DNA of 64,000 bases from Malacoraja senta (lineage: Eukaryota). The DNA is taken from NCBI GenBank assembly GCA_038087875.1, contig CM075988.1, positions 10,294,001 to 10,358,000 on the forward strand. The letters run 5' to 3'. Below, piece by piece: positions 1-64,000 of the stretch. The notes under the pieces are model-generated. The model worked only from the letters and a program-made list of their open reading frames with translations, made no database searches and was not told where the DNA came from. A program made the position numbers and the translations under genes. Position 1 is the first letter of the stretch. Every line of letters begins with the position of its first letter.

Positions 1-421
1 AAAACCACCCAAGTGCAGACGTAACCCCCAGAAAAGGGGCAGGCAGCCGGCTCAGGCAGACCTCTCTTCCGCCTGGCGCTGTGACTCGCGGATGGCAGCT
101 TGGCGATGGCCCCTTCCTTGCTGGTCCTTCCTTGCTCTCGGCAACCAGCCCGCATCTCAGGAGACTTCTGCCACCGAACAACGCCTCTCAGATTCCGTGT
201 CGTGCGAGCCAGGCCTGAGGATGGGATGCGGCCGCAGCTCACCGGGATTCCCTTCACCGCAAGCAGCGTCTACAACATTGCACATGCCAATATCCAGAGT
301 AACCACAAACCCAGCCTGCTAGTCCCTGTAACACCCCTGGATAGACAATCTCCTGGCCTCAATTCCCCAACCTGCCCATCCCCCATGGCAGTAGTGCAGG
401 AATCCAAATACTCCCCTTCAC

Positions 422-1325
422 ATGTGGGAGATCAGGGATATTGTCGGTGTTCCTGGTGACTACTTGTGCAGGAAGTGTGTCCAGCTGCAGCTCCTGGCAG
501 ACCGCATTGAACGGTTGGAGCTGCGGTTGGATTCATACTGGAGCATCCATGATGCTGAGAAAGTCGTTAATAGCATGTACTGTGAGTTGGCCACACCGCA
601 GGTAAAAGTTAAGCGGACAGAAAGGGAACGGGTGGCCACTAGCCTGCGTAGCAGTAGGCAGGTAGAGCAGGAGTCCCCTGCGGTCATCTCCCTCCTAAAC
701 AGATACCATTTTGGATACTGTTGGGGGAGATGGCTCATCAGGGGAAGGCAGCAGCAGCCAAGTTCATGGCACCGTGGGTGACTCTGTGGCACAGGAGGGG
801 AGGAAAAAGAGCGGAAGGGCGATAGTAATAGGGGATTCAATTGCAAGGGGAATAGATAGGTGTTTCTGCAGCCGCAAACGAGACTCCAGGATGGTATGTT
901 GCCTCTCTGGTGCAAGGGTCAGGGATGTCTCTGAGCGGCTGCAGAACATTCTGGAGGGGGAGGGTGAACAGCCAATTGTCGTGGTGCACATTGGCACCAA
1001 TGATATAGGTAAAAAGCGGGATGAGGTCCTACAAGGTGAATTTAGGGAGCTAGGAGATAAACTTAAAAGCAGGACCTCAAAGGTAATAATCTCTGGATTA
1101 CTACCAGTGCCACGTGCTAGTCAGAGTAGAAATAGGAAGATATTTCAGATGAATACGTGGCTTGAAAAATGGTGCAAGGGGGAGGGATTCAAATTTCTAG
1201 GGCATTATAACCAGTTCTGGGGGAGGAGGGACCAGTACAAACAGGACAGTCTGCACCTGGGCTGGAATGGAACCAATGTCCTTGGGGGAGTGTTTGCTAG
1301 TGCTGTCGGGGAGGATTTAAATTAA
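422..1325 (+). pseudogene. CR1 ORF1 (zinc-finger/leucine-zipper plus SGNH esterase), frameshifted
   Basis: ORFs 422..781 and 711..1325 contain CRKC, IVIGDSI, CLSGARV, VHIGTNDI and DSLHL. Confidence 0.88.
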
Positions 1326-4300
1326 TGTGGCAGGGGGATGGGAGCATGAGCAGAGAGACAGAGGGGTGTAAAATGAGGGTAGAAGCAATAGGTAGCAAGG
1401 TGAAAAGTAAAAGTGGCAGGCAGACAAATCCAGGGCAAAAATCAAAAAGGGCCACTTTTCAACATAATTGTATAAGGGGTAAGAGTGTTGTAAATACAAG
1501 CCTGAAGGCTTTGTGTCTCAATGCAAGGAGCATTCATAATAAGGTGGATTAGTTGAATGTGCAGATAGTTATTAATGAATATGATATAGTTGGGATCACG
1601 GAGACATGGCTCCAGGTTGACCAAGGCTGGGAGCTGAACATCCAGGGATATTCAATATTAAGGAGGGATAGGCAGAAAGGAGGTGGGGTAGCGTTGCTGG
1701 TTAGAGAGGAGATTAACGCAATAGAAAGGAAGGATGTGGAGGATGTAGAATCGATATGGGTAGAGCTGCGAAACACTATGGGGCAGAAAACGCTAGTGGG
1801 AGTTGTGTACAGGCCACCTAACAGTAGTAGTGGAGTTGGGGATGGCATCAAACAGGAAATTAGAAATGCGTGCAACAAAGGTAAAACAGTTATAATGTGT
1901 GACTTCAATCTACATATAGATTGGGTGAATCAAATTGTCAGGGGTGCTGAGGAAGAGGATTTCTTGGAATGTATGCGGGATAGTTTTCTAAACCAACATG
2001 TAGAGGAACCAACGAGAGAGCAGGCTATTCTAGACTGGGTATTGAGTAATGAGGAAGGGTTAGTTAGCAGTCTTGTTGTGCATGGCCCCTTGGGCAAGAG
2101 TGACCATAATATGGTTGAGTTCTTCATTAGGATGGAGAGTGACATAGTTAATTCAGAAACAAGGGTTCTGAACTTAAAGAAAGGAAACTTTGAGGGTATG
2201 AGACGTGAATTGGCCAAGATAGACTGGCAATTGATTCTTAAAGGGTTGAGGGTGGATATGCAATGGAAGGCATTTAAAGACCGCATGGATGAACTACAAC
2301 AATTGTTCATCCCAGTATGGCAAAATAATAAATCAGGGAAGGTAGTGCATCCGTGGATAACAAGGGAAATCAGGGATAGTATCAAAACAAAAGATGAAGC
2401 ATACAAATTATCCAGAAAAAGCAGCCTAACAGATGACTGGGAGAAATTCAGTCCAGCATAGGAGGACAAAGGGCTTAATTAGGAAAGGGAAAATAGATTA
2501 TGAAAGAAAACTGGCAGGGAACATAAAAATTGACTGCAAAAGCTTTTATAGATATGTGAAGAGAAAAAGAATAGCTTAAACAAATGTAGGTCCCTTGCAG
2601 TCAGAAACAGGTGAATTGATCATGGGGAACAAGGACATGGCAGACCAATTGAATAACTACTTTGGTTCTGTCTTCACTGTGGAAGACATAAATAATCTGC
2701 CGGAAATAGCAGGGGACCGGCGGTCAAATGAGATGGAGGAACTTAGTGAAATCCAGGTTAGTCGGGAAGTGGTGTTAGGTAAATTGAATGGATTAAAGGC
2801 TGATAAATCCCCAGGGCAAGATAGGCTGCATCCCACAGTGCTTAAGGAAGTAGCCCCAGAAATAGTGGATGCATTAGTGATAATTTTTCAAAACTCTTTA
2901 GATTCTGGAGTAGTTCCTGAGGATTGGAGGGTAGCAAACGTAACCCCACTTTTTAAAAAGGGAGGGAAAGAGAAAACGGGGAATTACAGACCAGTTAATC
3001 TAACATCGGTAGTGGGGAAACTGCTAGAGTCAGTTATTAAAGATGGGATAGCAGCACATTTGGGAAGTGGTGAAATCATTGGAAAAAGTCAGCATGGATT
3101 TATGAAAGGTAAATCATGTCTGACAAATCTTATAGAATGTTTTGAGGATGTAACTAGTAGAGTGGATAAGGGAGAACAAGTTGATGTGTTATATCTGGAC
3201 ATTCAGAAGGTTTTCGAAATGGTCCCACATAAGAGATTAGTATGCAAACTTAAAGCACACGGTATTGGGGGTTCAGTATTGATGTGGATAGAGAACTGGC
3301 TGGCAGACAGGAAGCAAAGAGTAGGAGTAAACGGGTCCTTTTCAGAATGGCAGGCAGTGACTAGTGGGGTACCGCAAGGCTCAGTGCTGGGACCCCAGCT
3401 ATTTACAATATATATTAATGATTTGGACGAGGGAATTGAATGCAACATCTCCAAGTTTGCGGATGACACGAAGCTGGGGGGCAGTGTTAGTTGTGAGGAG
3501 GATGCTAGGAGGCTGCAAGGTGACTTGGATAGGTTGGGTGAGTGGGCAAATGCATGGCAGATGCAGTATAATGTCAATAAATGTGAGGTTATCCACTTTG
3601 GTGGCAAGAACAGGAAAGTAGACTATTATCTGAATGGTGGCCGATTAGGAAAAGGGGAGATGCAAAGAGACCTGGGTGTCATGGTACACCAGTCATTGAA
3701 AGTAGGCATGCAGGTGCAGCAGGCAGTGAAGAAAGCGAATGGTATGTTTGCATTCATAGCAAAAGGATTTGAGTATAGGAGCAGGGAGGTTCTAGTGCAG
3801 TTGTACAGGGCCTTGGTGAGACCACACCTGGTGTATTGCATACAGTTTTGGTCTCCTAATCTGAGGAAATACATTCTTGCCGTAGAGGGAGTACAGAGAA
3901 GGTTCACCAGACTGATTCCTGGGATGGCAGGACTTTCATATGAAGAAAGACTGGATAGACATGGCTTGTACTCGCTGGAATTTAGAAGATTGAGGGGGGA
4001 TCTTATAGAAACTTACAACATTCTTAAGGGGTTGGACAGGCTAGATGTAAGAAGATTGTTCCCGATGTTGGGGAAGTCCAGAACAAATGGTCACAGTTTA
4101 AGGATAATGGGGAAAGTCTTTTAGGACCGAGATGGAAAATAACAATTTCACACAGAGAGTGGTAAATCTGTGGAATTCTCTGCCACAGAAAGTAGTTGAG
4201 GCCAGTTCATTGGCTATATTTAAGAGGGAGTTACATGTGGCCCTTGTGGCTAGAGGGATCAAGGGGTATGGAGAGAAGGCAGGTACAGGTTACTGAGTTG

Positions 4301-4404
4301 GATGATCAGCCATGATCATATTGAATGGCCGTGCAGGCTCGAAGGGCCGAATGGCCTACTCCTGCACATATTTTCTATGTTTCTATGTTTCTATGTTTCT
4401 ATGT
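423..4404 (+). mobile_element. CR1 LINE, near full length (5' end of ORF1 missing), with stops and frameshifts
   Basis: ORF1 remnants (MWE..CRKC zinc-finger-like segment; GDSI / HIGTNDI SGNH esterase) precede ORF2 (APE and RT). The 3' end carries a (TTCTATGT)n tail at about 4371-4404. Possible TSD TTCACA at 417-422 and 4405-4410. Confidence 0.93.
1500..4300 (+). pseudogene. CR1 ORF2 (APE endonuclease plus reverse transcriptase), disrupted
   Basis: Motifs CLNARSI, GITETW, VYRPP, DFN, SDH, NYRPV, QHGF, GVPQGSVLGP and FADDTK. There is a stop near 1550 and frameshifts near 2460-2590 and 4120. Confidence 0.92.
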
Positions 4405-4409
4405 TTCAC

Positions 4410-4980
4410 AACTTCACAAGTTATAGTAGTAGAATTAGGCCATTTGTGTTCGCCATTCAATCATGGCTGATCTCTGCTTCCTAATCCAATTTTCCTGCCT
4501 TCTCCCCATAACCCCTGACACCCGTTCTAATCAAGAATCGGTCTATCTCTGCCTTAAAAATATCCACTGACTTGGCCTCCACAGCCCACAGTGCCAATGT
4601 GTTTCACAGATTAGCTACCCTCTGACTAAAGAAGTTCCTCCTCACTTCCTTTCTAAAAAGCGCCAATTAATTCTGAGGCTATGACCTCTAGTCCTAGACT
4701 CTCCCACCAGCGGAAACATTCTTTCCACATCCACTCTATCGATGCCTTTCATTATTCTGTAAGTTTCTATGAGGTCCCTCCTCAGCCTCCTAAACTCCAG
4801 CGAGTAGAGGCCCAGTGCTGTCAAACGCTCATCATATGCTAACCCTCTTATTCCTGGAATCATTCTGGTAAACCTCCTCTGGACCCTCTATAGAGCCAGC
4901 ACATCCTTCCCCAGATATGGGTGCCCAAATTTGCTCACAATACTCCAGCACCATATAGAGCCTCAGCATTACATCCCTGG
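4410..4980 (-). mobile_element. CR1 3' fragment (second subfamily), antisense
   Basis: Minus-strand ORF reads MIPGIRGLAYDERLTALGLYSLEFRRLRRDLIETY; the CR1 3' UTR motif is present in reverse. Confidence 0.85.
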
Positions 4981-5162
4981 TAATTAATCCTTGCTTCACA
5001 AAGATCAAACATAGAGAAGTCCCTCCCCTCCACATCTCACTCACAACACTGGTGAAACACCGTCACAAAATGCTAGTTAGACCCCGAATGCAAGACCCTA
5101 TCTGTGCTCCAAAGGCCAGCCAGTGGTGAGGAGGGTCAGAAAGCAAAATTGCTGAGTGTTAG

Positions 5163-6289
5163 CAATATCTACATCCATGACCTGCCTGCAACCCAGTCAA
5201 AGAAGTATGGCTATGCTGATGACCTGGCCATCCTACTTAGTAAGCCATCCTGGGAAGCAGCAGAAGAGGGCCTCTCTGTAGACATGAACATCCTGTCTTC
5301 ATACCTGAGGAACTGGCGCCTCAAGCTCAGCATGGGTAAGACAACATCTTCAATGTACCACCTCAACAACAGGGAAGCGACCCGCGAGATGAACGTCATG
5401 GTGGATAACGCCCGGTTACGGTCCCAGCCTGTCCCCACGTAACTCGGTGTGAAGCTCGACAGAACGTTATCATTCAAACAACACCTGGAAGATGCCAAGG
5501 CAAAGACAAGCGCCCGTGCCGCACTGATTCACCGCCTAGCCGGCACCACATGGGGAGCCACGACGAAGACACTGCGCATGTCCACAGTGGCCCTGGTGTT
5601 CTCAACCGCCGAGTCTGGTGCCATAGCCCTCACGCCAAGAAGCTGGATGCTGCCCTCAACAGCACCCTGCGGACTGTCTCCGGATGCCTACGAGCCACCC
5701 CAGTAAACCAACTGCCCGTCCTCGCTGGCATCGCCCCAGCCAACATCAGACGAGAAGCAGCCACGCTGGCCCTCTCTCGAAAGGTACAGACCAGTGAATC
5801 CCATCTCCTCCATCAGATCGTCACAGAGACACCACGACGAGTGCGCCTCAAGTCACGGCACCCCTTTGCCATGCAAGCCCAAGAGCTGCTCTGCACAACA
5901 CCGGCTGACGCTTCTAAGGCTGCCTGGGTCAAGACGAGATGGAGAGACCAGTGGAAGTCAGCGGAACAATCTAGGCTACACCATTACATCGATGACCCCA
6001 TGGACGTCCCTGGCCAGGAGCTGCCCCGAAAGCAGTGGACAACCCTCAACTGCTTGATGACAGGCATCGGACGCTATGGAGTAGCGATGAAGAAGTGGGG
6101 CCTCGTGGACAGCGCCTCCTGCAAGTGTGGGGACCCAAAACAGAGAGTGGAGCACATAGTCACCAGTTGCCCCAAACACCAGCCACCGAATGGTGAACGA
6201 GGTCTGATTGACCTGGACGATGACACGTTGGCCTGGTTCGCCTCAACGGAGCTGCAGGTCTAAAAGACACACGACAGAAGAAGAAGAAG
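5163..6289 (+). mobile_element. 5'-truncated Vingi/Ingi-like (I-group) non-LTR retrotransposon, frameshifted
   Basis: Motifs YIHDLP..YADDLAI, GVKLDRTLSF, RLAGTTWGA, VSGCLRATP..LPVLAGIAP and a C-terminal CKCG..Q..EHIV..CP knuckle, followed by a (GAA)n tail at about 6277-6289. Confidence 0.75.
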
Positions 6290-6537
6290 TGTGAAAGTAC
6301 ACAATACCCTGTCTCTTGTGTCCCAGACACTGGGCCTCAGTCACTTCTGAAATGTTGACACAGTGGAAGAACGATGAACTTAAAATATAACACCTTTTGT
6401 ATCCCTTTCTGATGTGGAACATGTGGAGCGTGATGTAAAATGTTTGAAGCATTTGTGTGTTTCAAATTGTTCAATTTGTGAGGCATTTGTGTGTAGCTAC
6501 TGATGGTTTCTGGCGAACATGACAGCTAATTAGTGCA

Positions 6538-7122
6538 TGTTACGACTCCCGAATGCAGGTACTTCAGAGTCGCGTAACATAAGTCATAAACCAGGTTCAA
6601 GTTCAAAAATAGTTTAATTATTCAATGGAACACACAAACCCAAACCTGATTCAAACAACCCAGTCAGGGATATGGATGGACTAACAAACAATTTAACAGT
6701 TGCTCCAGCCAGCCACGTGATGGACCGTCGAACCGGAGACACTAAAACCTGCCTAAAGAGATATAACCCTGAAACAAAATACACGAAAACTCTGAGGTCA
6801 GCCCCTATCCGTCCCAATTCAATATTTGTTACTCAGTAATGGTGAAAGTACACAAAGTTCTATGCCATGTGGCCAGGCCTTCCGCAGCTCCCACCAGCAG
6901 TCAGCTCACAAGTCAGGGTCGACGAAGAAGAGAAGAGAATTCTGGGAGTTTCTCATATTTAAGCTTCAGATGAGTCATCCGTCACCTGATGCAGCTCAGC
7001 CAATCGGGTACAGGAGCCTTTTAACCCTTTAATTCCAGACTCACATCCACAAGGCCTGCACTCGGGAAAGAAACAGAGAAAGGTAAGTACATAGCATTTA
7101 CCAGGGGGGGAAGCGCCTAACA
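6538..7122. mobile_element. Solo LTR
   Basis: TGTTA...TAACA termini with a 5-bp TSD GTGCA (6533-6537 and 7123-7127). Homologous to 52190-52734. Confidence 0.88.
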
Positions 7123-7673
7123 GTGCACATGAAGTTCTCCAGAAATGGCAATGCCTTAATAACCAGTTGTCTTTAAGATCAATATTGATCAATGAGATGG
7201 AGAGGTCTGTCATATTTAGCCACTTGGCAAGGGCAAGTGAAGTTTAGTTAAAATATTCATACTAGTGCATGAACCACATGTGATACAGTGAAAGGCTTTT
7301 TGTTGCATGCTATCCAGTCAGCAGAAAGAGGAAAGACTATGCATGGTTACAATCAAGCCATCCACAGTGTACAAATACGGGATAATATTAGATATCAAAA
7401 TATGAAACCTTTTTCAAAATAACATTAACTAAATCAGATAAAAGCATTTATAAATTGGCAGAAATATAAAAATGAATATAAAAGAGCTAAAGTGAACTTT
7501 AATTTCAAACAGATTTCACTGCTGCCTTATCCCTTGCTCTGTAATCACTATTGGGACATCTAAGGTTTGCCCGACTCAATGCGGGTGAGTTTGATAAAGG
7601 TTTGTCTCTGTCACTGGACTCTACTTTGAAATCTTATATGCAAGTCCTAGATATACTCCTGTTTAAGCAGTTA

Positions 7674-8185
7674 AATGATGGTCCAGTTTTATACTGCCAT
7701 CAGAGAGTCTGTCCTCACCTTCTCCATCATGGTCTGGTTTGGCTCAGCCACCAAGCATGACATCCGGAGGCTGCAGCGCATCGTTCGATCAGCTGAGAAG
7801 GTTGTTGGTTGCAACCTCCCCCCCATCGACGAACTGTACACTGCAAGGGCCAGGAAGCAAGCGGGTAAGATCATCTCTGACCCCTCTCACCCTGGCCACA
7901 AACTCTTTGAAGCACTTCACTCTGGAAGGCGACTCCGGACTGTCAAAGCTGCCACAGCCAGACATAAAAACAGCTTTTTTCCACGAGCAGTAGCTCTACT
8001 CAACAGCCAAAATTCTGTAGCCTCCTTATGCTCTGGTATTTTATTTCATTCTTCACATGTTTGAATTATAATGTTATATGTTTAATTGTCTACTGTATAT
8101 TGTGTTGTTACTTTCGAGCAAAGCACCAAAGCAAATTCCTTGTATGTGTACATATTTGACTAATAAAATGTATTCAATTCAATTC
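7674..8185 (+). mobile_element. Rex1/Babar-type LINE 3' fragment
   Basis: Translation FYTAIRESVLTFSIMVWFG..DPSHPGH.LF..L.SGRR..NSFFPRAV, then AATAAA and an (ATTCA)n tail. AATGATGGTC flanks both ends. Confidence 0.85.
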
Positions 8186-8257
8186 AATGATGGTCGTCCT
8201 GCTCAAAATCACCAGCATAATCCATTAAGATCTGATCACAACAGGTATTTTTTCCCA

Positions 8258-8741
8258 AAGATAGACACAAAATGCTGGAGTAAATGCAGGCAGCATCTCT
8301 GGAGAGAAGGAATGGGTGACGTTTCTCTAACTTCAAGAAAGCAAGGGCTACTTCAGTTAGAGAAATCAAGGGTATAAGCTAGTCCTTGTTTCCCTCTCTC
8401 TCCATCCCCTCCCCCTTCCCAGTTCTCCGAGCAGTCTTACTGTCTCTGACTACATTTTATCTCTGTTATCTTTGTTGTTACCCTCCTAACTAACAATGAT
8501 CTATTCTATATTTCCCTTGATCTCCATTCCCTTGGTCCTGTTTTCACACCTTACACTTCTTTATCTAAGCACTTCCTTATCTGTGTATCGCCCACTCCCC
8601 TGACATCAGTCTGAAGAAAGGTCTCGACCCGAAACATCACCCATTCCTTCCCTCCAGAGATGCTGCCTGTCCCGCTGAGTTACTCCAGCATTTTGTGTCT
8701 ATCTTCGATTTAAACCAGCATCTGCAGTTCTTTCCTACACC
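8258..8741. repeat. Penelope-derived non-autonomous repeat with inverted ends and a hammerhead-like motif
   Basis: AGATAGACACAAAATGCTGGAG... is inverted relative to ...CTCCAGCATTTTGTGTCTATCT. CTGAAGA..GACCCGAAAC lies at about 8611-8635. Confidence 0.65.
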
Positions 8742-8889
8742 AGGTATTTTTACCCGTTGAATTCCTCCACAACTTAGTGCTTTGTTCAATGCTCCAGTAT
8801 CTGCATTTTCTAATGTCCCTCTTTTTCCACTTCAATTTTAAAGAAGGAAATCTGCTCCTTAAGTGGTCCATATAGTCACTGGCCCAACG

Positions 8890-9742
8890 CTGGCATCGTA
8901 CAGCGCAGCCGCGTCTACAGCCTGTCTCGTTGTTTTCTTCTTTTGCTGTTTCAGTCTGTGTTCACTGTGTTTACTTGTATGTTTTTAGTGCACCTTTAGT
9001 TTTTGTATTATGTGGGGGTGGGAGCAGTTGGGTGAAACCTTTTTTATCTCTTTCATCGACGGAGACGCAACTTTTTCATCGTATCTCCGTCTGCACTGCG
9101 GCTTTAACATCGTGGAGCTGGCGGTCCCTTTGTTAGGGATCGACTGCGGGAGTTCCAACCGCAGGAGCTTCGACCACCCTGATCACAGGAGCTTCGATCG
9201 CCGTCTGCGGAAGTTTCGATTGGCCCCACCGCGGGAGAAAAGGAGGAAAGAAGGTATAAGTTATTTGCCTTCCATCACAGTGGGGAATGTGAGGTCGCCG
9301 AAAAAACAAGATGAATGTGCTGCCTGCACTGGTGAGGACTCGGAGGGAGTGCAGTGATCTCGGTGTTTTGCGGGGACAGGGCTCCATGAGGACATCCCAG
9401 AGTCTAGTGAGAGTGTGGATGGTTTTCTGACTGTTCGGGCGGACAGGGACTGCAGAGAGAATGACAGCAGTTGGTACAACTCTGCTCACATCACAGTGAA
9501 GGAGCGTGTGTGTGTGGCCCAGACTTTGAACTGATGGTTGTGGGTCTCCGCTTATGCAATGTGCCCTGGGGATTATCACATGCCGTTGTGGTGGCTGTTT
9601 AAGTCTATGTTTAATTTTTATATGGTTTTGTATCTTGTTGCTTTTTTGTATGACTGTTGGCAAATCAAATTCCTTGTATGTTTACATACTTGGCTAATAA
9701 ATTAATTACAATTACAATAAATTAATTACAATTAACTACAAT
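8890..9742 (+). mobile_element. Internally deleted Rex1/L2-type LINE derivative (5' UTR, APE start and 3' tail)
   Basis: LPSITVGNVRS resembles an APE-domain start and is followed by ..DGFLTVRADR; then AATAAA and an (ATTACA)n tail. Boundaries are approximate. Confidence 0.6.
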
Positions 9743-11816
9743 TCCTTCTCTTCAGAGATGATGCCTGTCCTGCTGAGTTTCTCCAGCATTTTGTCTCTAT
9801 CTTCGGCAACCATGCTCCTCCAGTGAAGTGATTGACTCCTAATTGCCTTCTGAATTTGCTGGCAAGAGATTCATTCCAAGGCAATTAAAGAAGGGCAATA
9901 AATGTTGGCCGTAAAAGCATCACCTGCTTCCTGGAAATGATGTTAAGAAAAACTGAATCTGCCCATTTAAAATGTGTGCATCAATAGTCAGCAGTTTTGG
10001 CTTGCTGAGCCCTTGGTAAAGGGACATTTGGTTAATAGTTTGGGTGATTTTGAAATCACATTGCACATCTATGTATAATTTTTCCCCAAAATAGACACAA
10101 AAAGCTGGAGTAACTCAGAGGGTCAGACAGTATTTCTGGAGAAAAAGAATAGGCGACGTTTCGGGTTGAGACCCTTCTTCAGACTGAGAGTTAGGGGAAA
10201 GGGAAACGAGAGATATAGACGGTGGTATAGAGAGAGATGTGGAACAAATGAGTATCTGCAGTTCCTTCCAACACATATTCTTTTTCCCAAGCAGTTTTAT
10301 CTTCTTCAAATCTCTTCATGAATTATTCAAATTAATTTTGTTCTGTTCTGCTGCTGTTCAAACCCGACTACTTGTCGAGGGTGGAACTTCTCATCTGAGG
10401 ACCTTGTTCTGTTTAAATTGGAGCGGTCAAATAGATTTAAGGTCCAAAGAGAACAATAAGGGATGCCAAGAACTAGAGGGATCCTGATGACTTCCGCAAC
10501 CTGGGCTGTACATTTACGATTCCAGCCACACATAGGTGGACATGTATGAGGGGAACAGTAATGAACTCCATTTCAGCAGAGAATCAGTCACACATCTGTG
10601 GCATCTGTCGCTCGATGACCTCCGCACCCCAGTTAGACTCGGGATAGTTTCCCTGCAGCTGGGCATGTTACCTTAGCATGGTGCTTATCTGTTGAACACT
10701 TCCTCTAGAGCTGCTGCAGGATACACCTGCCAATACAAGAGCAGCCTGCACTGAATCCGTATATCAAGTAGCCAGCAAATGTTTGTTTACAAGGGACAAC
10801 TTTCTCATCACTTTCACCAGATGGCTGCAGTCCCTTGAGTACGCAGGGGCAAAGACCATGTACGTGCACAAGTCGTAGTGTCTTACCGTAAACACCACAA
10901 TTTACTTCGACAGAAAACATTTAATTGAAGACAGCGTGCAGAATCATTAATGTGTGTGACTTGAAATTTCAGAAAGCATTCACGACGGCTTAATTATGCT
11001 TCGGTTAATGCTCCTATTTATTCTCAGACAAAAATCAGATGACTGATTTCACAAAAATTAAATCATCCATGTCCTGCAAAATATCACACCCCACAGATAA
11101 ACCTCTGAGAGCACAGACACATTTTGAGCTTTGCACCACCAATGAGCCATGAAGCTTTAACACCGTGAACCATGTTTGCAGAAGGGAAATGATCATGTTC
11201 AATGGTTCTAGGCAAAACTTAAAGTAAATTTAATGGCTCCCAGGTTAGAATTAAAACATAGAACATAGAACAGTAGGGCACAAGAACAGGCCCTTCAGCC
11301 CACAATGCCTGTGCCCAACATAATGGCAAGAGCATCACTCGTTTATCTGTATCTCCCTCCATTCCTTGTATATCCATATGTCTACCCAATGGCCACTAAC
11401 ACATCTGTGTCAACCACCACCTCTGGCAGTGCATTTCAGGTACTTGCCACCCTCTATTGGAAAAACTTGCCCCCTTCATCTCCTTTCAACATAGTCCTTC
11501 TCACTTGAAAGCTATGCCCAACAGGATAAATGTAAAAATTCCTTCACTTTCCACATGACTGCTCTCACTCTCCACCCCCCTCCGTGCCTAAAGTCGAGAG
11601 TTGCATCATTCGGTTTACATTGCTATACATACTTCAAGTACTTATTCTATCAGGTCATTCATTGACACACTATTTTCTTCTTTTTAAAGAGTACCAAGGG
11701 TTTCATTCCAGCTCTCAGATGAGTGGTGGGTGTCTGGAACATGCTGCCAAGGGTCGTGGTGGAGGCTGAAATGTTTGTGACATTTAAGAGGCTTTTAGAT
11801 AAGCTCATGGACATGT

Positions 11817-12051
11817 TGTAGGAAGGAACTGCAGATGCTGGTTTAAACCAAAGATTGCCACAAAATGCTAACTCAGCAGGACACGCAAGATATCTGGATT
11901 GAAGGAATGGGTGACGTTTCAGGTCGAGACCCTTCTTCAGTCTGAAGAAGCCGACTGCAGTCTGAAGAACGGTCTCAACTCGAAACATCACCCATTCGTT
12001 CTATCCAGCGATGCTGCCTGTCCCAATGAGTCCAGCATTTTGTGTCTATCT
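11817..12051. repeat. Penelope-derived inverted-repeat element
   Basis: Two inverted arms of the GTAGGAAGGAACTGCAGATGCTGG...CCCTTCTTCAG unit. Similar copies occur at about 10090-10270, 18902-19195, 21440-21570, 22268-22465, 31310-31440, 32545-32690, 35967-36180, 36740-36860, 43721-43860, 61815-61900 and 62052-62148. Confidence 0.65.
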
Positions 12052-12977
12052 TAGACTCAAAGATGGAAATATTGACCTGGGAGAGGAGGATGAATATTCT
12101 AAGTGGATCAGGCATTGGACAACGCATGGCGTATGACCTGGACTATGAAAACAACATGACGTAAGCCAGAAATATCTTAATGGGTAAGATAAAAGCAAAA
12201 CTTTGTCAACAAGATGAAACATCAAGGCTTTTGTATTTAGGGTTGAGTGCTCCAAGTTGAAACAATACTTTTTCTTTTGTTTATTTTCAATTGAAAAGTA
12301 CCAACCTCTTGGAATTTCACTACCTATTTGGGAGAACCCATGAATAGAAGCAACTTCCCCAGCATTTGAATGTTGTTCACACGGGTTTGTTTGTGCTGGA
12401 AATGACTTGTTGTGCATGGGTGGTTGCATTAAATGTTGTTCTCTAATGGAGAAGGGAGCCTAGCTCAGTTATTAATGAGCTTGTTTAGAGTTTATGGTTT
12501 GGAAGCTAATACATTGCCTGAAGGTGCCTCTTCCACTGAAACCTCTCATCAATCTGTAACTGACATATAGCTTTAAAAGTCTGACTGGCTTCTTGTTCGC
12601 TTCCAACCATGCTGCAAGAAATGGCTGTCCAATATGAACTCCTAAAACCAGCCTCAGAAGGACAGCTTAATGCTTAAATATTCGGCCAAATGACTTGGAA
12701 CAGGAAGGGGACCTGCCTCTGCAATTGTTAATAAATCTTTTTCATGCAATGTTTACTGAGCAGAATTTATCATCATCTGCACTCAACCATAAATGCTGCA
12801 AAATGGTCTATGAGTTCAATCATGGCATATCACAAGCAATGGATAATGCAACTAGAATCTCACATTTATTAGAACATATTGTTAATTCCACATTGACCTG
12901 TTCATGACGTATGATTAGTTGCGCGGTAAATATTAAGAAGAAAGTGAGTCCTGAAAATAGATGTGTGTGTATCGATA

Positions 12978-14347
12978 TCTATACATAAATAAACTGATCT
13001 TGTGCTCTTGCAGTTTGCGCATTTTTTCTATTTGTGCCGAAACGGTATGCGATAGTGCTACAATTTTTCGTCAGCTCACTCGCCGTTCTCCTGTGCTGCG
13101 AGTGCAACAAGTGTCGTTCCGATTGGTGGTATATTGTAAACGTTAGCGAGGTTTAAAAATCGTAAAAAACACGCATGCGCAGATCGATCTCCTCTCCTGC
13201 TTGTCAGCGCAGCGCGGATTGGTCTCTTCTCCTGTCACTCTCTGGGATGGTCCGCCACTTCCTGCAACATCGCGTCTTTACTGGAGCTGAGGTTGGCCGG
13301 CGGAGGTCTCCAACCAGACATAATTTTCGGATTGACCGGAACCGGCCTGGCCCGGCACGGCCCAGCAGGGAGTCGGAGATGTTGGCCAACGGAAAGCAGC
13401 GAGACTGATCCCGGCAGAGGAGAGGAACAGCGCCGGCTGTGAGTCCCAAATGCACCGCCATCACAATGCCCCGCAGCTCCAGCCCCTTCCCCTCTGGTCC
13501 CCCTTGCTGGCTCTTGCCCCCCTCTCCCGTGATACCCCCCTCTCCCCCATGGCTCTTCCCCCATCTTTCTCTGAGTTCTCCACCCACCCCCACCCCACCG
13601 CCCACACGCTGGAGCAGTAGTTGCTGCTGGTGCTTCTGGGCCGAACCGAGGATCCTAGGCCTGCCTCTAAGGGTGCCGACGGCTGATGGTCCTCCGAGGC
13701 ATGCAAGAAGTGAGAGGAGCGGCAACCTCAAGATCCTGGGGAGGAGAGGAGGGATTGTGGGGGAGGAGAGGGGATGTGGGGAGAGGAGAGGAGTAGGGAA
13801 GGTAGAGTAGTTATGGAGGGAGGGAGGGAGTGACTAGGGTAGGGAAAAGGAGAGGTGAGGGAGGGATTGGGGGAGGGTAGGAGAGAGAAAAGAAGAGGGA
13901 GGAGGTGAGGAGGGAGAGTGGGGGAGGAGGGGGAATAGAGGGAGAGCAGGTGGGTAGTAGAGGAGGGCAGAGTGGGGGAGGTAGGGTGTGGGGAATAGGA
14001 GAGGAGAGCAGTGGGGGAGGTGTGGAGGGATAGTGGGGGGGATAGGGGGTGAGGAGTGGGGAGGTGGGGGATAGAGGGATAGGAGGGAGGTAGGGTGGGG
14101 AGAGGAGTTATGGAGGGAGGGAGTGACTGAGGGAAAGGAGAGGGAGAGAGAGGTGAGGTACGGATTGGTGAAGGGAGGAGGAGAGGGAAAAGAAGAGGGA
14201 GGGTGAAGAGGAGGGGAGAGAGTGCTAGGGATGAGGGGAAATGAGCTGCGCCTGTGAAGTTGGGGGCTATGGGTGAGTGGTGGAATATTGCGTTGGGGGA
14301 CCAAGCCTCCTCTGTAACAGGGACCCAACGGGTCCCACTTAGTCTAG
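12978..14347 (+). mobile_element. Non-autonomous Helitron
   Basis: The 5' end is A^TCTATACATAAATAAA. The 3' end has a hairpin GGGACCC-AAC-GGGTCCC (14320-14336) followed by CTAG^T (14344-14347). There is no TSD, and a purine-rich tract lies at 13740-14230. Confidence 0.8.
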
Positions 14348-14446
14348 TGTATATATACATATATGCAAAAACCTTCAAACATTTTTCCAACAGTAAAGTA
14401 TAGCTGCAGCGTGTACTAACTATATGTAGCTACCTAGACTACTCTA

Positions 14447-14778
14447 AGACCACAGTGGCGCAGTTGGTAGAGCTGGTGCCTCACGACACCAGAGAACTGG
14501 GTTTGATCCTGACCTCGGGTGCTGTGTGGAACTTGCACATTCTCCCAATGATCGCGTGGGTTTCCTCTGGGTTCTCCGATTCCCTCCCACATCCCAAAGA
14601 TGTGTGGGTTTGTAGGTTAATTGCCCTCTGTAAAATTGCATCTAGTGTGTAGAGAGTGGATGAGAAAGTGGGAAAGCATAGAACTGGTTTGAATGGGTGA
14701 TCAATGGTCAGCCTGGAATCTGTGGGCCGGAGGACCTGTTTCCATGCTCTAGCTCTAAACTAAACCAAACTAAACCTA
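14447..14778 (+). mobile_element. tRNA-derived V-SINE (HE1/Ras1-like), uninterrupted copy
   Basis: A/B-box-like head TGGCGCAGTTGG..GGTTTGATCC, a V-domain (GTGGGTTTCCTC..CCTCCCACA..AAAGA) and a (CTAAA)n tail. Confidence 0.8.
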
Positions 14779-15429
14779 GACAGAAAATGGTGGCAGATAC
14801 CTGCAAAAGAACAATGACAGACTTGGAGGGGGCCAGCAGAGAACGTTCCAAGAGTGGGAAGATAAAGAGCAACGACCACAATGATGGTAGACAAAGGACT
14901 GTGACTAGGGTGATAAAGCACTTGGATTCAGATGTACAGAAGGAGAAGGGCAAAGATTGGAGATCAAATATCCAGGCAGGGTAGATTTACATACTTTAGC
15001 CCAAATGCTCAGGAGGATGATAGCAATACACATGATTGCTCTATGGATATAATAGTGGCATTTAAGAAAGTTTTGGATGGGCAGATGGGTATGCAGGGGA
15101 TAGAGGGATATGGATCATGTGCAGGCAGATAGCATTTGGTCTTGCAATCGTGTTTGGCACAGACATTGTGGGCCAAACAACCTATTCTTATGCTGTACTG
15201 TTCTATACACCACGATCTATAATAGATAACTGATTGGTGCGTATTTTCTTATTACTATATTTTTTCTCCCTGTGATTGAGCATTTGGCTTGATCAATGAC
15301 CAAAGAAATGCTTATAAAGTTAAACTAGGATTGGTAAATGAGCACGGAATTCAATAAGGAGTATTGTAAGTATTTTGTTAAAGTTAGCTAATCACATCAA
15401 AAGGGTCAGGGTGCCTTAAAGCCATCGAC

Positions 15430-17015
15430 TATACATCCAGCATCAGGTGGGAATGCCAACATACTCCGGCAGAACCAGGAATGTGGGAAATACAGTCAAC
15501 AGGACTGCACGATTTGAGTCTTGAACAATAGGTATCTTCACCTTCCTCCATCTGTGAGGCTGAGTGCTGTGTGGATAGCATGTTTCAGGAGGTGGTCAAA
15601 TTAAGAGATAGAGAAGGATTGGGTGTCTGCAAAGTGGACCATAAAGGAGCAGGCAACTGTTTCAGGAAACCCTTCAGGATGTCTTTCTCCCTGACCAGAT
15701 TCGGCCTTTATTGCTGATGGTGTAGAGGGTTCCCTTGGGGATACAGTCAAAGCCAAAACCAAAGCACCATGTGGAAGGGAAAAGTTCAAGAAAACGCCGG
15801 TTACAGTGGATTCTATAGTTGCTGAACACGCACGTGTTATATAGTCACGAGCACGTCTTATATAGACAAAGCACAGAAACAGATCCATCGTCATATCGTT
15901 CATTCCAACCAATTTGTCTATCTGAGCTAGTCACATTCACCTGCATTTGTCCCATTTCTTTCTAAACCATTCATATCCATGTACCTATCCAAATTGTTTT
16001 TAAATGTTGTTATTGTGCCTGCCTCCATTATGTCCTGTGGCACCTTGTCCATATACAGGGTATGTTGCAATGTTTAAAATGGAGGAAGTGATACACTCAG
16101 TGATTGCAGGGCAGTTAGTTTGACCCATTGTGGGCAAATTGTTTAATAAATCCGTAGTGTGTAAAGGTTAGAGCCCAATGGGACTGCAAACATTATATCC
16201 AAAATTGGTTCAATGGCAGAAAGAGAAAGATAATTGCTGATTTTTGTTTTGTGATTGCAAAATTGTTACCTCAAGACTGTAACAGTCCCTTGCTGTTTGT
16301 GGCATCTAGTGATGATTCCAACCTAAATGCAAGGAGTTTGACACTTGGTAAAACATTTGGCTGCATTCTTGGGAGAGATGAGAAAAGCATAAAAGGCAGG
16401 AGAACATTGATAGATTGATAAACTGGGCAAAAAGTGCCAAATTAAATTAAGTCTGGAGAAATATGAGGTAATACCTTTGGGCAAAATAAGACAATTATAA
16501 TAGCGGGGAAGATTCTGAAAGGTTTGAAAGGAAGGAATGGAAATATGCTAAACTCCTTAATATTTCCTTTGTTTGGATGTTCATATTTCTTCAAATATGG
16601 TTAAAAAGAAAGACTAACAGGATGGTTTATTTCATTGGATTGGACATAGAATATAAGAACAGACAAATTATACTAGAACTGCCAGAGGAGATATTCGAGG
16701 CAGATACAATAGCAGAATTTAAAAGATACTTGGTCAGATATATGAATAGGAAAAGATTAGAGGCCTATGAGCCAAACCTGGGCAAATAGTGCTAAAGAAG
16801 GAACTGCAGATGCTGGAAAATCGAAGGTACACAAAAATGCTGGAGAAACTCAGCAGGTGCAGCAGCATCTATGGAGCGAAGGAAATAGGCAACGTTTCGG
16901 GCCGAAACCCTTCTTCAGACATGAGCCAAACCTGGGCAAATAGTGCTAGCTTAGATGGGGCATCCTGGCTGGTATGGAAGAGTTGGGCCTAAGTTCCCGT
17001 GCTGACTCTACGACT
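15430..17015 (+). mobile_element. Highly degraded CR1 fragments
   Basis: Remnant similarity to CR1 ORF1, RT and 3' UTR, with no intact ORF. Boundaries are approximate. Confidence 0.5.
16795..16920 (-). mobile_element. Short Penelope-derived insertion with a 28-bp flanking direct repeat
   Basis: ATGAGCCAAACCTGGGCAAATAGTGCTA occurs at 16767-16794 and again at 16921-16948. Confidence 0.75.
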
Positions 17016-17464
17016 TTATCACATTCATTGTCTATAATCAACTCTAGAGTTATCAGACTACCAAGATCACGGGTCAAATTGAAAATGGATATTATTCCCC
17101 ATCTGAAGCTGATTTCAAAATTGCATGAACACAAAGTACTGGAGTCATCAACAGGTCAAGTTCCTTGTATCTCCATTTTACTGCTATCTGCAGTTCTTTG
17201 TGTTAACAAAATTGCATATATGTTACTGAGATATTGAATGCACATTTGTTGAATTGTTTCAATGTGGGAGATCAAATGTATTTATATTTCCATCATTTAG
17301 CTAAATTGATTAAGATTTACTAATACATTGTCCACCCCCCGCACTATTCCACTCATGACCAGCAGTTAACATGCATAGAAACAGTGCACACATGGAATGT
17401 TTCTGAATCACTTCATGTACATTTGTTGAATTGCTTAAAACTGGGAGTCAATATGTTTAGTTCA

Positions 17465-17793
17465 AAGCCCTGTCCCATGGTACGAGTTCATTCCAAGAGC
17501 TCTCCCGAGTTTGCCCTGATTTGAACTCGGAGATTTACGGTAATGGCCACTCGTCGGCACTCGGAGCTCTCGTGGCCATTTTTCAACATGTTGAAAAATC
17601 TTCACGAGTCTTCCCGTGCTTACCTGCCGTTAGCGAGTCTTCCCGAGTACCTGCCGTTAGCGTTACGAGCCGCTAAGAGACGTCCCCGAGCTCCGACGTA
17701 CCCACTACATTCATTCTCCGTGCTTACCACGAGTTTGATTTTTTAAAACTCGGGAGAGCTCTTGGAATGAACTCGTACCGAGCGACAGGGCTT
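17465..17793. mobile_element. MITE (Harbinger/PIF-like)
   Basis: Long TIRs AAGCCCTGTC..GGTACGAGTTCATTCCAAGAGCTCTCCCGAGTTT and its reverse complement. The interior is related to 51130-51428. Confidence 0.82.
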
Positions 17794-18112
17794 TTAGTTT
17801 AGAGATACTGCGCAGAAACAGGCCCTTCGGCCCATCGAGTCCACACACACAGTCCGAACCCCGCACACTAACACTATCCCACACACCCGAGGGACAATTT
17901 ACATTTACAACAAGCCAATTTACCTACATGCCTGAATGTCTTTGGAGTGTGGGAGGAAACTGAAGACCTCGGAGAAAACACACGCGGTCATGGGGGGAAC
18001 GTACAAACTTTGTACAGACAGCACCCGTAGTCGGGATCAAACCCGGGTCTCCGGTCTCCGGTGCTGCAAGCGCTCTAAGGCAGCAGCTCTACTGTTACGT
18101 CACTATGCCACA
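17794..18112 (-). mobile_element. V-SINE
   Basis: Reverse complement of the SINE head, V-domain and tail. Further copies occur at about 21822-22131(+), 28065-28350(-), 30838-31114(-), 32874-33040(+), 33637-33958(+), 37564-37871(+) and 40840-41068(-). Confidence 0.8.
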
Positions 18113-18163
18113 CCTATTTATGTATTTATCAATAAGTATTTATGTATTTATGTTTCCATAATT

Positions 18164-18572
18164 TCCAGAAGCAAAAGTACCTTAAAAAAAAACTGAGGTC
18201 AGGTAAGGGGGGATGAAAGTTGGAGAGTTGGTATGTCCCATTTGCGTGATGCTTACAAAAACTATTTGTTTTTCTCTTTTCCCTCTTTCTCTTTCTTCTT
18301 CTTTTCTAGGGTCTATTTCTTAACTCTTTTTCTTTTGTTTTTAATTTTGTTCTTATAGGGTCTTCGTTCTTTCTTGTTGTCACGTTTTCTACACTTTCAC
18401 CTTTTCCTTCACTTTCTTCTTTCTCTCAATCTCATCCTTTCCCTTTACTAGTGTAAAAAACAAACGGAGTACATTAATTGTAAGAAGATATATGTGACGA
18501 GTACTAATATATGTGGTTGTAATGTAATGTACTTCTAATAAATAAAATTTAAAAAAAAAAAAAAAAAAAAAA
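18164..18572 (+). mobile_element. L1-clade 3' UTR fragment with poly(A) tail
   Basis: Shares TTTTCTAGGGTCTATTT with the 3' UTR of the full-length L1 and ends in AATAAA plus poly(A). TSD ATGTTTCCA(T/G)AATT at 18150-18163 and 18573-18586. Confidence 0.8.
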
Positions 18573-19764
18573 ATGTTTCCAGAATTATGCGGTTAAGTTG
18601 ATTAAGTTCCACTAATATATTGTTAACCCCTCCCTGTGCTAACTCCCACTCCCTGTACTAACTCCCACTCATCACCAGCAGTTAACCCTGCACAGAAACA
18701 GTGCACACCCATGGATTGTAAAAGTCTAATTATTAGTTGGTCTTAAATGCAAACTATAAGCTGGTGATTTTTGGCCTGACTGAGGTTGCCAGCACCTCTA
18801 CAGATAACATTCTTGTGCATCACAGCAGACAGTTCTCCTCTGTGTTCCATGCAGAGGCCCAATGTCCGATTCTGGATCATATTAGAATCAGTATAACTAA
18901 TCGATAGACACACAAAGCTGCAGTAACTCAGCGGGTCAATCAGCATCTCTGGAGAAAAGGAATAGGTGACGTTTCGGGTTGAGACCCTTCTTCAGACTCA
19001 AAGGAATAGGTGACGTTTCGAGTTGAGACCCTTCTTCAGACTCAAAGGAACAGGTGACGTTTCGGGTCTAAACCTTTATTCAGACTCCAGAGACCCCAGA
19101 ATCCACCTCTTCAGAGATGCTCTAACCTGCTGAGTTAATCTAGCTTTTTGTGTCTATCTTTGGTTTCAATCAGCATCTGTAGTTCCTTCCTACACATCAG
19201 AATAACTATTGCTCCTTATGCTATTTGTTAGACTCTCATTTAATATTTTTCTCGTGAAATGCAGCCTGTCTGTTGTGAAAGTAGACGGTAGTTTATTTTG
19301 ACACATAAAAGACATGAGGTAACTGATACAACTGTGTCTTTTCTTTCCTTAACACAGAGTGCCCAGCATTCTTTGTGATCATAATCATGGTTTTCATATA
19401 CTGACCTTATCAGAAGCTCCATAATGACATATCTATTAAGGTAAAGAACTCACCCTTGCATAACGTTTTTCACAGTTGCAGGATATTGCAAAGCATTTGA
19501 TGGCCGACTAAATTACACTTGAAGTGTTGTCATTGGTATCTTGTGAAGAAACCCTGTCAACCAATTTCCCAAAAGCAAAGTCGCACATGGTGCAATAATC
19601 AATGAAATAACAGCTGATATTATTTGTGTGTAATATTGGCCAGGAGATCTCCTTGTTCTTCAAAGAAGTGCTATGAGGCATGCAATGTCTATTTGAAGTG
19701 CCAAAAAGGCCCTTGCTTTTATATTTTAATTTGGAAGATGACACCTGTAATAATGCAGCACTCT

Positions 19765-19964
19765 NNNNNNNNNNNNNNNNNNNNNNNNNNNNNNNNNNNN
19801 NNNNNNNNNNNNNNNNNNNNNNNNNNNNNNNNNNNNNNNNNNNNNNNNNNNNNNNNNNNNNNNNNNNNNNNNNNNNNNNNNNNNNNNNNNNNNNNNNNNN
19901 NNNNNNNNNNNNNNNNNNNNNNNNNNNNNNNNNNNNNNNNNNNNNNNNNNNNNNNNNNNNNNNN
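19765..19964. other. Assembly gap
   Basis: 200 consecutive N. Confidence 1.
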
Positions 19965-20309
19965 CCACAGTCTCTCTCACATAGATTGCACTCGTAGTCT
20001 AGAGTGCAGATGTGATTAACTCCACTCAAAGACACGGCAACTTAGACTCTCTCTCCTATGAATCATTGTGTGAAGATTATGTGAAGGATGGGCATATATT
20101 ACCTAGGCTGCTGATAAAGGTTTAACAACCTCAAATGGATTTTAGTAAAAGGATAAGAATCTTTCTCCAATTCTATAAAGACCGGGTAAGACTGCATTTG
20201 GAATAATATGTACAGGTCTTGTCTTCTTGTCAAAGAAATTACTGTACTTGTGATGAATGAAATGCAGGGAAACTTTGATTTAGGCTGTGCATGCCATACG
20301 CAAGAAGAA

Positions 20310-20718
20310 GATACCTTACGCTGCCTCAGCAAGGCCAGCAGCATAATCAAGGATGAGTTGCACCCTGGCCACTCCCTCTTCTACCCTCTCCCATCAGACA
20401 ACAGGTATAGAAGTGTGAAAACCACACCTCCAGATCCAGGGACAGTTTCTTCCCAGCTGTTATCAGGCAACTGAATCATCCTACCACAACCAGAGAGCAG
20501 TGCTGAACTACTATCTACCTCTTTGGTGACCCTCGGACTATCCTTGATTGGACTTTTCTGGTTTTACCTTGCACTAAACATTATTCCGTTATCATGTTTC
20601 TATACACTGTAAATGGCTCGATTGTAATCATGTATTGTCTTTCTGCTGATTGGATAGCACACAACAAACGTTTTTCACGGTACCTCAATATACGCAACAA
20701 TAAACTGAACTGTAACTG
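20310..20718 (+). mobile_element. Rex1/Babar-derived 3' fragment
   Basis: Translation RCLSKASSIIKDELHPGHSLFYPLPS, with an AATAAACTGAACTG tail. Confidence 0.7.
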
Positions 20719-23700
20719 GAATTGCATGAACGTGGTGAACCAAAGAACCTGATTCAGTTCTGCATGACTGTATGACTTTGGGGGAGATATAGTCAAGAGA
20801 GAGACCGAGTCCACAGTTTCTGAGGGTTTGGGATTGAAATTATCCTAAAATGTTTGCACTACCTTGGTGAACAAAACATTGTTTTACTTCATTCCACGTT
20901 GATGAAAGATTTTCCATCCCAGTCTACTTCCAGCTGGGTAAATGGTTTTCTGATTACTCTCCAGGACTTTGTGGAGACATGCGCTCAACTTCACCATTGA
21001 TTACCTCAAAGTCGCTTGCTTTTGGTAACAAATATGTTCAAAGAGTTCACAAATGTATTGAAACATTCACTCATCCAACTGTGTACACCAAGGCTTCCAA
21101 ACTAGGAATCTTGAGATGGAGCAGGCACTTATTATTTTCTTCTTATGCCATTCCTGACAGGGACAGATGATATCAAAAATCCCCTCTTTCTGTCAACCCT
21201 TCAATCCCTTCTCTCTCCGTCCCTCCCCCACCCTAGTCGTTGTACTAGTTTCACTGTCGTCCTGCTGAGTTTTACTGTTTGTATTACTCGTTATCACCTT
21301 CCACACAACCAACAACGGAGCATTGTGGGTTCCACCTTTCCTTGATCATCGCTGCTGGCTTTGATCTGTCTTATTGCATACGGTATCTTTAATTAATTTG
21401 TTCTATGTACTTTTTCATATCTCTCGGTTCCTTCTCCCCGACTCTCAGTCTCAAGAGGGGTCTTGCCCTGAAACGCCACCTGTTCCTTTTCGTCAGAGAT
21501 GCTGCCTGACCCGTTGAGTTATGTCTTTCTTCGGTGTAAACCAGCATCTGCTATTCCTTCCTACACATGTGCGGTTTCCTGTTCTTTATGGCTGTCCAGT
21601 TTAATGGCTCTTACTCATTCATTGCAATTCAACTCTGCCTTATTAGAAAAAATTAGGTACTCTATAAAAATCACAAATGTAACTGCAGATGCTAGAAATC
21701 TGAAACAGAAACTGAAAATGCTGGAAACACTCAGCTGGTATGGCAGCATCTGTAGAGAGGGAAACAGAATGAACACGTTAGGTGGATGACCTTTTGTCAG
21801 AACTGGGAAAGAGAGGAATCAAGGGCAGCACGGTGGTGCAGTGGTAGAGTTGCTGCCTTATAGCACTTGCAGCGTTGGAGACCCGGATTCGATCCTGACT
21901 ACGGGCGCTGTCTATACCGAGTTTGTACGTTCCCCCGTGCCTTGCGTAGGTTTTCTCTGAGATCTTCGGTTTCCTCCCACACTCCAAAGACATACAGGCT
22001 TGATGTATATATAAATTGTCCCTCGTGTGTGTGTAGGATAGTTTTAATGTGTGGGGATTGCTGCTAGGCACGGACTCGGTGGGCCAAAGGGCCTGTTTCT
22101 GCGCTCTATCTCTAAACTAAACTAAACTAAAAGTATGTATAAAACTGCAGAGAGCAAGAATGGAATTTGTACTTTCTTCCTATGACCGTGTGCATTTTCC
22201 TCAGGTGCTTCGGTTTCCTCCCACATTCCAAAGACGTACAGGTGAATCATCTTGTTTTACATAAATGTGTCGGAAGGAACTGCAGATGCTGGTTTATACC
22301 AAAGATAGACACAAAATGCTGGAGTAACTCAGCAAGTCATACAGCATCTTTGGAGAAGAAAAATGGGTGACGTTATGGGTCGGAACCATTCTTCAGAGTC
22401 CTTCAGAAGAAGGGTTCCGACCCGAAATGTCACCTATTCTGCTGAGTTATTCCAGCATTTTGTGCCTTGCTTGACACAAGATCTGTCTCATTTTCATTTT
22501 TATACAAGGTCACTCTGAATGTTCCCGTTGCCAATTTATAACATATGTGTGGGTTCTCCTTCAACCTGTTTGTAGTGGCAGGGATATAATGAATCACCAT
22601 GGGATATGAAGAGCTGCTATATCATTCTCCTCACACTGTGCCTTGGAATAAATGCATCATGCATTCACATGTCCACACCAACAAGAACATCCTCATGTAA
22701 ATCTAATGGCTGATGTAAAAGATTTTGCTTAGCAATATTTGGCAAGTAGCTGAATTCTTGCCATAACAGCAGCGAGGATAACAGAGCCGTCACTATATCA
22801 GAAATTATTATTCCCTTGAGCTTCATTTGAAAATAATGTTTTTAACATATTTTCCATTAAACAATATTGAATAGACGGAGTGTTAGCACACCATGTGTTC
22901 TGCTGCTGCCATTTAACAAGTACATCTGTTATTTATCACAACAAGAATATTTAAACCGGTGTTTTGTGCAAAGATGCTGTGTAATATTCTGATAAGAACA
23001 GCATTGATGGCTTATCTTAAAAATGATTGCCCAGAGAAATGTAACTGACTGTTGTAGCAACAAGAATAGCTGTGTGTGCTGCATTATCGACATAATGTAT
23101 ATCTGAAATGAGCATTCTCAACTCCCACTTGCAAAATGCACTTCATTCGGCCTTAGCAAACAAAAAACTGCCTCTTTGGCTTTCAGATGTATCTTTGTGT
23201 AAAATTAGAATGAGCAGGAGTGCTGATGTGAAGATCAGTTTTCATTTTACTTGGAACATGCATGCTGGCAAATTATTGAGGCATAACAGCAGAGGTGTGA
23301 TTGTGATTCCAGATAAAGCCTTTTCAGTGTCCAAATGCTGATTGATTCGCTGCACCTTGGCTAAACTTTGTTAAAATTTCTGCCGGTTTAAATCTTCCTT
23401 CCTATTTAAGCCATGTGGAAACATTGTACTCGTAGGAAATCCTTTGACCAGGGGAGTATGTGGGGACTGCTCGTACTGCACTAAGCACCTTTATTGATGG
23501 CAGCAGTCCCATAATCGCTGATGATTTAAGGCCAATTAAATATGGTTTAATCAGCACTTGGAAGGCAGATGGGGAATGTGCATATTTATATTATTGCCTG
23601 CTGTAATTAGAATGCAGGTAAGTAGGCAGGTGATTAATTTCCAATCTATGGAGTCATAGAGTTGTACAGCATAAAAACCCCAGGTCCTTCGGCCCATTGT

Positions 23701-24974
23701 GTCTTCAGGTCATAAGGAATAGTAGTAGAATTAGGCAATTTGGCCCATCAAGTCTATGCCGTTGATCATGCTTATTTTTATTAGAGTCATAGAGTCTTTA
23801 CTAATCCCACTTGCCTGCATTATTTCCATATCCCTCTATGCCTTGTTCATTCAGGCACCTGTCAGGTGCCTCAAATATTGTCACTGCTCCTGCCTCCACC
23901 ACCTCTTCTGAAAGCTTGTGCCAGATACAAACTACTGTTTGATGAAAAATGTACCCTTCCCATTCCCGATAAACCCCCTCCCTCTCACTTTGGGCCTAGG
24001 TCCTCCAGTTTTAGACACCCCTACTGTGAGAGCTCATAATCTTCTGGCTGGAGTCACCAAATGCGATAGTTTAGAGCTATGGTAGAAACAAATGCTATAG
24101 TTGTTTAAAAAAAATGAATGGCAAGTGTCTATGTTCTAGCATGAGCAATAGTTGCCAGAGGAGGTTGTTGAGGCAGGGACTATGTCAACGTTTAAGAAAC
24201 AGTTGGACAGGTAAGTGGATAGGACACATTTTGAGTGATATGGACCAAACGCAGACGGGTGGGACAAGTTTAGCTGGGACATGTTGGCCGCTGTGTGCTA
24301 GTTGGGCCTAAGGGCTTGTTTCCACGCTGTAGAACTCTATGACTCCAGGAGAAAATATCTTAGAATGCAGACTAAGTGCAACGAAGACAAAAAGAGGGAA
24401 TGTTTCAAAAAGCAAAGCATGGATTCCGAAACACAAAGACTTTTAATCTATTTTGAGAGATCAATGTTTGAAAGATGCAGCATCTCACAGCTAGAAATAT
24501 GCACTGCAGGGTCTTGAGAGAAGCTTTCTCCACAAATTACATCCTGGCTGGAGCTCAGTACCTTTTGAAGAGTTGACATGTATTGAATTTTGTGTAGATA
24601 ACTGGTCAGCTGCCTATAGCGAAGGAGTCTGCCTCTGCTGTGTGTGCAGATTCTGAATTAAAAACGAACATTGTTCTTCAAACAAAATTGTGTTAAGCAC
24701 TACAAATACACATGTTCTGAAATTCAACAGGGAAGTGTTTTGATATGAAGATCAAAGCAAATAGGGGGTTCTAAATTAAGATGATAATTCTTCTGGACAA
24801 GCAACTGTACAAGAAACTGTACAAGCAACAAAATAAAAATGCTTTACTGTTCAAAGTGAGGGAAGTATCTGCATACATAAAAGATCTAGTGTAAACATTA
24901 AAAAGGAGGAGGAAAGGCTTGTCAGGGAAGGACTAGCAGAGAGCAAACTGCAGTTATGTTTTTTAATAGAATTG

Positions 24975-25575
24975 ATTGAAAGGTAAAGCATGGAAACAGT
25001 CCCTGAGGCCCACTGTGTCCACATTGACCATCGATCACCCATTCACACTAGTTCTACCTTTCACAGCTTAAGGATAAGGGGGAAATCCTTTAAGACCGAG
25101 ATGAGGAAAAACTTTTTCACACAGAGAGTGGTGAATCTCTGGAACTCTCTGCCACAGAGGGTAGTTGAGGCCAGTTTATTGGCTATATTTAAGAGGGAGT
25201 TAGATGTGGCCCTTGTGGCTAAGGGGATCAGGGGGTATGGAGAGAAGGCAGGTACGGGATACTGAGTTGGATGATCAGCCATGATCATATTGAATGGCGA
25301 TGCAGGCTCGAAGGGCCGAATGGCCTACTCCTGCACCTATTTTCTATGTATCTATGTACCTTGCATCCACTCCCTACACACGAGGGGCACTTTACAGAGG
25401 CCAACAAACCTACAAAACCTGCATGTATTTTTGATGTGGGAGGAAACTGGAGCACCCGGAGAAAACCCATGTGGTGCACGGGGAGAAATTGCAGTCTCCA
25501 CATAGACAGATCCCGAGATCAGGATTGAACCCGGGTCTCTGATGCTGTGAAGCAGCGGCTCTACCACTGTGCCAC
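24975..25575 (-). mobile_element. V-SINE interrupted by a CR1 3' fragment (25061-25356, +)
   Basis: SINE halves flank HSLRIRGKSFKTEMRKNFFTQRVVNLWNSL..., the CR1 3' UTR and a TTCTATG tail. TACCTT is on both sides. Confidence 0.75.
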
Positions 25576-27016
25576 TGAAGTGCCTTAAGGATGCTTCACA
25601 AGACAGCTCGGCTGGTGGAAGCCTGCTTCAACTAGGAAGACTGCAGATGGTCTTGTGGACTTCCAGATCCAGAAAGCCTGTGTGCAAACCAAATTCCCAG
25701 CAGCAGCAGGCAGCTGTGGTTTGGCTAGGAGGCCAGATGGCAACAATAGATCGTGAGTGCAGGCATTCTGAGACAGGACATCAGCGATGGCAGCTCTGCT
25801 GGTCACATAGGCTGACAGTTTAGGAATCCTGTTGGGCATATTGGTGAATGGCTGAGATATCTTGACATTGACTTAGAAAAACGCATTGGTCATGGTAGGC
25901 CAGAGGGGAGATTAAAGGGAGCATTGTTAGTGTGTAGATAACCAGTTGTGGGATCAGCAGCTCCAGAGGGGCGGGGAGGAGTGGGTGACAGTAAAGTCTC
26001 TGGGAGGTCGGCAGGCTGCAGGTTTCAACGGTCGCGTTAGGCTTTGCTAGTCAATTCCTCACGGCGCCAAGAGTTGTTTCGGGAGGTCTTTTGTGAGTCA
26101 GAGAATCGCCAGATCTGAGAGGAGATTAAAAAGAGCTAAGTTAGAGTAAGAAATGCTGTTGTTGAAATAAAGATTTGTCTGGAACACTTTACCCCAACAC
26201 CCTGAAGGATATGGAACACCTTTTCTTTCATTGAGTCATACAGAACAGAAACACCCTTCAGCATAATTTGTCCAAGATGCTACATCTAAGCAAGTGTCAT
26301 TTGCTCGTGTTCGGCCCATATCACATCTAAACCGTTCGTTTCCATGCACCTGTCCAAGTGGATGTTCTCTGTTCCATCTTTTCCACCCAAGTACATTATT
26401 TGATGGAATTGAAATATCCTTTGTATCATCACTGCTGAATATTTCCCAGCTCACTAATGCAAGCACCATCAACCACAGTTGTGCCTCTCCCCTTTGCATG
26501 ATGCAGGGTAGCTTGAAATAGCACTAGGTACTCACGACATTGGGTTAGCTGTGGCTGCAAGTAACCCAATGAATAGTGCAGGAATCATGATTGGAAACAG
26601 CAATCATCTGAAGCAGCAGCCGGGGTCCCTTATATCACCGTCAGTAAGTTCATGCTCTCCAGTCAGTTCGACCCCATCCACCACATGCAACCTGATTAAA
26701 TAACCAAGCAAGATAAATGCTGAGTGCCAATGGCATGTGGTAACTTTAGGAAAGCAGTTTTGATGATTAATTTACTCTATATCATTCAAATAGGCAGTAA
26801 AACCCATCTGCAATACCTCTATAACCTTTTACTGCAGAGCAAAAGTGCTGAATGTTTAAACTGCACACACTATTTGCCTTTTAGCTGTGTGCTTCAGAGC
26901 ATCTCGCATTGTAGAACAAGCTTTCCTTAGCAACTATGCAATCACCAAAATGCTGGATATCTGACCAATTACAGTGATCCCTGCACTCATAACCATGACA
27001 ACAATGACGAAACCTG

Positions 27017-27018
<2 letters not shown>

Positions 27019-27110
<92 letters not shown>
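27019..27110. repeat. (TA)n microsatellite
   Basis: About 90 bp of uninterrupted TA. Confidence 0.99.
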
Positions 27111-27114
<4 letters not shown>

Positions 27115-28426
27115 TTTAAAATGCAAAACTAAATCATCTATGTCTGATGCTCATTTTTAGTTATCATCTGCTGACTGATTCCGAAATATTGTTTGTAGTT
27201 ATTAATTTCTGCTGTTTTAAATGAAAGAATGTTTGGAAACATTAGGATGTGCTATATTTCCCATGACACTTGACTGTAACAAAGATAGGATTTTATTCTT
27301 TCCAAAATAGCTTCTCTCTTTGACTAGCCTTTGTACTGAGGAAATAGATTCTGCTCGTCCTGCTCAACTTGAAGTGCTTCAAAGTGTAGTTAGTTCCTAA
27401 TAGATGAACACTTCTGGGAAACAGTCACCCTGTACATCCAAATGTTAAAAGCAATTAAAGTAAAACACTTACTTTTAATCAGTGCCACTATCATAACAAC
27501 TATTCTAAGGGCCTGAATTTACCAATACCACAGATGGCAGTCAATCTGGCATTAGCTGTACATCATGGTCCAAAGACATGCACAAACTGTGTGCAAATAA
27601 AAAATCCAGTAATTGTAATCAACTTAAAAGCCTAAATGTAATACATCCACATTTCCAGCTTCTTCATCTACTAATCCTTCTGCAACAACAGACCTCAGAG
27701 CATAACAATGATGGTATCTTCAAATTGCAGACTGATATATTTCTCGTGATTACTGTCTTCAAATAATCATAGAATGCTCAGGGGCAGCGGAACCCATTTT
27801 CAAGTGAAAACTGTAATAAAAAAATTGTGGGGGTGGGATTTTGAGACTATATCCTCAGAGACATGCTCTATATATTCTGTTCCATTGATCTTTTTTTTAT
27901 TTTTAGTCTGCATCACATTAATAATTGAAATACTTCTCTGACCATGAGTTGTTCAACATCCTATATCTCATTTGTTTGTGTTAGAAGAGTTAAACTTAAC
28001 CCCTACTGAAAATTTGATTTTTGTGTTACTTCAGGACTTTACTTGTACCTAATGATACCTAATAGTTTAGCACAGAGATACAGCGTGGAGACAGACCCTT
28101 TGGCCCACTGATTCCACGCCAACCAACGATCACCAAACACTAGCACTATCCTACACAGGAAGGACAATTTACAACCAACGCCAATTACACTACACACCTG
28201 TACGTCATTGGAATGTGTGAGGAAACTGGAGCACCCAGGGAAACCCCACCAGGTAACAGTGAGAACATACAAGCTCCGTTCAGACAATACCCATAGTCCG
28301 GAATGAAGCCAGGTCTCTGGCACTGCAAGGCAGCAACTCTACTGCTGCACTCAATTTGTGCTGAACAACATGTAGTCGACATTTATTTGTGTTCTAATGG
28401 GATTAATGATAAATGTGAGACCTACG

Positions 28427-29207
28427 ACACTTAGGAAACCTGAACGGAAACCTCTGGAGACCTTGCCAAGGTTTTGGTCACTCTCCCTAATGGTGGAAAG
28501 TGGTTTCCGAGTAGTCGAGGCTTCTTCTATGTTCCTGCGATTATCTCAACAACAAAAAAACTGGCCTCGACTAAAAATAGGTTGCCGTTTGGTCGAAGCC
28601 AGTGGAGTGGGGTTGCTATTTCAATTATAGAACACATGCAGTCAAAGGCAATCTCCTTCGCTGACCAGCCATTTTGATTGGCTCATTGGAGTTTTCAGCA
28701 AAGATCCTGTAGGATCTTTGGTTTTCAGGACCTGGAAGATACGCCGGAAGGTAAAATGCCAGCTAACTTTATTAAACTTCTTAAAACTGTCTCCACTCCT
28801 TCTCCCCCCCCTTCTCTCCCCTTAGCCCCCCTTCTCTCTCCTCTTCTCTCCCCTTCTCCCCTTCTCCCCACTTCTCTCTCCCCTTCTCTCCCCTTCTTTC
28901 CCCTTCTCTCCCTCCCTCCCGCGCTCTCTAAATCACTTACCGTGCTCTGTGGCAGCCGTTTACCTTCCTCTTCATCGCGCAGACAGTGCTCCTCTGCTGT
29001 CCCTGGGCCCACCTTCGCGATGTGTTTGTGTGTGTGTGCGGTCAGTAGCAAAGATCCTGTAGGATCTTTGGTCAGTAGATGCAGCTCACGCTTCGGTCGA
29101 GGCTTTCCAGGCAAGTGACCAAAACCTCTGGCGACTCATGGAAACCTTGGGTGGGGCGCAAGGTCACCAGAGGTTTCCGTTCAGGTTTCCTAAGTGGGAC
29201 AGGGGCA
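28427..29207. mobile_element. MITE/DNA-transposon derivative (Harbinger-like), left tip damaged
   Basis: CACTTAGGAAACCTGAACGGAAACCTCTGG.GACCTTGC is inverted at about 29158-29197. The right end is AGTGGGACAGGG, and there is an internal pyrimidine tract. Confidence 0.75.
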
Positions 29208-29494
29208 TAATGGAATGAGCAATATTATCTTATGATCCCATGCATTCAGAACAATAACATACAATAGGTTACTTTTTGGATATTAAAGTATGGTTTCTGA
29301 CAGGCACTCGAATCTTGGAATTAAAGTATGGCTCAAAGTAAATTGCCTTAAATTATTTTTAAAAGACCATAACACCACAGCTCAATCCTTATTTAGCAAT
29401 TGTACAATGAAGGACAGCGGACAAAATGAAATCTAAGTCTTATGAATTGGTAACTTTTATCAATGACTTTGCCAAACATTCACACATTCCAATA

Positions 29495-30180
29495 TCAGCG
29501 TGTCCCGGGGAGCCACGCGCGTGGTGGGATTGTCCCAGGGCCCGATCCACCCGCCAAACAACCACGCCGCTGCCGACCAGAAAGACGACTGAAGAACGCG
29601 TCTGATAGGCCCGATTTGCCCCCAGAGGCCTGTCAGAGGACTGCGGGGAAGCCGGGCGGCGAGGCCTGTCTGGGCCAAAGGAACTTCAGTGATGGCGGCG
29701 ATCGGAGCCTCAGCGGTGGCGGCGATGGGAGCCTCAGCGGCGGAAGCGGGAGACTTGGCGGCGGCAGCGGGTGCCTTGGCGGTAGCGGGAGACTCGGCAG
29801 CAACGTGGGCCTTGGTGGCAACAGGAGCCTCTGTGGCAGTGGGGCCTCACGGTCTATGAGCCTGAGGGTAGAGGGGAAGACAATGGGGACCCGGCCTGGG
29901 GGGGACCACTGAAACACAATGGGGACCCGGTGTGGGGGACGGGGTGGAGACACACACACACACTCTAGTTTTGAATCCTCTGCTGAGGGGATAAGTCTGT
30001 GTTTGTTTGTTCAATTCTTCCGGTGAAGGCGCTGTGCACACGGCAGCCAGCCAACAGTCACTTGGCTTTTTCTTTTTGTTTCCACTTTTAATTTCAAGTT
30101 TTTGTGTACCTTGTGTGTTGTGACTGTCGGCAGACCAATCTCCCTCTGGGGATGAATAAAGTTTTATCGTATTGTATCAT
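29495..30180 (+). mobile_element. GC-rich non-autonomous retroposon with a LINE-type tail
   Basis: GC-rich body with GGCGGC repeats, ending in AATAAAGTTTTATCGTATTGTATC. Boundaries are approximate. Confidence 0.45.
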
Positions 30181-33100
30181 ATGTGATTTTGAAGTGACTT
30201 GGACAACTAACTATCAGTACCATACGCTATACATTGTGACTTTAATAAGCCTCTTGTGTATATGAAAATATCTTGTGTGCCTCTGACTAATTAGCTGCTA
30301 ATGTGGAATGGGGGTTTATGGCAATTTCTCCATATAATCCAGAGAGAAGGAAATGGTTCATTGTTCTCTCAGGGTACACCATTGCAGATTACATTGCATC
30401 AAATTCCCATGGCATTAGGGTGAGAGGGACACAGTTTAAAGGAAATGTGCATGGCAAGATCTTTTTTTAACATGGACAGTGGTGGGTGTCTGGAATGTGC
30501 TGTCAGGGGTAATGTTGGAGGCAGACATGATAGTGGCAATTAAGAGGCTTTGGGATAGGCACATGAATATACAGGGAATGGAGGGATATGCATCACATGC
30601 AGAGAGCAGAGATCATTTTAGCTTGGTAGCATGTTTGGCATAGACATGCTGGGCCAAAGGGCCTATTCCTGTGCAGCACTGATCTATGTTTCAAATTCGT
30701 CAGGACCAGGTTAGAAGGCATGATGATAAATTGAGCTGACCTTTGAAATGGACATGGATTGAGAAGGTTTTTTGAGCAGCCTCAGCCTTGCAGCAATTTA
30801 ATTTGGCTGACAATTAATTTTATGTGGTCTTTTATTAATTTAGAGATACAGCACGGAAACAGGCCCTTTGGCCCACCGAGCCCGCACTGACCAGCGATCC
30901 CCCCACATTAACACGGTCCTACACACACTAGGGACATTTTGTTTACATTTATACCAAGCCAATTAACTTACAAACCTGTACGTCGTTTGAGAAAACCCAC
31001 GTGGTCATGGGGAGAACGTAGAAACTCCGTATAGACAGCGCCTGTAGTCGGGATCGAACCTGGGTCTCTGGTACTGAAAGGTGGCAACTCTACCGCTGTG
31101 CCACCATGCCGCCCTTCCTCTTGGGATAAACGTCATTCTACTGCATCCTAATATCCTGCATTCAAATATATTTTTGGTTGTTGTCCACCTCACTGGTGGC
31201 AATAGGAGGCTGCTGCTTTATGTATTTCTCGGCCCATGTGAGCGCACCATAATAGAGGTGTGTGGCCTTTCAGAACAGTTCATAATGCCCCAGTGTACAA
31301 AAGTATTTGTCTGAAGAAGCGTTCCGATCTGAAACATCACCTATCCATGGTCTCCAGAGTTGCGGCCTGACCAACTGATGTTACTCCAGCACGTTGCGTC
31401 TTGTTTTGTAAACCAGCATCCACAGATCCTTGTTTCTACAATTTGCATATTTCCCACGCATGTATGATTGCATACAAATTATTCTTCCCCCAGCTCTAAA
31501 GCTGATAATAGCCAAGCTGAATATAATTATGTGCAAATAAAATGTTTCTGAATTTGGCATTCTTTTTAAGGTAATAAAGTCATGTAAATTGACACAGCTC
31601 CCGAGTTAAAATCTTCCTGCACGAAGCAGTGCAGTAACGTATCCAGGTTGGAATAATACTTCATTTATAATAAATTAAATACAATGGGGACGTAATCTGT
31701 AAATCAGGTCTAATTGGCAAATAAAAATGTATAGGTCTCATTGGTAGCTGAAAAACTTCCAATCATTTGTTTCACTATATCACCCTCGAGCTCTGACAAG
31801 ACTCCAATTCATTTAACTGTTAATTGTAATGAATTCCAGCATTGTGAATAGGCTTCATTTGTTTTCATTATGTATTCCAAAATGCCACAGAATTGTATCT
31901 ATTGGCTTTAAATGGGATGCTGCCAAGGAAACTCTAACACTATATCATTGGAGGGCTCTCAGTCTTCTACATGTAGCTCTGTGTTTGGGAATAAAGCATA
32001 CAAATCCTGCTGCTCAAGCCCATACATTTTGGTTAAATGTATTATTCTGTTTCTCCTCTCCTCCCCTGATTCATCCTCCTGTTGCAGCACAGCACATCAT
32101 TTTACACTCAATTGTTTTTAATGGGCAATTTTTTCTCTCGTCCAGTTGCTAGTGCTACCCACCGTGGCCACATAAAATCACGTGCATGACAGTGGGACAG
32201 AGTAACCCACCCTTGATTTTATTTTACCCACTTACAAAGGCACATAGATTCATAAGTGACAGGAGCAGAATTAGGCCATTCGGCCCATCAAGTCTACTCC
32301 GCCATCCAATCATGGCTGATCTATCTCTCCCTCCTATCCCCAATCTCTAAGGGAACCAGGCAAGGAAGGTTACTGTAAAGCTGGTGGGCATAACTACAAA
32401 AGCATGACTCATAACATGAGTGACACTGATGTACACTTCTCTTCATAACCCCTGGCACCCGTACTAATCAACACAGCTTTTGTTAATGACTGATATAATT
32501 TTAAGAGGTCAGAATTTTAAACGATAAGCAGATTCAATGAAAGTTAGACACAAAAAGCTGGGTCAGAAGGGTCTCGACCCGAAACATCACCCATTCTTTC
32601 TCTCCAGAGATGCTGCCTGTCCCCCTGAGTTACTCCAGCTTTTTGTGTCTATCTTCGGTTTAAACCAGCATCTGCAGTTTCTTCCTACAGCAGATTCAAT
32701 GGAACAAGTTAGAATCATTTTAACAATAACACCTTGCATTTTCAAGGCACTTTTATGGTAGGAAAATATTCCATGGCACAACAGACAATATATCCGGCTA
32801 GCATTGCAGTGAAACATGTTTGCATTAGACAGGGGTTCTGAGATCAGTTGAAATAGACAAACAGTTATAAGAAAGGCACAGTGGCACAGTTGGTAGAGCT
32901 GTTGCCACACGGTGCCAGAGACCCAGGTTTGATCCTCACCACAGGTGCTGTCTGCATGGGGTTTTTAATGTTCTCCCTGTGGCCGCTGTGGTTTCCTCCG
33001 GATGCTAAACAGGTGATTGATGGTCAGTGTGGACTCAGTGGGCCGAAGGGCCTGTTTCCATACTGCTTCTTTCAATCAGATTAATTGCACATTGATAATA

Positions 33101-34336
33101 AGGCAGCAAAACTGACTCACAGCTCCAGAGATACTGTAAACACACGATGCTCGAGTAACTAAGCAGCTTCCCTGGAGAGCACGGATAGGTGACGTTCAGG
33201 TCACACACCCTTCTTCAGACTCACAGCTCCACTGACCCTGGCAGGGACTCGATGGGCCAAAGGGCCTGTCTCTGCACTATCTCTAAACTCTAAAACTAAA
33301 CTCTAGACATAATGGGGTGAATGGCCTCCTTCGACATCATGAGAAATATGAATATTTGGCAAAACTAGTAGGAAGCGCTTTCCCATTATATTAAAAAATA
33401 CACATATTCCTTTCTTCCCAGGAGTTTCATTTCATTTCACAATTCTCGTCAACAGTTCAGAGCTGAACTATACTGACAAAGAGATAGAAAAAAAACGGAG
33501 CAATTAATCATTTCACCCCACAGCCCACGAAAAGGTCTTCTCCTGTAGACACCTCACTATTTGGCTGATCTGATTGTAACTCTAGCTCTTGTCTTCCCCA
33601 GTTACCTTTTCATCCTCTTGCTTTCCAAGTACACTTGGGCGGCACGGTGGCATAGCGGTAGAGCAACTGCCTTACAGCGCCAGAGACCCAGATTCGATCG
33701 TGACTATGAGTGCTGTCTGCACGAATGTTGTATGTTTTCCCCGTGGCCTACGTGGGTTTTCTCTGAGATCTTCGGTTTCCTCCCACACTCCAAAGACTTA
33801 CAGGTTTGTAATTTAATTGGCTTGGTATAAATGTAAAAAAATGTCCCTAATGTGTGTAGATTTGTGTCAATGTGCAGGAATCGCAGGTCGGTGCGGATAT
33901 GATGGGCCGAAGGGCCTGTCTCCACGCTGTATCTCAAACTAAAACTAAAAACTAAAACACTCAACTCACTCTGTCTCCACCAATCTTTGAGGAGAGTTCC
34001 AAAGATTCACAATCTTATTAGGGGGAAATAATCTCTCTCTCTTTTAAATACATTTATTTTTTAAAATGAGTACTTTGTGCAGTAGCGCCATAGGGGCACA
34101 GTAGATGAAGCTGCTATCTCATAATGTCAGGGAATCAGGTTGGATACTGATCTTGTGTGCTGTCTGTGTGGAGCTTGCACGTTCTCCCTATGACTGCATG
34201 GGTTTACTCTAGGTGCTCCAGTTTCCTCCCACATACCTAGACATGTGGGTTTATGGTTTAATTGACCCCTGTAAATGTACCCCCAGTGTGTAGGGTGTGT
34301 ATGCGAAAGTGGGATAACATATATCATCTGTGAATG

Positions 34337-35424
34337 ATATATGAAGAAATATATACATAGATTTCAAACTATATTTTTAGACCCTTTAGAAGAAGCAATG
34401 AATATTAAGGCTGATTCACAAAAACTAATATCATATTTTTATAATAGTATATTAAATAGAGAATTACCCTCAACAGAGGCACTAAGAGAAGATTGGGAAC
34501 ATGAACTAATGATAAAGATCCCAAAAGATAGATGGGAAAAATATCTGATGAATACACATAATTGTTCCATTAATGCAAGACATAATTTAATTCAATTTAA
34601 ATTATTACATAGACTATATTATTCAAAAACGAGGTTGAATAAATATTACCCAAATGTCTCTCCCAGATGCGATAAATGTTTGTTTCAAAATGCCAATATA
34701 ACACATTCATTTGTAGGATGTACAAAGTTGAATACATTTTGGAGCGATATATTTGATATATTTACAAAGCTCTTCAAGTCAAGAATAGAACCTAATATGG
34801 AATGGATTATATATGGAATAATATTAGAAGATATCAATTTAAACAAAGACCAAAAAGTATTCTTTAATTATGGGTTAATAATTGGAAAGAAATTGATACT
34901 TAAATTTTGGAAAAATACAGCTATACCAACTATTAAAATGTGGATTAGGAATATGACAGACATAGCACACCTTGAAGAAATGAGACTCCACCTAATAGAT
35001 AAATATGACCAATTCTTAAGGAGTTGGTCCCCATTCATCGACTTTTTGGAATCATGTGATGCAGCAGTACTGTAAAGATTACTGATTTCAGGTCAGGTCG
35101 TGGATAGATTTACATCTCCAAACAAAGATTTGAAAAATTCTTTTTTAAGGGTCTTTTTCTACTATTTCTACTTTCTATTTTTTCTTTTCTTATATACACA
35201 CTTCACGTTTTTCTATTTTCTACTATTTATTTTTCCTCTTTCTTTTCTCTATTTTGTTCTTTTTATTTTTTTATTTTTTACCTCCTTTTCAAAAACATAA
35301 AACTAGAGGTTGTACATAGAATGCATTACATTATGACATAGTTGGCACCTAAAATTAGGTACAACTGTATTGTTTTGTATTGTATTAACTTCTAATAAAA
35401 TAAACAACTAAAAAACCCCCAAAA
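34337..35424 (+). mobile_element. 5'-truncated L1-clade element (ORF2 C-terminus) inside a V-SINE
   Basis: ORF 34341..35075 contains CSINARH.LIQFKLLHRLYYS and C..C..H..C. The tail is A-rich. A 21-bp TSD AACATATATCATCTGTGAATG lies at 34316-34336 and 35425-35445. Confidence 0.92.
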
Positions 35425-38400
35425 AACATATATCATCTGTGAATGGGTGATCGATAGTGGGCCGGAGGGTGTGTTTCCACACTGTATCTCTAGACTAAAT
35501 AAACTTCATTAGGGAGATGACAACTTATTTTTAAGTGTTGTTTCTCTCGTTCTAGGTTTCTCACAAATGGAAATATCCGCTCCACATCCATCTTGTCAAG
35601 ACCCTCAGGGCAAATGCATTTCAATTAAGTCTCCTCTCAGTCTTCATGACTTCCCAGGATACAAGCTAAGCCTTTCTATACATTCATCATTGGACAACCC
35701 ACCTATTCCAGGTGAGAGTATAGTAGGTAAAAACTCCAGATGCTGGAAACTAATCTAAGTTTGATATACGTCTGTGTCACTACGTTAATATCCTACCCTA
35801 AATATGTAGATCAGTCTATGCACAGTACTGGTGATTGCTGTCACCAATGTCCCATATTGCTGAAGTATAATATCCTTACTATGTTCCCCTCTCCAAAAAT
35901 AATACACTGTTAGCTTTCCGAACTACTGACTGTGCCTGTTTGTTTTTTCAATCTCACTTATATTTCTGTGTAGGAAGGAACTGCAGATGCTGGTTTAAAC
36001 TGAAGATAGACACAAAAAGCTGGAGTAACTCAGCGGGTCAAACTGCATCTCTGGATAAAAGGAATAGGTGATGTTTTGGGTCGAGACCCTTCTTCAGACA
36101 AGGTCCTGACCCAAATCGTCATCTATTCTTTTTTTCCAGAGATGCTGTCAGACCCGCTGAGTATCTCCAGCCTTTTGTGTCCCCACTTTTACTTCTGCTC
36201 CCATTAACTATTCTCTTTAACTTCAACCATCTGGAACAATACCCTCAGCCAGACAAATCCCATGGGTCAGGAATGCTGAAACACCTCAACATGTACATAG
36301 CTCCACAAGGGATCACACAGCTACACAGAACATATGTTAATATAATTATTTGTGGTTTATTTAATAATGATTTTAATTATTTCATTGTTCAGTTTATTTT
36401 TTTAAAATATTTTAATGTATATTTTTAATGTTTCTTTCACGTTTAATCATTTTTCAATGTTTCTAAACTACAAAGGCAATCAGAGAGGTTTTGAAGCTCT
36501 GGACACTTTGACAGCTGGTAAAGCTGATGGTGGGGCTGTGCTGTGTCAATGTTGTGAGGGAGGCTGCAACATTCAAGACCTAACTGATTCTCAGGGACTC
36601 ATTATGGAACTCCGGGACACTCTAGGCCAACAAGAATAGCCAACTACATCTGAATCGGTTAACTGTGGGAACATTATGGGCAACAGTTGCAAGCAGTGGG
36701 AATGTAATGGAATCACCCATACCTTTTAATCAGCATTGAGGGATGGTTTTGACCCAAAACGTCACCTATACCTTTTGTCCAGAAATGCTGCCTGACCCGC
36801 TGAGTTACTCCAACATTTTGTGTCTATCTTCGGTGTAAACCAGCATCCTCAGTTCCTTCCGACATCATGGCTTTTAACTCTGTTACTTGCACTACAAGCA
36901 CTGTCTGTCCTGCTGAATAGTTCCAGCACCTTAGTGCAGTTTTTTTTTAAATCATTCTCTGTATTTTACTTCCACATTTTGTATAAATGGATTACAAAAC
37001 ATGTTTTCTTGAATTTTGTTTGCTATCAAGAACTGTCAGTATTAGTTAGTGATCCACCCATTTCACTAACAAAGTATTATCTTCCAAGAGAACATCATTA
37101 GCACAAATGAAATAGTTTAACTGCATGGAATTCTTCATGATGGTGTTTGCATTTGCCTACAGTATTGTTGTCTGTAGCATTAATTGACTAATCAATCAAG
37201 GCTTCAGCTCTGAATCACAACCATCTTTGCTGTTGACAAAGATTGCTTAAGTATTCAGTATTGGTGAATAACTGCTCTAACAGCATCTTCAGAAGTAAAA
37301 CACTGCAAAGATGGAAATCCGATATGAAAACAGAAAAAAGTGAAAAGCTACAATAGCGTAGACAGAATCCATAGTTATGATCTGAACTTTCTGAACTGCA
37401 TTAGAAATGATTCTGTATTACAACAGCAGATAAACATCAAACTGAGGTTTATATTTAGTTGCAAGGCACATTGTGATATCTAAGTTTGTAAACATTACTG
37501 AATTAATAAAGAGGGCTTCTTCTCTAAAGTAAAAAAATATTCTATGTGTTTCCACAATTGATAGGGCAGCACATTGGTGGACTGATAGAGTTGCTGCCTT
37601 ACAGCACAAGAGACCCGGGTTCAATCCTGACTATGGGTGCTGTCTGTATAGAGTTTGTACATTCTCCCTGGGACCTCATGAGTTTTCTCCAGGTGCTCCA
37701 GTTTCCTCTCACACTCCAAAGACAAATAGGTTTGTAGGTTAACTACTTTCGGTAAAATTGTAAATTGTCTCTAGGGTGTAGGATAGTGTTAGTGTACGGG
37801 GTCATCGCTGGTCGGCGGGACTCAGTGGGCCAAGGGGGCCTGTTTCCACGCTGCATATCTGAAAGTCTAAATCAAGTTTCTGCTCCTTGTATCTCATCCA
37901 CATTTTCCCTCCCAGTTCAGGGGATAGGACCTCTGGATATTTATACTCTCTAACCAGTCAACTTCTGTTGGCAGAAAACATTAAAAAAATATTCAGCATG
38001 GAGGCTATTTGTCATGTTAGCTGAACATGTATTCAGATTCCACTTTCCAGCCATTACTCTATTCCGCAGCTCTTTTTATATTTCCTTATGGCATAGATAT
38101 ATTTCAGCCCATCAAATCAGTGCAGCCTGTCAGAGCATTCCCATTAGTCCCTTCCCCACTTAATTCCCTATAAATCATTTTCACTGAGGTTGAGAAGGTT
38201 GCAACCACCTGGCAGGAGGTACAGCCCAGTCCAGTGTGGGCACTGCCCTTGTCTACATGAGGTTTTACCTCTAGAAGGCAGCGTATATCATCAAGGATCT
38301 ACACCACGTGGACCATGACCTCCTCTTGCTGCTATCATCAGGCAGGAGGGACAGAAGCCTGATGTCCCACACCACCAGGTTCGGGAAATTTCAAGACAAA

Positions 38401-38931
38401 AATAACTCAATGGAATAAACAGCAAGGCTCCCAACGTTAAATAAAATAATTCCTCTCCTTGTTCAGGTGAAAATTTAAAACTAGCTATGCCGGTAAATAT
38501 TTTATCACTGAAACTGTTTATCCAGTCATATCATGGTTAGCAGGACGGAGCTGAGCTCAGTTGGCTCTATATCTTTTGGCATTGCAGTCGTGTTTGATAG
38601 AGTTCTGAATCACTTTTGATCACCCTGAGGCAGTGAAAGATGTTAAAGGGAAGCCTTTCTTCTCGATAAGTCAGGAAGCATGGAGCTATATCTTGAACAG
38701 AGAGCCCTATGATTTAAGACGTTGTGTGCAACAACATGCTGAATCCTGATGAAGACACATTCTAGTTCGATCCAAAATAAAAAAAAGGGAGTTCTGGAAA
38801 CACTCATCAGGCCAGGAGGCATTTGCAGAATAAGAGACACAGTCAATGATTCAGGTCTAAAACTATTTCTCAAAAGGTTAACTCTGTTTCGCTTTTCGCA
38901 GATGCTGCCTAACCAAGTTAGTATTTCATAC

Positions 38932-39670
38932 GTTCATAAGTCATAGAAGCAAAAATAGTTAATTTGACAATAGACAATAAACAATAGATAATAGGTGCAG
39001 GAGTAGGCCATTTGGCCCTTCGAGCCAGCACCGCCATTCAATGTGATCATGGCTAATCATCCCCAATCAGTACCCTGTTCCTGCCTTCTCCCCATATCCC
39101 CTGACTCCGCTATTTTTAAGAGCCCTATCTAGCTCTCTCTTGAAAGCATCCAGAGAACCTGCCTCCACCACCCTCTGAGGCAGAGAATTCCACAGACTCA
39201 CCACTCTCTGTGAGAAAAGTGTTTCCTCGTCTCCGTTCTAAATGGCTTACTCCTTATTCTTAAACTATGGCCCCTGGTTCTGGACTCCCCCAACATCGGG
39301 AACATGTTTCCTGCCTCTAGCGTGTCCAAGCCCTTAACAATCTTATATGTTTCAATGAGATTCCCTCTCATCCTTCTAAACTCCAGAAACTACAAGCCCA
39401 GCTGCTCCATTCCCTCAGCATATGACAGTCCCGCCATCCCGGGAATTTGGCCCATCAAGTCTACTCTGCCATTCAACCATGGCTGATCTATCTTTCCCTC
39501 TCAACCCATTCTCCCACCTTCTCCCCGTAAACTTTGATGCCCTTATTAATCACAAACCTGTCAATCTCAGCTTTAAAATTACCCAATGACTTGACCTCCA
39601 CATCTGTGGGTGGCAAAGAATTCCACATATTCACCACCCTCTAACTAATGAAATTCCTCCTCATCCCCTT
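38932..39670 (-). mobile_element. Nested antisense CR1 3' fragments
   Basis: Reverse-strand CR1 RT C-terminus and 3' UTR motifs. One copy (about 38965-39445) is inserted in another. Confidence 0.75.
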
Positions 39671-41239
39671 TAATTCCTGCAATATCTTTTATTTCAGAAT
39701 CCCAGCATATGCAATTTTCCTTTAGTTATTCCAAGTAGCCCAAGATCCAGAACATTCAGAACAAATTCTGCAGTGAATCTTGGCTATTGATGGTTTTAAC
39801 AAATGGGGGAAAGAAAACTTACATCTCAGTGGGCAAGATTTAGGTGGGTTGATGTTATCTTTATTTAGAAACCAAATCTTTTCAGAGGTGATCATTTTCA
39901 ACTACGAAAGTAAGCATTATCATTTTTTGAAAAGCATGGATACCCACTGACAGATTACAACATTAAAGTTTTGAACACTCTCCAAAACATTCACTACATG
40001 AGACCAGTACAGTGACAATACAACCCAGTGCCATAACAAATTAGTTAAACATATCTTGCTAATTAGAACCATTAATTAATTTGTTGCTTATAAATCCAAA
40101 CACTCCCCTGTTTTCTAACATTCTTTCTGACAAACTGACTTCGTCATTATTAATTTCCTGTTCCTTTTTGAGAATTACATTAAATAAATTAAATCTGTCC
40201 AAGGTCAATTACAGTGGCAACTTGAAGGATTGCAAGTTGTGGCAGATTCTTTGGAATCAAGTGTTTCTTAATTCAGCCAGTAGGCATGTTGTTGTAATAG
40301 GGCCCATTCAATTATCACACAATTAATCATGAATAAAAAGCTGTGACCCATCTCAGAGAGGCCAAACCTCGTTAATCTTTTCTTGATTGTTGGAAATCCC
40401 CAGTGTCCAAAGTCTTTCTAAACTTTTCCTATCTAAACGGCGCAATCTCGTTGGACACACGGTGAAAAATGACATTTACAGAACTGACATTTACACTGAT
40501 AAGTTTCCATTTATCTCAACAAAACCAATTACTGGTAGCAGCTAAATTAGTAAGCAATGGTTTGTGTGATATCCTGCATTGCTTTTCATTGATTTATTTG
40601 TGGCTCATCATAATTTCTAACCTTTTGCAACTATAGCATGTCTTCCATCTTGAATCTCTTCAGAAGGCCATTATTCCACAAAATGTACTAAGATGCTATA
40701 GAATAGAGGACAGATGACCAAACACCTTGATAAATGAAGTTTTAAGTAGCTTAAAAAGAACTTGTGGGAAGAAGTTACAGTGCACAGCCTCAGGTAGCTG
40801 AATGAATGGGTAGTAGGAGGTTTGAAAAATAATTTCCATGTTTAGATTGGAGATACAGCATGGAAACAGGCATCTGCAGATCTTTCCTACACAACCTGCA
40901 AACCTGTATGTCTTTGGAATGTGGAAGGAACCAGGAGCATCTGGAGAAATCCAGGCGGTCACAGGGAGAACTTACAAACTCCGTACAGACTGCACTCATA
41001 TTCAGGATCGAACGTGTGTCTCTGGCGTTGTAAAGCAGCAATTGTACTGCTGTGCCACCGTACCACCCATGGAAAGAGATTCCAGAAGATTGCTGGGATG
41101 CCAATGTCTATGGAAGGGTGAAGTGACCATTCATTCAGGTGAAATAAATTAGTTGCAATTCAGCACTGATTGTCAAATTATGAGATCATGTTAGTCAGTT
41201 CAAATTAATCTTCTGTCTTGCAAATCTTGCATGTGTAGG

Positions 41240-43720
41240 TTGAAACTCAGGCTAGGGTACTTAGTCTAAATAAGGGGGATTATGAAGGTATGAGGACTGA
41301 GCTGATCAAAGTTGACTGGGATAGCAGACTCAAGAATAAGACGGTACATGAGCAGTGGTGTACGTTTAAGGATCTACTGTATAACCTTCAAGAAAAATGT
41401 ATTCCTATGAAGAAAAAAAGGGGTAAGGGAAAGAACAGTCAGCCATGGCTTAGTAAAACTATAAAGGATAGTATTCGGCTGAAGGCAAGGGCATATAAGG
41501 TAGCCAGAGATAGTGGGAGGGTAGAGGATTGGGAAGCATTTAAAGGTCAGCAAAAAATAACTAAGAGATTAATTAAGACGGGGAAAATAGACTATGAAAG
41601 GAATTTAGCGAACAACATAAAAACTAATAGTAAGAGTTTTTATAGCTATATAAAAAGAAAAAGGGTGGCTAAGGTGAACGTTCGTCCATTGGAGGGTGAG
41701 ACTGGAGAGTTGTTGGTGGGGAACATGGAAATGGCAAAGGCATTAAACGAGTATTTTGTATCAGTCTTCACCATAGAAGACACAAAAAATATTCCAACGC
41801 TGGATAAACAGGGGGCGGTAGGAATGGAGGAGCTAAATACTATTAAGATCACCAAGGAGGTGGTATTAGGGAAATTAATGAGACTGAAGGAGGATAAATC
41901 CCCTGGGCCTGATGGATTACATCCAAGGGTCTTGAGGGAGATAGCGGTGGGGATTGTGGATGCATTGGTGATAATTTTCCAAAACTCCCTGGAGGCAGGA
42001 ACGGTCCCAGTGGATTGGAAAATGGCCAATGTAACACCTATATTTAAAAAAGGAAGTAAACAGAAGGCGGGTAACTATAGACCGGTTAGTCTAACATCGG
42101 TGGTGGGTAAAATGTTAGAGACAATTATTAAAGAAACACTAACGGGGCACTTGGATAAACATGACTTCATCGGACAGAACCAGCATGGTTTTGTGAAGGG
42201 GAAGTCCTGTTTGACGAATCTGCTCGAATTCTTTGAGGAAGTAACAACCCGGGTGGATAAAGGGGAACCGGTGGATGTGGTATACTTGGACTTCCAAAAG
42301 GCTTTTGACAAGGTGCCACATAAGAGACTATTGCTAAAAATAAAAAATTATGGGATTGGGGGTAATATATTAGCATGGGTAGAGGATTGGCTAACAAATA
42401 GGAAGCAGAGAGTGGGGATAAATGGTTCATACTCGGGATGGCAACCGGTAACTAGCGGGGTTCCGCAAGGGTCGGTGCTGGGACCCCAGTTGTTCACAAT
42501 TTATATAAATGATTTGGAGGAAGGAACCAAGTGTAATATATCAAAATTTGCGGACGATACAAAAATGGGAGGAAAAGTAGGGGATGAGGAGGATAGGAAG
42601 AGTCTGCAAAAGGATATAGATAAGCTAGGTGAGTGGGCAACAACTTGGCAGATGAAATTTAATACTAATAAATGTGAAGTCATTCACTTTGGGAAAAAAA
42701 ATGATAGGGCAAGTTATTTTCTAAATGAGGTGGAGCTGCGTTGTAATGCAACGCAAAGGGATCTAGGGGTAGTAGTACATGAATCACTAAAAGTTAGTAT
42801 GCAGGTGCAGCAAGCAATCAGGAAGGCCAATGGAGTTTTGGCCTTTATTGCTAGGGGGATTGAGTATAAAAACACGGAGGTCTTGCTGCAGCTGTACACA
42901 GTATTAGTGAGACCACATTTGGAATACTGTGTACAGTTCTGGGGTCCATACTTAAGAAAGGATGTACTGGCCCTGGAGGCAGTGCAGCGAAGGTTTACAA
43001 GATTAATTCCTGCAATGAGGGGATTGACATATGAGGAAAGGTTAAGTAGGCTGGAACTCTACTCTTTGGAGTTTAGAAGAATGAGAGGCGATCTCATTGA
43101 AACATATAAGATCGTGAGGGGCCTTGATCGGGTGGATGCACCGAGGATGTTCCCAATGATCGGGGAAACTAGAACTAGGGGACATAGTTGTAGAATAAGG
43201 GGGGGCTCTTGTAAAACTGAGATGAGGAAGAACTTCTTCACCCAGAGGGTGGTTAATTTATGGAATTCACTGCCCCAGGGAGCAGTGGAAGCAGAAACAT
43301 TAAATATATTTAAGTCTAAAATAGATGGGTTTTTAGCTGCCAAGGGGATAAGGGGCTACGGGGAGAAGGCAGGGATATGGACCTAGGTATGGTTAGTATA
43401 GTAAGACCTGAGTGATCTCCTGGACAAGTGTCGATCGCCTGGATTGGGGTCGGAGAGGAATTTCCCGGATTTTTTTTCCCGAATTGGACCTGGGTTTTTA
43501 TCCGGTTTTTTGCCTCCCCCAGGAGATCACGCGGTTCTTGGGGTGGAGAGGGGTGATAGCGGTATAAAGGGGAGGGTAGTGTCTTGTGTTCTGTGTCTTG
43601 TGTCTACTGTTTGTGGGTAAGGGTGTCTGTTTAGTGTTCAGCCATGAGCGAATGGCGGTGCGGGCTCGATGGGCCTGGTGGTCTACTCTCGCACCTACTT
43701 TCTATGTTTCTATGTTTCTA
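41240..43720 (+). mobile_element. 5'-truncated CR1 with an uninterrupted RT ORF and an extended 3' UTR
   Basis: Contains a 698-aa stop-free ORF and a (TTCTATGT)n tail. Possible TSD TGTAGG at 41234-41239 and 43721-43726. Confidence 0.93.
41290..43386 (+). CDS. CR1 ORF2 reverse transcriptase portion (5'-truncated, open)
   Basis: Motifs KSPGPDG, NYRPVSLTS, QHGF, DFQKAFD, GVPQGSVLGP and FADDTK. Confidence 0.9.
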   Translation: MRTELIKVDWDSRLKNKTVHEQWCTFKDLLYNLQEKCIPMKKKRGKGKNSQPWLSKTIKDSIRLKARAYKVARDSGRVEDWEAFKGQQKITKRLIKTGKIDYERNLANNIKTNSKSFYSYIKRKRVAKVNVRPLEGETGELLVGNMEMAKALNEYFVSVFTIEDTKNIPTLDKQGAVGMEELNTIKITKEVVLGKLMRLKEDKSPGPDGLHPRVLREIAVGIVDALVIIFQNSLEAGTVPVDWKMANVTPIFKKGSKQKAGNYRPVSLTSVVGKMLETIIKETLTGHLDKHDFIGQNQHGFVKGKSCLTNLLEFFEEVTTRVDKGEPVDVVYLDFQKAFDKVPHKRLLLKIKNYGIGGNILAWVEDWLTNRKQRVGINGSYSGWQPVTSGVPQGSVLGPQLFTIYINDLEEGTKCNISKFADDTKMGGKVGDEEDRKSLQKDIDKLGEWATTWQMKFNTNKCEVIHFGKKNDRASYFLNEVELRCNATQRDLGVVVHESLKVSMQVQQAIRKANGVLAFIARGIEYKNTEVLLQLYTVLVRPHLEYCVQFWGPYLRKDVLALEAVQRRFTRLIPAMRGLTYEERLSRLELYSLEFRRMRGDLIETYKIVRGLDRVDAPRMFPMIGETRTRGHSCRIRGGSCKTEMRKNFFTQRVVNLWNSLPQGAVEAETLNIFKSKIDGFLAAKGIRGYGEKAGIWT

Positions 43721-44337
43721 TGTAGGAAAGAACTGCAGATGCTGGTTTGAATTGAAGGTAGACACAATATGCTGGAGTAACTCAGCGGGATGCAGAGAAC
43801 TCAGCATCTCTGGAGAGAAGGAATGGGTGACGTTTAGTGTCGAGACCTTTATTCAGATTCTTGCAAATCTTGCACCTAGTTTTCTAGGTTATACTTCTTT
43901 GCTGCAATGTCAGTCAGGCCATTGGTAGAGCCGTTGCCTCACATCACCAGAGATGTGAGTTTCATCCTGACCTCTGGTGCTGTCTGTGTGGAGTTTGCAC
44001 GTTCACCTTGTGATTGCGTGGGTTTTCTCTGGGTGCTCTGGTTTCCTCCCACATTCCTAAAATGTGCAGGTTTGTAGGTTAACTGGCTGCTGTAATTTGC
44101 CCTGTGTTTGTATGGCGTGCAGGCAAAAGTGGGTTAACATTGAACCAGTTCCGGTTGCGACATGCTCTGCTAGCAGTCGCAAACTTTTTAGCTCCGCTGA
44201 AAAAATCGCGATTTTTCGCGTTAAAATCGGGTCTGGAGGTCGGGACCGTTTTTAAAAACTTACCGGAGCTTCATGTCGCGGTGCTGATGACGTCATCAGT
44301 AAGCGCCGCGATTTTAACGGAGGGAAAGTCATTTTAA

Positions 44338-45333
44338 ATGAAAAGTACATCTCCAGGTCAGAGCCCACAGAGGAAAATCTCAAAACATCTGCTGAAGACT
44401 CTGGAACAGCAAGAAACTTCAGAACTGACCTCTGGAGAGGTCTCTGGAATGGCTACTCGATCTGCAAAAGAGAAAACCGAAATGGAGGACTTAAGAAACT
44501 CGGTAAGAGATATCAAAAATGATATGGAAGCTGGGAACAGTAAATTGATAGCCGGTAATGATAAAATACTTGAGGGTATTGAGGCTCTCCAAAAAAGAAT
44601 TGAAGGTGTGGAAAAAGGACTATCGATAAAAATTGAAAAGGTGGCAGAAGAGACCACAAAGATGTTTGAGGCTGTGCACGAAACTGTGGCTGCAAATGCA
44701 TCTGCAGTGAATGATTTGGAAGCTGCTGTGGAAGTGATGGCTGGAGAGATGCAGACTATGAAGTCAGAAATAGATAGTCTCAAGAACCAAGTCACAAAGG
44801 TTTCGAATAAATGTGTTGACCTAGAAGCTCGCTCAAGACGTCAAAATATAAGAATACGTGGTGTAAAAGAGGGAGCTGAGGGGGACAATGTTTGTGAGTT
44901 CGCTGCCAACCTAATTAAACACGTACTGAAGCTACCAGAAGTACCTGTAATTGAAGTAGCACATCGACTCCCCAGATTTAAATCAAGATCTCAAGGAGAA
45001 CGTGCCTACCCACGACAGATCATAATTAAACTTCGGGATATCTCAACAATGGAAGCGCTGATGAAAAAAATCAACCACGGAGAGAAGATGATGTACAGAG
45101 GTGATACTATTAAACTCCTACGGGACTACCCTTATGAGATTGAGCAAAAGAGAAGAAAGTTCTCACAGACCAGAGAAGTTCTTTATGGTGTTAAGGGAGT
45201 TTTGTGTGGAGTGTTTTATCCGGCTAGAATGCGTATCACCTTTGAGGGAGTGTCAAAAACATTCACTAATTCGGATGAATCTCTCAAATACGCTCAAGAA
45301 ATCGCGACTAAGGCTGCATCAACTGGAGACTGA
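44338..45333 (+). CDS. L1 ORF1p (coiled coil, RRM, CTD)
   Basis: N-terminal coiled coil followed by DLEARSRRQNIRIRGVKEG, AHR, PRQIIIK, DY, KRRKF and YPARMRI. Confidence 0.92.
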   Translation: MKSTSPGQSPQRKISKHLLKTLEQQETSELTSGEVSGMATRSAKEKTEMEDLRNSVRDIKNDMEAGNSKLIAGNDKILEGIEALQKRIEGVEKGLSIKIEKVAEETTKMFEAVHETVAANASAVNDLEAAVEVMAGEMQTMKSEIDSLKNQVTKVSNKCVDLEARSRRQNIRIRGVKEGAEGDNVCEFAANLIKHVLKLPEVPVIEVAHRLPRFKSRSQGERAYPRQIIIKLRDISTMEALMKKINHGEKMMYRGDTIKLLRDYPYEIEQKRRKFSQTREVLYGVKGVLCGVFYPARMRITFEGVSKTFTNSDESLKYAQEIATKAASTGD

Positions 45334-46553
45334 AAACCAAGACGACATGAACAAACGAACTTGCTTATTCTTCCAACAAGAGTATCACAAGGAAAGTGAA
45401 TTAACTGAACACTGATTTTTTATTTTTTTATTTGACTTCAAGCAACAGATTCTTAGTGAGACGTGGCTAGACATTATTATCTTCGCTGGAACATTGTGCT
45501 ATGTAATTCAAGGACACTACGTGCTCAAACGAGGAAAACCTGATAACGGGACGAACTGCTGGGCTGAGAGTGAAAAACATCACATGGCTTATATTGTTTA
45601 TAAAAAACTGAAAAAACTGAGAACTAATAATAATTAACAATTAACAATACTAATATAGAAATAGCAATTGAAATAGATAAAAAATGTGCAGTCTGCTCTG
45701 TTTAGCAGATAACAGCAAGTGCTATGCAGCTCGAGAGTGGAGGGAGGGGGAGACCGGGTACCTGGCATAACTCCAGGAGCCAGACTCCCGTTAACCCTTC
45801 CAGCGAACAGCTCATTTTTAACAATATTAAAATCAATTTAAAATAGTTAAGAGATAATATACACTCGAGGTTGATATGAAAAATATATACGGCTTATATA
45901 GTTTTACAAAATGCTGAGAATTAATCATAATTAATAATTAACAATACTAATATAGAAATAATATTTGAAACTGATAAAACTGTGGTGCCTGCGTCATAAC
46001 GCAGACAGCAGTTATCACCTATGTTCGCAGCTCGTGGAGAGGAGAGGAGATCAGGCACCTGGCACAATTCCAGGAACCTGACTCCGGTTAATCCACTCAG
46101 TAAACCGCTCACTTTAACAATACTAAATTCATTTTAAAATAGTTAAGAGATAAAGAGTGAGTAGGATATGGAATCGAATACATTTGACATATATATAAAT
46201 TGTAACTGGGTGAAATAGAACTGAATTGGAAACGGTAATGACCCCATAGATTTTGGGTAATAAATACAGCGGGGCTAACTTTATACCAACTACGCCGGAA
46301 GCGTTATGGATGTCGTACCCCACAGACGAGTGGGCCACTCACTACGGTGTTGAAATTTTAGACACCGTAAATTTATTTGATTTATATATATATATTTTTT
46401 TAATCACAATATGTCACATCTGTGTGTTTTTTCTTCAAGGACAATCGCGCAGGAGAACTACCAAGGAAGTCTATAATAGAAATACTCCCAAAATAACCAG
46501 AGTCCGGAGGTATGAACGCACCACAATAATTAAGGTCATTCAAATTGGTAAAA

Positions 46554-49500
46554 ATGCATGACGACAATCAAAAGAAAATAGGAGGAATCACATTATGTAG
46601 TTGGAATATAAGGGGGATTAATGAACCTATTAAAAGGGGCAAGATACTAGCTCAGTTGAAATCATACAACACGGACATAGCGTTTCTACAGGAAACACAT
46701 CTTAAACAGCAAGATCAGACAAGACTGAGGGCGAACTGGATAGGCCAAACATTTCACTCTTCATTTACCTCCAAATCTAGAGGTACTGCAATTATTATTC
46801 GTAAAGGAATTCCATTTAAATCAAAGAACACTATTTTAGATAAGGAAGGGAGATATCTTATAGTAGCAGGGGAGATCAATAATATGCCAATTACGCTGGT
46901 AAACATATATGCGCCCAACTTTGATAACCCTCAATTTTTTAATAAAATTCTGAATATAATTGCAGAATCTAATTATCAAAATGTTATAATCGGAGGAGAT
47001 TTTAATTGTGTTTTAGATCCTTATTTAGATAAATCGATGCAAAAACAAAAAGGTCAGACGAAATCTAAAACCAGTGAACTCTTACACACATATATGGAAA
47101 ACACAAATATAACAGATGTATGGAGGATTGCAAACCCGACGGGAAGGGACTACTCGTTTTATTCAATGGTGCATAAAACATATTCACGGATAGACTATTT
47201 TCTAGTGGATACAAAATTAATTTCGCAATCTCTGAATCCTAAATATCATATTAATGCGATCTCAGATCATTCTCCGTTAACTTTTGTTCTAAAACTAGAA
47301 GGAATGTCTATGAATAAACCGTTCTGGAGGTTTAACTCACAAATTTTAAAAGACCCTCAAGGGAGTATCTATCTAAAAAAACAGATGGATCTATTTTTTG
47401 AGTTAAATGATACACCAGAGATATCCCCCACGTTATTATGGGAATCCTTCAAAGCATTTATAAGAGGAGTCATTATTTCATTTCAAGCTTATCAAAATAA
47501 AAAGAATAAGAATGAACAAAGACACTTAGAAGATCAAATAAAACAGTTAGATATAGATAATGCTAAAGACCCAACTATGGATAAACATAATAAAATACTA
47601 CTACTGAAATTTCAGTTAAATAAATTACTGTCAGAGAAAGTTATAACATTATTTCAAATCACAAAACAAGAACACTTCGAATTCGGGGACAAACCCCACA
47701 AACTTCTAGCACGACAACTTAAAAAACGGGAAAAAGAGAATGCAATATTAAAGATTAAATCAGATAGAGGGGAAGTATTAACACTACCCAAGGATATTAA
47801 TAAAAGATTTGCTCAATTTTACCAGAATCTATACACATCTAAAACGTCAATAGACAATAATAAAATCTCAGAATTTTTAGATAATTGTAATCTACCACAA
47901 TTAGAACGCAGGGAACAAGAGGAACTGGGAGCACAAATTACTTCTAAGGAGATAGAAGACACAATAAAAACACTAAAAAATGGAAAAACACCAGGACCAG
48001 ACGGATTCAGTAATGAATTTTATAAATCTTTTTATGATATAGTTACTCCACGATTACAAAAAATGTATACATATGCTTATAAAGAGCAAAACCTACCTGA
48101 AACACTAGCGGAATCAACGATCATATTAATACTTAAAAAAGATAAAAATATAGAAGAACCAGGATCATATAGAGCTATTGCTTTGTTAAATACGGATCAG
48201 AAAATAATAGCAAAAACATTAGCCAATAGATTAAGCAAGTATGTTAGTAGACTAATACATGAGGATCAAACAGGATTTATACCTAAGAGACACTCATTTA
48301 ATAATTTGAGACGTTTGCTTAACATAATGCATTCACATAAATCTTATGACCAAGAGTTAGCTATCATCTCACTGGACGCAGAAAAAGCGTTTGATCAAGT
48401 AGAATGGGACTATATGATCAAAGTATTGCAAAAATTCCAATTGGGAGAAAACTTTATTGCATGGATAAAACTACTATATAACAAACCTACGGCTAGAATA
48501 CTAACTAATAATATATTATCTTCAAAATTCGAATTATCTAGGGGCAACAGACAAGGATGTTCACTATCACCGCTGTTATTTGCTTTGGTAATTGAACCCC
48601 TTGCTGAAAAAATAAGAACACACTCGAATATTCACGGTTATAACACAAAATATTCAAACAACAAACTATCCCTATATGCTGATGATGTACTACTGTACAT
48701 CACAAAACCACAAATTAGTATACCAAATATATTAAACTTAATTGAGGACTTTGGATCCTTTTCAGGATATAGAATAAATTGGAACAAAAGTGAAATTATG
48801 TCGATTAAACCAAAAGACTCAACACATCTCAGGAAATTCCCTTTTAAAATAGCTATGGAAAAATTCAAATATTTAGGAATTGAGATTACTAGAAATTACC
48901 ATGATATGTTTAAAGCTAATTATAATCCCCTACTTAAGAAATTAAATAATCTGATTAAATTTTGGAAAACACTTCCGATGTCCTTAATAGGTAGGATAAA
49001 TGCTATAAAAATGATTTTCTTACCACAAATCCTTTACCTATTTCAATCAATACCTATATATCTCCCAAAAAAGTTTTTCAAAAAACTGGACTCAGACATT
49101 ACAAATTTTATATGGGATTACAAATCCCACAGAATACAAAGAACACACCTTAACAAACGAAAAGAGTTGGGGGGTCTAGCGCTCCCTAACTTTATGTATT
49201 ATAACTGGGCAGTAAATATTAAAAATATGATTCACCTGCTGGACAATTCTGCCCAGCAGGTGGACTGGATTATAATGGAAAAAGGGGATTGCTCCCCGAA
49301 TAATATAGGAGCGATTATTCTCTCTCCAATAAATTTGAATAATAAAAATTATAATAAAAATCCAATTATATATAGCACTATTAGAACATGGAAGCAAATA
49401 AAACAGAATCTAAAATTAAGAAACCTATCTCTCTTAATACCAATAGTCAATAACCCATCGTTTAAACCTTCAATCATAGATAAAGCATTTATACAATGGG

Positions 49501-50345
49501 AAAGAATGGGAATTAAAACGCTCGAAGATCTGTATGAATTAGAAAAATTACTATCATTCCAACAACTACAACTGAAATATAATTTGAAAAATAATCAATA
49601 TTTTAAATATATACAAATCTGTGACTATTTGAAAACACACACAAAAGATTATTATAATATGCCTTCCGACTTACTAGATGAAGCAATGAAGACAAAGGCG
49701 GAATCAGTTAATTTAATATCATACTTATATAATATCATCTTAAATATAGAAATACCCACAACAGATGGAATTAGAAGAGATTGGGAACAAGATCTAGGTA
49801 TAAAAATTTCAAAAGAGAGTTGGGATAATCATTTATTACAGGTGCATAAATGCTCGATCAACGTACGACATACGCTTATCCAATTTAAAACATTACATAG
49901 ATTATATTATTCAAAAACCAAACTAAATAAAATCTTTCCTAACGTCTCACCAATCTGTGATAAATGTATATGTCAAGAAGCTACCATAGCACATTCTTTT
50001 GTTTTTTGTACAAAAATCCAAAAATTCTGGTTTGAAATATTTGATATTTTTTCAAAATTAATCAAAATAAAACTGGTACCAAAACCAGAATGGATTATTT
50101 TTGGAATATCGGAAGGTATTCCTGAATTAAACGTGTATCAGAAGAATTTACTCAATTATGGGCTAATAATGGGAAAAAAGCTTATACTTAAATTCTGGAA
50201 AAATGCGCCCACACCAACAATAAAAATGTGGACATCAAATATGTTGGAAACATTACATCTGGAAGAGATGAGATTCCTCCTAGTAGGCAAAGTAGATCAA
50301 TTTCAAAAGACGTGGTCTACGTTTTTGGACCTATTACAAGCATGA
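46554..50345 (+). CDS. L1 ORF2p (APE endonuclease, RT, C-terminal Cys-rich domain), about 1263 aa
   Basis: Motifs SWNIRGI, FLQETH, NIYAPN, GGDFN, SRIDY, SDH, PGPDGF, SYRAIALLN, DAEKAFD, RQGCSLSPLLF, YADD and CDKC..H...C, with no stops. Confidence 0.96.
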   Translation: MHDDNQKKIGGITLCSWNIRGINEPIKRGKILAQLKSYNTDIAFLQETHLKQQDQTRLRANWIGQTFHSSFTSKSRGTAIIIRKGIPFKSKNTILDKEGRYLIVAGEINNMPITLVNIYAPNFDNPQFFNKILNIIAESNYQNVIIGGDFNCVLDPYLDKSMQKQKGQTKSKTSELLHTYMENTNITDVWRIANPTGRDYSFYSMVHKTYSRIDYFLVDTKLISQSLNPKYHINAISDHSPLTFVLKLEGMSMNKPFWRFNSQILKDPQGSIYLKKQMDLFFELNDTPEISPTLLWESFKAFIRGVIISFQAYQNKKNKNEQRHLEDQIKQLDIDNAKDPTMDKHNKILLLKFQLNKLLSEKVITLFQITKQEHFEFGDKPHKLLARQLKKREKENAILKIKSDRGEVLTLPKDINKRFAQFYQNLYTSKTSIDNNKISEFLDNCNLPQLERREQEELGAQITSKEIEDTIKTLKNGKTPGPDGFSNEFYKSFYDIVTPRLQKMYTYAYKEQNLPETLAESTIILILKKDKNIEEPGSYRAIALLNTDQKIIAKTLANRLSKYVSRLIHEDQTGFIPKRHSFNNLRRLLNIMHSHKSYDQELAIISLDAEKAFDQVEWDYMIKVLQKFQLGENFIAWIKLLYNKPTARILTNNILSSKFELSRGNRQGCSLSPLLFALVIEPLAEKIRTHSNIHGYNTKYSNNKLSLYADDVLLYITKPQISIPNILNLIEDFGSFSGYRINWNKSEIMSIKPKDSTHLRKFPFKIAMEKFKYLGIEITRNYHDMFKANYNPLLKKLNNLIKFWKTLPMSLIGRINAIKMIFLPQILYLFQSIPIYLPKKFFKKLDSDITNFIWDYKSHRIQRTHLNKRKELGGLALPNFMYYNWAVNIKNMIHLLDNSAQQVDWIIMEKGDCSPNNIGAIILSPINLNNKNYNKNPIIYSTIRTWKQIKQNLKLRNLSLLIPIVNNPSFKPSIIDKAFIQWERMGIKTLEDLYELEKLLSFQQLQLKYNLKNNQYFKYIQICDYLKTHTKDYYNMPSDLLDEAMKTKAESVNLISYLYNIILNIEIPTTDGIRRDWEQDLGIKISKESWDNHLLQVHKCSINVRHTLIQFKTLHRLYYSKTKLNKIFPNVSPICDKCICQEATIAHSFVFCTKIQKFWFEIFDIFSKLIKIKLVPKPEWIIFGISEGIPELNVYQKNLLNYGLIMGKKLILKFWKNAPTPTIKMWTSNMLETLHLEEMRFLLVGKVDQFQKTWSTFLDLLQA

Positions 50346-51129
50346 GGTGCAATAGTAATTTAGAAAAACAAATAAATAAATAAAAGGTATCTGGACCTGG
50401 TAATGGGAGGTAAAATAAAAACAGACTTGGTTGGTAGTTCCTTCTCTATGAAGTATGGTATAAGAGTTATAATAGAGCGATTGTTCCTTCTTTCTTTCTC
50501 TTTTTTTTTCTAGGGTCTATTTTCTAACTTTACTTCCTTCTCTAACCTCTTTTCTAAGGGGCTTTCTTTTCCCAACACTCTTTTGCACTTCACAACCTTT
50601 GCGCACTTTCTTCACTTTTCTTACTTCTTTCTTTTTCTTTCTTAAAGTTTAAAAAAGTGAAGCGGTACAAAAAATGTATTAATATATACGTGTTGTACAT
50701 TACTGTAATCTACCGTACTTCTAAAAAAAAAAAAAAAAAATAAAAAATAAAAAAATAAAAAAAAATAAAAAAAAAAAATAAATAAAAAAAAACATTGAAC
50801 CAGTGTGAACCGGTGATAGTTGGTCAATGTGGACTGGGTGGGCCTAAGGCCCATTTCCACACTGTATCTCTTAATACATAAAGAAATAAATACATATTTG
50901 CTATTTTAAAGCTGCAATATTCACATTCATCAGAGAAGTATTGCCTCTGAGGTCATCACAAAAGCAAAACTGAAAATCTACTTGCTTCCTTGTGACTATG
51001 TGTCAGGGAAATATTCTGGTGTTATTATCAGAAGAATGCTATCCAAAGAAGACACAAGCTTGTTCTTCACCTCCTGTTCCACACTCTGCCTCCAGCATCT
51101 AATGCTGGAGAGAAGAGAAGAGAAACTTA

Positions 51130-51428
51130 AGGGCCTGTCCCACTGTATGAGGTAATTCAAGACTTCTCCCGAGTTTCCCCTGATTCAAACTCAGAGAATT
51201 ACGGTAATAGCCGCTCGTAGGTACTCGGGCTCTCGTGGACATTTTTCAACATGTTGAAAAAACCTTATGAGCTTACCGCGTTTCCCCGAGTACCTGCCGT
51301 TAGCGTTACGAGCCACTGAGAGATGTCCCGAGCTCCGATGTACCCGCTACGTACATTCTACGTACTTACCACGAGTTTGATTTTTTTTTAAATTCGGGAG
51401 AGCTCTTGGGTATAGTGGGACAGGCCCT
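51130..51428. mobile_element. Harbinger/PIF-type MITE
   Basis: TIR AGGGCCTGTCCCACT...AGTGGGACAGGCCCT with a TTA TSD. Confidence 0.88.
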
Positions 51429-52189
51429 TTAGGAATAAAGAACAAAGAGTAAGCATCATGTGCACACAAGCAGTGAAGTGCGGAAATCAAGCCCTGCGTG
51501 GATGCTTTCATAGTGCTTTTCTGTGGGAGGTATTATTTTTCTCTCCATCATTATATTAGGTTAGAGAAGCAGGGTAAAGTTAGCGTTTGACTGTTGAAAG
51601 GCTCTTTAGATCTAAGTGATTCTATTTGCGACCTCACTGATGCAACAGCAGCCAAACAGTGTTGCATTTCACGATGGACTCTGGCTCAAGGTCAGTGAGC
51701 ATGACAAAGATCTGGAAAATGGATTCCATAGCATGCTATCTCTTGGGGAATTCAATCGGACTTTATTTGCAAAGCAGCTAAATTATTTTTCTGCCAGGGC
51801 TATTCTTTCACTTACACAATGTCAATGTGTTGTCTACTAGTTACAGTTTTGATGTTAAAATCATCATATTTTGTGAGTCAACAAGATAGAATTATCCTCA
51901 GAACAATGTACTTGTACCCCCAGGTCTCTCATTTACCGTACAAATGTTGTCCTGGATTAATTTCCTAAAACGTATCACTTTGCACTTGTCCGAGTTAAAT
52001 TATACCGGTCACTCCTTTGTCCACTGTCCCAATTGATCTAAATCCTGTTGTAACCTTTGACAACCTTCTTCACTGTCCTCCACACCACCAATTTTGTTGT
52101 AATTTGGAAATGTTTTGTCCTTCTTCAAACTGACAGAAATGTTTGATATAGTGTTTAGATACATTCTCATCGAGATTGTTAATATATAT

Positions 52190-52734
52190 TGTTACGACTC
52201 CCGAAAGCAGGTACTTCAGAGTCGCGTAACATAAGTAAAAAAAACAGGTTTAAGTTCAAAAATAGTTTTTAATTACTCAATAACACACCCAAAACCCAAA
52301 CCTGATTCAAACAACCCAGACAAGGATATGAATGGATTAACAAACAACTTAAAAGTGCTCAGGCCAGCCACGCGATGGACCGTCGAACCTGAGGCTCTAA
52401 ACCTGCCTAAAAGAAAGCTATCCCTGAAACAAAATACCGATAACTTCTAAGGACAGCCCAATTCAATATTTGGTACTACGTAATGTTGAAATTACACAAA
52501 GTTCTATGCCATGTGGCCGGGCCTTCCACAGCCCACAACAGCAATCAGCTCACGAGGCAGGGTTGTCGAAGAGAAACGAGAATTCTGGGAACTCTGCTAT
52601 TTATACTTCAGATGAGTCACCCGTCACCTGACGCAGCTTGGCCAATCCGGTACAGGAGCCTTTTAGCCTGCACTCGGGAAAGAAACAGAGAAAGGTTAAT
52701 ACATAACATTGACCAGGAGGGGGAGCGCATAACA
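52190..52734. mobile_element. Solo LTR (same family as 6538-7122)
   Basis: TGTTACGACTCCCGAA...TAACA termini with a 4-bp TSD ATAT. Confidence 0.88.
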
Positions 52735-52811
52735 ATATGATAAACAAGAGTGGACCCAGCAGCAATCTCAACTGCACCACTGGTCAACGCCTTCCAATCT
52801 GCGAAAACAAC

Positions 52812-52972
52812 TGTAGTGTATTTGCGTACTTGGAACTGACTCAAAAGAACACTCAGATACAGGAGTAAACTGACAAGCTTCTTTATTCTAGGATGCCACC
52901 TTGAGTCTCTCCCAGCGCATGCGTCCCCTCGCACAAGACATAACATATGCTAATTATATTACATACATCACA
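52812..52972 (-). repeat. 3' LTR
   Basis: 161-bp direct repeat, preceded on the minus strand by the PPT. Confidence 0.93.
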
Positions 52973-52986
52973 CTGCTCCCCCTTTA
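52973..52986 (-). promoter_or_regulatory. Polypurine tract
   Basis: AAAGGGGGAGCAG lies immediately before the 3' LTR on the minus strand. Confidence 0.85.
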
Positions 52987-53174
52987 ACTTGGAGGCAGGT
53001 AACACCATTTACATTATATACATTACACTGCTCCCCCTTTATCTTGGAGGCGAATAACACCATTTCTATTACATCTTACATTACATCCTCATAACTGTAA
53101 TAATCGTATCTAAACTTAGCACTTATAATGGTTCATTCCACTCATCTTCCTTAAACCAAATACATTACCCCTTG

Positions 53175-53700
53175 CTTTATGTTTTATCCTTTTCCGTTCC
53201 CTTCTGTGTAAATTGCACACTCTTTCTAATCACTCTAGCTCTACCTGTATCTCTGCATCTTCCCTTTTTAAATATCCTAATCAAATTAGCAGATTTCTTC
53301 CTGTTCTTGATATTCTGCTACAGTTAACATTTCCTCTGTTTCTGTTCCTTATTTGTAGGTGGGATCTGACACATGACTGCAGGTTTTTGTTTTTCAGCAG
53401 CTTCCTCTGTCGCTCAATTTCCTGGCGCTGCGTATTTATCTGCTCTTGTTGTATAATAACATTCTGCAATGCATAAACATTTGTCCATTGCTCAGTGAAG
53501 GAAGCTCCATGCTGGACTATAGTGAAGTGTCCCAATCGCAATCGGTCCTGCATACTTTTGTCTCGACCGACAAGCCTCTCTTCTTTAGACTATTCTATTA
53601 ACAGCTTTTAGCTCATCGTCACACATTTATTTAACCATTCTTTGTATCGTTTAAGCCTTTTCTGTTGTTCATCTATTTGTCTTCTTACATCACCTTTCTG
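53175..53700 (-). pseudogene. TLK2: Chimeric ORF, part 3: captured tousled-like kinase 2-like coiled-coil region, intron-less, decayed
   Basis: [91 protein letters not shown]. After frameshifts it continues [18 protein letters not shown] and LGYLKREDAEIQVELE*LERVCNLH. Confidence 0.88.
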
Positions 53701-54540
53701 GTTATTCATCAAGAAGTTGGATCTATATTGTCTTTGCAATACAACAGTGGCTTTGATTTGCGCTCTGTATATTTTTCTTACTACATAAGCATGGTAGTGA
53801 GACTGCACTACAACTGCTGTATAAATCAGTTTGAGGAGGTCTTTCCTATATCGTTTAAGCCTTTTGTATCATTTAAGCCTTTTCTGTTGTGCATCTATTT
53901 GTCTCCTTAGGTCTTTCCTATACCAACTCATATGGAGTACTGACTGCACTTTTACAGTAGCCCTCTTTTGTTTAACCCACTGCCTAACCACCATACTCTT
54001 GTAGGCAGCCTGAATGGTAATAGTTGCATACCTCATTGACTAATATTGCACAAACTGGGAATGCCCTATTTTGCATGCTTTGTACCATCTCTGGATCGAA
54101 ATGACTGCTTGTCGCATAGCTCTGTACCATATCCTTAATCGGTAACCATGGTATGCAGCTTGCAGAGTGACTACAGCCGCCTTTTGCATCAAGAAATGCT
54201 TTCTTGTAATGCACATCCTTATGAATGACTTAATATGGCATGCTGCCTTGTTTTTCTCAACCAATTCTCTGGCTTTAATCCCACGGTAGAAGGCCCGAGT
54301 ACAAACCACTGCTTTTCTCAAACTATTATATCTCACTTGGACATCTCTTATCTGGCAAGCTCTGTATCATTGCTGTACCGCAATGGCAGACCAGCGTAAT
54401 TTCTTGAAATACTGACGCTGTTTATGCATCTGATAATAAGTCTGTATGACCTTGGCAGATTTGTGCATGCACCGCAATTGCTTTTGAACAACCATTCCTC
54501 GGTAGGCAGCCTGAAGCAGTACAACGCTTCTGCGTACCTT
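53700..54540 (-). pseudogene. Chimeric ORF, part 2: captured ASPM-like IQ-repeat array (same frame, 3 point stops)
   Basis: Motifs LQAAYRGM, IQTYYQMH, VQQ*YRA, LQAAYHG, IQRWYKA, IQAAYKSM, VQSHYHA and LQRQYRS at roughly 23-27 aa spacing. Confidence 0.85.
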
Positions 54541-54543
54541 CAT

Positions 54544-55592
54544 AATAATAATAATAATAATCCATTTTATTTGCTGGCGCCTTTTTAAAAACCCAAGGAC
54601 ACCTTACAGGACATAAAATCACAACAACAACAACAACAACAAATACCAAGGTCTCAAGGACACCCCACAGAGACCATCAGATAAGAAACACACAATCGGA
54701 ACAAAACAAACCATAAAGACACCACAATACACAAATCAAGGACAGAGTTAATTCCAAAAGCACAAAAAGAAAATCAGAAACACAACTTGAGGAGAGAGCA
54801 GCGGCAGCCAAACCGCGCCAGCGTTCACTCTCCCCTCCGACCGCCATCTTGAACACAGACCAACAAAGACAAAGACACAGCACACAAAAATCATCCCCCC
54901 ACAAAGACCACCACTGTGGGGGAAGGCACAATGTCCAGTCCCCAACCCCAGTTCGCCCAAAGTCAGGCCCAATGAGGCCTCCACAGTTGCCTCTGCAGAG
55001 GCCCGATGTTCCTGGCCGTTCTCACCGGGTGCGGTTGCCCCGACGTCGGGAGAGTCCTCGCAGCGGCTGGGATGGCTGGAACGGCCGATTTCCCACCGGC
55101 ATCTGTGGCACCTGAAGCCGACAAGGCCGTGCCGATTTGGAGCTCAGAGGCTCCCGATGTTGGAGTCGGCGCCGCCGCCCGCGGCTGGTTGCTCCACAGT
55201 CCCGCAGCCCGGAGGTGTTGAGCTCGGCGGTCACAGCTCACCGGTGCTCCAGCGCGTCGATCCAGCGTGGCGACCCAGGGAAGGCATCGCCCGCTCCGCT
55301 CCGCGATAGCGCTCCAGCGCTGTGCCGCCACCGAAGCTGAAGGTCCCTGCCAGGAAACGCCGCTCCACGCCCGCTGGTAGGCCTCAAAGACGGGTCGACT
55401 GGGCAGCCCAGAGAAATGCTGCCTCACCGACCAGGTAGGGACCTAGAAATGGTTTCCCCCTAACCCCCCCACATTAAAAGGCAAAATTCTCCAACAGACA
55501 GAGACATAAAAAAAATTAAAACTAAAAAAAAAAGTGCATTTAACGGACGGCTGCTGTTTAGCAGCCGTTCCCCAAGATGGCTCCTCCTCCTC
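54544..55592 (-). mobile_element. Non-coding retroposon of about 1.05 kb with an L2-like 3' tail, inserted in the chimeric ORF
   Basis: The minus strand ends ...GTAAGGTGTCCTTGGG..AAAGGCGCC..AATAAAATGG(ATT)n. ATG is on both sides, and excision restores ...K-T-Y-M-K-V-R-R in frame. Confidence 0.8.
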
Positions 55593-56339
55593 CATGTAAG
55601 TCTTGCGATCACTTTCCATTTGAAGGTGTGCCCTATAATGGTTTTGTACCATTATAGCTGCCAATCTCATTGCCTTGTATTGACGGTATACTCTGTGCAT
55701 TCTAAATGCTGCTTGTATTACCGTTGCTGCCTTCTGTTTGTTCCGGATCTCTCTCCGTACCTTCATACCCCTGAATGCAGCTTGAATAGCTAGGGTTGCC
55801 CTTTGGATGGCAATTTCCCTTTGCCTTTGACTTCTGTCACTTTGCATTTGCCCTTTGTCCCTTTGCACTAGACCTTTGTTGCTTTGCACTTGAACTTTGT
55901 CCTTTTGCACTTGACCTTGGTCCTTTTGCACTTGATCTTGGTCCCTTTGCACTTGACATTTGTCCTTTTGCACTTGACCTTTGTCCTTTGGCACTTGACC
56001 TTTGTCCTTTTGCACTTGACTTTTGTCCTTTGAGGGACTACCTGCCTTCTTTAGTTCAGGCTCCTTGCCTCTGGATGCCCTTGGAGGTTTTGGCGAGAAA
56101 TGAGCCATTAATGCCTCCTTACACTCCTCGTACATTTTATCTGTGGGCTTTGCTGGCTGCAGTAACATACGTAAGGTCTGATAACCCACTCTTCCTAAGC
56201 CTAATATGAACCATGCTCTCTTCTTCTCCTCTGCAGCGATATCATTGGAAATGAAACAAGCCTCCAAGACTTCGGTCCATTTCTCAAAATTACACCCAGA
56301 ATCTAACTGGGGCACGTTTCCTACAATTTGAAAAGCCAT
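55593..56339 (-). pseudogene. Chimeric ORF, part 1: Gypsy (Mag/K02A2.6-like) Gag N-terminus, heptad repeats and IQ motifs
   Basis: FEKWTEVLEACFISNDI..KKRAWFI..G..YQTLRMLLQPAKPTDK.YEE..EALMAHFSPKP, then (KDKGQVQ)n, then IQAAFRGMKVRR, IQAAFRMHR and VQNHYRAH. Confidence 0.88.
55845..56030. repeat. 21-bp tandem repeat (about 8 units), coding in frame
   Basis: TTGCACTTGACCTTTGTCCTT units translate as KDKGQVQ on the minus strand. Confidence 0.92.
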
Positions 56340-58094
56340 GCTACCTGTTGCTATTCAGGTGCACTATATTCTGTTCTCTCACTGTGTTTTTTTGCACTAG
56401 ACTTAATCCTTTTACACACTAAGAAGTGATCCAGCCCACTGACTATTACTAATTCTTATAATAATAGATTCATACTATTAACCAACATTTCATATTAATA
56501 GCCATTTAGAACATTTTAAACCATATTCCTTCTATGCACACAGATTTACTATTAATAACAGTGACCAATGCATTACATTTAAACAGTCCTGCTTTTACTG
56601 TGCCCATGAATTTCATTCACGGAGGGCTTTTATTATGAAGGATTTCACAGCTCCAGCTTGTGGCCTGTGGACTCTGGTGCATCCTTGACATCTCGAGCTG
56701 TTCCCACTGGTACCTTTGCTGATGGCTTCAACGGACCTCCACTTTTGCTGCTTTTGCTGGCTCCCCGGGGCTTCACCGTTACTTTTGCTGCCGCTGGCTC
56801 GCTGCCAAGTCAACTCCCGCTGCTCCGCTGACTTGCCTGCCCGCTGGCTCCACAGCCCTCCTGGCTGCTACTGGACCCGCTGCTTGGCTCGTCGCTGGCT
56901 CCCGTGGACACCCTGTGGAAGGTAAGTAGCCCCTGGTTTCTGCTGCTGGTCCCCGCTGCTCCAAGCATCGGGACTGTGCCTCTCTCGTGGTAGGCTTTCT
57001 CCAATCTCGGTCGTCTCCCGCGACTGGGCTTTCTCTGCTTTCTCCCCCGACCGGGCTGACTCTGCTCCCGACCGGCTGAAGTGCTTGAGTGCTGTGTCCC
57101 GCTTCTCTCGTGCGGACCCACTCTTCGCTCAGGGCCGGACTTCCTCTCACGTCCGGGCTTTCCCCGTTCTCGGCCGTCCCTTGCGACCGGGCCTTCACGG
57201 CTCTCGGCTTCTCTCGCGAGCCTGTCCGCTTTTCTGCTCATGGTCAACTCTTGTGACCGGGCTTTCTCTCACGATTGGTCCGCTTCTCTCGCAGCCAGTT
57301 TAAAAAAAAATTTACTCTGCTTGTCCGCTTCTCACGCAGCCGGCTTTCTCCCTCGACCAGGCTGAATCTTCTCCCGACCGGGCTGACTCCGTTTCGTCGG
57401 TGGCTTCACCGGACCTGTCCGTGGCTTACCCGGTACACGGCCCTGGAACTCACCCGAAGTCGGTGGCGGCTGCTGGGCCTCTTCTGCCCCTTTGCCGTGA
57501 CTGCACGGCCCTGGAAAATGTTCCAGGTAAGTTGACACTGTCGCTGTCCTGCTGGTTAGGCTTCCAGCTTTCGGCTGTGTTCTTCGGTGACACTTACTTA
57601 CTGCCACACTTGTTTTCCTTGCTTCCTGTTCCGTTTCTTTTATTTTTGCTTGGTGCCGTTCCACTTTTTTTCCAAACACAACCTCTTCTTTTTAATCTTT
57701 TTTTTTTTCTTGACAGCCCTTCTTTGGTCTTTTCTGTTCTTTTATCCTCGTTGCCTCGTTATCCTTGTTGTGTGTTCTGGTATAACAATTCACCTAAAAC
57801 TTAGCTGTGCAAAGATTATTCAGCTTGAGGAATTCGACAAAAAAAACTCAGTCTAAAATGTATAACAATCCGAAGGACGACATCTTGCCACGTAGACACA
57901 ACATAGAGATAGCCTGACAAACTCGCAGACTTATACAGCTGATGTTTTAAACTACAGTCCCCGGCATAGAGGGATCTGCAGGCCTCTCATGTCCAGCTCG
58001 CAAACAACTGCGACACAACTCCGTATCTACTGTTTAAACTGTTAAACAATCCTGCGTGTTGCAAAACAGTCCTGCGGGTGAGTACACAAACTCT

Positions 58095-58112
58095 ATCCCA
58101 CCCTCGTCGCCA
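58095..58112 (-). promoter_or_regulatory. Primer-binding site complementary to the tRNA-Ser(GCT) 3' end
   Basis: Minus strand reads TGGCGACGAGGGTGGGAT, 2 nt from the LTR. The plus strand ATCCCACCCTCGTCGCCA matches the vertebrate tRNA-Ser(GCT) 3' end as recalled. Confidence 0.88.
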
Positions 58113-58114
58113 AT

Positions 58115-58274
58115 TGTAGTGTATTTGGGTACTTGGAACTGATTCAAAAGAACACTCAGATACAGGATAAACTGACAAGCTTCTTTATTCTAGGACGCCA
58201 CCTTGAGTCTCCCCCAGCGCATGCGTCCCCTCGCACAAGACATAACATATGCTAATTATATTACATACATCACA
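58115..58274 (-). repeat. 5' LTR
   Basis: 160-bp direct repeat with AATAAA on the minus strand, adjacent to the PBS. Confidence 0.93.
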
Positions 58275-58391
58275 ACAACCTTCTACCACCATCCTCTGAC
58301 TCCTTCAACAAAGTCAATTTTGTGCCCAGTTGCATAATCACCCCGCATCCCGTGTGATCTCACTTTTCGGACCAATCTACAATGTGGACCT

Positions 58392-59510
58392 TTAGTTTAC
58401 TTTAGTTTGGTTTGGAGATACAGCGCGGAAGCAGGCCCTTTCAGCCCACTGAGTCCACACTGACCAGCGATCCCCGCACATTGACACTATCCTATACACA
58501 TAAGGGACAATTTTACACTCATCCCAAGCCAATTTACCTACATGCCAGTACGTCTTTGGAGCATGGGAGGAAACCGATGATCTCGGAGACAACTCAGGTG
58601 GTCACGGGAACAACATACAAACTCCGTGCAGACAGCACTCGTAGTCGGTATCGAACCTAGGTCTCTGGCACTGCAAGCGCTGTAAAGGGCCTGTCCCACT
58701 TAGGCGACTTTTTAGGTGAGTGCAGTAGACTCTGCGCTCGCCTCATGATCGCCACATGGTCGCCACATGCTCGCTGGTGGTCTCTGGTGAGTCTCCTTCA
58801 TGGTCGAGAGGAGTTCCTGCGTTCTGGGAACTAGAGGCGGCCACAGTATGGTCGCCGCAAATGTTTCAACATTGATCGCCACATGGTCGCCAATGAGAAA
58901 ATCGATACTTTTGTAGTCGTAGGTGCAGTGATAATGGGGTCGCCATGTCTTTGTAGGTGATCGAGGTAGCTGTAGGTAGTTTTAGTTAATCTCCTTTGCT
59001 GACCGGGCATTTTCATTGGCTCATTGGGGGAAAAAAAACACGTGAGCACGAGTTTTCAGAACCAAGGAAAACCGACCGGAAATGTTAAATGCCGGCCAAA
59101 CTTCACAGCTGTGTATCTCTGGCTTATTATAAGTTGTCTGGCTTCTTAAAAGTGTCTCCACTCCTCCCCTCCCCACCCACACCCCCCCTCTCCCTCCTTC
59201 TCCCCCATTCTCCCCACCCCCTCTCTCTTTTAAAGGACTTACCGTACACTGTGCTAGCCGTCTTTAACCTTCCTGTTCATCGTGGTGTGTGTCTGTATCA
59301 CCTTGGCTTTGCACTGTGTGTATTTCAGTCAGCGCTCCCCCGCTTTCCCTGGCCCCCGCCTTTGCTATGTGTTAGTGTGTGTGTCCAGCTCTGATGGTCG
59401 CCGTTCCAGTTCGCGGTTTTTCAGGCAAGTGCCTCGAGCTTGAAGGTCGTAGGCAGTCCGCTGAAAAGTTGCTTAAGTGGGACAGGCCCTTAAAGCAGCA
59501 ACTCCACCAA
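58392..59510 (-). mobile_element. V-SINE interrupted by a Harbinger-type MITE
   Basis: SINE body at 58392-58685, with the head remnant after 59493. Confidence 0.75.
58686..59490. mobile_element. Harbinger/PIF-type MITE
   Basis: TIR AGGGCCTGTCCCACTTA...TAAGTGGGACAGGCCCT with a TAA TSD. Confidence 0.9.
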
Positions 59511-59974
59511 TTTTATTTTGCATTGACTAATGAGCAGGGGAATTCAAGAAAAAATGTAAAAAGAATATTGTTACAATTATGCAACTGACTAACTTGTTCA
59601 CTCTCCAGAAGATTGATCTTTAAGTCCTGGGACCACAGACCCAAGCCTGGAGGTCTCACAAGTCTCAATTGCAGATGTGTATGGAGATTTTTGCTTTCAG
59701 GTGTCAAGTGTCAAGAATGTTTAATTGTCATATATATCAATTTTGAAATTCTTACTTGGAGCAGCAGAACAAGCCTGTGAACACAAACACATAGATAATA
59801 AACAACAATATCAATAAGTCAATAACTCTAATACTAGTGGGGGAAAAAACCCTGAGGTCCTTAGTGCAGCCAAAGACAATCCATGGTTCATATTTGAGGT
59901 GTAGTGTTCAAGAGCCTGCAGGTTGTTGGGAAGGAATTATTCTTGAACCTGGTGGTCATGTTTTTCAGCCCCCT

Positions 59975-60550
59975 TTATGCAATGCTTAGGCTCTATAAGG
60001 CGCTGGTCAGGCCACATTTGGATTACTGTGAGCAAATTTGGGCCTCATTTCTGTGGAAGGATGTGCTTGCTCTGGAGAGGGTCCAGAGGTGGTTTACAAG
60101 AATGATTCCAGGAATGGGTGGGTTAGCATATGATGAGCGTTTGACAGCACTGGGCTGAAGTTTAGAAGGTTAATGTGGGAACCTTATTGAAACCTACATA
60201 ATAATGAAAGGCATAGATAGAGTAGATGTGGAAAGGATGTTACCACTGGTGGGAGTGTCTGGGAACCGAGGTTATAGCCTCAGAATTAAAGGGTGCTCTT
60301 TTCGAAAGGAGGTGAGGTGGAATTTCTTTAGTCAGAGGGTACTTAATCTGTGGAACATTGCCACAGAGGGCTGTGGAGGCAGTGAGTGGATATCTTTAAG
60401 GCAGAGATGGACAAATTCTTGATTAGAATGGGTGTCAAGGGTTATTGGGAGAAGGTAGGAAAATGGGATTAGGAGGCAGAGATCAGCCATGATTGAATGT
60501 CAGAGTAGACTCGATGGGCCGAATGGCCTAATTTTACTCCAATAACATGA
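59975..60550 (+). mobile_element. CR1 3' fragment, degraded
   Basis: LRLYKALVRPHLDYCEQIWA..VQR.FTRMIPG followed by the CR1 3' UTR. Confidence 0.85.
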
Positions 60551-63500
60551 ACTTTACCTTCATCCTGATGGTAGGAGGGAATGGAAGCGTGGCCAAAGTG
60601 GTTTGGTACTGAACTTTCTAGTTTGGTTGAAATGAATCGTTATTCCAATCTAAGGAACTAATTGTCTCAGTGGTTAAAAACCCCAAATAAAATCATGGTT
60701 AATAAAGATGAGAACATTTAGAAAATACGTAACGTCCTGGAAGGAGAGCTGTAGTCGAAAAGTCAGAACAATACTGCTATCTTTTGATGAATGTGGCAAG
60801 TAATCCTATTTTTTGTGAAACATTCTCTTAGCTAACTACATGATGTATGAATAATGCATGCATTATTACAGTCACAGATGGAAATGGATTATCAAAGAGG
60901 ATTTTTATTTTCTTTGAACGTTGCACCCTAAGTACATTTTATTCTTTGCCGAGAGGCTGAGGTCAAAACAATGCACTTAATTTTATTCAGGTAAAGTCTC
61001 ATCCTTGACCCACATACAAGAAGTAATATTTTTATATTTTAAGTTGATTTTATTTCGAATGAAAATCAAATCATTCCAAGAGTGGGGAAATGGAGAGCAA
61101 ATTGGACTAAAACATCAGCAATATTGTCTGGCATATCATATTGAAATGATAAGTTTTAGTCAAAATCATACATCAGAGAAGCAAGCTCATGAACCCACCA
61201 TGTCGACCATTAAGAAACCATCTATACCAATTCTATTTACCAGAACTTGGTCTGTAGCCTTCTATACCATGATGTTCTATGTTTTTGCTATAATCTTTAT
61301 GAATTGAGTTTATGCAGCTCAACCCATATCAGGGCAGAGACTTCCGTCTGAATTTTCATCCTACTGTTCACATTTTTCTCATGATAAAAGTCAAAAATGG
61401 ACCATTTGACTTCCCGGAGACAAAGTCAAAGTAATGACTTGTGTTTGACTCTGAAGTACATTCATTTCAGCATTGACTATTTAGGTATAAACCTACATTG
61501 AAAAATGTTAAGAGGGACAGGAGAGGAGACGTGCAATGAATAAACCACAAAGTGGCAGAGTAACTCAGCCAGTCAAGAAGCATCTCTGGAGGACATTAAT
61601 CTCTGGAGATGCTGACTGTACCTGCTCAGTTATTCCAGCACTTTTGGTTTTTTTTCAAACATTTAAAACAGAAATATGTTTCTCAAACAAATACCACGAG
61701 TAATATGATGACATTATTCGTGGTGTTATGTTCCTGTACTTTATATATAACTCCCATGGCATTTATTTCTCTCAGTTGTTACACCAAGGCAACACACCAT
61801 ATTGAACATATCCATCAGTCTGAAGAAGGGTCCTGATCCGAAACATCACCTGTCCGTTCCCTCCACCGATGCGACCTTACCTATTGAGTTCCTTCAGCAC
61901 TTACTTCTTTGCTCCAAGGTTCCCATATTTTTTTGTTTTTTCTTTCGAAGTGAGTATATTGTGAATAGCTGATAGATCATTCATGGCACTGTTTACAGAG
62001 TCAAAACATAAATTAAAGTTGTGATTATTGTTGACTTACATTGATTGAATTAAGATAGACGCAAGAAGCTGGAGTAACTCAGCGGGAGAGGCAGCATCTG
62101 TGAAGAGAAGGAATGGGTGACGTTTCGGGTCCAGACTCTTCTTCAGACACTTTTACTATAGATTGTGCAAGGATCATTCTGTATATTTTATTCATTTTAC
62201 TTGACCTTCTTCTGGACTTCTTCATCTATATATTCAAATATCGTTTTACCTATATTAAAATACAGAATACTTACCAAGATATTTTTGCTTGAAGCCAACA
62301 GTATCCTGCAATGAATTGCCCAAGATAGAAAACTCCAGTATTCCAGCCCTACAAGATAAGAGGTTTCTCCTCAGTCTGTAATTTGTTAATGGTGCCACCT
62401 GTGGTTTCATGCTTCCATCCATCAATTCTCTTCAATTTACCTTTCCTAACTTCAACCCTGTTCAGTTGTTTATTCTAGGCGATCAGATTTCATGAGTGAC
62501 CAATGTGGAATAAAATAATTCATGCCCTCAATTGTTTCATGCCCTCATGATATCATTGAGTAATCCAGTGAAGAATTACAATTACATTATTGTCTTATCC
62601 TGGTCATCCCTCACACTGACGTGCTGAATGCACCCCCAAAAGACTGCAGAATCATCAGTTGCTTCCGTTGTAACCTTCAGAGAACAAAAGAATGCTGGAG
62701 GCAAAAGTGAAAACTTTTTTAATGCATAATGCAGTGTATCAGTTTCATTTTAAATCCCATTTCGATAAAACACTTCAGGGAACATCTATCCTCCAGTTGC
62801 ACATCATTAAAATTCCTGTAAACAATGAGGAATTGATTTTTATGAAAGCAGTGATGTAGTTTTCAGCACACTAAAAATTGTCTTGCTGGCAGTTTACATA
62901 TGTAAACTACTTGCTACTCAATTTTTGCAACAACGAATAATAGTGTGTGAAATTGTTCTTTGTGTCTAACGTTCACGATAATAAGAAATACTTTGTGCTT
63001 TCTTGCCCTCCTCTCTGAAGTTGACTCAAAATAAATCCATTGTTCGCAAGAATCCAGATAGGACGCCCATTTGTCTCCATACATTGTTACTGTCACTCCT
63101 GTGGAGACTGTAATCTTATTCTGATGTCTGTGTTCATTCCCTCTGCCAAACATCATTTGGAATTCATCCACGGAGAGTTGAAAGCAGCGATCTTCATCAT
63201 TCCGCAGAGGGATGAAATGTTCAGGCCTGCCCCATTTCACAAATGGATTAGAGTCAGAGCTTCAGTGCCTGAAATAAACCCCAGGAACATTTCCAATCCA
63301 AACTCCACTTTAGAATAATAATCATGCTTTTTAAAGAAAGGGCTTCAGGATAAGGAATAGTCTCGGTATTATTTTAAATTCTTCCCAGGCAATCTCCTGG
63401 AATTCAGGATAATTCCCTTCCATTTCAGTTTTGTGGGTTCTGAGATACCTGATGTGGAGACAACAGAGTCATTCACAGATGGGGCAGGAGGTGGCTGATG

Positions 63501-63574
63501 TGGATGGCTGGGGGGGTAGATTGTGGGGTAGTGCGCTCCTTTCACCAATTAAGCAGGACAGTACATGACGTCAA

Positions 63575-63960
63575 GTCATGGAGTCATAGAGTGATTCAGT
63601 GTGCAAACAGACCATTCAGCCCAACTTGCCCACACCGGCCAGCTATACTAGTCCCACCTGCCCACGTTTGGTCCATATCCCTCCAAACCTGCCCTTTTCA
63701 TGTACCTGTCTAACTATTTCTTAAACGTTGTGATAGACCCGGCCTCAACTACCTCCTCTGGCAGCTTGTTCCATACACCCACCACCCTTTGTCTGAAAAA
63801 GTTACCCCTCAGATTCCTATTAAATGTTTTCCTCTTCACCTTAAACCTATGTCCTCTGGTCCTCGATTCACCTACTCTGGACTAGAGATTCTGTGCATCG
63901 ACCCGATCTATTCCTCTCATGATTTTATACACCTCTATAAGATCACCCCTCATCCTCCTA
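63575..63960 (-). mobile_element. CR1 3' fragment, antisense
   Basis: Reverse complement of the CR1 C-terminus and 3' UTR motifs. Confidence 0.75.
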
Positions 63961-64000
63961 GGTTCCCAATATCATCCTATATATTCCTTCTCCACTTCGA

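What the first reader, a model, noticed from the sequence alone, without database searches (positions are those of the whole stretch)
53175..56339. LTR retroelement encoding a Gag-ASPM(IQ)-TLK2(coiled-coil) chimeric protein
Seen: inside a bona fide LTR element, removing one later 1052-bp insertion gives a single minus-strand frame from the ATG at 56339 to about 53390. It has no frameshift, only point stops, two of which look like CGA>TGA decay. The frame runs Gag N-terminus, heptad repeat, more than 12 IQ motifs, then TLK2-like coiled coils, for an ancestral protein of roughly 700 aa. Known: ASPM is a calmodulin-binding spindle-pole protein with a long IQ array, and TLK2 coiled coils mediate kinase oligomerisation. 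Inference: the element replaced pol with pieces of two host mitotic/cell-cycle genes. Frame conservation across every junction suggests the fusion protein was selected in the master element, for example to tether particles to the spindle or germline, or to act as a dominant-negative module. I do not know of a description of this family.
Basis: partly seen in the sequence, partly recalled or inferred. Interest (0 to 1): 0.92.

Follow-up and report, generated by a model that had tools for sequence, protein, structure and literature searches.

The report
Retrotransposon carrying ASPM and TLK2 fragments
This is a dead copy of a pol-less LTR retrotransposon family of a cartilaginous fish that picked up pieces of the host ASPM and TLK2 messages and multiplied them; the fused reading frame shows no sign of being kept by selection.

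Summary
On the minus strand, 58274..52812 is a complete LTR element. It has 160/161-bp LTRs, a 5-bp target duplication, a primer-binding site matching the host tRNA-Ser(GCT), and a polypurine tract. Its only long frame starts at 56339. It reads Gag N-terminus (85 aa), Gag linker, a 21-nt minisatellite, about 340 aa of ASPM IQ array, then TLK2 coiled coils. A private 1052-bp retroposon splits the frame.

The ASPM piece is 71% identical to skate ASPM. The TLK2 piece matches five exons of the host's own TLK2 gene with the introns removed (about 90% nt), so it came from spliced mRNA. The cargo sits in at least hundreds of copies, including older subfamilies. An autonomous Gypsy relative with the same primer-binding site is present in the genome.

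The claim of selection is not supported. pN/pS in the real frame equals that of shifted frames. Variants are spread evenly over codon positions. The young master had already lost the TLK2 frame and gained a shared stop. None of 18 sister copies is open.

Verdict: a new member of a known kind (LTR-mediated retroposition, then amplification as a non-autonomous element). Interest is moderate.

The parts
58275..58279 (-). Target-site duplication GTTGT (5' side)
   Evidence: Read from the sequence. Identical to 52807-52811.
58115..58274 (-). 5' LTR, 160 bp, TG...CA, with AATAAA
   Evidence: 4 mismatches and 1 indel against the 3' LTR. 511 first-look candidates in the own genome; of the 40 scored, one is the query itself and the others are 95-97% identical.
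58095..58112 (-). Primer-binding site, 18 nt
   Evidence: 18/18 complementary to the 3' end (+CCA) of a host tRNA-Ser(GCT) gene, L055:1440-1524.
56340..58094 (-). 5' leader with a purine-rich repeated stretch (~57000-57400)
   Evidence: Parts of it are 70-90% identical to the leader of the autonomous relative. Repeats.
56085..56339 (-). Gag N-terminus, residues 1-85, starting at ATG 56339
   Evidence: 662 library proteins at E<=1e-3. 14 of 15 relatives tested carry Gypsy gag/pol Pfam domains; the 15th is the chimera itself. 67-68% aa identity to the Gag of in-genome autonomous elements up to residue 85 exactly.
55816..56084 (-). Gag linker remnant, then a 21-nt (7-aa) minisatellite
   Evidence: TRF finds period 21, 10.2 copies, at 55819-56032. 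The linker matches a Gag stretch 346 nt further downstream in the autonomous element. Copy number varies by multiples of 21 among copies.
55593..55835 (-). ASPM-derived IQ array, first part
   Evidence: P0001 169-250 = Amblyraja ASPM 2802-2883, 72%. It is adjacent in ASPM to the second part.
54544..55592 (-). Later insertion of an unrelated ~1-kb retroposon with an (ATT)n tail; 7-bp duplication at 55589-55595 and 54537-54543
   Evidence: Absent from 29 of 29 other loci. It has its own family of 6062 first-look candidates; of the 40 scored, one is the query itself and the others are 82-94% identical.
53701..54543 (-). ASPM-derived IQ array, second part; it contains a ~60-nt duplicated TLK2 fragment at 53850-53911
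   Evidence: P0002 1-283 = Amblyraja ASPM 2882-3141, 71%. The duplicate appears and is absent from the older copies L039, L043, L045.
53181..53700 (-). TLK2 cDNA fragment (aa ~191-376, coiled coils, no kinase domain). In frame from 53700 to 53386, out of frame from ~53385 to 53285, back in frame from 53284 to 53181
   Evidence: 5O0Y chain 65-167, E 2.7e-42, and chain 235-269. Five exons of host TLK2 (C10) lie contiguous in the element, 463/513 nt identical.
53230..53232 (-). Stop codon shared by the young subfamily (end of the master's frame)
   Evidence: Present in the window and in 15 of 18 sister copies; absent in the old copy L045.
52973..53180 (-). 3' untranslated part with polypurine tract AAAGGGGGAG (52976-52985) and a 55-bp tandem duplication (52954-53074)
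52812..52972 (-). 3' LTR, 161 bp
52807..52811 (-). Target-site duplication GTTGT (3' side)

Best explanation
The window holds one decayed copy of a non-autonomous Ty3/Gypsy-type LTR retrotransposon family of a cartilaginous fish.

The family keeps the cis parts needed for reverse transcription and integration: LTRs, a tRNA-Ser(GCT) primer-binding site, the leader plus the first 255 nt of gag, and the polypurine tract. Most of gag and all of pol have been replaced by two pieces of host coding sequence. One is about 1 kb of the ASPM IQ array. The other is about 0.55 kb of spliced TLK2 mRNA (coiled coils only).

The pieces were most likely joined by template switches of reverse transcriptase onto co-packaged host mRNAs (LTR-mediated retroposition). 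This step is inferred.

The chimera was then copied in trans by the proteins of a related autonomous Gypsy element, which shares its LTR architecture and primer-binding site. That the partner exists is shown; that it mobilised the chimera is inferred.

Copying happened in several waves and gave at least hundreds of copies. The last wave was a star-like burst at about 2% divergence. After insertion each copy decays neutrally. The window copy gained 6 stops, a 3-nt deletion and a 1052-bp retroposon.

The long in-frame Gag-IQ-TLK2 frame is best read as a legacy of joining coding sequences, not yet erased in a short master lineage. It is not a protein under selection.
For: Element anatomy. Primer-binding site matches a host tRNA-Ser(GCT) gene 18/18.

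Gag N-terminus:
- 662 hits.
- Relatives are Gypsy gag-pol proteins.
- Homology to the in-genome autonomous Gag stops at residue 85.

Autonomous relative L053:
- LTR pair 98% identical, 8456 bp apart.
- gag, RT, RNase H and integrase in Gypsy order.
- Its LTR aligns with ours, with the same ends and the same primer-binding site start.

ASPM origin:
- All 20 listed hits are ASPM-type.
- 71% identity to Amblyraja and 70% to Rhinoraja ASPM, against 52-55% to stingray and sharks and ~40% to bony fish.
- The two halves abut in ASPM.

TLK2 origin from spliced mRNA:
- Host TLK2 exons lie at C10:14.37-14.41 Mb.
- Five of these exons are contiguous in the element, with break points inside the first and last.
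- Identity: window 463/513 nt, old copy L039 525/556 nt (my sums).

Multi-copy:
- Cargo DNA gives 258 candidates. Apart from the query's own locus, 39 of the 40 scored are other copies at 91-97%, near full length.
- TLK2 protein gives 2805 candidates. Of the 65 matches listed, 64 are intronless stretches within aa ~160-389 and one is a short second piece of a listed copy.
- Older subfamilies with LTRs 76-83% identical carry the same architecture.
- The same chimera is a predicted 290-aa protein of Leucoraja erinacea.

Neutral decay:
- Star-like tree with terminal branches 0.012-0.030 and internal branches <=0.003.
- A mean of 2.1 premature stops per sister copy, and 0 of 18 open.
- pN/pS equals the frame-shifted controls.
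- Codon-position counts are uniform: 105/95/85 for singletons, 38/29/30 for shared variants, 8/11/13 for fixed differences.

Mechanism in print: PMC5131818 (abstract and passages read).
Against: - All junctions (Gag-linker, linker-repeat, repeat-ASPM, ASPM-TLK2) are in frame. For the two host junctions alone, chance gives about 1 in 9.
- The three deletions in the TLK2 part of the young master (1+31+1 nt against L039) sum to a multiple of three, so the frame is regained.
- The young master's frame was open for about 685 codons.
- Two single comparisons look lower than their controls: TLK part young-vs-L045 0.36 against 0.57 and 0.73; gagN young-vs-L045 0.53 against 1.37 and 1.24. The counts are small.
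- Only 32 fixed differences separate the young copies from both old copies in IQ+TLK, so the tests have little power to see weak constraint on the master lineage.
- Only 21 copies (19 young, 2 old) were analysed. They were chosen as the best matches to the window copy, and two of them are duplicates of one locus.
- Mobilisation in trans and template switching are inferred, not shown.
- The host ASPM gene was not found in the held assembly, so its junctions could not be examined at the DNA level.
Confidence: 0.85

Rival explanations
1. The Gag-IQ-TLK2 fusion protein is made and was selected in the master element. It might tether particles to the spindle through calmodulin-type light chains. Or it might act as a dominant-negative partner of TLK2/TLK1 through coiled coil 1.
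For: In-frame junctions and a ~685-codon open frame in the young master. The cargo has been retained through several subfamilies. The retained TLK2 stretch includes the region that the authors call CC1, which is needed for TLK2 dimerisation and for binding TLK1 and LC8 (PMC6023931, passages read). A gene model exists in Leucoraja.
Against: pN/pS is not below the shifted-frame controls. There is no third-position excess among 285 singleton, 97 shared or 32 fixed variants. The TLK2 part behind CC1 was frameshifted and truncated by a shared stop in the master that made the last burst. Only 85 aa of Gag remain, with no capsid C-terminal part and no zinc knuckle, so particle incorporation is doubtful. 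This last point is an inference.
Confidence: 0.07
2. The cargo matters as RNA, not as protein. Hundreds to thousands of copies about 90% identical to TLK2 (and similar to ASPM) mRNA feed small RNAs that act on the host genes. Alternatively, the internal RNA carries packaging signals that keep it in the family.
For: High copy number. About 90% nt identity to the host TLK2 exons over 513 nt. The sequence evolves without protein constraint, yet the segment is kept in all subfamilies seen.
Against: No small-RNA or expression data could be obtained. Retention is also expected for any internal segment of a successful non-autonomous element.
Confidence: 0.05
3. It is a host gene (a short ASPM paralogue, as the public annotation of one copy says), or a domesticated gag-derived gene.
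For: NCBI names XP_055489032.1 'ASPM homolog isoform X1'.
Against: It sits between LTRs with a target duplication, a primer-binding site and a polypurine tract. There are hundreds of dispersed copies. It lacks the ASH and CH domains and the ASPM C-terminus. The copies are broken.
Confidence: 0.02

Closest known systems
LTR-mediated retrocopies / chimeric retrocopies in animals (Tan et al. 2016, PMC5131818)
   Same: Partial host mRNA sequence sits inside an LTR element between element sequences. Introns are lost. Break points lie inside exons. Two parental genes are joined ('exon shuffling'). The cargo is in the sense orientation and in frame. Such units can transpose again as non-autonomous elements.
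   Different: The cases described there are mostly single or low-copy and young. Here the chimera became a family with at least hundreds of copies and several subfamilies. Microsimilarity at the switch points could not be tested for lack of the host ASPM sequence.
Maize Bs1 (as cited in PMC5131818; otherwise recalled)
   Same: An LTR retrotransposon without pol whose internal frame fuses gag with pieces of several host genes.
   Different: Bs1 is a plant element with few copies and a reported expressed hybrid protein. Here the host is a vertebrate, the copy number is high, and there is no evidence of expression or constraint.
Acutely transforming retroviruses with Gag-onc fusions (recalled)
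   Same: gag/pol is replaced by spliced host cDNA fused in frame to the Gag N-terminus. The element is replication-defective and helper-dependent.
   Different: Those cargos are intact catalytic or signalling domains under strong selection in somatic tumours. Here the cargo is only an IQ helix array and coiled coils, it is spread through the germ line, and it drifts neutrally.
Non-autonomous LTR elements (LARD, TRIM) (recalled; a TRIM paper was seen only in a search listing)
   Same: They keep the LTRs, primer-binding site and polypurine tract, lack pol, and are mobilised in trans by a related autonomous family.
   Different: Their internal regions are usually non-coding and of element origin. 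Here 1.5 kb is host coding sequence.

Membership tests
LTR retrotransposon (structural definition) | Two direct LTRs with TG...CA ends, flanked by a short target-site duplication | tested here: met
   160/161-bp LTRs, TG..CA, 4 mismatches plus 1 indel; GTTGT on both sides.
LTR retrotransposon (structural definition) | Primer-binding site complementary to a host tRNA 3' end next to the 5' LTR, and a polypurine tract next to the 3' LTR | tested here: met
   18/18 match to tRNA-Ser(GCT) of the same genome plus CCA. AAAGGGGGAG lies 3 nt from the 3' LTR.
Ty3/Gypsy (Metaviridae-type) lineage | Gag related to Gypsy Gag; pol order protease-RT-RNase H-integrase | tested here: inconclusive
   The Gag N-terminus is related to Gypsy gag-pol proteins. 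The element itself has no pol. In the in-genome relative L053 the order is RT, RNase H, integrase. Lineage membership therefore rests on Gag, the LTR and the primer-binding site.
Autonomous retrotransposon | Encodes its own reverse transcriptase and integrase | tested here: not met
   The frame's pieces hit only IQ in Pfam. The internal region is fully accounted for by leader, Gag remnant, repeat, ASPM, TLK2 and the 3' part.
LTR-mediated chimeric retrocopy | Host sequence lacking introns, partial, embedded between element sequences | tested here: met
   Five host TLK2 exons are contiguous, and the break points lie inside the first and last exon.
LTR-mediated chimeric retrocopy | Microsimilarity at the template-switch points | tested here: inconclusive
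   Only the TLK2 side could be read. The host ASPM was not found in the held assembly.
ASPM orthologue/paralogue | N-terminal ASH domain, CH domains, long IQ array, conserved C-terminal region | tested here: not met
   Only a ~340-aa IQ stretch (Amblyraja ASPM ~2802-3141) is present.
Tousled-like kinase | C-terminal protein kinase domain | tested here: not met
   The match ends at TLK2 aa ~376, before the kinase domain. There is no Pkinase hit.
Domesticated gag-derived gene (PNMA/RTL type) | Single conserved locus without LTRs, under purifying selection | tested here: not met
   Hundreds of LTR-flanked copies. pN/pS is not below the controls.

The most novel reading that the evidence does not exclude
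The cargo is not a mere passenger. One possibility is that a translated Gag-IQ-TLK2(CC1) protein from young copies binds calmodulin-type light chains and TLK1/TLK2/LC8, and so bends cell-cycle or chromatin control in germ cells in favour of the element. The other is that the many TLK2- and ASPM-like copies generate small RNAs that regulate these two mitotic genes in skates. The tests here have little power on the short master lineage (32 fixed differences), so they do not exclude either.
Probability: 0.07. Interest if true: 0.8.

Novelty: new member of a known kind. Interest (0 to 1): 0.4.

Why it matters
It is a clear vertebrate example of an LTR retrotransposon that fused pieces of two unlinked host genes and then spread the fusion through the genome. 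That is exon shuffling by reverse transcription, followed by amplification.

It has a practical side. Copies are annotated as 'ASPM homolog' genes. They add at least hundreds of TLK2-like and ASPM-like pseudo-coding stretches, by candidate counts. These will mislead gene prediction, orthology calls and read mapping for two genes studied in brain-size and genome-stability work.

It also gives a dated series (capture, older subfamilies, last burst) for studying how long a captured frame stays open without selection.

Tried and rejected
- **RNA evidence.** No RNA holder was listed. The four runs laid were contigs, one 'probably DNA' and the others only guessed to be RNA, and gave short fragments. 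Nothing can be said on expression. The runs carry 7 organism codes in 11 studies, all with a share below 0.4. I did not use this for distribution.
- **A hint only.** A 6541-letter contig (X17) matches 55619-55802 with 18 differences. In three runs (X15, X16, X17) a contig departs at 55802, near the upstream ASPM junction. It may be the host ASPM.
- **Host ASPM gene.** It was not found in the held assembly with eel ASPM (stricter first look), the eel C-terminus, the Amblyraja C-terminus or the Amblyraja IQ stretch behind the cargo. So there is no DNA-level dating or junction analysis for ASPM.
- **Pfam on the Gag N-terminus alone.** Only sub-threshold DUF7041 and DUF7083 hits.
- **Shared insertions as proof of transposition with a broken frame.** L030, L034, L035 and L037 share a ~1.1-kb block, but their flanks are more than 99% identical. 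They are duplicates of one locus, not separate insertions. L026 and L031 are identical. L040, L041, L042 and L046 share a ~2.7-kb block; matches to the same subfamily on their contigs C18, C2735 and C2015 lie about 60-68 kb apart, which may mean large tandem units. All rejected as evidence.
- **Shared stops at codons 306, 382, 391, 472 and 583.** They only partly follow the tree and recur in unrelated copies, so they are not safe evidence either way.
- **The 'open_frame_aa' column.** It did not agree with my own stop maps (for example L010), so it was not used.
- **Earlier findings of the scan.** Nothing by place, sequence or words.
- **tRNA genes.** None in the window.
- **Dropped before the copy analysis.** 9 of 29 young loci had an incomplete 5' part (L012, L015, L017, L024, L025, L030, L034, L035, L037, L038 were listed; L036 and L043 were dropped for internal duplication or insertion). 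The final set was 18 young copies, the window, L039 and L045.
Full report
**1. What is in the sequence**

Read on the minus strand, the window holds a complete LTR element from 58274 to 52812.
- The two LTRs (58274..58115 and 52972..52812) are 160 and 161 bp. They start with TG and end with CA, and they differ by 4 substitutions and one 1-nt indel.
- The pentamer GTTGT lies directly outside both LTRs.
- Two bases behind the 5' LTR comes TGGCGACGAGGGTGGGAT. The same genome holds a tRNA-Ser(GCT) gene (L055:1440-1524) whose 3' end plus CCA is complementary to all 18 bases.
- AAAGGGGGAG lies 3 nt before the 3' LTR.

**2. The frame**

- From the ATG at 56339 the frame is open for 249 codons, to 55593.
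- It resumes at 54540 and runs to 53386 with five point stops and no frameshift.
- The 1052 bp between the two parts are a later insertion. They carry a 7-bp duplication, ATG[G/A]AGG, at both ends and an (ATT)n tail.
- None of 29 other loci of the family has the insertion, and 21 of 29 show the intact junction.
- The inserted sequence belongs to a separate repeat family with 6062 first-look candidates.
- A database protein (P0023) reads ...DRKTYMKVRRSVVLLQ... straight across the junction.
- Against 18 sister copies, the window copy has no private frameshift before codon ~630 and one private 3-nt deletion.

**3. What the frame is made of**

(a) *Gag N-terminus.* Residues 1-85 are the N-terminus of a Gypsy-type Gag.
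- 662 library proteins match at E<=1e-3.
- 14 of the 15 relatives scanned carry Retrotrans_gag/PNMA, zinc knuckle, protease, RT, RNase H or integrase domains. The 15th is the chimera itself.
- In-genome autonomous elements (L050-L052) match residues 1-85 at 67-68%, and the match stops exactly there.

(b) *Gag linker and minisatellite.* About 20 residues follow that correspond to a Gag linker just before the zinc knuckle of the autonomous Gag. This has expanded into a 21-nt minisatellite, whose length varies among copies by multiples of 21.

(c) *ASPM IQ array.* About 340 residues of IQ array follow.
- All 20 listed hits to the IQ part are ASPM-type proteins (best E 1e-106).
- With full-length ASPMs, identity is 71% to Amblyraja radiata (aa 2882-3141) and 70% to Rhinoraja. 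It is 52-55% to a stingray and sharks, and about 40% to bony fish.
- The piece before the 1052-bp insertion (P0001 169-250 = aa 2802-2883) and the piece behind it abut in ASPM.
- A loose pattern finds 12 IQ cores in register, plus two degenerate positions.

(d) *TLK2 coiled coils.*
- P0002 282-384 matches PDB 5O0Y chain 65-167 at E 2.7e-42.
- The 120 best database hits listed are TLK2-type, with elasmobranch TLK2 at 81% on top.
- Chain 235-269 matches 53284..53180 in the main frame.
- Between 53385 and 53285 the TLK2-derived sequence is out of frame.
- There is no kinase domain.

**4. Origin of the TLK2 piece**

The host's own TLK2 gene lies on contig C10. Its kinase exons are 86-97% identical to Amblyraja TLK2, apart from two weaker, stop-containing matches at 62% and 77%. 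In the 20 kb upstream, tblastn finds seven matched stretches (exons) for aa 160-408.

The element copies align to five of these exons, and the exon ends are adjacent in the element. The introns, 1.1 to 3.3 kb long, are gone, and the outer break points lie inside exons. So the cargo came from spliced mRNA.

Nucleotide identity to the host exons (my sums):

| Copy | Identical / aligned nt | Percent |
|---|---|---|
| Window | 463/513 | 90.3% |
| Two sister copies | – | 89.7-90.9% |
| Old copy L045 | 514/557 | 92.3% |
| Old copy L039 | 525/556 | 94.4% |

The ASPM array lies in one large exon in known genes (recalled), so it says nothing on splicing. The host ASPM was not found in the held assembly.

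**5. The family**

- The LTR has 511 first-look candidates. Of the 40 scored, one is the query itself and the others are 95-97% identical.
- The cargo DNA 53386-54543 has 258 candidates. Apart from the query's own locus, 39 of the 40 scored are other copies at 91-97%, near full length.
- A skate TLK2 protein finds 2805 candidates. Of the 65 matches listed, 64 are intronless stretches within aa ~160-389 and one is a short second piece of a listed copy.
- Eel ASPM finds 417 candidates, and all 39 scored lie in one and the same ASPM interval.
- These are candidate counts, not verified copy numbers. Some loci are segmental duplicates.
- Older copies (L039, L043, L045) have LTRs only 76-83% identical to ours but carry the same Gag-repeat-IQ-TLK2 order. 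They lack the ~60-nt duplicated TLK2 fragment that sits inside the IQ array of the young subfamily.
- The same chimera is a predicted protein of Leucoraja erinacea, named 'ASPM homolog isoform X1' by its source.

**6. The helper**

L053 is an 8.6-kb element with LTRs 98% identical. It has a 291-aa Gag frame, RT, RNase H and integrase in that order, and a nested LINE on the other strand. Its LTR aligns with ours along its length. The alignment includes the AATAAA region, the ...ACACAACA end and the following ATAGGCGACGAG. A compatible autonomous lineage is therefore present. That it mobilised the chimera is inferred.

**7. Is the fusion protein selected?**

I compared 18 sister copies, the window copy and two old copies in the window's frame, without making any consensus.

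- *Tree.* The young copies form a star, with terminal branches of 0.012-0.030 and internal branches of at most 0.003.
- *Breakage.* Each sister copy has 0-5 premature stops (mean 2.1) and 0-5 frameshifting indels. None of the 18 is open from the ATG to the family stop.
- *Shared stop.* A stop at 53230-53232 is shared by the window and 15 of 18 sisters but is absent from L045, so the last master already had it.
- *Master deletions.* Against L039, the young master also has deletions of 1, 31 and 1 nt in the TLK2 part. These destroy the TLK2 reading for about 35 codons.
- *pN/pS.* Pooled pN/pS in the true frame for IQ+TLK is shown below. The third row is the two old copies compared with each other.

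| Comparison | True frame | Shifted frames |
|---|---|---|
| Young vs young | 0.68 | 0.57, 0.84 |
| Young vs old copies | 0.64, 0.57 | 0.62-0.87 |
| L039 vs L045 | 0.69 | 0.61, 0.74 |

- *Codon positions.* Counts of variants in IQ+TLK at positions 1/2/3:

| Variant class | Positions 1/2/3 | p |
|---|---|---|
| Singletons | 105/95/85 | 0.35 |
| Shared variants | 38/29/30 | 0.47 |
| Differences fixed between young and both old copies | 8/11/13 | 0.55 |

- *Expected stops.* With only about 38 fixed changes on that lineage, roughly 1-2 new stops would be expected by chance (my estimate). An open frame is therefore no evidence of constraint.

Points on the other side:
- All junctions are in frame.
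- The three deletions sum to a multiple of three.
- Two small comparisons fall below their controls: TLK young-L045 0.36, gagN young-L045 0.53.

I read the whole as neutral drift of a passenger, with low power to exclude weak selection.

**8. Comparison with what is known**

The structure fits LTR-mediated retroposition as described for flies, mosquito, zebrafish, chicken and mammals. That description includes chimeras of two parental genes, in-frame ORFs and re-mobilisation as non-autonomous units (PMC5131818, abstract and passages read). That paper cites maize Bs1 as the classic plant case.

TLK2 CC1 is needed for dimerisation and for TLK1/LC8 binding (PMC6023931, passages read). This is why a dominant-negative idea is not absurd, but nothing here supports it.

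Four full-text searches found no description of an ASPM/TLK2-bearing retrotransposon. Subscription journals and repeat databases were not searchable.

**9. Verdict**

The claim of selection is not supported. This is a new member of a known kind: a vertebrate case notable for its high copy number, and also a source of mis-annotation. Interest 0.4.

Noticed in passing
window 54544-55592: A ~1-kb retroposon with an (ATT)n tail and a 7-bp target duplication, inserted in the sense orientation into the IQ array. Its family has 6062 first-look candidates in the genome; the scored copies other than the query itself are 82-94% identical.
   Followed up: partly
window 53850-53911 (also 53641-53687 vs 53863-53909): A ~60-nt fragment of the start of the TLK2 piece is duplicated inside the IQ array, followed by an 18-nt tandem. 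The older copies L039, L043 and L045 lack it, so it arose within the family.
   Followed up: partly
window 52954-53074: A 55-bp unit holding the polypurine tract and the first bases of the LTR is tandemly repeated 2.2 times just inside the 3' LTR.
   Followed up: no
window ~57000-57400: A purine-rich, internally repeated stretch in the 5' leader (27-nt and 39-nt repeats). It gives 152-aa open frames of low complexity and matches the autonomous leader only in part.
   Followed up: no
L040, L041, L042, L046 (C2735, C18, C997, C2015): Copies with an extra ~2.7-kb block inside the IQ array. On C18, C2735 and C2015, matches to the same subfamily lie about 60-68 kb apart. They look like parts of large tandem or segmental duplications rather than separate insertions.
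   Followed up: partly
L030, L034, L035, L037; L026, L031: Loci on different contigs share flanks at more than 99% (or are identical). These are segmental duplicates or redundant contigs in the assembly, and they inflate copy counts.
   Followed up: yes
G000 (whole assembly): The host ASPM gene was not found with four protein queries, although host TLK2 (C10) and a second TLK gene (C6180) were found exon by exon. The ASPM locus may be missing or withheld in the held assembly.
   Followed up: partly
L053:4622-7435 (minus strand): A 937-aa open LINE-type frame (endonuclease plus RT) nested inside the autonomous Gypsy relative.
   Followed up: no
window 19765-19964: A run of 200 N (assembly gap or withheld stretch).
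   Followed up: no
database protein P0023 (XP_055489032.1): A public gene model named 'ASPM homolog isoform X1' in Leucoraja erinacea is a copy of this retrotransposon's Gag-repeat-IQ frame. This is a likely mis-annotation.
   Followed up: partly
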